A stretch of 64,000 bases of DNA from Bacillota bacterium (lineage in GTDB: Bacteria; Bacillota; Sulfobacillia; JAIMAT01), in assembly GCA_029961055.1 (NCBI GenBank), contig JASBVM010000012.1:55741-119740 (forward strand), in the 5' to 3' direction. The first letter of the stretch is position 1; every line of letters begins with the position of its first letter. Below the pieces are notes generated by a model. The model was not told the DNA's origin. It did no database searches and worked only from the letters and a program-made list of their open reading frames with translations. The position numbers were made by a program, and so were the translations under genes. Below, piece by piece: positions 1 through 64,000 of the stretch.

Positions 1-239
1 ACCAGCGGGCGAAGGGCGGATCCCACTCCAGCACCTTCTCCCACGGCTTGAACCAGGTCACCTGCTCCCGGGCCATCCGCGCCCAGAAAGCCTCCGGATC
101 GCGGTCCGCTTCCTCGTAGATGGAAGGGTCGTTCCAGAGCGCCTTCTCCTTGAACTCGGGCGAAGGCTCGAAGGTCCGGTTCTCCTGAAGGAGGGCGTCC
201 AGGCCCTCCGGCAGTTCCGGTCGCTCGGGTACCGCCACC
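1..239 (-). CDS. acs: Acetyl-CoA synthetase (AMP-forming), N-terminal fragment; the gene continues beyond the window start
   Basis: Minus-strand translation VAVPERPELPEGLDALLQENRTFEPSPEFKEKALWNDPSIYEEADRDPEAFWARMAREQVTWFKPWEKVLEWDPPFARW matches the conserved Acs N-terminus (YEEA..DPE.FW....L.WFKPW..VLDW..PF.KWF). GTG start at 237-239 preceded by AGGGAGGTG RBS and an in-frame TAG. Confidence 0.7.
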
Positions 240-413
240 GACTACACCTCCCTCTTACCGGTGCAGAGAAACCACGACGCGCAGGGCTTCCTCCCGTCGC
301 CGGGCGCGCCGCGCAACTCTTTTTCATCGCCGTTCGCCGTCCTCGCCTCCTCTCCTGCGGGCGGGGCGGCGAAGAGCGGCTCCGCCCCGCCCGCCAGGGG
401 CGCCGCCTTGCGG

Positions 414-1049
414 CTAGCCCGCCCGCGCAGCGGCGCGCGCCGGGCCGGCCGCGCCCGTGTTCCTCGGTCCGACGGGAAGGACGACCCTGCCGCTCACGTC
501 GTTGATGACCCCTGCGGCCGAAGCGTACCAGGCCACCAGGGCGGTGGCGATGCCGGTCCAGCCGCCTGCGACGCCGAGGCCGGCCGATCCGAAGGCGCCC
601 AGCGTCAGCAGGAGGAAGGTGACGAAGAGAAGCGTGAAGACGGCCAGGAGCGCGTTGTTGAGGCGAAAGCTGCCGATCCACATATAGAAGGTGAAGACGG
701 TCCAGGCGAGGAGCCAGAAGCCCATGGCGTCGCCGCTCATCTCGACGTAGCCGGCGTGCTCCAGGGCCACCATGCTGGCCAGGGCGATCCAGAAGGCGCC
801 GTAGCTGGAGAAGGCCGTCGCCCCGAAGGTGTTCCGCCGCCGATACTCCCACATGCCGGCGAGGAGCTGCGCCAGACCGCCGTAGAAGAAGGCCAGGGTG
901 AGGAAGGCGGTGCCCGAACCGATCCGTCCCGCGTTGGTCGCACTGAGGATGAACGTGGTCATGGCGAAGCCCGCCAGCCCCAGCGGACCCGGGTCGGCGA
1001 TGGCCTCGCTCGTGCTCACCACCTGGACGCGCTCATCCGCCATGTGCAT
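414..1049 (-). CDS. satP: GPR1/FUN34/YaaH (SatP) family acetate/succinate transporter
   Basis: 211-aa hydrophobic protein with the NPGPLGLAGFAMTTF YaaH signature. It lies directly upstream of acs on the same strand. Confidence 0.8.
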   Translation of the reverse strand: MHMADERVQVVSTSEAIADPGPLGLAGFAMTTFILSATNAGRIGSGTAFLTLAFFYGGLAQLLAGMWEYRRRNTFGATAFSSYGAFWIALASMVALEHAGYVEMSGDAMGFWLLAWTVFTFYMWIGSFRLNNALLAVFTLLFVTFLLLTLGAFGSAGLGVAGGWTGIATALVAWYASAAGVINDVSGRVVLPVGPRNTGAAGPARAAARAG

Positions 1050-1225
1050 CCCCCCTTGTGCACATGGTTTTCGTCGTCTGCGCGACCCATCCTTTGTCGA
1101 GTCATTTGATATATGGTCGTTAGTTTGCGTCTCTCGTCCTGTGCCCGGGGCTCGGCGGAGAAGGAGCGCGTCTCGGCCGGGCCGGCGTCACCGCCGGGTT
1201 CGCACGTCGGGGACCGGGGTGACGT

Positions 1226-2044
1226 TCATCGGTCCACCCCCTGGTGGGGAGAGCCGCCGGCGGGCACGCGGAACATCCCCTTGCCCAGCCACTGCCCGCC
1301 GTCCACGGTCAGCACCTCGCCGGTGATCCAGCTCGCCTCCTCCGACAACAGGAAGCGAGCCGCCCGCGCCACGTCCTCCGGCGTTCCCAGGCGTCCCAGC
1401 GGCACCTGCGCCTCCAGCGCCCGCAGGTCGCTCTCCCCCGGGAAGAGGTGCGAGGCGGCGCCCTCGGTGGGCACCGGCCCCGGCGCGATGGCGTTGACGC
1501 GGATGCCGAAGGGCGCCCACTCCACCGCCAGCGTCCGCGTCATGGCCAGTACGCCCGCCTTGGCCGCCGCCGAGTGGACCGTGCCCGGACCGCCCGTCCA
1601 GGCGTAGCTGGCCACCACGTTGAGGATGGCGCCCCCTCCGCCGCGGCGGATGGCGTGGCGGCCGAAGGCGCGCGAGCAGTAGAAGCTCCCGTCCAGGACG
1701 ATGCCGACCACGGCGTCCCAGCCGCGCGGCGAGAGCTCCTCCGCCCGGACCACGAAGTTCCCTGCGGCGTTGTTGACCAGGAAGTCCAGCCGCCCGAACC
1801 GCTCCACCGCCGCCTCCACCACCCGCTCCACCGCCTCGGCGTCGCGGACGTCCAGCGGCATCGCCAGCGCCTCGCCTCCGGTCGTCCGGCGCAGCTCCGC
1901 CGCCGCCCCGTCCAGGCGTTCGCGGTTGCGGCTGGCGATGACCACGCGCGCCCCTTCCTCCAGCAACATCCGGCTCATGGCGTAGCCGAGGCCGGTCCCG
2001 CCGCCCGTCACCAGCGCCGCCTTGCCCTGGAAGATCCCCGCCAT
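1226..2044 (-). CDS. SDR family NAD(P)-dependent oxidoreductase (2,4-dienoyl-CoA reductase-like)
   Basis: KAALVTGGGTGLG Rossmann motif, NNAAG, catalytic S..Y...K region. The start was moved to the ATG at the MAGIF.. position. Confidence 0.8.
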   Translation of the reverse strand: MAGIFQGKAALVTGGGTGLGYAMSRMLLEEGARVVIASRNRERLDGAAAELRRTTGGEALAMPLDVRDAEAVERVVEAAVERFGRLDFLVNNAAGNFVVRAEELSPRGWDAVVGIVLDGSFYCSRAFGRHAIRRGGGGAILNVVASYAWTGGPGTVHSAAAKAGVLAMTRTLAVEWAPFGIRVNAIAPGPVPTEGAASHLFPGESDLRALEAQVPLGRLGTPEDVARAARFLLSEEASWITGEVLTVDGGQWLGKGMFRVPAGGSPHQGVDR

Positions 2045-2060
2045 CGTCCGCACCGCCCCC

Positions 2061-2768
2061 TCAGGCATCCGGCTCGCCGCGGCCGAAGCAGAGCGTGTAC
2101 CGGAACCAGCCGCCCCGCCGGCCCAGCGGGACCAGCCCCACCTCGCGGCCCGCCCGCTCCACGCACCCCGGCGACAGGAAGTCCGGATCGGCGAAGTGCT
2201 CGGTGACGCAGAGACGCCCCCCCGGGCGCAGGACCCGGCGCGCCTCGGCCAGCGCCCGGCGCCGGTCGGGCACCTCCCCGAGCACCGTCACCATCACCAC
2301 CCGGTCGAAGCTGGCGTCCCCGAAAGGAAGGCTCTGCGCGTCGCCCTGCACCAGCTCCACGTTCCGGATCCCCTGCGCCTCCAGGCGCCAGCGGATCTCC
2401 TCGAAGTGGTCGGGCTGGACGTCCAGCCCCACCAGGTGGCCGCCCGGCTCCACCGCCCCGGCCAGCGCCGGCGTCAGGAAGCCGGTCCCGACCCCCACCT
2501 CCAGCACGTCCATGCCCGGCGCCAGCTCCAGCGCGGGCAGCACCTCCCTCGGGCCCAGCGTCAGCGCCCGCAGCCGGCTTTCCAGGAAGAGCGGCTGGAT
2601 CCGCGCCGGCATCGGCCCCGGCCGCAGCCACGCCCGGACCCGCTGGGCCACGTCGACCAGCACCACGCCCAGGAGCACCCAGCCCACCGCCCTCCGGAGA
2701 GGGCTTCCTTCCCTCGCCTCCAGCCGGACCGGTGGCGTCCTCTCGGCCTGGTTCGCCTTCTCGGCCAT
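2061..2768 (-). CDS. Class I SAM-dependent methyltransferase
   Basis: VLEVGVGTGFLT (motif I) followed by a PGGRL segment. 235 aa. Confidence 0.75.
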   Translation of the reverse strand: MAEKANQAERTPPVRLEAREGSPLRRAVGWVLLGVVLVDVAQRVRAWLRPGPMPARIQPLFLESRLRALTLGPREVLPALELAPGMDVLEVGVGTGFLTPALAGAVEPGGHLVGLDVQPDHFEEIRWRLEAQGIRNVELVQGDAQSLPFGDASFDRVVMVTVLGEVPDRRRALAEARRVLRPGGRLCVTEHFADPDFLSPGCVERAGREVGLVPLGRRGGWFRYTLCFGRGEPDA

Positions 2769-2899
2769 CTCCGCACCCCCCGCGAGGCTTCCGCCTCCAT
2801 CCCGAGGCTACCGTTTCCTCCGCCGCCTTCGCCTCTCCTCCCGCCGCCCGGGCGCGAGTCGGACGGCTCTGCTACCATACCCCAGGAGGTGGCCGGCGG

Positions 2900-4078
2900 G
2901 TGCGGCTGCTGGTCTCGCCCTCTTCCTTCAAGGGGAGCCTGAGCGCGGCAGAGACGGCCGACGCCCTCGCCGAGGGCTGGTGGGAGCGGCGTCCCGGCGA
3001 CGAGCTCGTCCGGCTGCCCGTGGCGGACGGCGGCGAGGGAACGCTCGAGGCGCTCCTCCACGGCCTGGACGGCGAGCGGCGCCGCCAGCGGGTGAGCGGG
3101 CCGCTGGGCGAGCCGGTGGAGGCCGAGTGGGCGCTCCTGGCCGACGGCACCGCCGTCATCGAGATGGCCCAGGCGGCGGGCCTCGGCCTCGTCCCTCCCG
3201 GGCGGCGCGATCCGCTGCGCGCCACCAGCCGTGGCGTGGGCGAGCTGGTCCGGGCGGCCCTCGATGCCGGCGCCCGCTCGCTCCTGGTGACGGTGGGCGG
3301 AAGCGCCACCAACGACGGCGGCGCAGGCCTCCTCCAGGCGTTGGGCGCGCGCCTCCTGGACGGCTCCGGGCAGCCCCTGGAGGCGGGCGGTGCCGCCCTG
3401 TCGCGGCTGGCGGAGGTCGACCTCAGCCGCCTCGACCCCCGTCTCTCGCGCACGCCGGTGGCCGTCGCCTGCGACGTGACCAACCCGCTCCTGGGCCCGA
3501 CGGGGGCCAGCGCCGTCTACGGCCCCCAGAAAGGGGCCACGCCTGACCAGGTGGCCCGGCTCGACCGGGCGCTGGCCCGGTGGGCCGACCGGCTGGAGGC
3601 GGTCGTCCCTCCGCCGGCCGGAGGTCGCTGGCGTGACCTGCCCGGCGCGGGGGCCGCAGGCGGCACGGGCTTCGCGCTGCTCGCCGCCCTCCACGCCCGG
3701 TTCGAGCAGGGAGCGCGCCTCGTCCTGGACCGGCTGCGCTTCGACGACCGCCTCCGAGGCGTCGACCTGGTCCTGACCGGGGAGGGGCGCCTGGACCGCC
3801 AGACCGCCTACGGAAAGGCGCCGGCAGAGGTGGCCCGCCGCGCCTCGGCCCGCGGTATTCCCGTCATCGGACTGGCCGGCGGCCTCGGCGAGGGGGCGGA
3901 GCGCCTCCTGGTCGGGGAGGCCGGTTTCTCGGCGCTGCTGCCCGTGGTCGACGGACCCATGGACCTCGAAGAGGCGATGGCCGGCGCGCGCCGCCTCGTC
4001 CGCGCCGCCGCGGCCAGGGCGGCTCGTCTGGTGGAGCTGGGGCTCTTCCTCGCGGACCGGGGGAATCGGGACGGATAG
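2900..4078 (+). CDS. glxK: Glycerate kinase
   Basis: N-terminal VRLLVSPSSFKGSLSA signature of the glycerate kinase family, then TGEGRLD. GTG start at 2900 follows a GGAGGTG RBS. Confidence 0.85.
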   Translation: MRLLVSPSSFKGSLSAAETADALAEGWWERRPGDELVRLPVADGGEGTLEALLHGLDGERRRQRVSGPLGEPVEAEWALLADGTAVIEMAQAAGLGLVPPGRRDPLRATSRGVGELVRAALDAGARSLLVTVGGSATNDGGAGLLQALGARLLDGSGQPLEAGGAALSRLAEVDLSRLDPRLSRTPVAVACDVTNPLLGPTGASAVYGPQKGATPDQVARLDRALARWADRLEAVVPPPAGGRWRDLPGAGAAGGTGFALLAALHARFEQGARLVLDRLRFDDRLRGVDLVLTGEGRLDRQTAYGKAPAEVARRASARGIPVIGLAGGLGEGAERLLVGEAGFSALLPVVDGPMDLEEAMAGARRLVRAAAARAARLVELGLFLADRGNRDG

Positions 4079-4187
4079 GGGCCGCAGAGGCGATCCGGCC
4101 GGCCTGAACGGGGTGAGCCCGGGGAGCCCTCGAAGGCCGCCCGGGCTTGCTGGGGGAAGGCGGCACCTCGTCCGCCGTCGCCCAGGC

Positions 4188-4328
4188 TCAGAGGGTCAGG
4201 GCGATGCCGAATGGCGGAGGAAGCTGGTCGGAGGCGACCCGGGTCGGGATCGCCGTCCAGCTCAGCAGCGCCGCCAGCGCCAGCCCGATGCCGGCCAGGG
4301 CGACGACCCGCCACGCCCGCCGCTTCAC
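4188..4328 (-). CDS. Unlisted 46-aa ORF; candidate exported signalling pro-peptide cognate to the upstream HTH-TPR regulator
   Basis: GTG start with GAGGTGA RBS 7 nt upstream. Product VKRRAWRVVALAGIGLALAALLSWTAIPTRVASDQLPPPFGIALTL has a basic N-terminus, hydrophobic core and a short C-terminal tail. GC3 is high. It sits 57 nt downstream of the regulator on the same strand. Confidence 0.35.
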   Translation of the reverse strand: MKRRAWRVVALAGIGLALAALLSWTAIPTRVASDQLPPPFGIALTL

Positions 4329-4385
4329 GCCGGGCTCACCTCGCTTCCGCTCGGGAGACTCCGGCCCGCGACAGGGATACCGTCC

Positions 4386-5672
4386 TCAGCGACGACCCTG
4401 GTGCCGTGCCTTCTGCCGCAGGTCCGCCGCGGGGGCGGAGCCGCTGCCGCTGCTCCTGCGGTAGCTGTCCAGGATCGATTCTATGATCCACCACACCTGA
4501 GGCTGCAGTTCATGCTGGAGCGCCTCGGCGGCCAGCCGGTACTGCGCCGTCGCCTCGGGCGCCGCCTGGCTGGCGGCGGCCACCTCGCCCAGCGCCAGGT
4601 GCGCCAGCGCGGCGTCGAGGCCGCTGGCACCGGCAAGGAGCGCCCGCTTGGCCGCCTTCTCCGCCTCCGGGAAGTCGCCGTCCAGAAGCGCCGCCCGCGC
4701 CGCCTCCGGCCAGAAGGAGGCAGCCCATTCCCGGGCGGTCCGCGGCTCGTGCAGCTCGAGGTAGGTGAAGATCCGCCGGGCCACGTGGAGACGGCCGGCG
4801 TCGGTCAGGGCGATGGCCACGTTGAGGAGGATGTGGGGGAGCAGGTCGTCGGCGCCCGCCTCCCGGGCCGCCCGGAGGGCCAGGCGCCCTTGGTGGAAGG
4901 CCTCCTCCGCCCTGCCCAGCCGGCGCAGCGCCACACCCAGGCCCATGCGGGCCCGAGCCTCGTCCCGGCCGGGTGCCTCGCCGGCCAGCATGGCCAACGC
5001 CCGCCGGTACCACCGCTCCGCCAGCTGCACCAGGCCGAGGGAGAGGACCACCGTGCCCAGGTTGATGGCGACTCGGGCCATCTCCTCGCCGGGGGCCTGC
5101 TCGCGCTGCGCCGTGTCGTAGGCGACGATATGGTGCTGGAGCGCCCGCTCCAGATCCGAGCGCTCGCCCGCGCTCAGCCCGAGGAGCTGCTCCGCGACGG
5201 CCTGGAGACGGAGCTCGCCCGCCGCCCGGGCCGACCGGCGGACGCTCTGCAGCTGCCGCCGCGCCCGCCGCCCGTCCCCCCAGCGGAGCTCGGCGTCGGC
5301 CGCCCGCAGCCGGACCTCGAGGGCCTGGCCGTAGGTCCCCCGCCGTCGCGCCAGGACGACCGCCCGGGCGAAGAGCCGCCGGGCCATCCGCGCGTGGCCC
5401 CGGCGGGCGAGCCAGACCGCCACCTCCGACAGGCTCGACTCGGAATCGACCGACTCCATCCAGACGGTGGCGATCCGCTCGGCCGGGAGCTCCAGGAGCT
5501 CGCTGATCGCCTCCAGCCGGCGAACCGGGGGGAGGCGGCGCCCGCTCTCCCAGCTGTCCCAGGTCTCCTCCGTGACGCCAAGCCGCCGCGCCAGGTCGGG
5601 AACCGCCCAGCTCGCCCTGCGCCGGGCCAGCGCCAGGAGGTCCCCCACCGCTCCGGCCGGTCGTTCGCCCAC
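4386..5672 (-). CDS. Transcriptional regulator with N-terminal XRE-type HTH and C-terminal TPR repeats (RNPP/NprR-like architecture)
   Basis: HTH segment GDLLALARRRASWAVPDLARRLGVTEETWDSWESGRRLP, followed by about 350 aa of TPR-like helical repeats. Start uncertain: GTG at 5672 or 5681, or ATG at 5795. Confidence 0.6.
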   Translation of the reverse strand: MGERPAGAVGDLLALARRRASWAVPDLARRLGVTEETWDSWESGRRLPPVRRLEAISELLELPAERIATVWMESVDSESSLSEVAVWLARRGHARMARRLFARAVVLARRRGTYGQALEVRLRAADAELRWGDGRRARRQLQSVRRSARAAGELRLQAVAEQLLGLSAGERSDLERALQHHIVAYDTAQREQAPGEEMARVAINLGTVVLSLGLVQLAERWYRRALAMLAGEAPGRDEARARMGLGVALRRLGRAEEAFHQGRLALRAAREAGADDLLPHILLNVAIALTDAGRLHVARRIFTYLELHEPRTAREWAASFWPEAARAALLDGDFPEAEKAAKRALLAGASGLDAALAHLALGEVAAASQAAPEATAQYRLAAEALQHELQPQVWWIIESILDSYRRSSGSGSAPAADLRQKARHQGRR

Positions 5673-5843
5673 CCAAGCCACCCCCGTCGTCCAGGGACAG
5701 GATCGAGGCGCCGTCGCTGGGTCCCCGTTGGAAACATCTTGACGCCAGAGCGCAGAGGGTGACAAGCGCAGACGACGGGAGACGGACCGTGACAAAAGAA
5801 GGGCGGCGTCCCGCGACGCCGCCTCATGGAGCCGCCCTTCGCC

Positions 5844-6422
5844 TCAGAAGCCGGGCATGCCCGCCATGGCCGGGAAGGCCTGCGCGGCGGGGCGCATGAT
5901 GTCGCTCTGGACCGGCGGCACGGGGTACCAGTTGTGGGCGTGCAGGTACTGGAAGAGCTCGTAGGCCATGTCGGCGTGGTCCTTGCACATGCCGAGCAGC
6001 GCCTGCCGGACCTGCGGGGTGGCCGCCTCCAGGCCGGCGTGGAGCGTCTCCGTCGCATGCCATTTGCACCGATCCAGGGAGTCGACGGCGACGGTCCGGT
6101 CCGAAGCGCGATGGTCGCGAAACTCGTTGGCCTGAAAGGGCTGGAAGCCGCCCTGGGGGTTCCAGCCCTGGTTGCCGAAACCGCCCCCGTATTGGCCGGT
6201 GTAGTTGAAGTCGGGCGCCGAGGACGGCGTCTGCCCGCTTTGGGCCAGGAAGTTGCGCAGGGTGTTGTAGTGCTGCTGGTGGGCGCGCAGGTGCCGCTCC
6301 AGGATGCTCCGCAGCTGCGGATCCTGGACGGCGTTGACGTCGACCATCAGCTTGTCGATGGCGGCGGCGTGACCGTTGAGGATCTCGGTCAGCGAAAGCG
6401 CTTCCTTTTGCGTGATGGGCAT
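5844..6422 (-). CDS. Spore coat protein, CotF/coat F domain family
   Basis: MPITQKEALSLTEILNGHAAAIDKLM...ERHLRAHQQHY...LLGMCKDHADMAYELFQYLHAHNWY is characteristic of the ferritin-like CotF family. GGAAAGGGG RBS. Confidence 0.75.
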   Translation of the reverse strand: MPITQKEALSLTEILNGHAAAIDKLMVDVNAVQDPQLRSILERHLRAHQQHYNTLRNFLAQSGQTPSSAPDFNYTGQYGGGFGNQGWNPQGGFQPFQANEFRDHRASDRTVAVDSLDRCKWHATETLHAGLEAATPQVRQALLGMCKDHADMAYELFQYLHAHNWYPVPPVQSDIMRPAAQAFPAMAGMPGF

Positions 6423-6547
6423 GGCCCAACCCCTTTCCGGGCAAGTCTGGACGGGCCGGGGTTTCCGGTCCGCCCTAAACATGCCCTCTCGCTCCCGCCG
6501 GCATGCGCGCCGTCGCGCGCGCCGGCCGCCCTTGGGGCGCGTCGGCG

Positions 6548-8392
6548 TCAGACGATGCGGACCTTGTACTGCCGCAGCCAGGCGTCCGTCTGGACCAGGT
6601 AGGCGAAGAGCTGGGCGCCGCCCAGCAGCTGCGAGAACCAGGCCGGGTCGAAGGAACGGCCGTCCTCCTCGATCAGGGCGCGGACGCGCGCCACGTCGAG
6701 GAGCGGTACCAGCGGGGAGTCGGAATCCTCCAGGATGGCTTCCAGCCGCCGGCGCACCTCCTGCCGGAAGCCGGGGTGGTGGCTCTTGGGATAGGGACTC
6801 TTCCTTCTGGCCAGGACCTCCTCGGGCAGGATGCCGCGCATGGCCAGGCGGAGGATCCCCTTTTCGCGTCCACCCGCCGTCTTCAGCCGCCAGGGGATGT
6901 TCCAGACGTATTGGACGAGACGGTGGTCGCAGAAGGGGACCCGGACCTCCAGGCCGACACGCATGCTCATGCGGTCCATCCGGTCGAGCAGGATGGGCAG
7001 GAAGCGGGTGATATTGATGTACGACATGGCCCGCATGCGGGCCTCTTCCTCCCCCTCCCCGGGAAGTGGCGGCACCTCGGCGAGCGCTTCGCGAAAGCGC
7101 TCGGCCGCGTACTCCAAGGGGCGGACCCGGCGCCGCACGTCCGGCGCCAGGAGTTCGGCCCGTTCGGCGATCTTCCTCACCCAGGGAAGGCTTGGCCCGT
7201 CCAGCGCGCGGGGATCGCGGAACCAGGGATATCCCCCGAAGACCTCGTCGGCCGCCTCGCCCACCAGGGCGACGGTCGCCTCCCGTCTCACCTCGCGGCT
7301 GAAGAGGTAGAGCGAGGCGTCCACGTCCGCCATGCCGGGCAGATCCCGCGCCAGGAGGGCGGGCCGGAGCGCCGCCGCCAGCTCGCCGCTGTCGATGAGG
7401 AAGTCCCGGTGCCGCGTGGCGAAGGTCTCGGCCACCCGGTGGGCCCAGGGGCCGTCGGCATCGGGCTGGAAGGCGTTCGGCCGGAAGTAGCGGTCGTTCC
7501 CCACGTAGTCGACGCTGAAGGTCTGAAACGGGCCGCGGCCTTCGCGCCGGAAGGCGGCGGCCGCGAAGGCGGTGACCGCGCTGGAGTCGAGCCCGCCGGA
7601 GAGGAGGGCGCCGAGGGGCACGTCGGAGACCAGCTGCCGGCGGACCGCGTCCTCCAGGAGCTCCCGCACGCGGGCCGCTGTCGCCTCCAGCGAGTCGACG
7701 TGCGGCCGGCTCTCCAGCCGCCAGTAGCGGCGAAGCTCGACGCCCCGGCGGTCGAAGCGGAGCCAGCTGCCCGGCCGGAGCTCCTCGACGCCACGGAAGA
7801 CGCCCAGGCCCGGCGTCCGGCTCGGGCCCATGACGAAGATCTCGGCCAGGCCTTCCCCGTCGATCTCCGCCTCCATCGCCGGGTGGGCGAGGAGCGCCTT
7901 GATCTCCGAGCCGAAGAGGAGCCCGCCGCCGCGCCGCGCGAAGAAGAGCGGCTTGACGCCGAGCGGGTCGCGCGCCAGGAAGAGCGCCTCTTCCTCCTCG
8001 TCCCAGATGGCGAAGGCGAAGATCCCGTTGAGGCGCTCCGGTGCCCGCTCCCCCCACTCCATGTAACTGGCCAGGAGCACCTCGGTGTCGGAGTGGCCGC
8101 GGAAGCTGTAACCGCGGGCCAGGAGTTCGCCCCGCAGCTCCTCGGTGTTGTACAGCTCGCCGTTGTAGGTGAGGACGTAGCGGGCGCCGTGCCGCTCGCG
8201 CACCATGGGCTGGACGCCCACCTCGGGGTCGACCACGATCAGCCTGCGGTGGGCCAGCGCGGCGTGCGGCGAGAGCCAGAGGCCGGAATCGTCGGGTCCC
8301 CGGCAGGCCAGGGTGGCCCCCATCGCCTCCGCCACTCCAGCTTCCTGGCGGAGATCCCGCTCCCAGTCCACCCACCCTGCGATTCCGCACAC
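6548..8392 (-). CDS. asnB: Asparagine synthase (glutamine-hydrolysing)
   Basis: N-terminal MCGIAG nucleophile; SGGLDSS PP-loop; full-length 614 aa. Confidence 0.9.
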   Translation of the reverse strand: MCGIAGWVDWERDLRQEAGVAEAMGATLACRGPDDSGLWLSPHAALAHRRLIVVDPEVGVQPMVRERHGARYVLTYNGELYNTEELRGELLARGYSFRGHSDTEVLLASYMEWGERAPERLNGIFAFAIWDEEEEALFLARDPLGVKPLFFARRGGGLLFGSEIKALLAHPAMEAEIDGEGLAEIFVMGPSRTPGLGVFRGVEELRPGSWLRFDRRGVELRRYWRLESRPHVDSLEATAARVRELLEDAVRRQLVSDVPLGALLSGGLDSSAVTAFAAAAFRREGRGPFQTFSVDYVGNDRYFRPNAFQPDADGPWAHRVAETFATRHRDFLIDSGELAAALRPALLARDLPGMADVDASLYLFSREVRREATVALVGEAADEVFGGYPWFRDPRALDGPSLPWVRKIAERAELLAPDVRRRVRPLEYAAERFREALAEVPPLPGEGEEEARMRAMSYINITRFLPILLDRMDRMSMRVGLEVRVPFCDHRLVQYVWNIPWRLKTAGGREKGILRLAMRGILPEEVLARRKSPYPKSHHPGFRQEVRRRLEAILEDSDSPLVPLLDVARVRALIEEDGRSFDPAWFSQLLGGAQLFAYLVQTDAWLRQYKVRIV

Positions 8393-8458
8393 GGCTCCGT
8401 CACCTCGCCCCGGCCTATGCGGCGACGGAGCCGCCGGGTGTTTGTCTGAGGAAGGACT

Positions 8459-8464
8459 TATAAT
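8459..8464 (+). promoter_or_regulatory. Candidate sigma-A -10 box (TATAAT) upstream of the TauE/DUF81 operon
   Basis: Perfect TATAAT in a locally AT-richer stretch about 42 nt upstream of the ATG at 8506. The -35 is unclear. Confidence 0.3.
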
Positions 8465-8505
8465 GGCGGAGGCTTCAACGACCTCCTCGGGAGCGGTTAT
8501 CGTTC

Positions 8506-9345
8506 ATGCACCTGCTGGACTTCAGCCTCGTAGCCTTCGCGGCTTCGGTGGTCTTCGGCCTGTTGGGATCGCTCCTGGGGCTCGGTGGCGGGGTCTTCGT
8601 AGTCCCCATGCTTACCCTGGGGCTGGGGCTGGACATCCACGACGCCATCGGCGCCAGCATCGTCACCGTGATCGCCACCTCCAGCGGCGCCGCGGCCACT
8701 TACGTCCGCGACCATCTGACCAACATCCGGGTCGCCATGTTCCTGGAGATGGCCACCACGACGGGCGCCATCACGGGGGCGTTCCTGAGCGGTATCATCC
8801 CGGCCCGTTACCTTTACATCATCTTTGCGGCGCTGATGGGCTGGTCGGCACTGAACGCGCTCCAGAAGAGTCGCGGCACGCCCCCGGAGCCCCGTCAGGC
8901 CAGCCCCCTGGCGCGACGGCTGAAGCTCCAGGGCAGCTACTACGACGCGGCCCTGGGCCGGCAGGTGGAGTATGCCGCCACCGCCGTTCCCCAGGGATTC
9001 GGCATGATGTACGTGGCGGGTCTGATCTCGGGCCTGCTGGGAATCGGCTCCGGTGCCCTCAAGGTTCTGGCCATGGACGGCTTCATGCGGCTCCCGCTCA
9101 AGGTCTCCTCCGCCACCAGCAACTTCATGATGGGGGTGACGGCCGCGGCCAGCGCGGCCATCTACTTCGCCCGCGGTGACATCCGTCCGGAGACGACGGC
9201 GCCGGTCGCCCTGGGCGTCCTGCTGGGGGCCTCGCTGGGTTCGCTGGTCCTGACGCGGATCAGGAACCGGACGCTCCGGCTGATCGCCGTCCCGATCCTT
9301 CTTTTCATCGGCGTGGAGATGCTGTTGCGGGGTCTGGGGGGATAG
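8506..9345 (+). CDS. TauE/SafE (DUF81) family sulfite/anion exporter
   Basis: Two-repeat membrane protein with GLLGSLLGLGGGVFVVP and GLLGIGSGALKV motifs. Confidence 0.85.
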   Translation: MHLLDFSLVAFAASVVFGLLGSLLGLGGGVFVVPMLTLGLGLDIHDAIGASIVTVIATSSGAAATYVRDHLTNIRVAMFLEMATTTGAITGAFLSGIIPARYLYIIFAALMGWSALNALQKSRGTPPEPRQASPLARRLKLQGSYYDAALGRQVEYAATAVPQGFGMMYVAGLISGLLGIGSGALKVLAMDGFMRLPLKVSSATSNFMMGVTAAASAAIYFARGDIRPETTAPVALGVLLGASLGSLVLTRIRNRTLRLIAVPILLFIGVEMLLRGLGG

Positions 9346-9348
9346 ACG

Positions 9349-9741
9349 GTGTCCGAGCGGAAGGCCGCGCCGGTGGCGGAGGACGCGGGGACAGGGAAGG
9401 CGGTCGATCTCGAGCTCCTGATCAGCTGGGTCCTCCGGGCTGGGGTCCTGCTGAGCGCCGTGATCATGCTGGTCGGTCTCGTCCTCGTCCTGGTCCATCC
9501 CGCGGGGCTCCCTCTGGCACGCCCCGCCGGCTTCGCGCAGGTCTTCCTCGGCCTGGCCCGGGGAAACCCGCTGGCCGTCATCGACCTGGGCATCCTGATC
9601 CTGGTCCTCACCCCCATCGCGCGCGTGCTCCTCTCCGTCCTGATCTTCCTCCGCGAGCGCGACCTGACCTACACCGCGATCACCCTGTTCGTGCTGCTGG
9701 TCCTGATCATCAGCTTCCTGCTGGGCAAGGCGGGGGGGTAG
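9349..9741 (+). CDS. DUF1634 family membrane protein (frequent partner of DUF81)
   Basis: 130-aa protein with two TM segments; GTG start 4 nt after the DUF81 stop. Confidence 0.65.
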   Translation: MSERKAAPVAEDAGTGKAVDLELLISWVLRAGVLLSAVIMLVGLVLVLVHPAGLPLARPAGFAQVFLGLARGNPLAVIDLGILILVLTPIARVLLSVLIFLRERDLTYTAITLFVLLVLIISFLLGKAGG

Positions 9742-9795
9742 GGACCGGCGGGCGCGCCTGCCCGCCCGGCCGTCGGTCGGCCGGTGGCAGGCGAT

Positions 9796-10224
9796 TCAGA
9801 TGGCGGGAGCCGCGAGGGCCGCGCGCAGGCGCTCGCCCAGCTCGGGGTCGATGCGGTGGAGACGCTTGCCGGCCCAGACGTTGAGGCCGTCGCCGGTCTG
9901 CCGGGGCAGCACGTGCAGGTGGAAGTGGAAGACCGTCTGCTGGGCGGCCCGGCCGTTGGAGTTGAGAAGGTTGACGCCGCCGGCGCCCAGCACCTGCCGC
10001 TGGGCCAGGGCCACGCGCCGCGCGAGGCGGGCGATCTCGGCGATCTCTTCTTCCTCCAGGTCGAAGAGATCGCGGGCGTGGCGGCGGCTCATCACCAGGG
10101 CGTGTCCGAGAGCGGCGGGGTAGGCGTCGAGGATGACCAGGGCCCGTTCGCTCTCCAGCAGGCGGAAGGCGGGTGCACGGCCCGTCACGATCCGGCAGAA
10201 GATGCACTCGTCTGCGAGCTCCAT
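9796..10224 (-). CDS. HIT (histidine triad) family protein
   Basis: CIFCRI..G near the N-terminus; HFHLHVLPR histidine-triad motif. Confidence 0.85.
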   Translation of the reverse strand: MELADECIFCRIVTGRAPAFRLLESERALVILDAYPAALGHALVMSRRHARDLFDLEEEEIAEIARLARRVALAQRQVLGAGGVNLLNSNGRAAQQTVFHFHLHVLPRQTGDGLNVWAGKRLHRIDPELGERLRAALAAPAI

Positions 10225-10291
10225 GCGACAGGCTCCACCTCCGGCGGTCCGGGGCCGTCCACCCGCTTCCGGGAAGCGTCCGGGCGTCGCC

Positions 10292-10567
10292 TCAGGACTC
10301 CTCGATGATGGCCAGGACGTCCGAACGGCTCAGGATCAGGTGCGTCTCCCCGTCCAGCTTGATCTCGTTTCCGCCGTACCGCGCATAGAGAACGCGGTCG
10401 CCGGCCTTGAAGATCTTCTGCAGCTCCTCGTCGGTTCCCACGGCCAGCACTTCGCCCTCCTGGGGCTTCTCCCTCGCGGTGTCGGGCAGGTAGAGCCCCG
10501 AGGCGGTCTTCTCCTCCTCGTGCAGGGGCCGGACCAGGAGCCGGTCGTCGATGGGCTTGATCTTCAT
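10292..10567 (-). CDS. groES: Co-chaperonin GroES (10 kDa)
   Basis: MKIKPIDDRLLVRP...EKTASGLYLPDTAREKPQEGEVLAVG...YGGNEIKLDGETHLILSRSDVLAII matches GroES end to end. No groEL follows it. Confidence 0.85.
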   Translation of the reverse strand: MKIKPIDDRLLVRPLHEEEKTASGLYLPDTAREKPQEGEVLAVGTDEELQKIFKAGDRVLYARYGGNEIKLDGETHLILSRSDVLAIIEES

Positions 10568-10658
10568 CCCTTTCGCCTCCTTCGGCTTCGCATGGACAGC
10601 TGCAATGGGTTCCCACCGGACCCCGCCGGATGCGCCGGCTCCTCCGCAGGGCGGCTCC

Positions 10659-10901
10659 CTACTCGCGGAGCCCCAAAGCGCGGACGAGGCGGGCGCGATC
10701 GAAGCCGACGATGATCTGGCCGTTGACGTCGATGACCGGAACGCCCATCTGACCCGACTTGCGGACCACCTCGCGCGCCGCGGCAGGGTTCCGCGAGACG
10801 TCGATCTCCCGGTAGGGGACCTTCCGATCGGCCAGAAAGCGCTTGGTGGCGCGGCAGTACGGGCAGCTGGGCGTGGTGTAGACCAGAACCGCCACCCCCA
10901 T
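10659..10901 (-). CDS. Glutaredoxin-like protein (NrdH/Grx family, CPYC active site)
   Basis: VLVYTTPSCPYCRATKRFL ... GQMGVPVIDVNGQIIVGFD; GGAGG RBS. Confidence 0.75.
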   Translation of the reverse strand: MGVAVLVYTTPSCPYCRATKRFLADRKVPYREIDVSRNPAAAREVVRKSGQMGVPVIDVNGQIIVGFDRARLVRALGLRE

Positions 10902-11061
10902 CCCTCCTGCACCAGCGAGATTGGCTGCTCGCCTGGCCCTACGGGGCCAGGCAGCCAGCGTCCGCACGCCAGTATACCCACCCGGGTACCAGCAGCCAAG
11001 AGGCCGGCCGGCGTCCGGCCCTCCACCGGCTCGACCCTCGGGCGGCCTGCCCGGCGCAGGC

Positions 11062-11499
11062 TCATCCGGCCGCCTTGCCGCGGCTGTACTGGATGGCCCA
11101 GACCAGGAGCCCGATGAACAGGATGTTGAGCGCGTACTCCGCCATCCCCTGGCGGAAGGCCGAGTCGCTCACCCGCCCCGGCAGGCTCTCCACGGTCAGG
11201 ACCAGGATCCGCCGGACGCTGGCGATGAGCGCGACCACCAGCAGCGGCTGGAAGTCCAGCACGTGCGTGCGGATGAAGACGACCACGGTGTGGAGCAGCT
11301 CGAGAAGCATCATCACCACCAGGAGCGGGTCGAGCACGCGGGCGACATCCGCGGTACCCCCCGCCCCCAGGAGCAGGCGGATCGCACTGACCAGCGCGGA
11401 GACCGCGAGGGCGACCAGCATGACGGCGACCGCCAGGTAGAGAGCGTCCTCGATCCAGTCCAGGAGGCGGACCCAGCCCCGTTCTTTCCCGCCCGGCAT
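11062..11499 (-). CDS. psiE: PsiE-family (phosphate-starvation-inducible E) membrane protein
   Basis: 145-aa four-TM protein with a PsiE-like profile; GAGGAGGA RBS. Its start is 1 nt after the MarR stop, suggesting an operon. Confidence 0.6.
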   Translation of the reverse strand: MPGGKERGWVRLLDWIEDALYLAVAVMLVALAVSALVSAIRLLLGAGGTADVARVLDPLLVVMMLLELLHTVVVFIRTHVLDFQPLLVVALIASVRRILVLTVESLPGRVSDSAFRQGMAEYALNILFIGLLVWAIQYSRGKAAG

Positions 11500-11500
11500 C

Positions 11501-12103
11501 CTACCGATCCTCCTCTGTCACGGCTCGTGCCCCCCCGCGCTCTGCAACCCCGCGGTGCAAACCGGGAGCGGCGTGGACCCGGTCCTCGCTCTCTCCCCCT
11601 CCGCCCTCCGGTACCTCCTTCGCCGGCCCCTCGGACCTCTCCGTCCGCTCCGCCCTCTCCGCCTGTTCGACGACCCGCTCCAGCAGAAGGGCCAGCTGTT
11701 CTTGCTCGGCCTCGCTCAAAGGCTCCAGGAGAAGTTCCAGCGACTGGAACAGGCGATCGCGCCAGGCCTGCACCTGGCCGAACCCGCGGGGTGTCAGGCG
11801 CACCTTGACGACCCGTTCGTCGCCCGTCTGCCGCTCGCGCCGGACGAAGCCACACCGCTCCAGCCGCTTGCAGGCCACGGTGACCGAACTCGGGCTGATG
11901 CCGAGCTGCGCCGCCAGCTCGCCGATGGACGTCGGACCGGACCTCTCCAGGTGCCGCAGCAGCCAATACTGCTCCGGCGTCATCTCACCGCGGCGCACGG
12001 GATGCGTGCGGCGGCGGAGAAGGCGCCAGAGCGCGATGAACGCATGGACGAACCTCTCGCTGGCCGTGGCCCCCGCCCCCTGTCCGGATTGTAGACGATG
12101 CAC
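11501..12103 (-). CDS. MarR family transcriptional regulator
   Basis: ERFVHAFIALWRLL..LTPEQYWLLRHLERSGPTSIGELAAQLGISPSSVTVACKRLERCGFVRRE winged-helix. Start taken as GTG 12103; the alternative ATG 12178 overlaps the divergent -10 box. Confidence 0.7.
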   Translation of the reverse strand: MHRLQSGQGAGATASERFVHAFIALWRLLRRRTHPVRRGEMTPEQYWLLRHLERSGPTSIGELAAQLGISPSSVTVACKRLERCGFVRRERQTGDERVVKVRLTPRGFGQVQAWRDRLFQSLELLLEPLSEAEQEQLALLLERVVEQAERAERTERSEGPAKEVPEGGGGESEDRVHAAPGLHRGVAERGGARAVTEEDR

Positions 12104-12144
12104 GCCCCGTCGTTCCGTGACGGAACGTGGCGTCCCGCTTCGGG

Positions 12145-12173
12145 TTGCACGGGGCGGGGGTCCAGGGTATATT
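12145..12173 (+). promoter_or_regulatory. Sigma-A type promoter for yceI-like gene (TTGCAC-17 nt-TATATT)
   Basis: Near-consensus -35/-10 with 17-nt spacer about 40 nt upstream of the ATG at 12215, in the divergent marR/yceI intergenic region. Confidence 0.45.
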
Positions 12174-12214
12174 TTCATAGTCGTCGAAATACCTGTGCCA
12201 AGGGAGGCTTGGGG

Positions 12215-12784
12215 ATGTCGGTCGGTCAAGCTGCTGAGGAGACGAGCCGGAGCGGCACCGTCTGGAAGGTGGACCCAGTCCACACCACGGTGGAGTTCTC
12301 CGTCCGCCACATGATGATCGCCACGGTGCGCGGCCAGTTCACGCAGGTCGCCGGCGAGCTGCGCGGGGACCCGGACAACCTGCCGGGCTGCCAGATCGAG
12401 GGGGTCATCCAGGCGGCCTCCGTCGATACACGCGAACCCAACCGGGACGCGGACCTCCGGTCCGCCAACTTCTTCGACGTCGAGCGCTACCCGGAGATCC
12501 GCTTCGAGAGCCGGAGCATCACATCCCGCGGCGGGGGAGACGAGTACGAGGTCCTCGGCGACCTGACCATGCACGGCGTCACCCACCCCGTCACCCTTAC
12601 CCTCACCCTCGAAGGTCAGATTCGGGACCCCTACGGCCACCAGCGCGTCGGCTTCACCCTGGAAGGCTCGCTCAACCGGAAGGATTGGGGCCTCAACTGG
12701 AACGTGGTGCTGGAAGCCGGCGGAGTGATGGTCAGCGACCAGGTGAAGATCGTCGTCCACGTCGAGGCGGTCCGGCAGGACTGA
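12215..12784 (+). CDS. YceI family (polyisoprenoid-binding) protein
   Basis: WKVDPVHTTVEFSVRHMMIATVRGQF...DVERYPEI.F....G.L..HGVT.PV is the YceI signature; AGGGAGG RBS. Confidence 0.85.
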   Translation: MSVGQAAEETSRSGTVWKVDPVHTTVEFSVRHMMIATVRGQFTQVAGELRGDPDNLPGCQIEGVIQAASVDTREPNRDADLRSANFFDVERYPEIRFESRSITSRGGGDEYEVLGDLTMHGVTHPVTLTLTLEGQIRDPYGHQRVGFTLEGSLNRKDWGLNWNVVLEAGGVMVSDQVKIVVHVEAVRQD

Positions 12785-12945
12785 GCCCCCTGACAGCGGC
12801 CGACTGCTCGCTGCCCGGTACCGGTACCATCGCGGGCCGGGCGGCGAGCCGGCCGCCGGCCTTCCCGCTTCTCGCTCCCCGATATTCCCTTTCACGCGAT
12901 TGCCGCCTATGATCATGACGAGAACCCAGAAGGGAGGGCGGCTCC

Positions 12946-13320
12946 GTGAAGCGGATCCGGGTTGAGATCGTGGGGCTTCTTCCGGAATTCTTCAACATGT
13001 GCGCCGCCTGCCAGGGGATGGACGTCCTCCAGGTGGCCCGGCTGGATTACGCCCGCGACCAGTTGGGCGACTACCCGCCCGAGGTGGCGGAGGAGCAGCA
13101 ACGGGCGGTGGAGGTGGTCCATGCGCTGGTGACCGAGTTCGGCTCCGCCGTCGAGCCGGTCACCGTGGATGCCTACTCGCCCCAAGGGCTCTGGCTCACC
13201 CTCCGGCACCGGATCGGCAGGGGCCCGGCCCTGATCGTGGCGGGTCGCCACGTCGTCCGCCAGCTCTCGCCGACGGCGGCCTGCGAGGCGGTGAGGGAGG
13301 AGCTGCGGGCCTCGGCCTGA
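12946..13320 (+). CDS. Small CxxC protein, possibly YuzD-like (DUF1462, thioredoxin fold)
   Basis: VEIVGLLPEFFNMCAACQG ... GPALIVAGRHV resembles the YuzD pattern (VELxVYGAExICASCVN ... IVAEG). GTG start with GAAGGGAGG RBS. Confidence 0.4.
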   Translation: MKRIRVEIVGLLPEFFNMCAACQGMDVLQVARLDYARDQLGDYPPEVAEEQQRAVEVVHALVTEFGSAVEPVTVDAYSPQGLWLTLRHRIGRGPALIVAGRHVVRQLSPTAACEAVREELRASA

Positions 13321-13484
13321 ACCCGCCCAGCCTGTCCCAGGTTTTCCGGCGGTCGTCCGCGTCGTCGTTTCCCTTTGAGTCGGCCCCTTCGCCCCAATAG
13401 AAGGATTTCGTTCTTCGCCGGTCGAATCCACGTTTCACAGCGCCGCCGGTCACGGCGGTGACGCTTCCTCGGGGAGGGAGAGCT

Positions 13485-15209
13485 GTGACGACGCCGTTCT
13501 GGTTCGTGGTGGCGGCCCTGGTCTTCTACGCCATCGCCTACCTGGTCTACGGCCGCTGGTACGATCGGACGGTCTGGAGACCGGACCCGAAGCGGACCAC
13601 GCCGGCCCACATGTACATGGATGGCGTGGAGTTCTTCCCGGCGAGCCGCTATGTGCTCTGGGGGTACCAGTTCAAGAGCGTCGCCGCCCTGGGACCGATC
13701 CTGGGCCCCTTCATCGCTCTCCAGTATGGCTGGCTTCCCGCCTTGATCTGGATCATCTTGGGCAACTTCTTCATCGGGTGGCTTCAGGACTACGGGGCCA
13801 TCATGGTCTCGGTGCGGAACAACGGACGCTCCTTCGGCCCCATCGCGTACGAGTTCACGGGCGCCAGCGGGCGCAGCACCCTGCTCGGTTTCATCCTGTT
13901 CTACCTGCAGATGATCTCCGCCACCTTCGTCTTCTTCATCGCCCAGTTCTGGAACTCGCTCCCCGGCACCTTCGCGGCCACCGTAGGGGTCATCATCACG
14001 GCGGTCATCGTCGGCCAGCTGATGTACAAGGTTCGCCTCAACGTGGGGTTGACCACGTTGATCGGTCTCGTCCTGGTCGCTCTCTCCGTGGTCGCCGGGG
14101 TCTACCTCCGGACCCCCACCGATCCCTTCGGCGCCTGGTCGATCCCGTTCTGGGCGGCCCTGGTCGGCGTCTTCCTCTTCGTCGCGTCGGTGGTACCGCT
14201 GCCCTCGCTGATCCAGCCGATGAACTTCATCAGCTTCTTCCCCACCTTCCTCGCGGTGCTGCTGATCATCGTCGGCGGGCTGCTCTCGCCGGTCTTCCAC
14301 GTCCCCCTGCAGCAGCCGGCCTGGAAGGGCTTCTGGTCGCCGAACACCGGGCCGCTCTGGCCCATGATGTTCCTGGCCATCGCCTGCGGCGCCATCTCCG
14401 GCTGGCACAGCCTGGTGGGCAGCTCCACCACGGCCAAGCAGCTGGACCTGGAGACCGACGCGCACCCCGTGGGCGCGGGCGCCATGCTGTCGGAGGGCCT
14501 GGTGGCGCTCGCCTCGCTGGCCGCCTACATGGTGCTGGCACCCGGCGAGATCACCAAGAACACCACCGCCTGGGTCGCGGGAGCGATCCGCCTGACGGAA
14601 GGCTTTCTCGGCGGACCGGGAGCGGCCGCCTTCCTGGCCACTTTCTTCGGCGTCTCGCTGGTGCTCTACGCCATCACGGTCCAGTCGCTGGTCACCCGCT
14701 TCTGGCGCCTCATCTCCGCCGAGGTCGCCGGCCAGGGGCGCTTCGCCGTGCTCGGCCAGAAGCACGTGGCCACCTTCCTCGGCATCCTGATCGCCTGGCT
14801 CTTCGCCGTCTCGGGCTCGTGGAACAACCTCTGGCTCTACTTCGGCGGCTCCAACCAGCTGCTGGCCGGCTTGGCGCTGATGCTGGTCTCCATCCACCTG
14901 GCCAGGGCGCGGAGCCAGACCGGCTGGACCTTCTGGCCGGCCATGTTCATGATCGTCACCACCATCTTGGGCCTCGCCTACCAGACCTACATCTTCGCGA
15001 AGGCGGTCTACACGGGGAAGACGCTGGTCCAGCCGCCCCTGGGCAACATCGCTTGGGCGGCACACACCCTGGACGGCATCTTCACCGTGGTGGGCGTGGT
15101 GCTGATCGTCCTCGGCGTCCGCATGGCCATCATGACGCTCCGCTCGTACTTCGCAGCGCGGGCACGCCCGGTCTCCATGGTGGGCGAGTCGGCCAGCCCG
15201 GCGCGCTGA
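13485..15209 (+). CDS. cstA: Carbon starvation protein A (peptide/pyruvate transporter CstA family)
   Basis: 575-aa polytopic protein with the full-length CstA pattern (WGYQFKS..LGPI.GP..A.Q.GWLPA..WI..G); GTG start after GGGAGGGAG. Confidence 0.9.
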   Translation: MTTPFWFVVAALVFYAIAYLVYGRWYDRTVWRPDPKRTTPAHMYMDGVEFFPASRYVLWGYQFKSVAALGPILGPFIALQYGWLPALIWIILGNFFIGWLQDYGAIMVSVRNNGRSFGPIAYEFTGASGRSTLLGFILFYLQMISATFVFFIAQFWNSLPGTFAATVGVIITAVIVGQLMYKVRLNVGLTTLIGLVLVALSVVAGVYLRTPTDPFGAWSIPFWAALVGVFLFVASVVPLPSLIQPMNFISFFPTFLAVLLIIVGGLLSPVFHVPLQQPAWKGFWSPNTGPLWPMMFLAIACGAISGWHSLVGSSTTAKQLDLETDAHPVGAGAMLSEGLVALASLAAYMVLAPGEITKNTTAWVAGAIRLTEGFLGGPGAAAFLATFFGVSLVLYAITVQSLVTRFWRLISAEVAGQGRFAVLGQKHVATFLGILIAWLFAVSGSWNNLWLYFGGSNQLLAGLALMLVSIHLARARSQTGWTFWPAMFMIVTTILGLAYQTYIFAKAVYTGKTLVQPPLGNIAWAAHTLDGIFTVVGVVLIVLGVRMAIMTLRSYFAARARPVSMVGESASPAR

Positions 15210-15243
15210 ACGGCAGGCAGGCAGTCGGCCAGAAACCGGCGCC

Positions 15244-15266
15244 GGGCAGGGCGCAGTGCCCTGCCC
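15244..15266 (+). terminator. Stem-loop GGGCAGGGC-gcagt-GCCCTGCCC downstream of cstA (GC-rich terminator without a clear U-tract)
   Basis: Perfect 9-bp inverted repeat 35 nt after the cstA stop. Confidence 0.35.
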
Positions 15267-15298
15267 TGGCGCCACTTCAGGGGACGAGGTGAGGGAGA

Positions 15299-15610
15299 TT
15301 GCTCTGGCGACGGAAGAAGACCGAAAAGGAGAACCCTTCCCAGGCTGAGGGCACGGAGAAGCAGGGCTTGGGAACGGCGATGAAGGACGTCCTCTACGGC
15401 ATGGCCTCCCACGGGAACGTGACCGCGGCACTCCGGACGCGCATGTACATGGAGCACCTCTTCATGTTCATCACCCTGGGCGACATGCTGGGCATCCCCG
15501 TTCTGCCGCCCTACTACTCGCTCCGGATCCTCCCGTACGCGGTGCCCAACATCGAGTCCTGGAAGCAGCGGGTCTTCCGCGAGCGCGACTTCACCGACGC
15601 GCTCTACTAG
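15299..15610 (+). CDS. Small protein of an unrecognised family (paralog of 18908-19270), first gene of the ArsA-pair operon
   Basis: TTG start after GAGGTGAGGGAG RBS; high GC3. The C-terminal half MEHLFMFITLGDMLGIPVLPPYYSLRILPYAVPNIESWKQRVFRERDF aligns with DLIRLMIFGEFLGLPLMNASVGLRLLPYALEGLPGWRERLSQEFDI of the minus-strand paralog. Confidence 0.5.
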   Translation: MLWRRKKTEKENPSQAEGTEKQGLGTAMKDVLYGMASHGNVTAALRTRMYMEHLFMFITLGDMLGIPVLPPYYSLRILPYAVPNIESWKQRVFRERDFTDALY

Positions 15611-15663
15611 CCGGATCGCAACGTCCAGCGTCCGGCGAGATGAGATCACCGGAGGTGAACCCC

Positions 15664-16662
15664 TTGAAGCCGGCTGGGCTCAAAGCCTACTTCGACGCAC
15701 ACCCCGAGATCCGCGTCGCCATCTTCGCCGGCAAGGGCGGGCTGGGAAAGACGACGTCCAGTTCCTCCCTCGCCTACTACCTGGCCACCGAGAAGAAACG
15801 GAAGACGCTTCTCTTCAGCACCGACCCCCAGGCCTCGCTGTCGGACATCTTCGAGCAGAACTTCTTCGGCAAGGGCGTCATCGAGGTGATCCCCAACCTC
15901 TTCGTGGTCGAGATCGACGCCGACCGTCGGGTGGCCGAGTACCAGGCCGGCGTCAAGCAGAAGATCCGCGACATGTACGGCCTGGCGGAACTGCCCCGGG
16001 AGATCGAGGAGTACATCGACTCCTCCTCCGCCGAGCCGTCCATGTACGAATCGGCCACCTACGACGCCATGGCCGAGCTGGTGGCGGCCAACGAGTTCGA
16101 CATGTACATCTTCGACATGCCGCCCTTCGGTCACGGCGTGCGCATGGTCGCCATGGCCGAGATCCTCTCCAAGTGGGTGGAGAAGATCACCGAGGCACGC
16201 AGCCAGGTGGCGGAGTATGAGCAGGTCGCCGCCTCGCTCAAGGGCGAGCGCGCGCAGGAAGATGCCATGATGGCCGAGCTGCTCGACATCCGCCAGCGGA
16301 TCACCACCTTCACCGACCTGATCACCAACCAGACCAGCACCGGTTTCTTCATGGTGCTGATCCCGGAACAGATGGCGATCCTGGATACCGACCGGGCCCT
16401 GGCCATGTTCTCCGAGCTGGGCATCCAGCTCTCCGGCCTGATCGTCAACCAGGTCTACCCGCCCGAGCTGCTGGAGCAGCCCAACCTGAGCGAGTTCCTG
16501 CGCAACCGCCTGGAGGGCCAGCGTCCCTACCTCCAGGAGATCGAGCGCAAGTTCGGCGAGAGGGTTCTCTCCGTGGTACCGATGTACACCCGTGAGCCGA
16601 AGGGGCTGGAGATGATCGCGCGGGCCAGCGCCGACCTGATGGAGTGCAAGGTGGCTGTCTAG
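15664..16662 (+). CDS. ArsA/GET3-family anion-transporting-type ATPase, half-size (one nucleotide-binding domain), copy 1
   Basis: P-loop AGKGGLGKTT and DMPPFGHG (DTAPTGHT-like switch II). TTG 15664 preferred (GGAGG 8 nt upstream; N-terminus then aligns with copy 2); ATG 15640 is the alternative. Confidence 0.85.
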   Translation: MKPAGLKAYFDAHPEIRVAIFAGKGGLGKTTSSSSLAYYLATEKKRKTLLFSTDPQASLSDIFEQNFFGKGVIEVIPNLFVVEIDADRRVAEYQAGVKQKIRDMYGLAELPREIEEYIDSSSAEPSMYESATYDAMAELVAANEFDMYIFDMPPFGHGVRMVAMAEILSKWVEKITEARSQVAEYEQVAASLKGERAQEDAMMAELLDIRQRITTFTDLITNQTSTGFFMVLIPEQMAILDTDRALAMFSELGIQLSGLIVNQVYPPELLEQPNLSEFLRNRLEGQRPYLQEIERKFGERVLSVVPMYTREPKGLEMIARASADLMECKVAV

Positions 16663-16720
16663 ACGACCCGGGCGGATGCGCTCCCGCGCCCGACCCAGGA
16701 AGGGAGGACGATCCCCGACC

Positions 16721-17746
16721 ATGCAGAGCCTGAGCGAGTTCCTCGAGGAGCATCCCAACCTGCGCTTCGTCTTCACCGGCGGGAAGGGCGGGGTCGGCAA
16801 GACCGTCAGCGCCGCCGTCCTGGCCTACCACTTCGCCCGGCAGGGCAAGCGGACGCTGCTGGCCTCGCTCAACCCCGTCCACTCCCTCTCCAGCCTCTTC
16901 GGCCAGGACCTCTCCGGCGGCCAGGTGCGGCCGGTCCAGGGAGTCGACAACCTCTTCGCCATCGAGGTGAACACCGAGGACGCGGTCCAGCGCTACCGCG
17001 ACAGCGTCAGCACCCGCATCCGGGAGTTCCTGCGCTACGCCGACATCCCGGTGGACGCCCGTCCCTTCATCGACATCGCCATGACCAACCCGGCCTTCGA
17101 GGAGTCGGCGATGTTCGACAAGATGACCGACATGATGCTGATGCAGTCCGGCGAGTACGACCGCATCGTCTTCGACACGGCCGCCGTCGCCAACGCCGTC
17201 CGGCTGATCGGCCTCTCCAAGATCTACGGCCTCTGGCTGGGGCGGCTGATCGAAAGCAGGAAGGAGGCGCTCTCGCTGCGCGTCCAGCTCTCCTTCCGCA
17301 AGGAGAAGGTGATGGAAGAGGTCCGGCAGGATCCGATGATGGCCGACCTGATCGGCATGAACGACCGCTTCGAGAGGGTGAAGGGGCTCCTGGTCGATCC
17401 GGAGACCACCGCCTTCTTCTTCGTCACGCTGCCGCTCTCGCTGCCCATCTCGGTGGTCAAGCGCTTCATCGAGATGGTGCGCGCCTACGACATCCCGGTG
17501 GGTGGCGTGATCGTCAACGAGGTGATCACCCGCGACGCGCTCGGCGAGGAGCCGGACGAGTACCTGCGCAACAAGTTCGCCGAGCAGGGGAGCTACCTGC
17601 AGACCATCCAGGCCGACCTCGGCCCGCTGGTCCGCACCTACCTGCCGCTCTACCCGCGCGAGGTGGTCGGCCTGGAGGCGGTCGACCGGGTGGCCGAGGA
17701 CATGTTCCGGCCCAGCCAGGACCTGGCCGCCGAGCTGCCCGCCTGA
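16721..17746 (+). CDS. ArsA/GET3-family ATPase, half-size, copy 2 (degenerate switch II)
   Basis: P-loop GGKGGVGKT is intact, but the DTAPTGH position reads DTAAVANA. GGAAGGGAGGA RBS; 58 nt after copy 1. Confidence 0.85.
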   Translation: MQSLSEFLEEHPNLRFVFTGGKGGVGKTVSAAVLAYHFARQGKRTLLASLNPVHSLSSLFGQDLSGGQVRPVQGVDNLFAIEVNTEDAVQRYRDSVSTRIREFLRYADIPVDARPFIDIAMTNPAFEESAMFDKMTDMMLMQSGEYDRIVFDTAAVANAVRLIGLSKIYGLWLGRLIESRKEALSLRVQLSFRKEKVMEEVRQDPMMADLIGMNDRFERVKGLLVDPETTAFFFVTLPLSLPISVVKRFIEMVRAYDIPVGGVIVNEVITRDALGEEPDEYLRNKFAEQGSYLQTIQADLGPLVRTYLPLYPREVVGLEAVDRVAEDMFRPSQDLAAELPA

Positions 17747-17783
17747 GGGCCGGCCGGTCTCCTCCACCGCGCGGAGGCGAGCG

Positions 17784-18266
17784 ATGGGCGAGCACCTGAT
17801 TGCCGCGCACAACCTGATCCTGGGCACCGTCAACTTCCTGGTGCTCAGCCTGCCGGAGGGGTGGGGGCTGAGCGACCCGGGAGGTCCTCCCGAGGTGGAG
17901 TCGCGGGTCCTGCGCGACGGCGTCTCCTGGGCCCGGGACGGCCAGGCCGCCTACCTCCTCCGGCTCGCCGACGGCCGCCTGGCCCGTCTCGACCTCCGCG
18001 CCGGTCCGGCGACTCCTCCCGTCCCGAGCGGCTTCCGCCCCGAGCGGCCGGTCGCGGAGGTCCCTGTGGGCGGCCACCCCGCCCGCGCCGAGTCGGGGCG
18101 GGCGCGCCCCTTCCTGGGACGGTTCGGCCGGGCCCGGCCGGTCCTGACGCTGGCCTTCCGCTGCCCCGAGACCGACCGGGGGCTGCGGCTCTCCGTCTGG
18201 GGGGAGCTGCGGCCCGAGGAGCGGGAGGAGCTCCTGCAGAGCCTGGCTGCCGTCGCCTGCCACTGA
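17784..18266 (+). CDS. Hypothetical protein (160 aa), last gene of the ArsA-pair operon
   Basis: High GC3 coding signal; hydrophobic N-terminal segment AHNLILGTVNFLVLSL; no recognised domain. Confidence 0.45.
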   Translation: MGEHLIAAHNLILGTVNFLVLSLPEGWGLSDPGGPPEVESRVLRDGVSWARDGQAAYLLRLADGRLARLDLRAGPATPPVPSGFRPERPVAEVPVGGHPARAESGRARPFLGRFGRARPVLTLAFRCPETDRGLRLSVWGELRPEEREELLQSLAAVACH

Positions 18267-18309
18267 CACCGCCCACCGCCGGACGGCACCTCCCGGCCCT
18301 GAGCAGAGC

Positions 18310-18335
18310 GGCCCCCGGGGCGCTTCCCGGGGGCC
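18310..18335. terminator. Bidirectional stem-loop GGCCCCCGGG-gcgctt-CCCGGGGGCC between convergent operons
   Basis: Perfect 10-bp stem between the 17784-18266 (+) and 18353-18859 (-) gene ends. Confidence 0.4.
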
Positions 18336-18352
18336 GTGCGCTTCCGCCCGTC

Positions 18353-18859
18353 TCACGCCAGGCCGGCGGCGCGCTGGCGGAGGTTCCGAAAGGCGGCGGC
18401 CACGGTCGCCTCCGGGGGCCCCTCCAGCGGCACCGCCAGGTGCAGGTGCGGATGCTGGCGCCGGAGCTCGAGGACCGAACCCGCCGGCAGGCCGGGCAGC
18501 TGCTCCGGACCTTCCAGGAGCAGCTCACGCGCGGGCTGCCGGAGGAGGTCCGCCTCGATCACCAGCTGGTCCCCGCGCCGGCGCCAGAGCGTCCAGAGAA
18601 TGGCCAGCGGCGCCTCGCGCCCGGCCAGGAGCGCCAGCACGGCCACGGCGCGGAAAGGCGAGCCGACGCCCTCCAGGTCGATGCGGAAGGCGGAGCCTCC
18701 GTGCCAGCGGATGGTGGCGGAGCCGGCCAGCTCCCGCAGCTCCGGTCGCAGCGCCGCCAGCACCCGCTCGGCCCGCCGCCGGTTGACCCAGGCCCCGGCC
18801 ACCCACCAGACGGCCAGGAGCCCGGCCAGCGCGAAGACCAGCCCATTCTCTGCGGACAC
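18353..18859 (-). CDS. Hypothetical N-terminally membrane-anchored protein (168 aa)
   Basis: GTG start; LVFALAGLLAVWWVAGAWV signal-anchor; last gene of the minus-strand four-gene cluster. Confidence 0.45.
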   Translation of the reverse strand: MSAENGLVFALAGLLAVWWVAGAWVNRRRAERVLAALRPELRELAGSATIRWHGGSAFRIDLEGVGSPFRAVAVLALLAGREAPLAILWTLWRRRGDQLVIEADLLRQPARELLLEGPEQLPGLPAGSVLELRRQHPHLHLAVPLEGPPEATVAAAFRNLRQRAAGLA

Positions 18860-18907
18860 GCCTCTCCCCCCGCCTCCGGGCCACGCCTCGCCGGCTCAGC
18901 CGGCGGT

Positions 18908-19270
18908 TCAGTCCACGTGGGGCAGCTCGTCCACGATGTCGAACTCCTGGGAGAGCCGCTCCCGCCAGCCCGGCAGCCCCTCCAGGGCATAGGGGAGCAG
19001 GCGCAGGCCGACGGAGGCGTTCATCAGCGGCAGGCCGAGAAATTCGCCGAAGATCATCAGGCGGATCAGGTCGTCCAGCTTCCTGGCCTGCTCGCGGGTC
19101 TCGCGGTAGGTGTCGTAGAAGAAGAGGCCCCAGGCGAACTGGCGGAGTCCCTCCCGCCAGCCGGGACGCCCGCGCCGGCCGCCGTCTCCCGTCTCAGTCC
19201 CCGCCGTCCTCCCCACCTCCCGGAGCCGCCGCCCCCCGGGCCCGGGCGTTTCCATCTCTCCCGCGCTCAT
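18908..19270 (-). CDS. Small protein (120 aa), paralog of 15299-15610
   Basis: ATGA start/stop overlap with the upstream gene. The C-terminal region LRQFAWGLFFYDTYRETREQARKLDDLIRLMIFGEFLGLPLMNASVGLRLLPYALEGLPGWRERLSQEFDIVDEL is homologous to the plus-strand small protein. Confidence 0.55.
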   Translation of the reverse strand: MSAGEMETPGPGGRRLREVGRTAGTETGDGGRRGRPGWREGLRQFAWGLFFYDTYRETREQARKLDDLIRLMIFGEFLGLPLMNASVGLRLLPYALEGLPGWRERLSQEFDIVDELPHVD

Positions 19271-20049
19271 GCCGGCGTGCCGAAGACCTGGTCCCGCCAG
19301 CCGCGGAAGTACCGCTCGCTGGCGAAGTTGAGCACCCGCCGCGCCCGCCGGAAGTGGGCGGCCAGGCTCTCCAGCACCCCCCGCCACCCGGAGAGGCTGG
19401 CTCCTGCCTCTTCCGAGGCCATCTCGTAGTAGCGGCGCCCCTCCGCCTCCAGCCAGTCCAGCGGCGTCGCAGAGAGGTTGGCCACGTGCTCGGCGAAGAC
19501 GCCGCTCAGGAAGAGCGCCAGGTCGCCCACCCGCCGGTAGACCAGGAAGCGGTCGCGGGGATCGACCATCCCCGCCAGCTCCTTCATCCGCCGCAGGTCC
19601 AGCTCGCTCACCCGGATGCGGCGAGGACCGCGCGGCGTCCGCACCCAGATCCGGCCGCTGGCGGCGCGGGTGAACGAGGCCAGGAGGAGCGCCAGATACT
19701 CCCGGCGCTCCGGATCGCCCAGGAACCGGACCAGCTCGGGCGTGTCGAAGAGCGGGACGCGCATCCGCGGCCCCGCCAGCTCGCTGGCGTAGCTGGTGCT
19801 GGCCAGCTCCCGCAGCGCCTGCCGCAGGAAGACCTCGAAGAGAAGGAAGGGTGTCACCCTGGCCAACCCTTCCTCCACCCGCGAGAGCCTCTCGAAGAGC
19901 CGCGGGTTGTCGAGCATCACGTCCACCAGCTCCGGCGCCCGGCGCAGCCGCTCCACCGCGGAGGGATCGTCCCCCTGCCCCGCCGCCTCCACCAGGAAGC
20001 GCAGGTCTCGCTCGCTCAGATGCTCCAGAAGGAGCGGCACGGCCGCCAT
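19267..20049 (-). CDS. Hypothetical protein (260 aa)
   Basis: Balanced composition (MAAVPLLLEHLSERDLRFLVEAAG...); translationally coupled to the downstream small paralog; no recognised domain. Confidence 0.5.
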   Translation of the reverse strand: MAAVPLLLEHLSERDLRFLVEAAGQGDDPSAVERLRRAPELVDVMLDNPRLFERLSRVEEGLARVTPFLLFEVFLRQALRELASTSYASELAGPRMRVPLFDTPELVRFLGDPERREYLALLLASFTRAASGRIWVRTPRGPRRIRVSELDLRRMKELAGMVDPRDRFLVYRRVGDLALFLSGVFAEHVANLSATPLDWLEAEGRRYYEMASEEAGASLSGWRGVLESLAAHFRRARRVLNFASERYFRGWRDQVFGTPA

Positions 20050-20092
20050 GGTCCATCCCCCCGGCTCCGACCTTTTGCGGGTTAGAGCCAGT

Positions 20093-21100
20093 TTACTCCG
20101 CTTTCTGCCCGCCGTCGAAGCGCCAGATGCCGCCTTCCCGGACCATCCTGGCGGTGTAGACGACGTTTTCCGTCATTCCCTCCAACTGGAAGGTCCCCTG
20201 CAGCCGCACCTCCGCCCGCTGGCCCTCGCCGGTCTTGGCGTCGCCTCCCACCGGCCGGCCCGCCTCCGCGGTGTAGCCCCGGTAGCTCCCCAGGCCCTCC
20301 GCCCAGGCGGTGACGTCCACGGCCGCGGGCTTCCCGTACCGGGCGCGCAGCCCGGGTCCCATCAACCGCCACATGGCCTCGCGGTCGGGGATGGCCGCGA
20401 TCCAGAGATCCAGCGCCTCCTCCGGTGCCAGACCCCGCACCAGCTCCGAATCCAGCGGAGGCAGAAGCCGCCGGAAGAGGAAGCCCTCCCCCGTGAAGGG
20501 ATGCTCCTCGCTGCCCACCCGCGCCCCCTCCACCCGCAGCTCGACGCCCTTGACGCCCTGGACGGAGGCGGCCGTCAGCGCGATCTGGTCGAGGAGCGTC
20601 CCGACCGCCAGCGTCCCGCCCGCCTGCTCCAGCTCGCCGGAGAAGTCGAGCACCGCCACCGGCCGGGCCACCTCCACCCCGAGCAGCCGGGTCCCCCGGG
20701 GCAGGGCGCTGGCCCACCCGGCCCGCCGCTCTTCCTCGGTCGGCCCGGAGAGAAGCGCCTCCATCGCCGCCCTCAGCCGCGCGTGCACGTCGTCCGGGCG
20801 CACCCCCTCCGGCAGCGGGCGGCGGACCGGGGCGAGGACGGGCCGCTGTCTCCCGCCTCCGCTCCCGTGCACGAAGTAGACCGCCAGGGCGGGCTCGCCC
20901 TCGGGTGCGGGCCCTTTCCGGGAGGGGGGCGCCCCTTGGCTGGCGCCTCCGGGAGCCGGTCCCGTCCCCGCCCCCGTCCCCGACCCCACCCCGACCCCCT
21001 GCCCGCAACCGGCGCCCAGCAGGAGAAGGGCGAGGAGCAGCGCGCTCCCCAGGCGCCGGCCCGCCCGTCGCCATCCGCCTTTCCGATGCCGCACGTCCAT
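20093..21100 (-). CDS. Lipoprotein with GerMN (sporulation/germination GerM-like) domain
   Basis: Signal peptide plus lipobox LLLLGAGC; low-complexity linker; LAVYFVH...G.. and a second beta-rich repeat typical of GerMN domains. Confidence 0.65.
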   Translation of the reverse strand: MDVRHRKGGWRRAGRRLGSALLLALLLLGAGCGQGVGVGSGTGAGTGPAPGGASQGAPPSRKGPAPEGEPALAVYFVHGSGGGRQRPVLAPVRRPLPEGVRPDDVHARLRAAMEALLSGPTEEERRAGWASALPRGTRLLGVEVARPVAVLDFSGELEQAGGTLAVGTLLDQIALTAASVQGVKGVELRVEGARVGSEEHPFTGEGFLFRRLLPPLDSELVRGLAPEEALDLWIAAIPDREAMWRLMGPGLRARYGKPAAVDVTAWAEGLGSYRGYTAEAGRPVGGDAKTGEGQRAEVRLQGTFQLEGMTENVVYTARMVREGGIWRFDGGQKAE

Positions 21101-21187
21101 CCCTCCGCGCTCCTTGGACGCGCCAGCGGCCTGCGGGTTCCCCGCGCCGGAGCCGGAGACCTCCTCTCCCGCCGGCCCAGGTTATCT

Positions 21188-22552
21188 ATGGTAGGATACG
21201 AAGCGACCGTTCACGCTCGGACCAACCCCTTTCCTCCCCCCGGAGGTGTTCGCTCGACGGACAAGCGGCCGTCCCTGCGCCTGAGCGGAGCCTTCTCCGC
21301 CTTGCGCCACCGGAACTTCCAGCTCTTTTTCGCAGGTCAGACCGTCTCGCTGGTGGGCACCTGGATGCAGAACGTGGGCCAGGGCTGGCTCGTCCTCCAG
21401 CTGAGCGACTCTCCCTGGGTGCTGGGCATGGTCAGCGCGCTCCAGTTCGTGCCCTTCCTGATCTTCTCGCTGGTGGCGGGGGCGCTGGTCGACCGGATGG
21501 CGAAGCGGCGCCTCCTGGTGGCCACCCAGAGCACCCTCGCCCTTCTCGCCCTGGTCCTGGGGCTTCTGACGCTCTCCGGCCAGGTGCGCGTCTGGCACGT
21601 GATGGTGCTCGCCTTCCTGACCGGGACGGTGCAGAGCTTCGACAACCCGGGGCGGCAGGCGTTCCTGGTCGAGATGGTCGGGCGGGAAGACCTGATGAAC
21701 GCCATCTCGCTCAACTCCTCCACCTTCAACGGCGCCCGCCTGGTGGGGCCGGCCGTGGCGGGGCTGGTCATCGGCGCGGCGGGAGCAGGCTGGGCCTTTC
21801 TGCTCAACGCGGCCAGCTTCGTCGCCGTGATCGCCGGCCTCCTGATGATGCGCCTCGAGCCCGGCCGCGAACGGCCCGTCCACGCCCCGCTGCTCAAGGA
21901 AGTGGTGGGCGGCCTGGATTACGTCCGCAAGACCCCGGCGGTGCTGGTCACCATCCTCCTGATCGGCGTCATCAGCACCTTCGCTCTCAACTTCAACGTC
22001 CTGATGCCGGTCTTCGCGCGCTACACGCTCCGGGCGGGCCCGGAGATCTACGGCTACCTCATGTCCGCCATGGGCTCGGGCGCGCTGGCGGGCGGCCTGG
22101 TCCTGGCCTACCTCTCGCGCTGGGGTCCGCGGCGGGAGATCCTCCTGGGCGGGGCGCTCCTCTTCACCACCGGCGTCACCGTCCTGGGCTTCGTCCGGCA
22201 GTTCGTGCCGGCGATGCTCCTCCTCTTCCTGATCGGCTTCGCCATGATCGGCTACACCGCCACCTCCAACAGCACCATCCAGGTGACGGTGCCCGACCAG
22301 CTGCGCGGGCGCGTGATGAGCCTCTACGTGATGGTCCTCAACGGCGTCGCCCCCGTGGGCGCGCTCTTCGTCGGCGGGCTCGCCCAGCGCTGGGACGCGG
22401 GGGCCGGTTTCCTGGTCGGGGGCGCCGTCAGCCTGGCGGCCGTGCTGGCCGCCCTGGCGCTGCGCAGGCGCTGGGACCCCGACCTCCGGCCGGCACCTGC
22501 GGTGCGCGGGGGCGCGGCAGGCTGCCCGCGCCAGGGGGAGGGGGGCGCCTGA
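21188..22552 (+). CDS. MFS transporter (EntS/MFS_3-like)
   Basis: FSALRHRNFQLFFAGQTVSLVGTWMQNVGQGWLVLQLS N-terminal MFS_3 signature; 12 TM. Start at ATG 21188 is uncertain. Confidence 0.8.
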   Translation: MVGYEATVHARTNPFPPPGGVRSTDKRPSLRLSGAFSALRHRNFQLFFAGQTVSLVGTWMQNVGQGWLVLQLSDSPWVLGMVSALQFVPFLIFSLVAGALVDRMAKRRLLVATQSTLALLALVLGLLTLSGQVRVWHVMVLAFLTGTVQSFDNPGRQAFLVEMVGREDLMNAISLNSSTFNGARLVGPAVAGLVIGAAGAGWAFLLNAASFVAVIAGLLMMRLEPGRERPVHAPLLKEVVGGLDYVRKTPAVLVTILLIGVISTFALNFNVLMPVFARYTLRAGPEIYGYLMSAMGSGALAGGLVLAYLSRWGPRREILLGGALLFTTGVTVLGFVRQFVPAMLLLFLIGFAMIGYTATSNSTIQVTVPDQLRGRVMSLYVMVLNGVAPVGALFVGGLAQRWDAGAGFLVGGAVSLAAVLAALALRRRWDPDLRPAPAVRGGAAGCPRQGEGGA

Positions 22553-23820
22553 TGGGTGGCCGGCGGACGGAGGATCGCCCGCCCCGCCCCGACCGGCGCC
22601 TGCCGGCCACCGTCTGGGCGGCCGGGCTGGTCAGCCTGCTCACGGACATCTCCACGGAGATGATCGTCCCGGTGCTCCCCCTCTTCGTCACCGAGACGCT
22701 CCACGCCGGGGCGGGCGCGCTGGGACTCCTGGAGGGCGTGGCGGAGAGCACCGCCAGCGTCCTCCGCGTCGCCTCCGGCTGGTTCTCCGACCGGATCGGC
22801 CGCAGGAAGCCCCTGATGCTGGCCGGCTACGGCTTCTCCAACCTGGTCAAGCCGCTCTTCGCGCTCTCCACGAGCTGGATCCAGGTGCTGGGCATCCGCT
22901 TCCTGGACCGCTTCGGCAAGGGGATCCGGGGAGCCCCCCGCGACGCGCTCCTGGCGGAGGTGACGCCGCTGGAGGATCGCGGCCGCTCCTTCGGCCTCCA
23001 CCGGGCGCTGGATACGCTGGGGGCGGCGCTGGGACCGCTCCTGGCGGCCTGGCTCCTGGCCTCGGCGCCCGGCCGGTACCGGACCATCTTCTGGGTCTCG
23101 GCCATTCCCGGCACGCTGGCCGTGCTGATCCTCCTCTTCGCCGTCCACGAGCCCGCGCCCGGTCGCTCCGCCCGCGCCGTGGAGGGGCGGAAGGGGGAAC
23201 CCGCCCCGAGCGGGCGGGTGTCGGATCTCGGGGGCGCCTTCCTCTGGCTGCTGGCGGCCGCGACGCTCTTCTCGCTGGGCAACTCCTCCGACGCCTTCCT
23301 GATCCTGAAGGCACGGAGCACCGGCCTGGATGACTCGCTGGTACCGCTGGCCTACTTCCTCCTGAACGCGGTCTACTCCGCCGCGTCGTACCCCCTGGGG
23401 GCGCTCTCCGACCGGGTGGGACGCTTCCCGCTGGTGCTCGGCGGCTGGGTCGCCTTCGCCCTGATCTACGCGGGCTTCGCCCTCGCCTCCCGGCCGCCGG
23501 CCATCTGGTTCCTCTTCGCCGTCTACGGGGTGTATTACGCTGCGACGGAAGGGATGCTGCGGGCGCTGGCCGCCGACCTGGTGCCCGCACCGCGCCGGGC
23601 GACGGCGCTCGGCCTGCTCAACGGGCTGACCGGCGTGGCGCTCCTTCCCGCCAGCGTGGTGGCCGGGTGGCTCTGGCAGAGCGTGGCGCCCGCCGCGGTC
23701 TTCTGGTTCGGTGCCGCCACGGCGCTGGCCGCGGCCCTCCTCCTCCTGGCCGGCCGCAGGAAGCTCCTCGCCGGCGTGGAGGCCGGCGCCGGAGGGGACC
23801 GGGCGGCTCCGTCGAGCTAG
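22552..23820 (+). CDS. MFS transporter
   Basis: 12-TM protein with GWFSDRIGRRKPLMLAG MFS motif A; ATG overlaps the preceding stop (TGATG). Confidence 0.8.
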   Translation: MGGRRTEDRPPRPDRRLPATVWAAGLVSLLTDISTEMIVPVLPLFVTETLHAGAGALGLLEGVAESTASVLRVASGWFSDRIGRRKPLMLAGYGFSNLVKPLFALSTSWIQVLGIRFLDRFGKGIRGAPRDALLAEVTPLEDRGRSFGLHRALDTLGAALGPLLAAWLLASAPGRYRTIFWVSAIPGTLAVLILLFAVHEPAPGRSARAVEGRKGEPAPSGRVSDLGGAFLWLLAAATLFSLGNSSDAFLILKARSTGLDDSLVPLAYFLLNAVYSAASYPLGALSDRVGRFPLVLGGWVAFALIYAGFALASRPPAIWFLFAVYGVYYAATEGMLRALAADLVPAPRRATALGLLNGLTGVALLPASVVAGWLWQSVAPAAVFWFGAATALAAALLLLAGRRKLLAGVEAGAGGDRAAPSS

Positions 23821-23826
23821 GGAGGG

Positions 23827-25215
23827 ATGCGGGTGAGGCCGTCGCTGGGCGAGGCGATCGGGCGGCTGCCGGCGCTCTTCACCGGCTTCGCCCTGGGCCA
23901 CTTCGCCCTGGGCGCGCTCCTCGGCGCCTGGATGGCGCTCCGGCCGGCCGTCGTCCCCCTGCTCCGGCCGCTCCACGAGGTGCTCAACCCCTGGGGCTGG
24001 CTCACCTTCCTCATCTACGGGGTGACCTACGCCATGCTCGCCCTCCTCCTGGGACGCCAGGCACCCTGGCCCTGGCTGGGGCGGCTGCACCTGGCGGTGG
24101 CGGAGTCGGCCATCTGGCTCCTGGTGGCCGCCGACGTCGGCTCCTCCGCCCCGCTGGCCACGGCCGGGCTGGCGCTCCAGGCGGCGGCGCCCTGGCTCTT
24201 CCTGGCCAACCTCATGAGCGCGGTCTTCTTCGGCAGCCGCCTCGACCGGGAGGCGCTGGCCGAGTCGGCCAGCCGCCTGCTGGCCCGCCGGGCGGAGCGG
24301 GCCGGGCGGCCCGCTCCCGCTCGGCATCCGCGGCGGGCGGCTCGCCCGGCACCCTGGATCCACCTGCTCGCCCGCTCCGAGGTGGCCCGGAGCACCGATC
24401 CGGTGGGCCGGCGCGGGACGGAGCTGGCGGCGCTGGCCCTGCTGCTGGCGGCGGCCCTGGAGGCGGGGCCGCTCTTCGGTCGCTCGACCCTCTCCCTGCC
24501 CTACGTCGCCACCCCCGCCGGGGGACTCCTCCTCCGCTACGGCTGGATCGCGGGCACGCTCCTGGCCGTGCCGCTCCACCTCCTGCCGCGCTGGCTCGGC
24601 TACGGCGCCGTCCGCCGGCGGGGCGGCGAGCTGGTCCAGCTCCTCTGGCTGCCCGCGCTGGCGCTGGCGGCGGCCGGCCTGGCGCGGGGCGCCTGGTCGC
24701 TGGCGGCGGTGGGAAGCCGGCTGCTGGGGCTGGCCTTCCTCTACGCGGCCGCGCTCTACCTGGCGCCCGGCCGCCGCCTGCGGCGGCTGGGCCCACCGCT
24801 GGCCCTCGCCTGGAACGCGGGCTGGGCCTTCGCGGCGGTCCTGGGGCTCGCGCTCCTCCTCGGGCTCGACCCGCTCTCGCCGCTGGCCACCCACCTGGCG
24901 CTCCTGGGCTGGGCGACCACCCTGGCCTACGGCGTCGGTTACGCCCTGTTCCCCCTCTTTCTCCGGCGGCGACCGCGGGCGGTGGGGCTCTCCCTCCTCC
25001 AGCTCGCCCTGGCCGTGGCCGGTGTGGCGCTGATGGCGCTGGGCTTCCTCCTGGGGGAAGGCGGGAGCGCGGCGGGAGGCCTTCCCTCGGGGGAGGGACT
25101 CCTGGCCGCGGGCGGCTCGCTGGCCGCCGTCGCGGCGCTCCTCTACGCCCTGCTCTGGCTTCCCGGCCGCTCCCCTGCGGAGGAACCGGGCGGGGAACCG
25201 GGCGGGGAAGGCTAA
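23827..25215 (+). CDS. Hypothetical polytopic membrane protein (462 aa)
   Basis: GGGAGGG RBS 7 nt after the MFS stop; very high GC3; more than 10 predicted TM helices; no recognised family. Confidence 0.5.
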   Translation: MRVRPSLGEAIGRLPALFTGFALGHFALGALLGAWMALRPAVVPLLRPLHEVLNPWGWLTFLIYGVTYAMLALLLGRQAPWPWLGRLHLAVAESAIWLLVAADVGSSAPLATAGLALQAAAPWLFLANLMSAVFFGSRLDREALAESASRLLARRAERAGRPAPARHPRRAARPAPWIHLLARSEVARSTDPVGRRGTELAALALLLAAALEAGPLFGRSTLSLPYVATPAGGLLLRYGWIAGTLLAVPLHLLPRWLGYGAVRRRGGELVQLLWLPALALAAAGLARGAWSLAAVGSRLLGLAFLYAAALYLAPGRRLRRLGPPLALAWNAGWAFAAVLGLALLLGLDPLSPLATHLALLGWATTLAYGVGYALFPLFLRRRPRAVGLSLLQLALAVAGVALMALGFLLGEGGSAAGGLPSGEGLLAAGGSLAAVAALLYALLWLPGRSPAEEPGGEPGGEG

Positions 25216-25337
25216 GATGGGAACCGGCGCCAGCCCGCAGGGCGGCGCGCCCTGCGGCCGGGGCGGTGGCCCCGATCCCGGCTGGCGGAGGCTGCCGGGG
25301 CGGGCGCCAAGTTTCAGGAGTTGGAGGGTGAGGCGGC

Positions 25338-27164
25338 TTGGACGGCAACCCCGACAAGGAACGGGCCCGGGGCGCGGTGCCCGAGCGGAACGCCACCGAT
25401 CCGCGCTACCGCTGGCGGGTGGAGGATCTCTTCCCCGACGAGGAGAGCTGGGAGAGGGCGCTGCAACAGGCGGAGGCGACGATTCCCCGGCTGGCGGCGC
25501 TGCGCGGCCGGCTCGCCGGCGGCGCCGGCGAACTGCTCGCCGTCCTCCGCGCGGCCGACGAGCTGGAGCTGGCGCTGGAGCGGCTCGTCGTCTACGCCAA
25601 GCTGCGCATGGACGAGGATCAGCGCGTCAGCCGCCACCAGGAGATGATGGACCGCGCCATGGCGGTGGCCACCCGGGCGGCCGAGGCGGGGGCCTTCATC
25701 GAGCCCGAGATCCTGGCCATCGACCCCGAGCGGCTCCGGCGCTGGCAGGAGGAGGAGCCCGGCCTCGCCCCCTACCGCCAGCGCTTGAGCGTGCTGGAAC
25801 GCCTCCGCCCCCACGTGCGCTCGGCCGAGATGGAGGAGCTGCTGGCCTCGGCCGGCCAGATGGGCCAAGCCCCGGGGCGGATCTTCGAGGCCGTCCAGTA
25901 CGCCGACATGCGCTTCCCCACCATCCGTGACGCGCGCGGCAAGGAAGTGGAGATGAGCCACGGGCGGTACACCCGCCTCCTGGAGGAGCCCGACCGGGAG
26001 GTCAGGCGGCGCGCTTTCGCCGCCATGGGCGAGACGCTGGCCCGGCACCGCCACACCCTGGCCGCCTCGCTCCAGGCGGAGGTGCGCAAGAACGTCTTCT
26101 TCGCCCGGGCGCGGCGCTACGGCTCGGCGCGGGAGGCGGCGCTGGCGCCCCACCAGATCCCGGTCTCGGTCTACGACAACCTGGTCCAGACCGTCCGTCG
26201 CCACCTGGACCTGCTCCACCGCTGGGTGGCGCTCCGGAAGCGGGCGCTGGGCCTGGACGAGATCCACCTGTACGACGTCTACGTCCCCGTCGACGCCGGC
26301 GAGGAGCGCCCCATCCCCTACGAGGAAGCGGTCCGCCTGGTGGAGGACGGCCTCCGCCCGCTGGGCGAGGGGTACCTGCGCGATTTCGACGCCGGCGTGC
26401 GCGGCGGCTGGGTGGACGTCTATGAGAACCGCGGCAAGGCGTCCGGCGCGTACACCAGCACCGTCTACGGGACACACCCCTACGTCCTGCTCAACTACCA
26501 GGAGAACCTGGACAGCGTCTTCACGCTGGCCCACGAGATGGGCCACGCCATGCACAGCTTCTACTCCAACGCCCGCCAGCCGTACCCCACGTCGCAATAC
26601 GCCCTCTTCGTGGCCGAGGTGGCCTCCACCCTGAACGAGTCGCTCCTCATCCAGGAGATGCTGGAACGGACCCGGGACCCCATGGAGCAGCGCCGGCTCC
26701 TGGACCGCTACCTGCAGGCCTTCCGGGCGACGCTCTTCCGGCAGACGCTCTTCGCCGAGTTCGAGCAGCGGATTCACGAGCTGGTCGAGTCCGGCGGCGC
26801 GCTCCAAGCCGAGAACCTCTCCACGATCTACCACGACCTGAACGTCGACTACTTCGGGCCGGAGATGGTGATCGACGCCGAGATCGACCTGGAGTGGGCC
26901 AGGATCCCCCACTTCTACATGAACTTCTATGTCTACCAGTACGCCACCGCCTTCTCCGCCGCCACCGCCCTGGCCCAGCGGATCCGCCGCGAAGGCGAGC
27001 CGGCGCAGCGCAGATACCTCGACTTCCTCGCCAGCGGCAGCTCGCGCGACCCCCTGGACCTGCTCGAGGCCGCTGGCGTCGACCTGCGCCGGCCCGAGCC
27101 CATCGAAGAGGCGCTCGCCTTCTTCTCCCGGCTTCTCGACCGCTTCGAGGCAACGGGGCTATGA
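25338..27164 (+). CDS. pepF: Oligoendopeptidase F (M3B family)
   Basis: HEMGHAMH zinc motif with downstream E; full-length M3B architecture. TTG start after GGAGGGTGAGG. Confidence 0.9.
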   Translation: MDGNPDKERARGAVPERNATDPRYRWRVEDLFPDEESWERALQQAEATIPRLAALRGRLAGGAGELLAVLRAADELELALERLVVYAKLRMDEDQRVSRHQEMMDRAMAVATRAAEAGAFIEPEILAIDPERLRRWQEEEPGLAPYRQRLSVLERLRPHVRSAEMEELLASAGQMGQAPGRIFEAVQYADMRFPTIRDARGKEVEMSHGRYTRLLEEPDREVRRRAFAAMGETLARHRHTLAASLQAEVRKNVFFARARRYGSAREAALAPHQIPVSVYDNLVQTVRRHLDLLHRWVALRKRALGLDEIHLYDVYVPVDAGEERPIPYEEAVRLVEDGLRPLGEGYLRDFDAGVRGGWVDVYENRGKASGAYTSTVYGTHPYVLLNYQENLDSVFTLAHEMGHAMHSFYSNARQPYPTSQYALFVAEVASTLNESLLIQEMLERTRDPMEQRRLLDRYLQAFRATLFRQTLFAEFEQRIHELVESGGALQAENLSTIYHDLNVDYFGPEMVIDAEIDLEWARIPHFYMNFYVYQYATAFSAATALAQRIRREGEPAQRRYLDFLASGSSRDPLDLLEAAGVDLRRPEPIEEALAFFSRLLDRFEATGL

Positions 27165-27198
27165 TGGCGGCGAAGCCGGTCAAGTACCACAAGGGGGT

Positions 27199-27546
27199 AT
27201 GGGTACTGTGAGGATCGCACTTCCTGTCGACGCCGACGGGCAGGTCTTCCCCCACTTCGGCCGGGCGCCGCGGCTGGCGGTGGCCACGCTGGAGGACGGG
27301 CAGGTGCACGACTGGCAGGTGCTGGAGGTCGACTGGGGCGCCTCCCACGACCGGGAACCCCACGGGGAGCACCACCGCCGGGTCTTCGAGGACCTGCGCG
27401 GGCAGGGCGTGGAGGTGGTCCTGGCCGGTGGCATGGGCGAGGGCATGGTCCGCTCCCTGAGCGGTGCCGGCGTCCAGGTGGTGCTGGGCGTCTCCGGCGA
27501 CGCCCGCAGCGCCGCCGAGACGTATGCCGCGGAGCATGGCGCCTGA
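27199..27546 (+). CDS. NifB/NifX-like dinitrogenase FeMo-cofactor family (PF02579) protein
   Basis: VRIALPVDADGQVFPHFGRAPRLAVATLEDGQV...VVLAGGMGEG is typical of the family. Confidence 0.7.
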   Translation: MGTVRIALPVDADGQVFPHFGRAPRLAVATLEDGQVHDWQVLEVDWGASHDREPHGEHHRRVFEDLRGQGVEVVLAGGMGEGMVRSLSGAGVQVVLGVSGDARSAAETYAAEHGA

Positions 27547-27724
27547 GCCTGCGGCCCCTGGTCGGAGAGCGCCGGTACCCGCCGGCGGCGCGTCATCCTC
27601 CCCGCTGTAGGGGACGGGCGGTGCCCCGTGACGGGCGCCGCCCGCCCCTTCCGTCCCTCGTCTCGCACCGGTCGGCTCCGCCTCCCGCCTCGTCTATACT
27701 CGGAGCAAGAGACGGGGTGGGGCC

Positions 27725-28711
27725 ATGCAAGTCCTGAAGATCACACCGCGCGGCTACTGCTACGGCGTGGCCGACGCGCTGACGCTGGCGCAGCGGGTGG
27801 CGGCCGACCCCCGGGTGCCGAGACCGATCCACGTCCTGGGCATGATCGTCCACAACCGGCATGTGGTCGACTGGCTGCGCACCCTGGGTGTGGTCACCCT
27901 GGAAGGAAGCAACCGGCTCCAGCTCCTGGAGCAGATCGACCGGGGGACGGTCATCTTCACCGCCCACGGCGTCTCCCCCGAGGTGAAGCGGCGGGCGCGG
28001 GAGAAGGGGCTGCACGTGGTCGACGCCACCTGCCCCGACGTGACCCGCACCCACGAGGTGATCCGCCGCAAGGTGGCGGAGGGTTACGAGATCGTCTACA
28101 TCGGCAAGAAGGGCCACCCCGAGCCCGAGGGAGCCATGGGCGAGGGCGGGGGCCACGTCCACCTGGTGGAGACCGAGCAGGACCTGGAGGCGCTGCCGAT
28201 CCCTCCCGGCAGGGAGAAGGTGGCGGTGGTCACCCAGACCACCCTCAGCCAGTGGGATACGGCCGCTCTGATCGCGCAGGTGCGCCGGCGCTTCCCCGCG
28301 GCCGAGGTCTTCAACGAGATCTGCCTCGCCACGCAACTCCGCCAGAAGGCGGCGGTAGAGGAGGGGCGCCGCTGCGACCTGGTGATCGTGGTGGGCGACG
28401 AACAGTCGAACAACTCCAACCGCCTGGTCGACGTGGTCCGCCAGATCGCCGGGCGCCCCGCCTACCGCATAGGCTACGTGGGCGAGATCGACCCGGCCTG
28501 GTTCCGAGGCGCCCGCTGCGTGGGCGTCACCGCCGGATCGTCGACGCCCAGCCAGATCGTCAACGAGGTGATCGCCTACCTCGAGGGCTTCGATCCGGAG
28601 GATCCGGCCACCTGGGAGCGGCGCAGCCGCCTCGAGGAGGGGCCGCTCGCCATCCTCCCCGCTGCCAGGCGGTCCTCGGAACCCTCGTCCGGCGGCGCCG
28701 GGGCGGCATAG
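27725..28711 (+). CDS. ispH: 4-hydroxy-3-methylbut-2-enyl diphosphate reductase
   Basis: RGYCYGV (Cys1), ...HGVSPEV..., ATCPDVTRTH, ...SNNSNRL... are conserved IspH/LytB blocks. A TATACT -10 box lies about 25 nt upstream. Confidence 0.9.
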   Translation: MQVLKITPRGYCYGVADALTLAQRVAADPRVPRPIHVLGMIVHNRHVVDWLRTLGVVTLEGSNRLQLLEQIDRGTVIFTAHGVSPEVKRRAREKGLHVVDATCPDVTRTHEVIRRKVAEGYEIVYIGKKGHPEPEGAMGEGGGHVHLVETEQDLEALPIPPGREKVAVVTQTTLSQWDTAALIAQVRRRFPAAEVFNEICLATQLRQKAAVEEGRRCDLVIVVGDEQSNNSNRLVDVVRQIAGRPAYRIGYVGEIDPAWFRGARCVGVTAGSSTPSQIVNEVIAYLEGFDPEDPATWERRSRLEEGPLAILPAARRSSEPSSGGAGAA

Positions 28712-28750
28712 GAGAGAGGGCGGCGGACGGAGAATGAGCCGCTCTGAGGA

Positions 28751-29413
28751 GTGATGCCGTTGTTCGTCCGCAACTTCTGGCGGACGGACATCCTTTCCGT
28801 CCGGGTCGAGACGACGGCCGACGAGGCGCTGGCGGTCCTGCAGGACACGGGCGTCACCTCGCTGCCGGTGACGCGGGGGAAGGAGCTGGTGGGCGTCATC
28901 ACCGCCCGTGCCGTCTACGACTGGGCGCTGGCCGGGCGCTTCCCGCCGGCCACCGTGGGCGACCTGATGGAGGAAGCGCCGGAACCGCTCCACCCCGACG
29001 ACGTGATCGAGGCGGTGGCCGTCCGCATGCTGGGCGAGCCCCTCAACTTCCTGCCCGTGGTGGACGAGGGCGGCGAGCTGATCGCCATCGTCACCCGGGA
29101 CGCCCTCATCGCCGAATTCGCCCGTCTCTTCGGCGCGGGCGAGGAGAACACGCGCTTCACCCTGGCGGCCGTGGAGCGACCCGGCCAACTGGAGCGGATC
29201 GCCCGCATCGTGGGCGCCCACGGCGGGAACATCACCCACGTGGTCACCCACCGGGCGGAGCGCGCCGGCGCCTACCTGATCATGCTCCGGGTCGACGTCG
29301 AGAGCCCCGGCGCCCTGGCCAAGGCCTTCGCCGAGGCAGGCTTCGGCGTCGTCGACGTCTTCAACTTCCGGAACGGCCGCCGGATCGGACTGGCCACGTC
29401 CCCGCAGGAGTGA
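28751..29413 (+). CDS. CBS-pair plus ACT domain protein (AcuB-like)
   Basis: Two CBS motifs (VTSLPVTRGKELVGVITARAV; PLNFLPVVDEGGELIAIVTRDAL) followed by a C-terminal ACT-like fold. Confidence 0.7.
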   Translation: MMPLFVRNFWRTDILSVRVETTADEALAVLQDTGVTSLPVTRGKELVGVITARAVYDWALAGRFPPATVGDLMEEAPEPLHPDDVIEAVAVRMLGEPLNFLPVVDEGGELIAIVTRDALIAEFARLFGAGEENTRFTLAAVERPGQLERIARIVGAHGGNITHVVTHRAERAGAYLIMLRVDVESPGALAKAFAEAGFGVVDVFNFRNGRRIGLATSPQE

Positions 29414-29449
29414 TCGCCCGGAGGCCGGGCCTCCGGGCGATCCCCCGAT

Positions 29450-31519
29450 CTAGCCGCGTGGACCCGCCAGGTACTCTTCGAACCAGCCGACGATCCTTTC
29501 CAGCCGGTCGACCCGGTGCCACGGCTTCCCCGAGCGGGAGAGCTCGTGGCTCTCCCCCGGGTAGCGGACGAAGCGGACGGTCCTGCCCAGTTTCTTCAGG
29601 GCCGCGTAGAGCTGCTCCCCCTGTTCGATGGGGCATCGCCAGTCGTTCTCCGCATGGAGGATGAGGAGAGGCGTCCGGATCCGGTCCACGTACGTGAGCG
29701 GCGACATCCGCCGGTAGGGCTCCGGGTCGCGCCAGGGCAGCGCCCCGCCGAACATCTCGTCGTCCAGGAAGCCGAAGTCGCCGGAACCGAAGTCGCTCTC
29801 CCAGTTGACGACGCTGCGCATGGTGACGGCGGCGCGGAAGCGGTCGGTGTGGCTGACCGCCCAGTTGGTCATGAAGCCGCCGTAGCTTCCTCCCGCGATG
29901 CCCACCCGCTCGGGGTCGAGGCCGCCCCGGGCGAGGCCCGCGTCCAGCAGGGCCATCACGTCCTCGAAGTCGTCCGTCCCCCAGCGGCCGTGGATCGAGT
30001 TCCGGAAGGCCTCGCCGTACCCCTCGGAGCCGCGCGGGTTGGACCAGAGGACGGCGAAGCCGCGGGCGCGGAGGAGCTGGAACTCGAAGAAGAAGGCGCC
30101 CGTGTACATGGCCGCGGGGCCTCCGTGCACCTCCAGCACCGCCGGCACGGGCCGGGCCTGCGGACCGTTGTCCGCCGGCCGGAGGAGCCAGCCGTCGACC
30201 TCCGGGCTCCCGGGCTTCGCCCGGAAGGTGAAGTGCTCGGGTGCGCCCAGGTCGACGGAGTCGAGGAGCTCCGCGTTGATCCGCGTCAACCGCCGCAGTC
30301 CCTCCTCGTCCGGACGGCCGCGCCAGAGGTCGCAGGGCGTCCGTGCGTCCGTGCCGAGGGCGACGAAGAAGGAACGGTCGCGCGGCCAGGCCACGCCGAA
30401 AAGGCTCGGTTCCTCCGGCGTCAGCGCCTCCGCCCGGCCGTCCGCCACCGCCAGGCCGAAGAGCCGCGTGCTGCCGCGATCGGAGACCAGCGCGTAGATC
30501 CGGCCCCCGTCGGCGGACCAGGCGAGGCGGGCCCCGCCGTCGTGACCGCGGGTGTCGCCGATCGAGGCGTCCAGAAAGGAGCGGTCGGTGCCGCCGCTCA
30601 GGGAGCGGGCGGGCGAGGAACCGTCGGCGGCGACCAGCCAGACCTCGGCGTTCCCCTGCGAGCCGTCGGGGTGCTTCCGCGAGAAGAGATAGGCGATCCG
30701 CGCGCCGTCCGGCGACCAGGAGGGCGACCCGACCCCGCCCCCGCCCGCGCTCAGCCGGCGTGGCTCGCCTCCCTCCGCCGGGACCACGTAGAGGTCGGTC
30801 AGGTCCGGATGCATGTCGTCGCGCCGGGAGACGTAGGCCACCTGCCGGCCGTCCGGCGAGGGCGCCGCCTCCTCGTCGTCGTACTCGCCCGGCCCGGTCA
30901 GCCGTCGCAGCCGCTCGGGCCCGGCCGGCTCCCCGTCGGCCGGCATCTCCGCCAGGTCCAACAGGAAGAGGTGGGAGCGCTCCTGGAAGATGTAGCCCAC
31001 GGTGTCGATGCGGTAGAAGATCCGGTCGATGACGCGGACGTCGCGGGTGTAGCGCTCCCGCTGGGCGCCCGCCTCCTCCGGGAGGGGGCCCTCTTCCTTG
31101 GGATCGGGCGGTTCGGGGCCGTCGCGGCCCTCGCGGACGGTGAGGAGGAGGCGCCGCTCGTCCAGCCAGGCGAAGTCGGTGATCCCCTTCACCCGCGTCA
31201 GCTGTCGCGCCTCGCCGCCGCCTGCCGGCATCAGCCAGATCTGGTCGGAGCCGGAGCGGTCGGAGAAGAAGGCGACCTGCCGCCCCCCGGGCGAGAAGCA
31301 CGGGTGGCGGTCGCGGCCCTCCTCCGGCGGGTTGGTCCAGGGCAGCGGGGTTCCGCCCTCCAGGGGATCGACGGCGATCAGGCGGGAGCGGTACCGGTTC
31401 CGGCGGGGATCGACGGTGGTCTCGACGGCGAGAAGCCGGGAGCCGTCCGGCGACAGCTCCGGCTCCCCCAGGAAGCGGAGCCGCAGGAGATCCTCCGCTT
31501 CCAGAGCTCGCAACGGCAT
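29450..31519 (-). CDS. S9 family serine peptidase (prolyl oligopeptidase/acylaminoacyl-peptidase-like) with N-terminal beta-propeller
   Basis: C-terminal GIAGGSYGGFMT nucleophile elbow plus the D and H of the triad; propeller repeats (SPDG.). Confidence 0.85.
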   Translation of the reverse strand: MPLRALEAEDLLRLRFLGEPELSPDGSRLLAVETTVDPRRNRYRSRLIAVDPLEGGTPLPWTNPPEEGRDRHPCFSPGGRQVAFFSDRSGSDQIWLMPAGGGEARQLTRVKGITDFAWLDERRLLLTVREGRDGPEPPDPKEEGPLPEEAGAQRERYTRDVRVIDRIFYRIDTVGYIFQERSHLFLLDLAEMPADGEPAGPERLRRLTGPGEYDDEEAAPSPDGRQVAYVSRRDDMHPDLTDLYVVPAEGGEPRRLSAGGGGVGSPSWSPDGARIAYLFSRKHPDGSQGNAEVWLVAADGSSPARSLSGGTDRSFLDASIGDTRGHDGGARLAWSADGGRIYALVSDRGSTRLFGLAVADGRAEALTPEEPSLFGVAWPRDRSFFVALGTDARTPCDLWRGRPDEEGLRRLTRINAELLDSVDLGAPEHFTFRAKPGSPEVDGWLLRPADNGPQARPVPAVLEVHGGPAAMYTGAFFFEFQLLRARGFAVLWSNPRGSEGYGEAFRNSIHGRWGTDDFEDVMALLDAGLARGGLDPERVGIAGGSYGGFMTNWAVSHTDRFRAAVTMRSVVNWESDFGSGDFGFLDDEMFGGALPWRDPEPYRRMSPLTYVDRIRTPLLILHAENDWRCPIEQGEQLYAALKKLGRTVRFVRYPGESHELSRSGKPWHRVDRLERIVGWFEEYLAGPRG

Positions 31520-31523
31520 AGCT

Positions 31524-32498
31524 TCACCCCTTTCCCCCCGAGCCTACCACGCCGTTGCCACCGCCGCCCCGGCCCGTCGGACCCTCCATCTCCAGGAGGC
31601 CGAGGAGCGAGGCGAGGACCGCCGGCGGCCGGATCACCTCCATGCACACCTTCCACGGGCATTCCCAGTCAAGCGGCTGTTCCATGCAATTGAGCCCGCA
31701 GGCCCCCTGGACGGGGAGGGCGTTGGGGTAGGGAGGCGCCCAGAGCCAGGCCTGGGCGGGACCGAAGAGGACCACCGTGGGGCGCCCCTGGACGGCGGCC
31801 AGATGGGCGAGACCGTTGTCCACGGCGACCATCGCCCGTGCCGCGCTGATCAGGTCGAGCGTTCCCAGGATGCCGGCCTTGCCCAGGCGGGGCAGCCCCG
31901 CGCGGGCCAGCTCTGCCACCTGATGGGAATAGGCTTCCTCCGGGCGGCCGACCACGGCGACGCGCCAGCCGCGCCCCTCCAGGCCCGCCGCCAGCTCCAG
32001 CCAGTGGGCCGTCGGCCAGAGCTTGTTCAGCCGCCGGCCTCCCGGGGCCAGGAGGAGAAGGCGGTCCAGGTCGGCGGGATCGATCCCCGCCTCGCGCAGC
32101 TCCCCGGCCGCCGGCGGGCGGCGGACCAGCTCGGGCCGCCCGGGAGCGGGCGGGAAGCCGAAGATCCGCTCCAGCACCCGGAGCATGTGGATGGGGCCGA
32201 AGGCGCGGGTGAAGGCCTCCGAGCCCCACCACCAGCGCCGTTGCAGGGGGTGCTCGCGGAGGTCGAAGAAACGGATCCCGGCCGGGGCCCCCCCGCCTCG
32301 CCGGCGACCGCGCTCCGCCAGGAACCGTTCCACGGTCACCGTCCGGTCGACCCAGGGCGCCCGGGTGAGGAGCTCCGCCTGCACGGGGGAGGGGCAGGCC
32401 ACGACCAGCTCCCCCTCCTCCCCCAGGCGCCGGAGGAAGGGGAGGGTGAGCGCCAGGTCGCCGATCCCGGCACCGTAGAGGCGGACCCAGCTCGCCCT
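31524..32498 (-). CDS. Glycosyltransferase family 9 (heptosyltransferase-like); start codon unresolved
   Basis: VRLYGAGIGDLALTLPFLRRL (N-terminal GT9 motif) ... VAVDNGLAHLAAVQGRPTVVLFGP (C-terminal GT9 motif). No ATG/GTG/TTG lies in frame in the 62 nt between the trpP stop and the conserved N-terminus. Confidence 0.6.
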   Translation of the reverse strand, partial: RASWVRLYGAGIGDLALTLPFLRRLGEEGELVVACPSPVQAELLTRAPWVDRTVTVERFLAERGRRRGGGAPAGIRFFDLREHPLQRRWWWGSEAFTRAFGPIHMLRVLERIFGFPPAPGRPELVRRPPAAGELREAGIDPADLDRLLLLAPGGRRLNKLWPTAHWLELAAGLEGRGWRVAVVGRPEEAYSHQVAELARAGLPRLGKAGILGTLDLISAARAMVAVDNGLAHLAAVQGRPTVVLFGPAQAWLWAPPYPNALPVQGACGLNCMEQPLDWECPWKVCMEVIRPPAVLASLLGLLEMEGPTGRGGGGNGVVGSGGKG

Positions 32499-32551
32499 GG
32501 CGCTCCCTGAATCCGTGCCGCTCGCCTCCTGCGCCGGCGACCGGACCGCCC

Positions 32552-33127
32552 TCAGCGACCCGGGCCCTGGAGGGCCGGGGAGCCGGTCAGGCGGCGCGCG
32601 GCGCGGGCGACGGGATAGAGGACGGCCACCACCACCGCGTTGGCCAGCGCGGCGGGCAGGACCACCGCCAGCAGCGTGGCGGGGAAGGCCGCCGCCGGGA
32701 AGACGCCCAGCACCATCGCCGTGCTCAGGAAGACCGTCCCGCTGATCAGCGTGCCGAGGACCGCCACCCCGATCGAGAGCAGGTTGGGCTGAAGCCGCGA
32801 GAAGAGCCGGATGAGGCCGACCAGCACCAGGGTGGTGACCAGTTTGTCCACCAGGTTGGGGATCTGGCCGCCGGGCATGCTGGTGGTGATGGCGGTGATG
32901 GCGCCCGCGGCCAGCCCGGCCGCCACGTCCAGCGTCACGTTCCGGTAGAGGAGCAGGATGATGAAGAGCATGCCCAGCACCAGGTCCGGCTTGACGCCCG
33001 CGTACAGGGCCGGCGTCACCACGTGGAGGACGTAGCCCACGGCCAGGAGGACCGCGGCCGTCACCAGGTCGACGACGCGCAGCGCCTCCCCCGGACCGCC
33101 CTCGCCTTGCCGCATCGCGCTCTGCAT
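32552..33127 (-). CDS. trpP: TrpP-family tryptophan transporter (ECF S-component-like)
   Basis: GVKPDLVLGMLFIILLLYRNVTLDVAAGLAAGAITAITTSMPGGQIPNLVDK aligns with B. subtilis TrpP/YhaG (GMKPDMMLTMMF...TAFPGGQLPNIIDK). AAGGAGGT RBS. Confidence 0.8.
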   Translation of the reverse strand: MQSAMRQGEGGPGEALRVVDLVTAAVLLAVGYVLHVVTPALYAGVKPDLVLGMLFIILLLYRNVTLDVAAGLAAGAITAITTSMPGGQIPNLVDKLVTTLVLVGLIRLFSRLQPNLLSIGVAVLGTLISGTVFLSTAMVLGVFPAAAFPATLLAVVLPAALANAVVVAVLYPVARAARRLTGSPALQGPGR

Positions 33128-33244
33128 CGCCGTCCGACCTCCTTGGGCCCGGCGTCCGACCGGAGCCCTGTAGAAGAGACCGCCACCGCCCCGCCGGCCT
33201 CCACCGGCCCCCGCAGATGGGAGGGCGGGCGCGCCGGCCCCGGG

Positions 33245-33590
33245 TCCCCCGGATGCAAAAGGCTCCGTCCCTTGCGGGACGGAGCCTTCCGTGGTGCCAC
33301 CCGGCTTCGCCGCCCGGAGGCGGCGCGCTCGACGGCGGCCCGCCTGCCGCGCGGCCCGGCCGGGGCCGGGCGTCGCGGTGGATGGAGCCGCCTCCCCCTC
33401 TATCGGCGGGGTCCCCGCCGGGCTCCCTCTCTCGTCCAGCCTGGGCTGCACGGAGGTTCGGCCCGGAGGCTCGCGGGTCCATTCGCCGGCTTCCCCGCGC
33501 CGGTTTCCAGCTTCCCGGCTCTCTGGGGCGGGGGTGCTCCGGGTACTCTTCCCGGTCATCGCCTGCTTCGGTCGCGGTGCGGTTATCAGT
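33245..33590 (-). promoter_or_regulatory. T-box riboswitch leader (Trp specifier) controlling trpP
   Basis: On the minus strand: Stem I with AGAGAG distal motif and a 3'-side specifier loop GAAUGGA (UGG codon plus purine). T-box sequence GGGUGGCACCACGG (consensus GGGUGGNACCGCGG; N=C fits G73 of tRNA-Trp) at 33302-33289. Terminator AAGGCUCCGUCCC-gcaa-GGGACGGAGCCUUUUG at 33288-33257. Leader is about 340 nt. Confidence 0.6.
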
Positions 33591-33593
33591 CCC

Positions 33594-33624
33594 ACTATGC
33601 TCTTCCGGCCCATGCCCTGTCAAC
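33594..33624 (-). promoter_or_regulatory. Sigma-A promoter for the T-box/trpP transcript (TTGACA-18 nt-CATAGT)
   Basis: Perfect -35 hexamer and a 4/6 -10 on the minus strand immediately upstream of the predicted leader. Confidence 0.4.
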
Positions 33625-33688
33625 ACGCCGGCGGCTGCTGCAGATCCGCGTGCCACCCGTGGTAAGCTCTGGCGCAGGAGGGATCGGC

Positions 33689-33988
33689 ATGTTGGGAGCA
33701 GGCAGAAGGTGGCTTCGTCGTGCCGCCGGGCTCACCTTCGCCGCGGGCTTGGTCGCCAGCACCACGCTGGGGGCGGCCGCCGGGGCCGCGGTGGGCGCGG
33801 GCCTGCGCGAGCTGGGCCGCACCCGGCACCGGCGCGGGGAATTCGAGGACGAGGAGTTCCGGCGCCGGTTCCGCGAGTTCCGCCGGCGCATGGGCCACGC
33901 CTTCGAGGTCTGGCGCGACCCGCTGCCGGAGGAGCGGGGCGGGTCGGAAGGGTACCGGCCCTCCATCGAGCCCGAGGACGACGTCTGA
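33689..33988 (+). CDS. Hypothetical small membrane-anchored protein with highly charged C-terminus (100 aa)
   Basis: GCAGGAGGG RBS then ATG. One TM segment (LTFAAGLVASTTLGAAAGAAVGAG), then an RR/EE-rich tail. Ends 12 nt before the ubiB-like gene. Confidence 0.45.
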   Translation: MLGAGRRWLRRAAGLTFAAGLVASTTLGAAAGAAVGAGLRELGRTRHRRGEFEDEEFRRRFREFRRRMGHAFEVWRDPLPEERGGSEGYRPSIEPEDDV

Positions 33989-34000
33989 GCCGATCGCCCG

Positions 34001-35731
34001 GTGAACGCCCTGCGTCGCAGCGCGACCGTCCTGGCGCTGGTCGCCGGCATCGCGCTGGAGTGGCTTTGGGTGGCGGCCCTTCACCGCCTGGGCCGGAGGG
34101 AGCAGGCGAGCCGCGTCGCCGCCCGTCTCCTGCCGGTCCAGGCGCGGCGGCTGCGCCGCGCCGCCCTGCGCCTCCAGGGGCTCCTGATCAAGGTCGGCCA
34201 GTTCCTGAGCACGCGGATCGACGTCTTGCCCGAATCCTTCACCAGCGAGCTGGCCGCCCTCCAGGACGTCGTCCCGGCCGCACCCTGGGAGGCGATCCGG
34301 CTTCGCCTGCAACAGGCTTACGGCCCTCCGGACTCGTGGCCTTTCGCGCGCGTGGAGCAGGAAGCGGTGGCCGCCGCCTCGCTGGCCCAGGTCCACCGCG
34401 CCTGGCTCGACGACGGGCGCCTCCTGGCGCTCAAGATCCTCCGGCCCGGCATCGAGCGGATGGTCGAGACCGACCTCTGGTCGCTGGGCGTGGCCGCCCG
34501 CCTGGCCGCCCGCTGGACCTCGTGGGGACGGCGCTACGACCTGCTCCGGATCTACCAGGAGTTCCGCGAGACCACCCTGGCCGAGCTCGACCTGCTCGGC
34601 GAGGCGGACCGCGCGCTCCGCTTCGCCGCCGACTTCGCCGGCCGGCGAGGCATCCGCGTCCCCCGCATCCACCGGGAGCTCTCCACCCGCACCACCCTGG
34701 CGATGAGCTACGAGGAAGGGATCCCCTGCGACGACGTGCGCGCCCTGGAAGCGGCGGGCATCGACCCGCGCCGGGTCGCCCACCGCCTGGTCCGCGCCAC
34801 CATGCGCCAGATCCTGGATCACGGCTTCTTCCACGCCGACCCCCATCCGGGCAACGTCTTCGTCACCTCCGGGGGCGCCCTGCTCTACCTCGACTTCGGC
34901 ATGATGGGCGAGGTCCGCCCCGAGGACCGGGAGGGGGTGGCCCACCTGCTCCTCTCGCTCCTGGGGCGGGATCCCGAGGGGATCGCCCAGGCGGTGGTCG
35001 AGCTGGACTTCGTCCGCCCGGGTGTCGACCGTGAGGCGCTTCGCCAGACCATGGCCTTCGCCATGGAGCGCCTCCTCTCCGCCAACACCGCCGAGGACCC
35101 CGAGGCCTTCGTCCGCTTCACCCACGAGATGGGCGACTTTCTCTACGCGCATCCCTTCCAGTTGCCGGCCCGCTACCTCTTCCTCGGGCGGGCGCTGGGC
35201 ATGGTCGCCGGCACCTTCACCAGGCTGGCGCCGGGAGAGGACTTCATGGGCACCGTCCTGGAAGCGGGCCGCGAGCTCCTGCTGGGGAACGGCACCATCG
35301 CCCGCGGACTGGCGGGCGCCCTCCTCCCCGTGCGCGCCGGCTCCGCCGCGACGGCCGGCGCGGATCCGCCCTCCTCCCGCCCCGCAGGCGCCGGTGACCG
35401 CCTCCCCGGGCAGGTGCTCCTCGGCATCCTCCAGCCGTGGCTCCGCCTCCCCCGCACGCTGGAGACGATCCAGCGCACCCTCTCGGCGCAGGAAGCGCGG
35501 CAGAACCCCGCCTTCGCGGCCCATGCGGCCGAGGCCGGGGCCCGCACCCGGCCGGTCGAAGCGCGGCTGGTCGACCGCCTCGTCTGGGCCTGGTGGGCCG
35601 GCCTCCTCGGCCTCGTCCTCCTCTTCGGCCCGGCCGCCGGCGGGCTCGCCGCCGAGCCGCACTTCCGCCTGGGCGCCGCGGTGGCGGAGGCGGGAGCCCT
35701 CTTCCTGTGGCTGAGGACCTACCGGCGCTAG
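34001..35731 (+). CDS. ABC1/UbiB-family atypical protein kinase
   Basis: LIKVGQFLSTRIDVLP, ...AAASLAQVHRA..., HADPHPGN catalytic motif, C-terminal TM helices; GTG start. Confidence 0.85.
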   Translation: MNALRRSATVLALVAGIALEWLWVAALHRLGRREQASRVAARLLPVQARRLRRAALRLQGLLIKVGQFLSTRIDVLPESFTSELAALQDVVPAAPWEAIRLRLQQAYGPPDSWPFARVEQEAVAAASLAQVHRAWLDDGRLLALKILRPGIERMVETDLWSLGVAARLAARWTSWGRRYDLLRIYQEFRETTLAELDLLGEADRALRFAADFAGRRGIRVPRIHRELSTRTTLAMSYEEGIPCDDVRALEAAGIDPRRVAHRLVRATMRQILDHGFFHADPHPGNVFVTSGGALLYLDFGMMGEVRPEDREGVAHLLLSLLGRDPEGIAQAVVELDFVRPGVDREALRQTMAFAMERLLSANTAEDPEAFVRFTHEMGDFLYAHPFQLPARYLFLGRALGMVAGTFTRLAPGEDFMGTVLEAGRELLLGNGTIARGLAGALLPVRAGSAATAGADPPSSRPAGAGDRLPGQVLLGILQPWLRLPRTLETIQRTLSAQEARQNPAFAAHAAEAGARTRPVEARLVDRLVWAWWAGLLGLVLLFGPAAGGLAAEPHFRLGAAVAEAGALFLWLRTYRR

Positions 35732-35819
35732 GCCGGGACCGGTTCTACCGCCTGGTATAGAGGGGCGACGCCGCCTCTCCCGAATCCCGCGGACGAAGCA
35801 GGGGAGAGGGGGCCGTCGC

Positions 35820-36854
35820 ATGCCGGAGCCCGACCGACCGGTGCGGGTGGCGCTGGACGCGTTCTCCGGCGATCACGCGCCCGGGGAGCTGGTGGCCGGT
35901 GCCCTGGCGGCGCTGGAGGAAGAGCCGGGTCTGGAGGTCCTGCTGGTGGGACCGGGACCGCTCCTCCGCGAGGAGATCGAACGCCGCGGAGGAAGCGCCT
36001 GGCTCCGGTCGGGCCGGCTCCACCCGGTGGAGGCGGCGCGCCGCGTCGAGGAGGGCGAGAGCCCGGTGCGGCTGATCCAGCGGGATCCGGAGCTCTCCGT
36101 GGCCGTGACCGCGCGCCTGGTCCGCGACGGGCGGGCGGACGCGGGCGTCTCCGTCGGCCACACGGGCGCCACCCTGGCCGCGGCGACGCTGATCCTCGGG
36201 CTCCTGCCGGGGATCGAGCGCCCGGCGGCCGGTCTCGCGCTCCCCTTCGCCCCCCACACCTTCCTGGTCGACCTGGGGCCCAACGTGGACGTGACGGCCA
36301 GGCACCTGCTGGACTTCGCCCGCATGGGGGTCGTCTACGCCCAGACCTTCCTGGGCGTGCGCGAACCCACCGTGGCGCTCCTCGCCAACGGGCAGGAACG
36401 CGGGAAGGGGAACCGGCAGACCCGCGCCGCCTACGAGCTGCTGGAGCGGAGCGGCCTCCGCTTCCGCGGCTACGTGGAGGGGCAGGACGTGGTCCTGGGC
36501 AGCGCCGACGTGGTCGTGGTCGACGGCTTCACCGGCAACATCCTGCTCAAGTTCCTGGAGGGGCTGGCCGCTTACCTGGCCGGACGGCTGCGGGCGGCGG
36601 TGGCCGGGGCGGGACTGGCGCCGGCCGGGGAGCTGGGACGGCTGCTCGACCTGCTGGAGCAGCTGAGCGACGCCACGCAGCTGCCGAGCGTGCCCGTCCT
36701 GCTCGGCGTCGACGGGCTCTTCCTGCCCGGGCACGGGCGCTCCCGCGCAGCGCAGGTCCGGCACCTGCTGCGATCTGCCGCGGAAGCCGTGCGCAACGGC
36801 CTTCTGCCGCGGCTTCGGGAGGCTTTGCGATCCGAGGAGGCGATGCGGGGATGA
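35820..36854 (+). CDS. plsX: Phosphate acyltransferase PlsX
   Basis: RVALDAFSGDHAP, ...VSVGHTGA..., VVVVDGFTGNILLK conserved PlsX blocks. Confidence 0.9.
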   Translation: MPEPDRPVRVALDAFSGDHAPGELVAGALAALEEEPGLEVLLVGPGPLLREEIERRGGSAWLRSGRLHPVEAARRVEEGESPVRLIQRDPELSVAVTARLVRDGRADAGVSVGHTGATLAAATLILGLLPGIERPAAGLALPFAPHTFLVDLGPNVDVTARHLLDFARMGVVYAQTFLGVREPTVALLANGQERGKGNRQTRAAYELLERSGLRFRGYVEGQDVVLGSADVVVVDGFTGNILLKFLEGLAAYLAGRLRAAVAGAGLAPAGELGRLLDLLEQLSDATQLPSVPVLLGVDGLFLPGHGRSRAAQVRHLLRSAAEAVRNGLLPRLREALRSEEAMRG

Positions 36855-37909
36855 GCACCTATCCCCTGGCGGAGGACCGCCAGCCGGCCGTCGCGTGGGA
36901 TGGGCGCCGGCTGGGCGAGGTGCTGGAGACGGCGGCGGCGGAGTTCTCCCGCCATGCGGAGGAGATCAACCGGATCAACGTCTTCCCGGTCCCCGACGGC
37001 GACTCCGGGACCAACATGGAGAGGACCCTGGCGGCGGTGGCGCGGGCGGCCCAGCAGGCGGCGGCCGCCGGGGCCGGCGCGGGCGAGCTGATGCGCCAGG
37101 CCGCCCGCGCGGCGCTCCTGGGGGCGCGGGGCAATTCCGGGGTGATCCTGGCCGAGATCTTCCGCGGCATGTCGCGCCGCCTGGAGCAGCTGGCCACGCT
37201 CCGCCCGCGGGACATGGCGGAGGCGCTCGCGGCCGGCGCCGAGGCCGCCTACAAGGCGGTGGTGGAGCCGGTCGAGGGCACCATCCTGACGGCCATCCGC
37301 GCGGCGGCCGAGGCGACGGCCCGCTTCCGCCAGGAGCCGGCCGGCGGCATGGCCGAACTGCTGCGCACCGCGGCCGAGGCCGCCCGGGAGGCGACCCTGC
37401 GCAGCCCGGAGCTGCTCCCCGTCCTGCGCGAGCGGGGCGTGGTCGACGCCGCGGCCAAGGGCCTCGCCATCTTCCTGGAGGCGGCGGCGGCCCAGGCCAG
37501 CCGGATCGAGGCCGAGGGCCGGGCAGGCTGGCAGGAGGCCGGGGCGAGCCCGGCGGAAGAGCCGCTCGCGGGGGACGGCGCGGGAGCCACCGTCCAGGGA
37601 ACGCCGGCGGCCCGGGCGCCCCGGGCACCCTTCTACGGCCAGGAGGTCCAGCTGCTCCTCTTCACCACGCTGCCCGAGGGCGAGGTGCGCAGCCGGCTCG
37701 AGCCCCTGGGCGGCTCGCTGCTGGTCATCGGCGAGCCGGGCCTCTACCGGGTCCACATCCACACCCGCCGGACGGCGGAGGTGTTGGAGAGCTGCCGGGC
37801 CATGGGCCGGACCGATCAGGAGACGGTGGAGGACCTGGACGAGGAGGCCGCCCGCGCCGAGGCCGGGTCCCACCTCCGGGGCGACGAGCCTGGGGGCGGT
37901 GCTTCCTGA
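36851..37909 (+). CDS. DAK2-domain protein (fatty-acid kinase FakA-like, short form)
   Basis: INRINVFPVPDGDSGTNM DAK2 signature; ATGA overlap with plsX, an arrangement typical of Firmicutes plsX-fakA neighbourhoods. Confidence 0.7.
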   Translation: MSTYPLAEDRQPAVAWDGRRLGEVLETAAAEFSRHAEEINRINVFPVPDGDSGTNMERTLAAVARAAQQAAAAGAGAGELMRQAARAALLGARGNSGVILAEIFRGMSRRLEQLATLRPRDMAEALAAGAEAAYKAVVEPVEGTILTAIRAAAEATARFRQEPAGGMAELLRTAAEAAREATLRSPELLPVLRERGVVDAAAKGLAIFLEAAAAQASRIEAEGRAGWQEAGASPAEEPLAGDGAGATVQGTPAARAPRAPFYGQEVQLLLFTTLPEGEVRSRLEPLGGSLLVIGEPGLYRVHIHTRRTAEVLESCRAMGRTDQETVEDLDEEAARAEAGSHLRGDEPGGGAS

Positions 37910-38490
37910 CCGAGGGCGTGCCAGTCGATGGGCGTCTCACTCATGTAGAGCTTGGCCAAGTGGCCCGCCGAATCCCAGCCGAAGTAGACGTAGCCGCCCC
38001 GAAGGGGCAGCTCCACGATGCTCAGGCTCCCGGAGACGGAGGGATCGAAGGGGACGACCACCCGTCCCGAGCCGGTCCGGGGATGCTGGCGAAGCCAGGT
38101 GCCCACGGCCTCCAGCGCCTGCCGGGAGGGATGGTCGCCCAGGCTGAGCAGCTGGGCTCCCTCCACCATCTCCGTGTCCGGGCGGAGAAGTCCCTCGAGC
38201 GGGTCGCCCGAACCCTGGAGGAGCCGGTCGTAGACGGCGACGCTCCGCCCCACCAGAGGGTCGGAGCTGCCCGCCGGCGTCGGTCTCCTCGCTGCCGGCG
38301 CCCGGCCCGCCCCGCAGCCGGCGCCGCCCGCGACAAGGGCGGCGACCAGCACCCAGAGCGCCAGGCACCGCCCCAGGCGGGCGGCCCGCTCACCGGCCCG
38401 CTCAGCCGCCGATGGCGTACATCGCCCGTTCGGGCGGGCGGAAGCCCGTCTGGTTGATGAGATGGCCTTCCCACTTGCTCCAGACTGCAT
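37816..38490 (-). CDS. Putative lipoprotein (hypothetical); overlaps the moaA 3' end and the fakA-like 3' end
   Basis: LALWVLVAALVAGGAGC lipobox. The central region (VVVPFDPSVSGSLSIVELPLRGGYVYFGWDSAGHLAKLYMSETPIDWHA) looks protein-like. The only in-frame start is ATG 38490, inside moaA. Confidence 0.4.
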   Translation of the reverse strand: MQSGASGKAISSTRRASARPNGRCTPSAAERAGERAARLGRCLALWVLVAALVAGGAGCGAGRAPAARRPTPAGSSDPLVGRSVAVYDRLLQGSGDPLEGLLRPDTEMVEGAQLLSLGDHPSRQALEAVGTWLRQHPRTGSGRVVVPFDPSVSGSLSIVELPLRGGYVYFGWDSAGHLAKLYMSETPIDWHALGQEAPPPGSSPRRWDPASARAASSSRSSTVS

Positions 38491-39391
38491 CGCGCATCAC
38501 CGCGGCCAGTTGCTGATCGTCGGCCCCGGCGCGGAGAGGCCCGCGCAGGTCGGCCTCCGCCAGGGCGAAGAGGCAGTTGCGGATCTTCCCGTCCGCGGTG
38601 AGGCGGATTCGATCGCACTGGCGACAGAACGGCTGGGAGACGCTGGCAATGATCCCGAACACGACGCCGGCCGCGCGATAGAGGCGCGCCGGCTGGTGCG
38701 GGTCGGCCTCCACGGCCTCCACCGGCCCCAGCTTCGCGGCCTGCGCCAGGATCTCGCCGGCGGTCACCACCCGCTCCCGGCTCCACTGCCGGTCGCCGTC
38801 CAGCGGCATGAACTCGATGAAGCGGAGAAGGACGCCGTTCTCCCCGCTCCATGCGATCAGGTCGGCCACCTCGTCCTCGTTGACTCCGCGCATCAGCACG
38901 GTATTGATCTTGACGGGGAAGCCGGCCGCCCGGGCGGCGCGGATCCCCTCCAGCACACGCTCCAGGCTGTCGCGCCGGGTCAGCTCGGCGAACCGTTCCC
39001 GGCGCAGGCTGTCCAGGCTGATGTTGACGCTCTTCAGACCGGCCGCGCGCAGCGCCTCCGCCTTCTCGGGCAGGAAGTAGCCGTTGGTGGTCATGGAGAG
39101 GTCCTGCAGGCCCTCGATGGCCGCCAACTGCCCGACCAGGACCTCCAGCTCCGGCCGGGCCAGGGGCTCCCCACCCGTCAGGCGGACGCGCCGGACCCCG
39201 AGGCCGACGGCCACCCGGGTGACCCGGGTGATCTCCTCGAAGCTGAGGATCTCGCCCCGGGGCAACCAGCGGACGTTCTCGCTGGGCATGCAGTACTGGC
39301 AGCGAAAGTTGCAGCGGTCCGTGACGGAGATCCGCATCTTCCGGACGACGCGACCGAACCGGTCGACAAGCTCCGCTCCCAATCTCGTCAC
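38402..39391 (-). CDS. moaA: GTP 3',8-cyclase MoaA (radical SAM)
   Basis: ISVTDRCNFRCQYCMP radical-SAM CxxxCxxC, GGEPL, and C-terminal CRQCDRIRLTADGKIRNCLF second cluster. GTG start 39391. Confidence 0.9.
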   Translation of the reverse strand: MTRLGAELVDRFGRVVRKMRISVTDRCNFRCQYCMPSENVRWLPRGEILSFEEITRVTRVAVGLGVRRVRLTGGEPLARPELEVLVGQLAAIEGLQDLSMTTNGYFLPEKAEALRAAGLKSVNISLDSLRRERFAELTRRDSLERVLEGIRAARAAGFPVKINTVLMRGVNEDEVADLIAWSGENGVLLRFIEFMPLDGDRQWSRERVVTAGEILAQAAKLGPVEAVEADPHQPARLYRAAGVVFGIIASVSQPFCRQCDRIRLTADGKIRNCLFALAEADLRGPLRAGADDQQLAAVMRDAVWSKWEGHLINQTGFRPPERAMYAIGG

Positions 39392-39572
39392 TTCCCCTGC
39401 CGTCCCGGCTTCGCCACGAAGCTGGCGACGACTCTGCTGTCCAGACTCTAGCACCGCGCCTGCCTTCCTGACGAGACGGGACGTCGCCGGGGGCGAGGCG
39501 CCGCGGCGGCGCCCCCCCACGTTGTGCGGGTCGGGCGATCGGAGATACCTTGAGGGTTGAAGGAGATGCCGT

Positions 39573-40196
39573 ATGAGCCACCGAGCCATCGATCGCCGGG
39601 CCAAATGGGTCGCCCTCCGGAATTACGCCGGCTCCGCGCCCATGGACGTGGGGCGCGTCGCCCTCCTCGCCTTCCTGGCGGGTCGCCTGGACCAGGTCCA
39701 CTTCGTCCGCGACCTGGAAGGGGCTCGCGTGACGCTGCGCCTGACCCAGTCGCGCCGTCTCGTGGTGCCGGGGCCTCCCTTCCAGGCGGTGGTGGACGGC
39801 GTGCCCATCCCCAACCCCATGCTCTTCATCGCCGCCATGGCGGAACGCGACGACGCCATCTACGTCCAGCTGGAGTTCGACGGCGCCGAGGACGCCGACT
39901 GGTACCAGGCGGTGCTGGAGGAGAGCGCCGGGGAAGCGGGCGGGAACCTGGAGGAGGATCCGCGCTGGCGGATCGAGCTCCTGCGCGAGCGCGTCAACCA
40001 TGCCCTGGACGTCTACCGCGAGTGCCGGCGCCTCCTCGCCGAGGGCCATCCCGAGCGCGAGGCCGAGCTCAAGTTCTTCCTGAGCATGGCGCGGACCGAG
40101 ATGGCCGACCTGAGCCGCGAGATCCGCGAGCTGGGCGCGCAGCTGCCCCATCCCGAAGGCGAGCCGCCCGGCCCTCCCGAGCCGCCCTCGCTCTGA
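39573..40196 (+). CDS. Hypothetical protein (207 aa)
   Basis: AAGGAGA RBS 7 nt before the ATG; soluble, acidic; no recognised domain. Confidence 0.5.
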   Translation: MSHRAIDRRAKWVALRNYAGSAPMDVGRVALLAFLAGRLDQVHFVRDLEGARVTLRLTQSRRLVVPGPPFQAVVDGVPIPNPMLFIAAMAERDDAIYVQLEFDGAEDADWYQAVLEESAGEAGGNLEEDPRWRIELLRERVNHALDVYRECRRLLAEGHPEREAELKFFLSMARTEMADLSREIRELGAQLPHPEGEPPGPPEPPSL

Positions 40197-40301
40197 GCCC
40201 CGACCCTTCCGGGGCGCGCAGCGCCCGCCGCCGCCCGTCCCGCCCGGCAAGGCCCGGGCAGGGAGAGGCCGGTCTCTCCCGAAGAAGTACCCCCGTTGGA
40301 C

Positions 40302-40340
40302 GTCCCGCAGCCCGCCCTTCCGGTTCGCGGGCTGCGGGAC
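40302..40340 (+). terminator. Strong stem-loop (14-bp perfect stem GTCCCGCAGCCCGC / GCGGGCTGCGGGAC, 11-nt loop) between the hypothetical gene and the amidohydrolase gene
   Basis: Perfect inverted repeat; preceded by a second hairpin GGGAGAG-gccggt-CTCTCCC at 40261-40280. Confidence 0.4.
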
Positions 40341-40357
40341 AGCAGAGGGGGTCGACC

Positions 40358-41551
40358 ATGGCAGAGGCAGAACGAGTGCTCGCGATCACGGGCGGCCGCG
40401 TGGTGACGGTGAGCGGGCCCACCTACGAGCCCGGTACGGTCCTCGTCCGGAACGGGCGGATCGAGGCGGTGGGACCGGCGGACGATCCGGCGCTGGCACC
40501 CCCGCCGGGCGCCGAGCGGATCGACGCCGGCGGGCGCTGGGTGACGCCGGGCTTCATCGACGCGCACAACCACTCGGGCGTCCACGAGGAAGCCAACGGT
40601 CCCGCCGGCTCGGACGGCAACGAGATGACCGACCCCGTCACCCCGCAGCTCCGCGCCATCGACGCCATCAACCCCGAGGACGAGGGCATCCGCGACGCCC
40701 TCCGTGGCGGCGTCACCACCGTATGGATCACGCCCGGCAGCGGCAACGCCATCGGCGGCCAGGGGTCGACGCTCCACACCTCCGGCCGGACGGTGGAGGA
40801 GATGCTGCTGCGCGAGTTCTCCGGCCTGAAGATGGCGCTGGGCGAGAACCCCAAGCGCGTCTACGGCGAGCAGAAGCGGATGCCCTCGACCCGCATGGGA
40901 ACCGCCTACGTCATCCGCGAGGCCTTCGTCCGCGCCCAGGAGTACATCGAGAAGGTGGAGAGGGCCCAGGGCGACCCGGAGAAGCGCCCGGCCCGGGACC
41001 TGAAGCTGGAGGCGCTGGCGCGGGTGCTGCGGAGGGAGGTGCCGGTCCGCAACCACTGCCACCGCGCCGACGACATCCGGACCGCCCTCCGCCTGGCCGA
41101 CGAGTTCGGCTACCGGCTGGTGATCGACCACGGCACCGAGGCGCACAAGCTGGCCGACGAGCTCGCCCGCCGCGAGGTCCCGGTGGCCTGGGGTCCGGCC
41201 ACCACCTCCCGCAGCAAGGTGGAGCTGCGCGACCGCAGCCTGCGCACCCCCCGCGCCCTGGCCGAGGCGGGTGTCCGCTTCGCCATCATGACCGACCACC
41301 CCGTCATCCCGGTCTGGCTCCTCCGCATCACCGCCGGCCTGGCCGTGGGCGAGGGCCTGGACGAGGAGGTCGCCTTCCGCGCGCTCACCCTGGTACCGGC
41401 CGAGATCACCGGCGTGGCCGACCGGGTCGGCTCGCTGGAGGTGGGCAAGCTGGCCGACGTCGTCGTCTGGGACGGCCACCCCTTCGAGGTGCGGAGCCAT
41501 CCCGAGCGCGTCCTCATCGAGGGGCGGACCGTCTGGAGCACGGAGGCGTGA
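40358..41551 (+). CDS. Amidohydrolase family protein (metal-dependent hydrolase, COG1228-like)
   Basis: GFIDAHNHSG metal-binding motif, ...NHCHRADDI..., ...MTDHPV.... 397 aa. Confidence 0.8.
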   Translation: MAEAERVLAITGGRVVTVSGPTYEPGTVLVRNGRIEAVGPADDPALAPPPGAERIDAGGRWVTPGFIDAHNHSGVHEEANGPAGSDGNEMTDPVTPQLRAIDAINPEDEGIRDALRGGVTTVWITPGSGNAIGGQGSTLHTSGRTVEEMLLREFSGLKMALGENPKRVYGEQKRMPSTRMGTAYVIREAFVRAQEYIEKVERAQGDPEKRPARDLKLEALARVLRREVPVRNHCHRADDIRTALRLADEFGYRLVIDHGTEAHKLADELARREVPVAWGPATTSRSKVELRDRSLRTPRALAEAGVRFAIMTDHPVIPVWLLRITAGLAVGEGLDEEVAFRALTLVPAEITGVADRVGSLEVGKLADVVVWDGHPFEVRSHPERVLIEGRTVWSTEA

Positions 41552-42501
41552 GCCCCCTGCCCGCCCGGCCCGAGCCCCGGCCCGGGCGAGACCCCGGTGG
41601 CCGGCCGGCCCCCCGGGCCGGTCGCGACCGGGGTCCGGGCGACCTCCAGCTCGCGCTCCTGCCCCCCGACGAGTCTCTCGTCCTGAGTGCCACGCGGCTC
41701 GACGTCTGGCGCAGCTGCCGGCGGCGCTACCTCTTCCAGTACGTCCAGCGACTGCCCGCCCGGACGACAGAGCCGCTCTGGATCGGCCGCCTCGTCCACC
41801 GGGTGCTGGAACGGCTGGTCGCCCTCCCCCCCGCCGAGCGGCGCGAGGAGGCCGCCCTCGCCCTCCTCGACCGGCTCTGGCCCGAGGAAGCGGACCGGCG
41901 GAGCGCCTTCCCCTCCCCGGAGCGCGAGCAGGCGGCGCGCCAGCGCGCCCGCGCCATGCTGGCCGCCTGGGTGCGCCGCGAGCGGGCGAGGCTGGGTCCC
42001 GACAGCCGCCTGGTGGGGCTCGAGCTGCCCCTCAGCCTGCGCCTGGGCGACGGCCTGGCCTTCACCGGCCGGATCGACCGGCTGGAATGGCGAGAAGGCG
42101 GGCTCGAGCTGGTGGACTACAAGACCGGTCGCCCGCGGAGCGCGCCGGCGCTCCGCCGCGACCTGCAGGCCGTCGCCTACGCCTGGCTCGTGGAGAGCGT
42201 CTGGGGTCGCCCGGTCGAGCGCGTGACCTTCTGGTTCCTCGCGGTCGACCGCCTCGTCACCTTTCCGGTCGACCGCGAGGCCGCCTCGGCCCTGCCCGAT
42301 CGGCTGCGCGCCGAGGGCCGGGCGATCCGGGAGGAGAGGCTCTACCCCGCCCGTCCCGGTCCGGCCTGCCGCTGGTGCGACTACCTCGCGCTCTGCCCGG
42401 AGGGGCAGCAGGCGGCCCGGCGCCTCGCGTCGCGTCAGGCGGGCGGATCGGCCGGGGCGGCCCCCTCCCAGGCTGCGCGGAGCAGCGACTCGGGCAGGTA
42501 G
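41548..42501 (+). CDS. PD-(D/E)XK nuclease with Cas4/AddB-type Fe-S cysteines (standalone)
   Basis: N-terminal C (VWRSCRRRY) plus C-terminal CRWCDYLALC give one plus three Cys; ELVDYKTG core. GTG start overlaps the amidohydrolase stop. Confidence 0.6.
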   Translation: MSPLPARPEPRPGRDPGGRPAPRAGRDRGPGDLQLALLPPDESLVLSATRLDVWRSCRRRYLFQYVQRLPARTTEPLWIGRLVHRVLERLVALPPAERREEAALALLDRLWPEEADRRSAFPSPEREQAARQRARAMLAAWVRRERARLGPDSRLVGLELPLSLRLGDGLAFTGRIDRLEWREGGLELVDYKTGRPRSAPALRRDLQAVAYAWLVESVWGRPVERVTFWFLAVDRLVTFPVDREAASALPDRLRAEGRAIREERLYPARPGPACRWCDYLALCPEGQQAARRLASRQAGGSAGAAPSQAARSSDSGR

Positions 42502-42860
42502 GCGCGGATCATGTAGTAGAGGTCGTCGGGCGTGCGGGCGCCGAACCAGGTATGGACCGGTTCGCCCCGGATCAGGAGCTTCAGCGTGGGCGCCGACGAG
42601 ACGGCGAAGCGCTCCACCAGCCGCCTCGACTCCTCCACCCAGAGCCGGTACACCGGAAAGGGCGGCAGCGCCGGCAGGACCGCCTCCAGCGCCCGCTCCA
42701 GGAGGCCGCACTGACCGCAGGTGGGCGTGACGAAGAGCAGCGCCATCACCTCCGGCGGCCGCCGGAGGAGCGCCTCCACCTCTTCCTGGGGAACCTCCAG
42801 AATGCCGGTCGCCTTCTCGGCCTCCCTTCCGGCCGTCTTCGACAAGGAAGCCATCTCCAT
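42435..42860 (-). CDS. Thioredoxin-family protein (CGQC active site)
   Basis: LLFVTPTCGQCGLLERAL ... APTLKLLIRGEPV; convergent, with a 66-nt overlap of the nuclease gene 3' end. Confidence 0.7.
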   Translation of the reverse strand: MEMASLSKTAGREAEKATGILEVPQEEVEALLRRPPEVMALLFVTPTCGQCGLLERALEAVLPALPPFPVYRLWVEESRRLVERFAVSSAPTLKLLIRGEPVHTWFGARTPDDLYYMIRAYLPESLLRAAWEGAAPADPPA

Positions 42861-43025
42861 CACCCCGTGGCGGCGTCTTCCCCCCGGTGAGCGACGCCGC
42901 CTTCTCCCTCCCCGCGTCGAAGCAGGGTTGCGAAACCCCACCGGGTATCTCTAGCATAACGCCCCAGGCAAGGGGCCTGGAGGACCCGCTTCCTGCCGGG
43001 GAGAACGCGTCGAGGAGGCAGAGGC

Positions 43026-44396
43026 ATGACCCGCTACATCGTCGCAGGCGGAGTCGCCGCGGGCATGAGCGCGGCTTCACGCATCCGGCGGCTCGACCCG
43101 GAGGCCGAGATCCTCGCCTTCGAGCGGAGCGGCTACGTCTCCTACGGGGCCTGCGGCCTCCCCTATTTCGTGGAGGGGCTGGTCGAGCGGCCGGAGCAGC
43201 TGGTCACCTACTCGCCCGAGACCTTCCGCAGCCAGCGCCGCATCGACGTGGCCGTCCACACCGAGGTGGAGCGGATCGATCGCGAACGTCACGAGGTGAC
43301 GGTGCGAGACCTGGAGAGCGGAGAGCCCCGGCGGCTCCGGTACGACCGGCTGATCCTGGCCACGGGTGCCCGCCCCTCGGCCCCTCCCATCGACGGCCTG
43401 GACCTGGAGGGGGTCCACGTCCTCCGCCTGGTGGAGGACGGCATCCGGCTGCGCCGGGCGCTGGAGGAGCGACGCGGCCGGGCGGTCATCCTGGGCGGCG
43501 GCTACATCGGCCTGGAGGCGGCGGAGGCCGTCCGCAAGCGGGGTTGGGAGGTCACCCTGGTGGAGGCGCTTCCCCAGGTGATGGCCACGATGGACCCGGA
43601 GCCGGCCCAGGCGGTCGCCCGCGAGCTGGAACGGAACGGGATCGAGCTGCGGCTGGGCGAGCCGGTCCTGGGCCTGGAGAGCGACGGGTCGGGGGCCGGG
43701 AAGGGCCGCGTCCGGCGCGTCGTCACCCGCGCGGGCTCCGTGGAGGCGGACCTGGTCCTGGTGGCCACGGGCGTCCGCCCCAACAGCGAGCTGGCTGCCG
43801 AGGCCGGCATCGCGACCGGCGTGCGCGGTGCGATCCGCGTCGACGCGGAGATGCGGACCTCCGATCCCGATGTCTGGGCGGCCGGCGACTGCGCGGAGAG
43901 CTTCCACGCGGTGACCGGGCGGCCGGACTGGATCCCGCTGGGAACGACGGCCAACAAGCAGGGGCGGATCGCGGGCGAGAACGCCGCCGGCGGCCACGCC
44001 CGCTTCCCCGGCGTCGCCGGCACCGCCATCGTCAAGGTCTTCGACCTGGGCGTGGCGCGGACCGGCCTCTCGCTGGCGGAGGCGCAAAGGGCAGGGCTGG
44101 AGGCGGAGGCGGTCGACGCGCTCCAGCGCTCCCGGGCCGGATACTACCCGGGGGGCGGCCGGGTGGCCGTCCGGCTGGTGGTGGAGCGGGCCAGCCGCCG
44201 GTTGCTGGGCGGGCAGCTGACCGGGCCGGTGGACGCGGTCAAGCGCGTCGACACCCTGGCCGCCGCCCTCTACGGTCGCTTCACCGTCGACGACCTGTAC
44301 GGCCTGGACCTGGCGTACGCGCCGCCCTTCGCGCCGGTCTGGGATCCCCTCCTGATCGCGGCCCGGCAGGCGCTGCGCGGCGCCGGCGCCGACTGA
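43026..44396 (+). CDS. CoA-disulfide reductase/NADH oxidase family flavoprotein (pyridine nucleotide-disulfide oxidoreductase)
   Basis: VAGGVAAGMSAA FAD site, SYGACGLPY redox-Cys motif, GGGYIGLE NAD site, AAGDCA. Confidence 0.85.
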   Translation: MTRYIVAGGVAAGMSAASRIRRLDPEAEILAFERSGYVSYGACGLPYFVEGLVERPEQLVTYSPETFRSQRRIDVAVHTEVERIDRERHEVTVRDLESGEPRRLRYDRLILATGARPSAPPIDGLDLEGVHVLRLVEDGIRLRRALEERRGRAVILGGGYIGLEAAEAVRKRGWEVTLVEALPQVMATMDPEPAQAVARELERNGIELRLGEPVLGLESDGSGAGKGRVRRVVTRAGSVEADLVLVATGVRPNSELAAEAGIATGVRGAIRVDAEMRTSDPDVWAAGDCAESFHAVTGRPDWIPLGTTANKQGRIAGENAAGGHARFPGVAGTAIVKVFDLGVARTGLSLAEAQRAGLEAEAVDALQRSRAGYYPGGGRVAVRLVVERASRRLLGGQLTGPVDAVKRVDTLAAALYGRFTVDDLYGLDLAYAPPFAPVWDPLLIAARQALRGAGAD

Positions 44397-44538
44397 GGAG
44401 GGCCCCGCCCGGGGCCCCGCCGGACACGCTCCGCCTCCGGGACATGGCCGCGGGGCCCGCCTCCTTCCACCGTCCTCCATCGGGTGAAGACCCGATGCGC
44501 TTGCAGGGATCGCACCCTAGGCAGCGTATCCGTGATAG

Positions 44539-44556
44539 TGAATGAACGTTCATTCA
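44539..44556 (+). promoter_or_regulatory. FadR (YsiA)-type operator, 18-bp perfect palindrome TGAATGAACGTTCATTCA
   Basis: Matches the Bacillus FadR box (TGAATGA-N4-TCATTCA) about 90 nt upstream of fadD. A cognate TetR gene lies immediately downstream of fadD. Confidence 0.6.
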
Positions 44557-44644
44557 GTGAAACCGGCCGGGAGAACGCCGGCGGGCGCAGGAGGGAGGGG
44601 ATGGCTCCCCGGTCGCGGCCGCCGAGCAGGGAGGGGTGGCTGCC

Positions 44645-46363
44645 ATGGATGAGACGACGCGCTCCGTGGAAGAGGCTGCCGCGATCTACGGCTCCGCGCC
44701 TTGGGCGAGCGCTTACCCGCCCGACGTGCCGCTGCACCTGGAGTACCCGCAGCTCAGCCTGGCCGACCTGCTGGAGCAGGCGGTCCGCCAGGCGCCCGAG
44801 CGCGAGGCGGTCCGCTTCTTCGGCCGCGGCACCCGCTACGGGGAGCTGGGCCGGCGCGTGCGGCGCTTCGCCGCCGCGCTCTATGCGCGGGGGGTCCGGA
44901 AGGACGAGCGGGTGGCGATCATGCTGCCCAACGCGCCGCAGCTGGTGGTCGCCTACTTCGCCACGCTCCGGCTGGGCGGGGTGGTGACCCTGGTCAACCC
45001 GCTCTACACGCCCCGCGAGATCCACCACCAGCTGGTCGACTCCGGCGCCCGCTGGCTGATCGCCCTCGACCTGACCTGGCCCCGCCTGGAGGAGGCGGTG
45101 CGGGGGTCTGCGGTGGAGCGGGTGATCGTCGCCGCGGTGGAGGATGAGCTCGGTTTCCCGCTCGGCTTCCTGGCGCGGCTCCGGAAGCCGAAGCTGGAGA
45201 TCCGGCCGACGCTGGCCGGGGTCCCGGTGGAGCGCTTCCCCGACCTGGAGCGGGAGCAGTCGCCGGAGGCACCGCCGGTCCAGGTGGCCCCGGAAGACCT
45301 GGCGCTCCTGCAGTACACCGGCGGCACCACCGGCGAGCCGAAGGGGGCGATGCTCACCCACCGGAACCTGGTGGCCAACGCGGTCCAGTGCGTCGCCTGG
45401 GTGGGGGCCGAGGGGGTCCAGCGGATCCTGGGGGTCCTTCCTCTCTTCCACGTGTACGGGCTGACGACGGTGCTCAACTACGGCATCGCCAGCGCCTCGA
45501 CGCTGATCCTCCTCCCCCGCTTCCAGGTGAAGGAGGTGCTGGCCACCATCCAGAAGGAGCGGCCCACCGTCTTCCCGGGCGCGCCCACCATGTACGTGGC
45601 CCTCAACACCTCTCCCGACGTCCACCGCTACGACCTCTCCTCCATCCGGGCCTGCATCTCGGGCTCGGCCCCGCTCCCGGTGGAGGTGCAGAAGGAGTTC
45701 GAGGCGCGCACGGGCGCCCAGGTGGTGGAGGGCTACGGGCTGACCGAGGCCTCGCCGGTCACCCACGCCAACCCCTTCCGCGGCGGACCGGTCCGCATCG
45801 GCACCATCGGCATCCCCTGGCCGGACACCGAGGTGCGCGTCGTCGACGAGGCGCACCGCCCGGTCCCGCCGGGGGAGGTGGGCGAGCTGGCGGTGCGCGG
45901 TCCGCAGGTGATGAAGGGCTACTGGAACCGCCCGGAGGCGACGGCGCAGGTGCTGGACGAGGAAGGCTGGCTCTACACGGGCGACCTGGCGGTGATGGAG
46001 GAGGACGGCTACTTCCGCATCGTCGACCGGAAGAAGGACGTGATCATCGCCTCCGGCTTCAACGTCTACCCGCGGGAGGTGGAGGACGTGCTCCACCAGC
46101 ATCCCGCCGTGCTGGAGGCGGTGGTGGTCGGCGTCCCCGACCCCTACCGCGGCGAGACGGTCAAGGCGTTCGTCCGGCTCCGGCCCGGCGCCAGCGCCAC
46201 CCAGGAGGAGATCGTCGCCTTCTGCCGCGAGCGGCTGACACCCTACAAGGTGCCGAAGCTGGTGGAGTTCCGCGACGAGCTCCCCAAGAGCACCGTCGGC
46301 AAGCTCCTCCGCCGCGTGCTGGCCGAGGAGGAGCGGCAGAAGAGCCGCCGGAGCGAAGCGTGA
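44645..46363 (+). CDS. fadD: Long-chain-fatty-acid--CoA ligase
   Basis: YTGGTTGEPKGAMLTHRNL AMP-binding motif, ...GYGLTE..., ...KVPK... C-terminal motif. ATG 44645 after GGGAGGGG (GTG 44636 is the alternative). Confidence 0.9.
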   Translation: MDETTRSVEEAAAIYGSAPWASAYPPDVPLHLEYPQLSLADLLEQAVRQAPEREAVRFFGRGTRYGELGRRVRRFAAALYARGVRKDERVAIMLPNAPQLVVAYFATLRLGGVVTLVNPLYTPREIHHQLVDSGARWLIALDLTWPRLEEAVRGSAVERVIVAAVEDELGFPLGFLARLRKPKLEIRPTLAGVPVERFPDLEREQSPEAPPVQVAPEDLALLQYTGGTTGEPKGAMLTHRNLVANAVQCVAWVGAEGVQRILGVLPLFHVYGLTTVLNYGIASASTLILLPRFQVKEVLATIQKERPTVFPGAPTMYVALNTSPDVHRYDLSSIRACISGSAPLPVEVQKEFEARTGAQVVEGYGLTEASPVTHANPFRGGPVRIGTIGIPWPDTEVRVVDEAHRPVPPGEVGELAVRGPQVMKGYWNRPEATAQVLDEEGWLYTGDLAVMEEDGYFRIVDRKKDVIIASGFNVYPREVEDVLHQHPAVLEAVVVGVPDPYRGETVKAFVRLRPGASATQEEIVAFCRERLTPYKVPKLVEFRDELPKSTVGKLLRRVLAEEERQKSRRSEA

Positions 46364-46971
46364 GCCGGACGACGCAGGCGGAGCGGTACCAGGGGATCCT
46401 GCGCGCCGCGGCGCAGATCATCGCCCGGCGCGGCTACCACGGGGCGCGGATCAGCGACATCGCCCGGGAGGCGGGCGTCGCCGACGGGACCGTCTACCTC
46501 TACTTCGCCAACAAGGAAGACGTGCTGATCGCGGTCTTCCGCGAGGGGATCGGCGGTTACCTCCGCCACCTGGACGAGCAGCTGGCGGGCGCCCCCGACG
46601 CCCGCGAGGAGCTTCGCCGCCTGGTCGTCTCGCACCTGGGCTACCTGGGGAGCCACCGCGAGTTCGCCCAGGTGACCCAGATCGAGCTCCGCCAGTCCGA
46701 CGGCAAGATCCGCCGGGCCATCGACGCCATCATGGATCCGTACTTCCGTCGCATCGACCGGATCGTCGAGCGCGGGCGGCAGGAGGGGCTCTTCCTCCCC
46801 GACGTGGACCGCCGCGTCGCCCGGCGCATGATCTTCGGCACCCTCGACCAGTGCGTCACCTCCTGGGTGATGTCGCGCCACCCCTACGAGCTGGCCTCCA
46901 TCGCGCCCGAGGTGACGCGGCTCCTCCTGGGCGGGCTGGAGGGGCGGGCCGATCAAGCCTCAACGCCGTGA
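46360..46971 (+). CDS. fadR: TetR-family regulator, FadR (YsiA) ortholog
   Basis: RYQGILRAAAQIIARRGYHGARISDIAREAGVADGTVYLYFANKEDVL TetR HTH; position matches B. subtilis lcfA-fadR; GTGA overlap with fadD. Confidence 0.8.
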   Translation: MSRTTQAERYQGILRAAAQIIARRGYHGARISDIAREAGVADGTVYLYFANKEDVLIAVFREGIGGYLRHLDEQLAGAPDAREELRRLVVSHLGYLGSHREFAQVTQIELRQSDGKIRRAIDAIMDPYFRRIDRIVERGRQEGLFLPDVDRRVARRMIFGTLDQCVTSWVMSRHPYELASIAPEVTRLLLGGLEGRADQASTP

Positions 46972-46988
46972 AGGGAGTGAAGACGCCG

Positions 46989-49406
46989 ATGAGACCTTTG
47001 AAGCGGGCGGTGGTGCTGGGCGCGGGCGTGATGGGCGCCCAGATCGCCGCGCACCTGGCCAACGCCGGTGTGGAGGTCGACCTCCTGGACATCGTGCCCT
47101 CGCAGCTGACGCCCCAGGAAGAGGCGGCAGGCCTGACCCTGGGGGACCGCCGCGTCCGCGACCGCCTCGCCCTGGCGGGGCTGGAGCGGCTCCGCACCCT
47201 GAAGCCCTCCCCCGTCTTCCACGCCGCCAGCCTCGCGCGGATCCACCCGGGCAACGTGGAGGACGACCTCGAGCGCGTCCGCTCGGCCGACTGGGTGATC
47301 GAGGCCATCGTCGAGCAGCTGGAGCCCAAGCGGCAGCTCTGGGGGCGGGTCGAGCCGCTGGCCGCGGAGGACGCCGTCCTCTCCAGCAACACCTCCGGCC
47401 TCTCCCTGGCCGCCATCGCCGAAGGAAGGGGCGACGGCTTCCGCCGCCGCTTCCTGGGTACCCACTTCTTCAACCCGCCCCGCTACATGAGACTCCTCGA
47501 GCTGATCCCCACCGCGGAGACCGACCCCGCCGTGGTGGAGACGGTCCGGGCCTGGGGAGAGCGCCTCCTCGGCAAGGGGATCGTCCTCGCCCGCGACACG
47601 CCCAACTTCATCGGCAACCGCATCGGCGTCTACGCGCTCCAGGTGACGCTCCAGGCCATGGAGGAGTTCGGGCTCAACCCGGAGACGGTGGACGCGCTGA
47701 CCGGTCCCCTCATCGGCCACCCCAAGTCGGCCACCTTCCGCACGCTGGACGTGGTCGGCCTGGACACCATGGTCCTGGTCGCCGACAACATCCGCGAGAA
47801 GCTGGAGGATCCCGCCGAGCGGGCCGTCTTCGAGGTGCCGGGCTACGTCCGCGAAATGCTCCGCCGCGGCTGGCTGGGCCAGAAGAGCGGCCAGGGCTTC
47901 TACAAGCGGGTGGTGGAGGACGGTCGCCGCACCTACCTGGTCCTCGACCTGCAGCGGCTGGAGTACCGGCCCCAGGAGGTGGCGCGCTACCCCTCCCTGG
48001 AGGCGGCGCGCCGCCAGACCGACCTGGGCGAACGGCTGCGCACCCTGGTCTACGCCGACGACCCGGCGGGCCGCTTCACCTGGACGGTGACCAAGCGGAT
48101 CCTTCTCTACGCCGCGGCCAAGGCGGAGGAGATCGCCGGCGGCGACCTGGAGGCCGTCGACCGCGCCCTCCGCTGGGGCTTCAACTGGGAGGCCGGCCCC
48201 TTCGAGGTCTGGGCGGAACTGGGGCTGGCCCGCTCGGTGGCGCGGATGCGCGAGGAGGGCGAGGAGGTCCCGGAGTGGGTGCTGGCGGCCGTGGCACGGG
48301 GCGAGGAGCGGCTCTACACCCCCTCCCCCACCGCCAGCGAGCGCTACCCGGTGGCGCCGGTGGTCTGGCTGGAACGGCAAGGCAAGACGGTCTGGTCCAG
48401 CCCCGGCGCCACCCTGGTCGACCTGGGCGAGGAGGTGGCGGCGCTCGAGTTCCACGCGCCCAAGGACGCCATCGGCCCCGACCTGATCGAGGCGCTCCAC
48501 CGGGCCGCGCGCGAGGTGGAGCGGAACTGGCGCGGCCTGGTCCTGGTCAACGAGCGGAGCGAGAACTTCTGCGTCGGCGCCAACCTGGCCCTCATCCTGA
48601 TGGCGGCCGAGAACGGCGACTGGGCGGACATCGAACAGATGGTGGACGCCTTCCAGCAGGCGAACATGGAGCTCAAATACCTCCATCGCCCCGTGGTGGC
48701 GGCGCCCTGGGGCATGGCGCTGGGCGGCGGCGCCGAGATCTGCCTCCACGCCGACAGGGTCCAGGCCGGGGCCGAGCTCTACATCGGGCAGGTGGAGGCC
48801 GGCGCCGGCGTCATCCCCGCCGGCGGCGGCACCAAGGAGCTCCTCCTGCGGGCGCTGGCCCGCATCCCCGCGGGGGCCAGCTGGGGCCCCATCGCCGGCG
48901 GGCCGACGGCGGGCACCGGTGCCCTCGCCGTCTTCGACCCGGCGCCCTTCGTCACCCAGGCCTTCGAGACCATCGCCACGGCCAAGGTCTCCACCAGCGC
49001 GGCGGAGGCGCGGGAGCTGGGCTTCCTGCGCGACTGCGATGCCGTCAGCATGGGTCGCGACGCCCTCCTCTCCGACGCCCGCGATCAGGTCCTCCTCCTG
49101 GACCGGCTGGGCTACCGCCCGCCGGAGCGGAGGCCGGTGCCGGTGCCGGGCCGGGAGGTGCGGGCGGTCCTGGACGTGGCCGTCGACTACCTCCTCCGCT
49201 CGCGGCAGGCGAGCGAGCACGACGCCCGCATCGCCAGGGCGCTGGCGCGGGTGATCACCGGCGGCGACCTGCCGCAGGGCACCCCGGTGGACGAGCAGCA
49301 CCTGCTGGATCTGGAGCGCGAGGCCTTCCTCAGCCTGGTGGGCGAGGCGAAGACGCGCGAGCGGATGCAGCACCTGCTGGAGACAGGCAGGCCGCTGCGC
49401 AACTAG
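46989..49406 (+). CDS. fadN: Multifunctional 3-hydroxyacyl-CoA dehydrogenase / enoyl-CoA hydratase (FadN/FadB-type)
   Basis: N-terminal VVLGAGVMGAQIA 3HCDH Rossmann; C-terminal crotonase fold (GGG.E); 805 aa; AAGGGAG RBS. Confidence 0.9.
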   Translation: MRPLKRAVVLGAGVMGAQIAAHLANAGVEVDLLDIVPSQLTPQEEAAGLTLGDRRVRDRLALAGLERLRTLKPSPVFHAASLARIHPGNVEDDLERVRSADWVIEAIVEQLEPKRQLWGRVEPLAAEDAVLSSNTSGLSLAAIAEGRGDGFRRRFLGTHFFNPPRYMRLLELIPTAETDPAVVETVRAWGERLLGKGIVLARDTPNFIGNRIGVYALQVTLQAMEEFGLNPETVDALTGPLIGHPKSATFRTLDVVGLDTMVLVADNIREKLEDPAERAVFEVPGYVREMLRRGWLGQKSGQGFYKRVVEDGRRTYLVLDLQRLEYRPQEVARYPSLEAARRQTDLGERLRTLVYADDPAGRFTWTVTKRILLYAAAKAEEIAGGDLEAVDRALRWGFNWEAGPFEVWAELGLARSVARMREEGEEVPEWVLAAVARGEERLYTPSPTASERYPVAPVVWLERQGKTVWSSPGATLVDLGEEVAALEFHAPKDAIGPDLIEALHRAAREVERNWRGLVLVNERSENFCVGANLALILMAAENGDWADIEQMVDAFQQANMELKYLHRPVVAAPWGMALGGGAEICLHADRVQAGAELYIGQVEAGAGVIPAGGGTKELLLRALARIPAGASWGPIAGGPTAGTGALAVFDPAPFVTQAFETIATAKVSTSAAEARELGFLRDCDAVSMGRDALLSDARDQVLLLDRLGYRPPERRPVPVPGREVRAVLDVAVDYLLRSRQASEHDARIARALARVITGGDLPQGTPVDEQHLLDLEREAFLSLVGEAKTRERMQHLLETGRPLRN

Positions 49407-49451
49407 GCGGTCCGCTCCGGCGGCAGCGGTCGTGTAAAGGAGGCAGAGAGC

Positions 49452-50633
49452 ATGCGCGACGCAGTGATCGTCACGGCCATCCGGACCCCGGTGGGGAAGG
49501 CGCCCAAGGGGAGCCTGCGCACCGTCCGCCCCGACGAGTTGGCGGCGCTGGTGGTCCGGGCGGCGCTGGAAAGGACGCCGGGCCTGGAGCCCGGCCAGGT
49601 GGACGACGTCATCCTGGGCTGCGCCTTCCCCGAGGCCGACCAGGGCTTCAACGTCGGCCGCATCGCGGCCCTGGCCGCGGGCCTGCCCACCTCGGTGCCC
49701 GGCATGACCGTCAACCGATACTGCTCCTCCGGGCTCCAGTCCATCGCCCTGGCGGCCAGCCAGGTGATGACCGGCATGGCGGAGGTGATCATCGCCGGCG
49801 GGGTCGAGTCGATGAGCCGGGTGCCCATGATGGGCTACCGCGCCAGCCCCCACCCCGACTGGGCGCTCGACCACCCGGAGTGGTACATGGCCATGGGTCA
49901 TACCGCCGAGGAAGTGGCCCGTCGCTACCGGATCACCCGCGAGGATCAGGACGCCTTCGCGCTGCGCAGCCACCAGCGGGCCGCGGCTGCCATCGACCAG
50001 GGGCTCTTCCGCGAGGAGATCGTCCCTGTGGAGGTGCGGCAGCGGGGGCTCGGGCCCGACGGACGCGAGCAGGAGAGCGTCCGCCTCTTCGAGGTGGACG
50101 AGGGCGTCCGGCGCGACACCTCGATGGAGGCGCTGTCCCGTCTGAAGCCGGCCTTCCAGGTGGACGGCACCGTCACCGCGGGCAACTCCTCGCAGACCTC
50201 GGACGGCGCGGCGGCGGCGGTCGTCATGTCGGACAGCCTGGCCGCCCGGCTCGGATTGAAGCCGCTGGCGGTCTTCCGGGGCTTCGCCGCGGCCGGCGTC
50301 GATCCCGAGGTGATGGGCATCGGCCCGGTGGAGGCGGTGCCGAAGGCGCTGAAGGTGGCCGGGCTGAGCCTGGGCCAGATCGACCTGGTCGAGCTGAACG
50401 AGGCCTTCGCCGCCCAGTCGCTGGCCGTGATCCGCCAGCTGGAACTGGACCCGGAGCGGGTCAACGTCCAGGGTGGCGCCATCGCGCTCGGCCACCCGCT
50501 GGGCTGCACCGGCGCCAAGCTGACGGCCACCCTGCTCCATGCCATGCCGCGGCACGGTGCCCGCTATGGCGTGGTCACCATGTGCATCGGCGGCGGCATG
50601 GGCGCCGCAGGCGTCTTCGAGCGGGTGGCCTGA
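49452..50633 (+). CDS. fadA: Acetyl-CoA C-acyltransferase (thiolase)
   Basis: [11 protein letters not shown] (active Cys), ...GNSS..., ...HPLGCTGA.., CIGGGMG thiolase signatures. Confidence 0.9.
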
Positions 50634-50666
50634 GCCGGGCGAGTCGAGAGAGGGAGGGAAGCCGAC

Positions 50667-52442
50667 TTGTCAGCAGAGACGGAGCGTACCGACCGGCAGG
50701 TGATCGCCGCCGGGGGCGGCTGGCTCCTGGGCCCGGTCCAACCGGAGGAGGTGCGGGTTCCGGAGGAGCTGAGCCCGGAGCAGCAGGCGCTGGCGGAGGC
50801 CGCCGGCGAGTTCGTGGAGCGCCAGGTCCTTCCCCACATGGGGGCGCTGGAGGAGCACGATCAGGAGCTCCTGGTGGAGCTGATGCACCAGGCCGGCGAG
50901 CAGGGCCTCCTCGGCTTGGAGATCCCCGAGGAGTACGGCGGGCTCGGACTGGACCGGACCGGCGCCACGCGGGTGACCGAGGCGGTGGCGCCGAGCGGCG
51001 GCTTTGCGGTGACGCACGGGGCGCACGTGGGGATCGGTTCGCTGCCCCTCGTCTTCTTCGGGAGCGAGGAGCAGAAGCGGCGCTATTTGCCCAGGCTGGC
51101 CAGCGGCGAGTGGATCGCGGCCTACGCGCTGACGGAGCCGGGATACGGCTCGGACGCGCTGCACGCGCGCACGACGGCGCGGCTCTCCGAGGACGGCACG
51201 AGCTACATCCTGAACGGCGAGAAGCAGTGGATCACCAACGCCGGCATCGCCGATCTCTTCACCGTCTTCGCGCAGCTGGAAGGGGCCGGGTTCACCGCCT
51301 TCCTGGTGGAGAGGGGCTTCCCCGGGGTCTCTACGGGCCCCGAGTACGAGAAGATGGGCCTGCGCAGCTCCTCGACGCGTCCGCTCATCCTTCAGGAGGC
51401 GCGCGTCCCGGTGGAGAACCTGCTGGGCGAGCCGGGCAAGGGGCACCGGGTGGCGCTGGGCATCCTCGACATCGGCCGGCTCAACCTGGGCGCGGGGGCG
51501 CTGGGCTCCTCCAAGCGGCTCGTCGACATCGCCGCCCGCTACGCCCTGGAGCGGGAGCAATTCGGCCGCCCCATCGCCGAGTTCGGCCTGATCCGCGAGA
51601 AGCTGGCGGAGATGGAGGCGCGCACCTGGGCGCTGGAGGCGATGGTCTACCGGACGTCGGGGCTGATCGACGCGGAGCTCCGGCGGAGCGATGCCACCGA
51701 CCCGGCCAAGGCGACCGCCGAGTACGCGCTCGAGTGTGCCGCCGTCAAGGTGTACGGCTCCGAGGTGCTGGACTACGTGGTGGACGAGGCGGTCCAGATC
51801 CACGGCGGCTACGGGTACATGCGCGAGTACGAGGTGGAGCGGGCCTACCGGGACGCGCGCATCAACCGGATCTTCGAGGGGACCAACGAGATCAACCGCC
51901 TGACCATCCCGGACACGCTCCTCCGCCGGGCGCTCAAGGGCCGGCTGCCGCTGATGCAGGTGCTCCAGGCGCTCCAGCAGGAGCTGCCCCGCCTGCGCAG
52001 GCCGGCCTTCTTCGACCAGCCGCTGGAAGAGGAGAGCTGGCGCGTGGAGGCGTTGAAGAAGGCGTCGCTGATGGTGGGCGGGCTGGCCGTGGAGCGGTAC
52101 GGCCAGGCGCTGGAGGAGGAAGAGGAGCTGCTCGGCTCGTTCGCCGACATGCTGATCGAGACCTACGCGGCCGAGTCGGCGCTGCTCCGGGCCCGGAAGC
52201 GGCGCGCCTCCGGCGGCGCGGACGCGCTCGCCGAGGCGATCGCCCGCCTGACCGTCGACCGCGCCGCCCGGAGGGTCCGCGATCTGGCCGGCCGCGCGCT
52301 GGCCGCCCTCTACCAGGGCGACGAACTCCGCCTCCGCCTCGCGCTGGTCGACCGGCTGGCCGGCCGCGAACCCATCGACGAGATCGGGCTCCGCCGGCAG
52401 GTCGCCCAGAGGGTCCTGGAAGCGCGCGGCTACGTGGCCTAG
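50667..52442 (+). CDS. fadE: Acyl-CoA dehydrogenase (long form, FadE/YusJ-like)
   Basis: YALTEPGYGSDA, ...QIHGGYGY... ACAD motifs with about 180-aa C-terminal extension; TTG start after GGGAGGGAAG. Confidence 0.9.
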   Translation: MSAETERTDRQVIAAGGGWLLGPVQPEEVRVPEELSPEQQALAEAAGEFVERQVLPHMGALEEHDQELLVELMHQAGEQGLLGLEIPEEYGGLGLDRTGATRVTEAVAPSGGFAVTHGAHVGIGSLPLVFFGSEEQKRRYLPRLASGEWIAAYALTEPGYGSDALHARTTARLSEDGTSYILNGEKQWITNAGIADLFTVFAQLEGAGFTAFLVERGFPGVSTGPEYEKMGLRSSSTRPLILQEARVPVENLLGEPGKGHRVALGILDIGRLNLGAGALGSSKRLVDIAARYALEREQFGRPIAEFGLIREKLAEMEARTWALEAMVYRTSGLIDAELRRSDATDPAKATAEYALECAAVKVYGSEVLDYVVDEAVQIHGGYGYMREYEVERAYRDARINRIFEGTNEINRLTIPDTLLRRALKGRLPLMQVLQALQQELPRLRRPAFFDQPLEEESWRVEALKKASLMVGGLAVERYGQALEEEEELLGSFADMLIETYAAESALLRARKRRASGGADALAEAIARLTVDRAARRVRDLAGRALAALYQGDELRLRLALVDRLAGREPIDEIGLRRQVAQRVLEARGYVA

Positions 52443-52454
52443 CCGGCGCCGGCG

Positions 52455-52486
52455 GGGAGGCCCGGGGCGACCGCCCCGGGCCTCCC
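52455..52486. terminator. Bidirectional terminator hairpin GGGAGGCCCGGGG-cgaccg-CCCCGGGCCTCCC between fadE and the YHS gene
   Basis: Perfect 13-bp stem in the 78-nt convergent intergenic region. Confidence 0.45.
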
Positions 52487-52520
52487 GTCGCGACAGGGCT
52501 CCCGAGCGGCGCCGGGCCGC

Positions 52521-52721
52521 TCAGCGGCCGTGGCGGGCGTGCGGGTCGGGCCGCGGCCCCTCCCCCGTATAGGCGGAGGGATCCTGCTCGAAGGCCCGCC
52601 GGCAGGCGGGGGAGCAGAAGTAGATGCGCCGCCCCTGGAAGTCGATCACCTCCGCACCCATCTCGAGCGCGCTCTCTTCCTCGAACTCCATGCCGCAGAC
52701 CGGGTCGCGCACCGTGGCCAT
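52521..52721 (-). CDS. YHS/TRASH-domain metal-binding protein
   Basis: DPVCGMEF....YYFCS..C pattern (PVCGMEFEEE...RIYFCSPACRRAF); GGGAGGTGA RBS; 66 aa. Confidence 0.7.
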   Translation of the reverse strand: MATVRDPVCGMEFEEESALEMGAEVIDFQGRRIYFCSPACRRAFEQDPSAYTGEGPRPDPHARHGR

Positions 52722-52761
52722 GGCGAGGTCACCTCCCGTCCGGTCGCGCCTGCCGCCGCCC

Positions 52762-53193
52762 TTACTGGACAATGAGGACGGCGCGCTTGGCGCGGTGGAC
52801 CACCTTGGCGGAGACGCTGCCGGCGAGCATCTCCTGGATCGGGCCGAGGCCGCGCCGGCCCATCACGATCAGGTCGTACCCCCCGTCCTGGGCGGTGCGG
52901 CAGATCTCGGTGGCCGGGTCGCCCACCGCGGTCAGCGGCAGGTAGTCGATGCCCCGCTCCCGGAGAGGGCCGGCGTGGGCCTCCAGCAGCTCCTCCGCGT
53001 GCCGCTCCTGGAGCATGGCGGGGTCGAGGCCGTTGGCCCGCAGCTCGTCCACCACGAAGAGCGGGACGGGTTCCGTCACCGTGAGCATGGCCACCTGCGC
53101 CCCGGGCAGGGCCGCCGCCAGCTCCGCCGCCGCCGCCACAGCCCGGTCCGCGCCCTCCGATCCGTCCACCGCCACGAGGATTTTCCGGAACAT
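52762..53193 (-). CDS. Universal stress protein (UspA family)
   Basis: MFRKILVAVDGSE ... DLIVMGRRGLGPIQEMLAGSVSAKVVHRAKRAVLIV. Confidence 0.8.
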   Translation of the reverse strand: MFRKILVAVDGSEGADRAVAAAAELAAALPGAQVAMLTVTEPVPLFVVDELRANGLDPAMLQERHAEELLEAHAGPLRERGIDYLPLTAVGDPATEICRTAQDGGYDLIVMGRRGLGPIQEMLAGSVSAKVVHRAKRAVLIVQ

Positions 53194-53350
53194 GCTCGCC
53201 ACCTCCGCAACCGGCCGCCCCGGGGGCGGCAGCTCGCTTCCGGTGGGAGAGGTTCGCCACCGGCGGCCGGAGCCCTTGGGCGGCCGGGATGGTCGGGACC
53301 GTCCACCGCCGCGGCTCGTCCCCTATACTCCAGGGGAGGAGGCGTTCGGC

Positions 53351-53938
53351 ATGCCCGGCTTGACGGAGGCCCGGAAGGAGCCCGCGGAGGAGTCCACCGG
53401 CGCTCCCCGCGTCGAGGAGGGGCGGCTGCGGTGGGTCGAGGTGGCCACCGGCTGGGGGCGCTTCGCCCTGGGCTGGACGCGCCGGGGAATCGCCTGGCTG
53501 GGCCTCCCCGGTCGTGCCGGAGGGGAGGCGGAGCTTCCGCCTGGGGACTGGCTGCGGCGCCTCTTCCGCCCGGGCGAGGCGGAGGGCGCCGGAACGACGC
53601 TGGCCGAGGCGGCGGCGGCCCAGCTCCAGGAGTACTTCTCCGGCAGGCGACAGCGTTTCGACCTGCCCCTGGACCTGCGCGGCACGCCCTTTCAGCTCCA
53701 GGTCTGGCAGGAGCTCCTCCGCCTCCCCTTCGGTGAGACGGTCACCTACGCCCAGCTGGCGGCCCGCGTCGGCCGCCCCCGTGCCGCCCGGGCGGTGGGT
53801 GGGGCCATGGCGGCCAACCCGGTGCCTCTCCTCGTCCCCTGTCACCGCGTGGTGGCGGAAGCCGGCCTGGGAGGCTACGGCGGCGGACTGGAGCTGAAAC
53901 GGCGCCTGCTCCGGCTCGAGCGCGGCGAGGCGGTGTGA
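53351..53938 (+). CDS. ogt: Methylated-DNA--protein-cysteine methyltransferase
   Basis: FQLQVWQELLRLPFGETVTYAQLA ... VPCHRVV active-site motif; GGGGAGGAGG RBS. Confidence 0.85.
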   Translation: MPGLTEARKEPAEESTGAPRVEEGRLRWVEVATGWGRFALGWTRRGIAWLGLPGRAGGEAELPPGDWLRRLFRPGEAEGAGTTLAEAAAAQLQEYFSGRRQRFDLPLDLRGTPFQLQVWQELLRLPFGETVTYAQLAARVGRPRAARAVGGAMAANPVPLLVPCHRVVAEAGLGGYGGGLELKRRLLRLERGEAV

Positions 53939-55215
53939 GCGCCCCGAACGCGCTTCCCGGCCTGGCCCCGCTCCGCTGCCCGGCTTGCGGCGGGGAACCG
54001 CCGCCGGCCGCCTGGCGCTGCCCCCGCTGCGGCGGCCCGCTCGAGCTGGCGGCGGTCCCCGGTTCGCCGTGGGGGCCGGTCCGCCTGGAGCCGCCGCCCG
54101 GAGCCGGGGAGCGCTGGCCCTGGGAGCGGAGCATCTGGCGCTGGGAGCCGCTCCTCCCCGCCGTCCCCGCCGAGGCGCGGGTGACGCTGGGAGAGGGCGA
54201 GAGCCCGCTGGTTCCGCTGGCTCCGCTGGCTGCCGCGCCCGCCGCGCCGCCGGCCGGACCGGAGGAAGCGGGGATCTGGTTGAAGCTGGACTTCCTCCAG
54301 CCCACCGGTTCCTTCAAGGATCGGGGCGCCGCCTTCCTGGTCAGCTACCTGAGGGCGCAAGGGGCGCGCGAGGTGCGGGACGACTCCTCGGGCAACGCCG
54401 GCGTGGCGCTGGCCGCCTACGCGGCACGGGCCGGCCTCCGCTGTCACGTCTACGTGCCCGCGGAGAGCTCCGAGGGGAAGCTCGCGCAGCTCCGCCTCTT
54501 CGGCGCGGAGATCCACCGGCAACGGGGCGGGCGCGGCGCCGCCCGTCGCGCCGCCGAGTCCGGGGAGGCGCCCGGTCTCTACGCGAGCCACAACTGGCAC
54601 CCGGCCTTCCTGGCCGGCCTTCTCTCCCTCGGCTTCGAGCTGGCGGAGGAGGTGGCCTCGCTGGTGGAGCCGGGCGGACGTTGGCACGTGGTGGTGCCCG
54701 CCGGTCATGGAAGCCTGGTGCTGGCGCTGGGGCGGAGCTGGGAGGCGCTGGAGCGCCGCGCTGGCCCCGCGCTGGCAGAGGGCCGTCTGGCGGCACGGCC
54801 CGCCATCTGGGCGGTCCAGGCCGACGGTGACGCCCCCCTGGTCCGCGCGCTGGAGGCCGGTCTGGATGCCCCCAGCGAGGCGATCCTGGCGGCCCCGCGC
54901 GGGCCGACGGCGGCCGAGGGCATCGCCGGCGCCCGGCCGGTCCGCGGCGCCGAGATCCTCCGCCATCTCCGGCGGGGCGGCGGCGCCGTCACGGTGACCG
55001 ACGGGGAGCTGGCGCACGCGCTCCGCCGGCTCCTGGCCCGCGGCCTCCTGGTCGAGCCCACCGCGGCCGCCGCCCTGGCCGGCGTGCTCCGCCTCCGCCA
55101 CCAGGGGCGGATCCCGGAGGGCGAGCCGGTGGTCGCCGTGCTCACGGGCAGCGGGCTGAAGTCCGCGTCCGCGGTGGAGCGACTGGCCGGCCCGGCGGGC
55201 GGGGACGCCCCGTGA
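53935..55215 (+). CDS. Threonine synthase-family PLP enzyme with N-terminal Zn-ribbon
   Basis: CPACG...CPRCG ribbon; LQPTGSFKDRGA PLP-lysine motif; ...DSSGNAG...; GTGA overlap with ogt. Confidence 0.7.
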   Translation: MSAPNALPGLAPLRCPACGGEPPPAAWRCPRCGGPLELAAVPGSPWGPVRLEPPPGAGERWPWERSIWRWEPLLPAVPAEARVTLGEGESPLVPLAPLAAAPAAPPAGPEEAGIWLKLDFLQPTGSFKDRGAAFLVSYLRAQGAREVRDDSSGNAGVALAAYAARAGLRCHVYVPAESSEGKLAQLRLFGAEIHRQRGGRGAARRAAESGEAPGLYASHNWHPAFLAGLLSLGFELAEEVASLVEPGGRWHVVVPAGHGSLVLALGRSWEALERRAGPALAEGRLAARPAIWAVQADGDAPLVRALEAGLDAPSEAILAAPRGPTAAEGIAGARPVRGAEILRHLRRGGGAVTVTDGELAHALRRLLARGLLVEPTAAAALAGVLRLRHQGRIPEGEPVVAVLTGSGLKSASAVERLAGPAGGDAP

Positions 55216-55622
55216 TCTTCCGGCTTCTCTACCTCTACCTGCTGGCGGTCAACCTGTGGGCGTACGGGCGCCTGGCCCTGGAGGCGCAGCGCCGTCCCGG
55301 GGCGGGCATGGCGGGGCTGGCGGCCGCCCTGCTCCTGCGGGGGCGCCGCCTCCCCGCCGGCGAGCTCCGCCGTCTGGCCTGGCTGGGCGCGGCGCCGGGC
55401 GTCCTCCTGGCCGTCCGCCGCTTCCGCCCCCAGGAAGCCACCACCCGGCTGGTCCGCACCGCCCTCGCCGCGGCGGTGGTGGAGTACGGCGCCCTCCTCT
55501 TTCTCACCCATCCCTCGCTGGAGACGGTGCTGGTCGAGGCGCTGGGCATGCTGGCCACCGCCCTGGGCGGCGACCTGCAGGTGGCGTTCGGCTTCCTGCG
55601 GCAGCACCTCGGCCTGCCGTGA
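55212..55622 (+). CDS. Small membrane protein, DUF1294-like
   Basis: LLYLYLLAVNLWAYG...RRLPAGELRRLAWLGAAPG resembles DUF1294 (LLLYLL.VNL..F...DK......R.PE..LL.LAL.GG.PGA); GTG start overlaps the preceding stop. Confidence 0.4.
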   Translation: MIFRLLYLYLLAVNLWAYGRLALEAQRRPGAGMAGLAAALLLRGRRLPAGELRRLAWLGAAPGVLLAVRRFRPQEATTRLVRTALAAAVVEYGALLFLTHPSLETVLVEALGMLATALGGDLQVAFGFLRQHLGLP

Positions 55623-55665
55623 CCGGCAGCCGCGCGCCGGTGCGACCGGACCGGGCAGCGGTCCG

Positions 55666-57345
55666 CTACCGGCCCGAGAGAAGCGGCACGGCCCGGAGCG
55701 AGTCGGCCGCCGCCAGCGCGGTGGCCCTGTCGGGCGCCCAGACCCAGGCGATGCGCCTCGGCCCGGCCCAGCGCAGGACCACGCCGCCGCCGGAGGGGGC
55801 CAGCTCCGCCGGCATGCCCGAGGCCAGCCGGAGCGTCTCGGGCTTCGCACCGGGCGCCGGCCGCGGCGCCAGGGCGGCCGACTGGGCGGCCGCCCCCACC
55901 ACCAGCAGGAGCCGCCCCCGGGCGATGCGGGGGTCGTCGGCGGGCAGCGGCCGGGGGGTCGCCCACAGCTCGACCGAGTAACCGCCTGCGGTGGCGTTCA
56001 CCCGAACCGACGTCGCCATCCCCGCCGGCGGCGGCGGCACCGCCGAGGGAAGCTCCACCGGGATGCGCGAAGGCAGGAGGCCGTAGAGCGCGGGCGACCA
56101 GACCGGCGCGGGCGCCTTCTCGGGGGTCTTGTCGAGGACGGAGAAGTCGACGCCCGGGCTGTACCGGCTCTCCGCGTTCCAGAGCAGGAAGGAGCGGATC
56201 CCCGCCGCCGCCAGCGCCCTCAGCTCCCCCTCCACTTCCCGGGCGCCGTAGACGGTGGGGCCCAAGGTGAAGTCCTGGATCCACGGGCGGATCGCCGCCC
56301 GCGGCAGGTCGGCCGTGCGCGCCTCGGCCGCCGCCAGGGTCTGCCAGACCACGTCGTAGGGCCGGGCGCTGGGATCGGCCATGCCGAGCTGCCCCCGCCC
56401 GTAGAGGGAGGGGTAGATCATGGGCGAGACGACGTCCACGGCCGCCGCAACCTCCGGGTAGCTCTGCCCGATCAGGCTGTCGCCCCGGACCAGCGGGCTG
56501 ATCCCCACCACGTCGGCGGAGACCGGCACCCCCGCGGCACGACCGATCGCCTCCCGCGCCGCCTTCAGGAAGCCCACCACCCGCGCCACCCGCTCCCCGG
56601 CGCGCCCGGCGTCGTGCAGCTCCGGGATCGCCTGCGCCGGCAGGCGGACGAAGTCGTACTGGATCTCGTCGAAGCCGAGCCGGGCGGCGGCGACGCCGAT
56701 CTGGATGTTGTAATCCCAGGCTCCCCGGCTCCAGAGGCTGAGCCAGGCGCGGCCCTGGTCGTCGGTCCAGAGCCGGTCGCCCGCCCGGATCGCCCACTCG
56801 GGCCGCCGGGCGGCAGCCAGCGGATCGGCGAAGGCCACCACCCGGCCGATCACGTAGATCCCGTTCCGGTGGAGCAGGCGGAGAAGTCCGGCCACGTCGC
56901 CGATCTTGTTCCGGGCCGTGCCCAGCTCCTGCGCTGCGGTACCGGGCAGGGGGAAGCTGAGCCACCCGGAGTCGTCCTTGACGTCGATCACCACCGCGTT
57001 CAGCCCGTTCGCCCTCATGGTGCGCAGGAGCTCGGCCACCCGGCCCGGGTCGCCGGCGGTGTAGCCGGAAAGGTAGATCCCGCGCACCTCCCGGGGTGGC
57101 GCGGGCAGGTGCTCCCCCACGGCCGGGGCCGCGGACTCGCTCCCGGAGCCGCCTCCCACGCGGCTGCCGGCCGGACGCTCCCGCTGGGGCGCCATCGCCT
57201 CCCCCGCCGGCTTCGAGAAGAGCTGACAGCCCTCCAGAGCCGGCAGCGCGGAGAGGAGCAGCACGAGCAGGAGGGCGAGGGCGGGCCCGCGCCCTCGTTC
57301 CGGCGACCGGCGCCGGCCGCCCCGGAAAGGTGGATCGAAGCGCAA
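55666..57345 (-). CDS. Putative glycoside-hydrolase-like TIM-barrel lipoprotein (DUF4015/GH-like)
   Basis: Lipobox LSALPALEGC; VRGIYLSGYTAG...NAVVIDVKDDSGWLSF is typical of the GHL family. TTG start after AGGGGG. Confidence 0.6.
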   Translation of the reverse strand: MRFDPPFRGGRRRSPERGRGPALALLLVLLLSALPALEGCQLFSKPAGEAMAPQRERPAGSRVGGGSGSESAAPAVGEHLPAPPREVRGIYLSGYTAGDPGRVAELLRTMRANGLNAVVIDVKDDSGWLSFPLPGTAAQELGTARNKIGDVAGLLRLLHRNGIYVIGRVVAFADPLAAARRPEWAIRAGDRLWTDDQGRAWLSLWSRGAWDYNIQIGVAAARLGFDEIQYDFVRLPAQAIPELHDAGRAGERVARVVGFLKAAREAIGRAAGVPVSADVVGISPLVRGDSLIGQSYPEVAAAVDVVSPMIYPSLYGRGQLGMADPSARPYDVVWQTLAAAEARTADLPRAAIRPWIQDFTLGPTVYGAREVEGELRALAAAGIRSFLLWNAESRYSPGVDFSVLDKTPEKAPAPVWSPALYGLLPSRIPVELPSAVPPPPAGMATSVRVNATAGGYSVELWATPRPLPADDPRIARGRLLLVVGAAAQSAALAPRPAPGAKPETLRLASGMPAELAPSGGGVVLRWAGPRRIAWVWAPDRATALAAADSLRAVPLLSGR

Positions 57346-57465
57346 GGAAGAACCCCCTCCATGCCTTTCTGCAGCCGGACGCCGACTCCCCGCGCGTGGA
57401 GCGGCCCGCAGGCGGCCACCCTTGGAGGAAGACGTCCCCGGCGGCGAGAGGTTTCGCGGCGGCAG

Positions 57466-58230
57466 GTGAAACCGGTGGTCGAATCGTCTGCGAAGGAGCC
57501 GCAGCGGATTCCGGGCCCGCTCCTCCCCCAGGGCTTCTACGACCGCCCGGCCGTGGAGGTGGCGCCGGAGCTGCTGGGTGCCGTCCTGGTCCATGACGGC
57601 CCCGAGGGCTGCACCTGCGGCCGGATCGTCGAGGTGGAGGCCTACGCCGGGCCCGAGGACCGGGCCGCCCACTCGTGGGGCGGCCGCCGGACCGCGCGGA
57701 CCGAGGTGATGTACGGCCCGCCGGGGCGGACGTACGTCTTCGCCATCTACGGCATGCACTGGTGCTTCAACGTGGTCGCCGGCCCGGGCGGGAAGCCGGA
57801 GGCGATCCTGGTCCGGGCGCTCGAGCCGCTCTGCGGCCTGGAGCTGATGCGCCGCCGCCGGAGCCGCCCGGCGCGTCTGCGGGGACCGCAGCCCGAGGTC
57901 GGCGCCGCGCCGGCTCGTCTTAACGAAACCTTCCACTGCCATTCTTCTCCTGCGGCGGAGCGTCTGGTAGAGTCGAGGCGGCCCGAACGGGCATCCCGCC
58001 TTCTGACCGCCGGCCCGGCCCGGCTCTGCCAGGCCTTGGGCATCACGGGCGAAGCGTACGGGCTTCCTCTCTGGGAGCCGTCCTCGCCGCTCCGGATCCA
58101 CCGCGGCGAGGCGCCGCTCCCGCCCGGCCGGATCGCCACGGGGCCGCGGGTGGGCGTCGACTACGCCGGTGCGTGGCGGGAGCGGCCCTGGCGCTTCTGG
58201 ATCCGCGACAACCCGTTCGTCAGCGCGTAG
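57466..58230 (+). CDS. mpg: DNA-3-methyladenine glycosylase (Mpg/AAG family)
   Basis: GRIVEVEAYAGPEDRAAHS..GRRT.RTEVMYGPPGRTYVFAIYGMHWCFNVV is diagnostic. Contains an insertion with locally atypical codons. GTG 57466 or 57475. Confidence 0.8.
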   Translation: MKPVVESSAKEPQRIPGPLLPQGFYDRPAVEVAPELLGAVLVHDGPEGCTCGRIVEVEAYAGPEDRAAHSWGGRRTARTEVMYGPPGRTYVFAIYGMHWCFNVVAGPGGKPEAILVRALEPLCGLELMRRRRSRPARLRGPQPEVGAAPARLNETFHCHSSPAAERLVESRRPERASRLLTAGPARLCQALGITGEAYGLPLWEPSSPLRIHRGEAPLPPGRIATGPRVGVDYAGAWRERPWRFWIRDNPFVSA

Positions 58231-58286
58231 GAGCGGCCGCCCGCGGTGCGGGCCACGTCGCTGGCGGCGTGGAAGGAGGAACCCGT

Positions 58287-59330
58287 TTGCCGGGAAGCCT
58301 GTCCGCACTCCCCGTCCTGGAGCTGGAGGGGCTCTCCAAGTCCTTCGGCCCGGTGAGGGCCGTCCTCGACGTCTCCTTCCAGGTGCGCGCCGGAACCGCC
58401 TTCGGGGTCATCGGGCCCAACGGCGCGGGGAAGACCACCACCCTGCGCATGATCCTGAACATCCTCGAGCCCGACGCCGGCCGGGTCCTCTTTCTGGGGC
58501 GACCCGCCAGGGAGCTTCCCCGCCGTTCCTTCGGCTACCTGCCCGAGGAGCACGGCCTCTACCCGCGCATGCCGGTGCGGGAACAGCTGGCCTTCTTCGG
58601 CCGGCTGGCCGGTCTCCCCCCCGGCGAGGCCCAGCGCCGCGCCGACGCCTGGATCGAGCGGCTGGGACTGGAGCCGTGGGCGAACAAACCCGCCCAGACG
58701 CTCTCCAAGGGGAACGCCCAGAAGGCGCAGCTCGCGACGGCCCTCCTCCACGAGCCGGAGCTGATCATCCTGGACGAGCCCTTCAGCGGTCTCGACCCGG
58801 TCAACGTGGACCTGCTGAAGTCGGTCATCCGCGAGCAGGTGGCGGCAGGGCGGACGCTCCTCTTCTCCAGCCACCGCATGGAGCACGTGGAGGAGCTCTG
58901 CGAGGGCGTCTGCCTGATCGCCGCGGGCCGCGCCGTCCTGGCCGGCCCCGTCCGCCGGGTGAAGGAGGCCGACGGGCGCCGGACGCTGCGGCTCGCCTTC
59001 GCCGAGGCGGGCGAGGACGGCGAGCCGGTGCAGGGCGGGCGGGGGCGCGCGCTCTACGAGGCGGTCGCCCGGGAGCTCGGCCTGTCGGTCTCCCGGCGGG
59101 GCGTCGACTACTGGGAGTACCTGCTGGAGCCGGGGCGCCCGGTGGAACCGGGCCCGCTCCTGGACCGGATTCGGACCTTCGGCACGCCGCTCCGCTTCGA
59201 GATCGGCCTGCCGAGCCTGGAGCGGATCTACATCGACCGGGTGGAGAGCCTGCAGGCGGAGCCCGGGGAGTCCCCGGCCCCGGCGCCCGCGCGGGCAGGG
59301 GTCCGCCGGGGAAAGGAGGCGGGCGCGTGA
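58287..59330 (+). CDS. ABC transporter ATP-binding protein
   Basis: GPNGAGKTT Walker A, LSKGNAQK signature, ILDEPFSGLD Walker B; TTG start after GGAAGGAGG. Confidence 0.85.
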   Translation: MPGSLSALPVLELEGLSKSFGPVRAVLDVSFQVRAGTAFGVIGPNGAGKTTTLRMILNILEPDAGRVLFLGRPARELPRRSFGYLPEEHGLYPRMPVREQLAFFGRLAGLPPGEAQRRADAWIERLGLEPWANKPAQTLSKGNAQKAQLATALLHEPELIILDEPFSGLDPVNVDLLKSVIREQVAAGRTLLFSSHRMEHVEELCEGVCLIAAGRAVLAGPVRRVKEADGRRTLRLAFAEAGEDGEPVQGGRGRALYEAVARELGLSVSRRGVDYWEYLLEPGRPVEPGPLLDRIRTFGTPLRFEIGLPSLERIYIDRVESLQAEPGESPAPAPARAGVRRGKEAGA

Positions 59331-60595
59331 ACCAGTTCTGGGTCCTGACGCAGCGCGAGTTCCGGCAGATGGCGGGCTCCACCGGCTACAAGGTGACCAC
59401 CGTCGTGGCGCTGGTGCTGGTGGTGGCGCTGGCCTTCCTGCCGGCCTTGATGGACTGGCTGGGCAGCATGGGCACCAGCCGGGTGGCCGTCCTCGACCAG
59501 GGGACCGGGCTGGCGCCGGCGCTGGAACAGGCGGTCAAGGCGCAACCCTCGGCGGGACGGCTGGCGCTCCAGCCCTGGCGGGGCCCCGCCGACCAGGCCG
59601 CCGTGGAGCAGGCGGTGCGGGCGGGAAGGGTCTCCGGCGTGCTCTGGCTCCGGCCGAGCGCCGGACCGGAGGCGGTCTCCGCCCGGTACATCTCCAAAGA
59701 CCGGGCCGAGCAGGCGGTGGCCGTCCTCTCCGCAGCCCTGAGCCAGGCCTCGCTCCCCCTGCGCCTGGAGCGGGCCGGGATCAGCCCCGCGGCCTTCCAG
59801 GCGGCGATGTCCCCGCTGGTCATCCGGCAGGTGGCGCTGGAGCCGAAGAGCAGGCCTGCCGACTTCCTGGTGACGCAGGGGCTGGGCTACTTCCTGATGA
59901 TCTTCCTCTACGTCGCCCTGGCCATGTACGGCTCGATGATGCTGTACAGCGTCACCACGGAGAAGACCTCGCGCATCGCGGAGGTCCTCCTGGTGGCCAC
60001 CCGCCCGGCCACCATCCTCCTCTCCAAGCTGGCCGGGCTGGGCGCCGCCGGCCTCCTCCAGTTCCTCCTCATGATGCTGGTGGGGCTGGGCGTGGCGCTG
60101 CTCCGCGGTCTTCCCTCCGGCCTTCTGCCGGGGGCGCTCCAGGCGGGGGGCGAGCTGAAGCTCTCCACCATTCCGGTGGGCGCCTGGGCCTGGATGGTGG
60201 TCTTCTTCCTGGTGGGGTTCCTGATGTACTCGGCGCTCTATGCGGCCATGGGCGCCATGGTCAGCCGGACGGAGGAAGCCCAGAACGCGGCGGGCCTCCC
60301 CTCCATGCTGATGATGGTGGCCTACTTCGTCGCCATCTTCGCGGTGGTCTCGCCGGAGAGCCGGGTGGCCACCATCGGCTCCTTCGTGCCCTTCCTGACG
60401 CCGATGATCATGTTCCTCCGCGTGCTGACGCTGCCGGTCCCCATCTGGGAGCCCTTCCTGGGCCTGGCCATCAACCTGGCGGCCCTCTGGCTCCTGATCC
60501 GCTGGGCCGCCCGCGTCTACCAGGAGAACCTGCTGGTCCAGCAGCCCTTCTCGCTCAGGCGGGCCTTCCGCCTGCGGCCGAGGAGCGCCGCGTGA
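59327..60595 (+). CDS. ABC-2 family transporter permease
   Basis: N-terminal TM, large extracytoplasmic loop, then five TM; GTGA overlap with the ATPase gene. Confidence 0.75.
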   Translation: MNQFWVLTQREFRQMAGSTGYKVTTVVALVLVVALAFLPALMDWLGSMGTSRVAVLDQGTGLAPALEQAVKAQPSAGRLALQPWRGPADQAAVEQAVRAGRVSGVLWLRPSAGPEAVSARYISKDRAEQAVAVLSAALSQASLPLRLERAGISPAAFQAAMSPLVIRQVALEPKSRPADFLVTQGLGYFLMIFLYVALAMYGSMMLYSVTTEKTSRIAEVLLVATRPATILLSKLAGLGAAGLLQFLLMMLVGLGVALLRGLPSGLLPGALQAGGELKLSTIPVGAWAWMVVFFLVGFLMYSALYAAMGAMVSRTEEAQNAAGLPSMLMMVAYFVAIFAVVSPESRVATIGSFVPFLTPMIMFLRVLTLPVPIWEPFLGLAINLAALWLLIRWAARVYQENLLVQQPFSLRRAFRLRPRSAA

Positions 60596-61577
60596 GCGCG
60601 GCCGCGTTGACGCAGTGGAGCGGGGGCAGTCCCTGCTCCACCCGCCGCAGGTTCTCGGCGACCGCGGCGCCGATGCCGGCGTAGGACTCCTCCGTGACGC
60701 CGGCGATGTGCGGCGTCAGGAAGAGGTTGGGCGCGCTGCGGAGCGGATCGTCCGCCGGCAGCGGCTCGCGCTCGAAGACGTCGAGGGCGGCTCCCCCCAG
60801 CCGGCCCGCGTGCAGCGCCTCGGCCAGCGCCGCGCCGTCGACCAGCCCGCCGCGCCCCGCGTTGACCAGGACGGCACCCGGCTTCATGCGCGCCAGCATC
60901 TTCCCGTCGATCAGGTGGTAGCTCTCCGGCCCCAGCGGCAGGCAGAGGAAAAGGGCATCCATCCGCGGCAGGAGATCCGGCAGGTCGGCGGGACCGCCCA
61001 GCCCCTCCAGACCCAGACGCGCCACCAGGGCGGCGCCGTCCTCCCCCATCCCGCGCCGGCGGACCGCCCAGACGTGCATCCCCAGCGCGCGCAGGCGCGG
61101 GGCCAGGAGCTGTCCGATCCCGCCCAGGCCGACCACCAGCGCCGCCTTCCCCATCAGCAGCCGGCCCACCGGCCGACCCCAGGTGGCCGAACCCCCGTCC
61201 AGGTTGCGGCGCGCTTCCTCGATGCGCCGGGAGACCGCCAGCGCCCCCAGGAGCGCCCACTCGGCCACCGACTCGGCGTTGCCGGTGCCGGCGGAGGGCA
61301 CGTTGGCCACCGGCACGCCGCGCCGGCTGCACGCGTCGATGTCCACCGTGTCCAGACCCGCCCCCCACTGCTGCACCAGCCGCACGCCCGGGGCCTGCTC
61401 CAGCACCGCCTCGTCCACCGGCGACATGCCCGGGACGATGACGTCAGCCCCGCCCACCCGCCTCAGCGTCTCGGCCAGGCGCCCGGGCTCGCTGGGCAGC
61501 ACCTCCGTGCCCGGGAGCAGCCGCGGCAGCCGTTCGAAGAGGTCGCCGAAGCTCCGTGCACCCACCACCACGCGCAT
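60555..61577 (-). CDS. D-isomer-specific 2-hydroxyacid dehydrogenase family protein
   Basis: GLGGIGQ NAD-binding motif, ...VNAGRGGLVD..., catalytic H in PHIAG. Confidence 0.8.
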   Translation of the reverse strand: MRVVVGARSFGDLFERLPRLLPGTEVLPSEPGRLAETLRRVGGADVIVPGMSPVDEAVLEQAPGVRLVQQWGAGLDTVDIDACSRRGVPVANVPSAGTGNAESVAEWALLGALAVSRRIEEARRNLDGGSATWGRPVGRLLMGKAALVVGLGGIGQLLAPRLRALGMHVWAVRRRGMGEDGAALVARLGLEGLGGPADLPDLLPRMDALFLCLPLGPESYHLIDGKMLARMKPGAVLVNAGRGGLVDGAALAEALHAGRLGGAALDVFEREPLPADDPLRSAPNLFLTPHIAGVTEESYAGIGAAVAENLRRVEQGLPPLHCVNAAALTRRSSAAGGRPA

Positions 61578-61650
61578 TCCCGGCTCACCTCCCCGGGATC
61601 CGGCGGCCCGGCCGGCCGAGTCGGCCGCGCCGGCCGGGCCGACCCCCTGC

Positions 61651-63999
61651 TCAGCGCCGGCTCCGCGCCGGCTGCGGCTCCGGTTGCGCGCCCCGCTGAA
61701 GGTGGCGTTCGAACCACTCCCGGATCGCCCTCAGGCGGTGGACGCGGTGCCACGGCCTCCCCTGCCGGCTGAGGCCGTGGCTCTCGCCGGGATACTGGAA
61801 CATCTCGCTCTCCACCCCCTGCACCTGCAGCGAGGCGAACATCTGCTGCCCCTGCTCCAGCGGGCAGCGGTAGTCCTCCTCGCTGTGGAGGACCAGGGTG
61901 GGCGTACGGACGCGCCCCACGTAGGTGATGGGCGACTGGGCATCGTAGCGGTCGGGCACCTCCCAGGGCTTGCCGCCGAAGACCTCATCCCAGTGGTAAC
62001 CCCCGTCGGAGGTGCCGAAGAAGCTCTGCATGTTGTTGAGCGCTCGCATGGAGACCGCCGCGCGGAAGCGGTCGGTGTGCCCGACCACCCAGCTGGTCAT
62101 GAAGCCGCCGTAGCTGCCGCCGGCGATGCCCAGCCGCTCCGGGTCGATCCAGGGGTAGCGCTCCAGCGCCGCGTCCACCAGCGCCATCACGTCGGCGTAG
62201 TCGTGCTCGCCCCAGTGGCCGCGGATGTCGGCGGTGAACGCCTCGCCGTAGCCCTGGCTGCCGCGCGGGTTGGCGTAGAGGACGGCGAAGCCCGCCGACG
62301 CCAGCACCTGGAACTCGAAGAAGAACTCGCTCGTGTACATCATCTGCGGCCCGCCGTGGACCTCCACCACGGCGGGGTAGCGCTCGCCCTCCCGCCAGCC
62401 GAGCGGCCGGATCAGCCAGCCGTCGAGCTCAGGCCCTCCGGGCGAGCGGAAGGTGAAGCGCTCGGGCAGTACCGTCGCCCGGCGCTGGAGGAGCCGGCTG
62501 GAAGTGTGCGTCCGGCGCCGCAGCGGCAGCCCGCCCCCCGCCTCGGGCGGCGCCGCCAGCAACCGCTCCAGCGCCTCGGCGCCGGGCCCGGCGGCGAGCG
62601 GCCGGAACTCCCGCAGGTCGCCTACGTAGATGTCGTTGGGGTTCTCCGCCGTCCCCACCGAGAGCGCCACCCGCCCGCTGCGGGGGTCGAAGCTGCCGTC
62701 GAAGGCGACCAGGTCGCCCGTGGTCAGCCGCTCCACCCGGGCCCCGGAGCCGCTTTCCAGCGCCCCCGCCACGTCGACGCGGAAGAGGTGGGTGGTCCCG
62801 TTGGCGGAGGCGAGGAGAAGCACCTGCCGGCCGTCGGCGCTCCAGGTGGGCCGGAAGCCCTCGCCTGCGAAGCGCATGTCGACCACCGAGGCGTCCTCCA
62901 GCGAGCGGGCGAACCCCCGCGTCAGCGAGCGGCGCACCTCCTCGTCCGTCGCGCCGCGGCGGGCGGCCTCCAGGTCGATCAGGACGAGCTGCACGTCGGT
63001 GTACCAGCCCTGCTCCCGCTCGTGGCCCAGGTAGGCAAGGGTGCGCCCGTCCGGGGCGAAGGCGGGAGAGGTGCAGATGCCGCGGGAGGGCGTCAGCTTC
63101 CTCGGCTCGCCCTGGCCGTCGGCGGGGAAGAGCCAGATGTCGGTGAAGCGGGCCAGGTCGGAACGCTCCACCCGGGCGGCGGAGACGGCCACGGTCGAGC
63201 CGTCGGGCGACCAGGCCGGCATGGCGTGGTCGTAGGGCCCCCCGGTCAGCTGGAGCGGCCGCGGGCGCGGCTCTCCCCTCGCCACCGCCTGCCGGGCGGC
63301 GACCACGTCCAGGACGAAGACCTGGAGGAAGCGATCCTCCAGGTAGCCGACGCCGTCCTCCCGGTAGCGCGCCCGGGTGTGGTGCTTCACGTCGGCGTTG
63401 AACCTGCGGAAGAGGCGCTCGTTCTCGTCCAGCTCGTCGTCGTCGGCCGCCTTCTCGTCCAGGAAGCGGGGCCCGGCCAGCGGCACCCGCGCGACAAAGG
63501 CCACACGCCGGCCGTCCGGCGCCCACACGAAGCCCTCGACGCCGCCGCGCAGGTCGGTGACGCGGAGCGCCTCACCCCCCGTCGCCGGCATCAGGTAGAG
63601 CTGCACCCCCAGGGCTTGGAGCGGGCGGCCCTCCGCGTCCAGGCCGGCATCCTTCCCCTTCGCCGCCTCGCGGTCGGAGAGGAAGGCCAGCCAGCGCCCG
63701 TCGGGCGACCAGCGGGGGTGGAAGTCGCGGCCCGGGCCGGTCGTCATCGGTTCCGCCTCGCCTTCCTCCCCCTCGCCCTCGAACGGAAGGCGGAAGATGC
63801 GGGAGCGGTAGCGGTTCTCTTCCTTGTCCACCACCGTCTGCACATAGGCGACGACGGCGCCCTCCGGTGCGATCTGGGCGTCGCCGACAAACTCGAAGTC
63901 CACCAGGTCGGTCTCGCGGAACCTTTCCAGGCTCCACCACTCCCCTCCTCGACGGATCGCAGCGATACCTTCATACCCCACCGCCCGGAGCGCGGGCAA
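61651..63999 (-). CDS. S9 family serine peptidase with beta-propeller (paralog of 29450-31519); the start may lie at or beyond 63999
   Basis: GIAGGSYGGFMTSW nucleophile elbow; same architecture as the first S9 gene, and C-terminal blocks nearly identical. Confidence 0.8.
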   Translation of the reverse strand: MPALRAVGYEGIAAIRRGGEWWSLERFRETDLVDFEFVGDAQIAPEGAVVAYVQTVVDKEENRYRSRIFRLPFEGEGEEGEAEPMTTGPGRDFHPRWSPDGRWLAFLSDREAAKGKDAGLDAEGRPLQALGVQLYLMPATGGEALRVTDLRGGVEGFVWAPDGRRVAFVARVPLAGPRFLDEKAADDDELDENERLFRRFNADVKHHTRARYREDGVGYLEDRFLQVFVLDVVAARQAVARGEPRPRPLQLTGGPYDHAMPAWSPDGSTVAVSAARVERSDLARFTDIWLFPADGQGEPRKLTPSRGICTSPAFAPDGRTLAYLGHEREQGWYTDVQLVLIDLEAARRGATDEEVRRSLTRGFARSLEDASVVDMRFAGEGFRPTWSADGRQVLLLASANGTTHLFRVDVAGALESGSGARVERLTTGDLVAFDGSFDPRSGRVALSVGTAENPNDIYVGDLREFRPLAAGPGAEALERLLAAPPEAGGGLPLRRRTHTSSRLLQRRATVLPERFTFRSPGGPELDGWLIRPLGWREGERYPAVVEVHGGPQMMYTSEFFFEFQVLASAGFAVLYANPRGSQGYGEAFTADIRGHWGEHDYADVMALVDAALERYPWIDPERLGIAGGSYGGFMTSWVVGHTDRFRAAVSMRALNNMQSFFGTSDGGYHWDEVFGGKPWEVPDRYDAQSPITYVGRVRTPTLVLHSEEDYRCPLEQGQQMFASLQVQGVESEMFQYPGESHGLSRQGRPWHRVHRLRAIREWFERHLQRGAQPEPQPARSRR

Positions 64000-64000
64000 A

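Follow-up and report, generated by a model that had tools for sequence, protein, structure and literature searches.

A tryptophan transporter gene, trpP, lies beside an unannotated gap in an uncultured, high-GC member of the Bacillota, which raises the question of what controls the gene and which signal is read. In the window, the whole 64-kb stretch of DNA analysed here (73% G+C), the gap between the start codons of trpP (ATG, 33127) and a divergent open reading frame (ORF; ATG, 33689) measures 561 nt, in line with the 560 nt given by an earlier, sequence-only reading. A regulator and a predicted ligand can now be assigned to this gap: its minus strand very probably carries a feature-complete, transcription-attenuating T-box leader specific for tRNA-Trp, which would control trpP and probably also the two genes that follow.

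The locus and the elements of the leader

Many long ORFs in the window are spurious because of the high G+C content, and the real genes were chosen by third-position G+C together with Pfam matches. Apart from the leader, the features of the locus are the following:

33689-33988, plus strand: divergent 99-codon ORF, adjoining the ABC1 kinase gene
32552..33127, minus strand: trpP, 191-aa tryptophan transporter (PF17099, E 5.7e-38)
31524..32516, minus strand: family 9 glycosyltransferase (GT9) gene (PF01075, E 5.4e-21)
29450..31519, minus strand: S9 family peptidase gene (PF00326, E 3.3e-55)
29412..29442: perfect 15-nt palindrome with a 1-nt centre, after the peptidase stop codon

The product of trpP, recognised as TrpP already in the sequence-only reading, is identical to NCBI entry MDI3316972.1 ("tryptophan transporter"), from a Bacillota bacterium MAG, and the T-box independently supports this label. 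The Shine-Dalgarno (SD) sequence of the gene, AAGGAGG, lies at 33144..33138, and 130 nt separate the end of the leader from the start of trpP. Homologues of TrpP are few at high identity (97%, 73%, 55%, and 52%). Those of L001-L006 (metagenome assemblies) are 73% identical and that of L009 (MAG Bacillota bacterium Bu54) is 70% identical. These loci share with the window a gene order of plsX, ABC1 kinase and a small ORF, followed on the opposite strand by leader, trpP, GT9 and S9 peptidase; L001 extends further, to the next two genes (CBS-ACT and ispH). The divergent ORF has neither a Pfam nor an NCBIfam match, and its conservation in L001 and L009 is confined to the C-terminal 33 residues (67-76% identical). 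There is no tRNA-Trp gene within the 64-kb window. An 80-nt tRNA-Gly(tcc) called by ARAGORN inside the ABC1 kinase ORF (35450..35529, minus strand), in G+C-rich coding sequence, is a probable false positive and was rejected because Rfam shows no tRNA there, even at E <= 0.01.

The leader and its promoter extend from 33623 to 33257 and comprise, in order:

33623..33594, minus strand: sigma-70-type promoter, with -35 TTGACA (33623..33618), an 18-nt spacer and -10 CATAGT (33599..33594)
33469..33562, minus strand: Stem I, with K-turn, specifier loop, AG bulge and distal loop (RF00230 partial match)
33418..33466, minus strand: Stem II, with base CCGGGC/GCCCGG and a variable apical part
33395..33417, minus strand: Stem IIA/B pseudoknot, with IIA CGG...CCG and the IIB loop CCCC pairing with a downstream GGGG
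33334..33392, minus strand: 59-nt hairpin of 22 pairs in the inter-domain linker, between the pseudoknot and Stem III
33306..33330, minus strand: purine string GAGCG (RRRxG), Stem III and AA (RF00230 partial match)
33275..33303, minus strand: antiterminator, with A1 CGGG/CCCG, the bulge and A2 ACGGA/UCCGU
33257..33288, minus strand: intrinsic terminator AAGGCUCCGUCCC-GCAA-GGGACGGAGCCUU, then UU

The sequence-only reading had proposed a TTGACA-18-CATAGT promoter, a Stem I-like helix with an AGAGAG distal motif and a GAAUGGA loop, a UGG-plus-purine specifier, and a T-box sequence overlapping a 13-bp terminator hairpin followed by UUUUG, and all of these are recovered. The promoter gives 10/12 matches (0 in 50 shuffles) and is the sole promoter-like site in 32900..33900. 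Both of its hexamers are conserved in L001 and L009 (TTGACA / GATAGT, 17-nt spacers), and the spacer sequence diverges. Stem I contains a K-turn (GCGAUGA...GAGC), a specifier loop (AGUA / GAA-UGG-A) and an AG bulge (AGAGA, within 33525..33518). Within GAAUGGA (33484..33478), the specifier codon UGG (Trp) occupies 33481..33479 and is followed by the purine A at 33478 and, in the RF00230 alignment, by CCC of the closing helix; this register is the one assigned by the Rfam model. The predicted specifier matches the gene that would be regulated, TrpP. In Stem II, the 5′ GAA of the S-turn is retained; the 3′ AGUA is unrecognisable and a purine-rich run stands in its place. An F-box-like CCGAUA (33406..33401) lies within the Stem IIA/B pseudoknot. 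Stem III is formed by CGCCGCC-UCCG-GGCGGCG (33325..33308) and is flanked by RRRxG ... AA, as in the definition of this motif in the family (PMC7583486).

The antiterminator presents a 7-nt T-box bulge of the UGGNACC type, UGGCACC (33299..33293), between A1 and A2. The UGGC of the bulge is complementary to the tRNA 3′ end GCCA, and thereby predicts G73 in the tRNA-Trp of the host. Bacterial tRNA-Trp generally has G73. The T-box sequence GGGUGGCACCACG at 33302..33290 is the sole exact match in the 64-kb window; at one mismatch, the 13-mer is found 4 times against 5.1 expected in the window, which is no rarer than chance, so that the statistical weight falls on the covariance-model E-values, the status of Stem I as sole Rfam match, and conservation with covariation. 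The terminator has an 11-bp G+C core, extending to 13-16 bp when A-U and G-U pairs are counted, then UUUUG. It folds with a dG of -32.1 kcal/mol (z = -8.3), a stability not matched by any shuffle. The 3′ strands of A2 and A1 make up its 5′ arm, an arrangement known from transcriptional T-boxes (PMC7583486). Through this common strand, the terminator and the alternative antiterminator with the T-box bulge, a competition foreseen in the sequence-only reading, are mutually exclusive folds; constrained to the Rfam pairing, the antiterminator reaches -9.8 kcal/mol.

With the exception of the terminator, thermodynamic folding is uninformative here. The minimum free energy (MFE) fold of Stem I alone is no better than shuffles (z = -0.75), and the same is true of the antiterminator fold alone (z = -0.10). 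A long-range pairing suggested by RNAalifold, between GUGG just past the -10 box and the T-box bulge, was rejected because the bases are in or beside the -10 hexamer, before the point where transcription is likely to start, and because the pairing is complete only in L001.

The terminator also bears on the level at which the leader would act. In many Actinobacteria, T-boxes act on translation, tRNA binding freeing a sequestered ribosome-binding site, and the very high G+C content of 73% would suit such a mode here, as would the U tract of just 4 nt and the failure of a consensus terminator scan to call the hairpin at 33288..33257. The scan misses the hairpin because so few U follow it, however, and the tract is UUUUUUU in L009 and UUUCUU in L001. 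The SD lies >110 nt downstream of the hairpin and outside it, the spacer between hairpin and start codon is poorly conserved by eye, and the hairpin takes its 5′ arm from the A1/A2 3′ strands. Furthermore, a long Stem I is missing from most translational T-boxes (PMC7583486), but here it is of full length. Control at the level of translation is quite improbable on these grounds, and attenuation of transcription is preferred.

Rfam scores and departures from the canonical T-box

The cmsearch with RF00230 that the sequence-only reading had put forward as a check has a divided outcome. At the 93-bit gathering score, there is no match in the whole 64-kb window; at E-value thresholds, the minus strand yields two significant and collinear partial matches. 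Stem I (model positions 1-103) matches at 33568..33465 with 42.1 bits (E 7.6e-8), and Stem III with the antiterminator (model positions 157-216) matches at 33332..33275 with 27.3 bits (E 4.9e-4); together they amount to ~69 bits against the threshold of 93. The two halves are separated by ~135 nt with a divergent Stem II, where the model expects ~53. In a search of the window with 4,227 families on both strands, Stem I is the sole Rfam match at E <= 0.01 (E 6.1e-6).

The high G+C content and the insertions keep the element below the threshold, and departures from the canonical T-box lower the score as well. The leader resembles the feature-complete class I transcriptional T-box of Bacillus subtilis tyrS: its long Stem I contains a K-turn, a specifier loop, an AG bulge and a distal loop; a Stem II and a predicted IIA/B pseudoknot with an F-box-like sequence follow; and after a Stem III with RRRxG...AA comes an antiterminator, bearing a 7-nt UGGNACC bulge, that competes with a terminator. 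In contrast to the canonical RF00230 element, it carries the 59-nt linker hairpin, its F-box is CCGAUA rather than CCGUUA or CCGUCA, the 3′ strand of the S-turn is not AGUA, the specifier loop lacks one nucleotide relative to the model consensus, and the terminator is followed by just 4 U. The base of A2 has an A-U pair (ACC-A-CGG ... CCG-U-CCC) where a G.U is conserved; the U persists and A stands in for the G, which is the "one mismatch" to the T-box consensus counted in the sequence-only reading. According to a review (PMC7583486), the conserved G.U wobble of A2 acts as the chief steric sensor of the 3′-aminoacyl group. The same ACCACG (A-U) variant occurs in six other loci (L001, L009, L008, L011, L013, and L055), including one above the Rfam threshold (L008), and A-U is therefore a recurrent natural variant. 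None of these departures is a ground for exclusion from the family.

The behaviour of other high-GC leaders clarifies what the low score means. Twenty such leaders, with the specifier context of the window and a T-box sequence 112-194 nt downstream, were tested and none reaches 93 bits (0/20); thus, the sub-threshold score reflects the model and not decay. The 93-bit threshold is insensitive for high-GC Trp T-boxes and represents an operational cut-off, not a structural feature. Because RF00230 misses all 20 of these leaders as well as the window element, T-box regulons in high-GC lineages are probably under-annotated; splitting RF00230 into Stem I and discriminator halves recovers the missed high-GC T-boxes.

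In high-GC Trp T-boxes (L089-L206), the specifier context GGCGAAUGGACCC..GAGC and the T-box GGGUGGCACC are identical to those of the window, and the specifier-to-T-box distance of 112-194 nt brackets the 166 nt seen here. They differ from the window element in that most are ACCGCG (G.U) rather than ACCACG, and in controlling biosynthesis or tRNA-synthetase genes rather than a transporter. In a sample of high-GC Trp leaders, the downstream ORFs encode chorismate-binding (TrpE-like), class I W/Y tRNA synthetase, PALP (TrpB-like) and Glycos_transf_3 (TrpD-like) proteins. Metagenome leaders before trpE-, trpS-, trpB- and trpD-like genes carry the context GAAUGG(A/C)CC, which provides independent empirical support for UGG as the specifier. 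A metagenome scan with the specifier-region pattern returned other Trp T-boxes and chance matches, with no further members of the trpP clade.

Conservation and covariation among close relatives

The leaders of the two syntenic relatives (L001 and L009) align with that of the window over their full length, with a mean column identity of 85%, which exceeds the TrpP identity of the same relatives (70-73%). Indels among these leaders are of 1, 2 and 10 nt. The canonical T-box structure was written explicitly from the window sequence, covering Stem I as in Rfam, Stem II, the IIA/B pseudoknot, the linker hairpin, Stem III and the terminator, and its pairs were counted on the alignment of the window and its relatives. 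Standard pairs fill 97.8% of the structure cells, and 10 pairs are changed on both sides (3 independent sequences). None of 500 shuffles matches the observed percentage paired, the number of double changes or the covariation score, and in controls with the partners slid by 1-3 columns, 38-53% of cells are paired, with 0-3 double changes.

The 10 doubly changed pairs fall within the linker hairpin, the terminator, and the basal and middle parts of Stem II. The base helix of Stem II has two double compensatory changes (columns 175-223 and 177-221), and its apical part varies in length among relatives. All 22 pairs of the linker hairpin are 100% paired in all relatives, with double changes at columns 254-304, 271-288 and 276-283, and the terminator has three double compensatory changes. 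No change is seen within this small clade in Stem I (all 18 pairs kept), Stem III or the pseudoknot.

This pattern weighs on two further readings of the leader. It could be a decaying, non-functional T-box relic, with trpP constitutive or otherwise controlled, which would fit the lack of an Rfam match at the gathering score and the departures from conserved positions (A-U for G.U, degenerate S-turn, short U tract). However, the leader has diverged less than the protein that follows it, its helix changes are compensatory, the ACCACG variant is common to L001, L009 and the four other loci, and the other high-GC Trp leaders that fail the threshold belong to trp biosynthesis and trpS-like genes. 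Decay is therefore very improbable.

The region could also be protein-coding, as the ORF list includes a stop-free frame of 353 aa (32552..33613) in frame with trpP, and the L001 homologue, P0002, is called as a 278-aa protein whose start (L001:6001) falls inside the T-box leader. Long stop-free frames are, however, expected at 73% G+C, NCBI annotates the 191-aa form, and the Pfam match begins at residue 20 of that protein. Furthermore, the SD and the ATGCAGA start of trpP are conserved in L001 and L009, and the leader varies by helix-compensatory substitutions and by the indels given above. A coding function is close to untenable, and a functional, transcriptional T-box is the reading retained. 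In the 278-aa call (L001:6001-6837), the first ~87 codons are T-box leader, from Stem II to the terminator. Stop-free frames in high-GC genomes thus let gene callers swallow riboswitch leaders, L001 trpP being an example.

Proposed mechanism and the genes downstream

Knowledge of the family suggests how tRNA would be bound, how its charging would be sensed and in which direction trpP would be regulated. Transcription would begin near 33587, ~7 nt past the -10 box. Stem I would then bind tRNA-Trp with the help of Stem II and the IIA/B pseudoknot, UGG (33481..33479) pairing with the anticodon CCA and the platform of AG bulge and distal loop stacking on the elbow of the tRNA. An uncharged tRNA would pair through its 3′ end GCCA with UGGC of the bulge (33299..33296); with the tRNA docked, the -32 kcal/mol terminator could not form and the polymerase would read into trpP. 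On charged tRNA-Trp, the amino acid would block docking, and the 3′ strands of A1 and A2 would fold into the terminator, yielding a terminated transcript of ~330 nt that ends at 33257. This scheme does not challenge the current understanding of the T-box mechanism.

In Bacillus subtilis, trpP (yhaG) is controlled by the protein TRAP, which recognises (G/U)AG repeats and responds to free tryptophan. As there, the transporter gene of the window would be under tryptophan-dependent control at the RNA level, but the proposed sensor here is the mRNA itself and the signal would be the charging of tRNA-Trp. No periodic (G/U)AG repeat array is seen by eye near the trpP start codon.

Downstream of trpP, the peptidase gene starts 4 nt past the GT9 stop codon, as the sequence-only reading had it. 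The 53-nt gap that it gave before the glycosyltransferase does not hold: the gap ends on AGG (32498), which is not a start codon. Gene callers start GT9 at GTG 32402, which leaves a gap of 149 nt and removes ~30 conserved residues, the N-terminus conserved with L001 and L009 beginning near 32492. Between 32402 and the end of trpP, the GT9 frame has no ATG, GTG or TTG; there is an ACG at 32516, preceded by GGAGG and conserved in L009. Further candidate starts are ATC 32465 and CTG 32456. The missing canonical start could reflect a non-canonical start, translational coupling or an assembly error.

On the minus strand, no promoter-like or terminator-like site occurs from the T-box terminator to the end of the peptidase gene, and the gene layout makes co-transcription of trpP, GT9 and S9 peptidase somewhat more likely than not. 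The S9 peptidase gene and the CBS-ACT gene converge on a 36-nt gap, which holds the palindrome; no U tract comes after the palindrome on either strand. It may mark the end of the transcription unit, and could be a bidirectional terminator or a protein-binding site. The order trpP-GT9-S9 peptidase is kept in L001 and L009, where the flanking genes are kept too, so synteny alone is no proof of functional linkage. In L007, trpP is followed by different genes, and the short L008 contig has no further co-directional gene call. A bolder version of the proposal, in which the T-box governs a unit of trpP, GT9 and S9 peptidase peculiar to this clade and, moreover, the A-U pair and the 59-nt linker hairpin tune the sensing of charging, is doubtful. 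If it were true, falling tRNA-Trp charging would switch on, together, tryptophan uptake, a peptidase that might release tryptophan from peptides, and an envelope glycosyltransferase.

A T-box before trpP belongs to a known family in a gene context that has already been reported, namely in C. difficile 630 (PMC7438776); the element itself is newly assigned. An upstream T-box sequence motif is present at 26 of the 83 trpP-homologue loci checked, and all 20 of the 26 that were searched with RF00230 pass (97-140 bits). That trpP is a type of gene under Trp T-boxes, as the sequence-only reading held, is borne out by these above-threshold T-boxes of Bacillota trpP homologues, with UGG in the printed alignments. 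L008 (TrpP 52% identical) has a full-length RF00230 match of 95.9 bits and L007 (55%) one of 69.6 bits, and both leaders have the GAA-UGG specifier and a UGGC bulge. The context GAA-UGG-R is found in every trpP leader alignment printed. The IIB pairing varies across lineages as UUCCC/GGGAA (L008), GUUUC/GAAAC (L070) and CCCC/GGGG (window), and by eye is covarying.

Compared with the Bacillota trpP T-boxes (C. difficile, L008, L070, L073, L075, and L087), the window element is alike in gene family, in UGG within GAA-UGG-R, and in architecture including an extra hairpin. Theirs score 96-140 bits, whereas the window reaches ~69 bits in two parts. The inter-domain linker between pseudoknot and Stem III is variable in the family (PMC7583486), and an inserted hairpin between F-box and Stem III is present in every trpP T-box alignment printed; consequently, the 59-nt hairpin of the window is an enlarged version of an element typical of the lineage. 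Elsewhere this hairpin is ~25-35 nt, of the type GGAUAUCGAG...CUCCGUAUCU or GAGUAUAAGCC...GGCCGUACUC. A second T-box on the same contig as the trpP T-box of L052 (L052:681-933, 118.6 bits), with the specifier GAA-G-AAG-G and apparently for Lys, has a linker hairpin of the same kind (GAGUAUAAGC...GCCGUACUU), so the insert is not restricted to Trp T-boxes.

The bulge also differs among these leaders: most low-GC ones have UGGU, unlike the UGGC of the window. The combination of UGG specifier and UGGU bulge, which predicts A73, is seen in low-GC L026, L049, L052-L055, L058, L066, L069, L070, L073, L075, L084, L085 and L087, and high-GC trpP T-boxes have UGGC, which predicts G73. From these sequences, either base 73 of tRNA-Trp would differ by lineage or a mismatch would be tolerated.

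The window has no Trp-rich leader peptide between the terminator and trpP. A putative small upstream ORF (uORF) is seen at this place, between T-box terminator and trpP, in L008 (L008:2700-2810), L011 and L013 (TrpP 47-52% identical). It reads M/V-D-E-P-E/D-W-W..., with two adjacent Trp codons, has a purine-rich site resembling a ribosome-binding site, and ends just beyond the trpP start codon. A hint that this putative uORF may be coding comes from synonymous differences (AGA/CGG, TTG/CTG) between its L011 and L013 versions.
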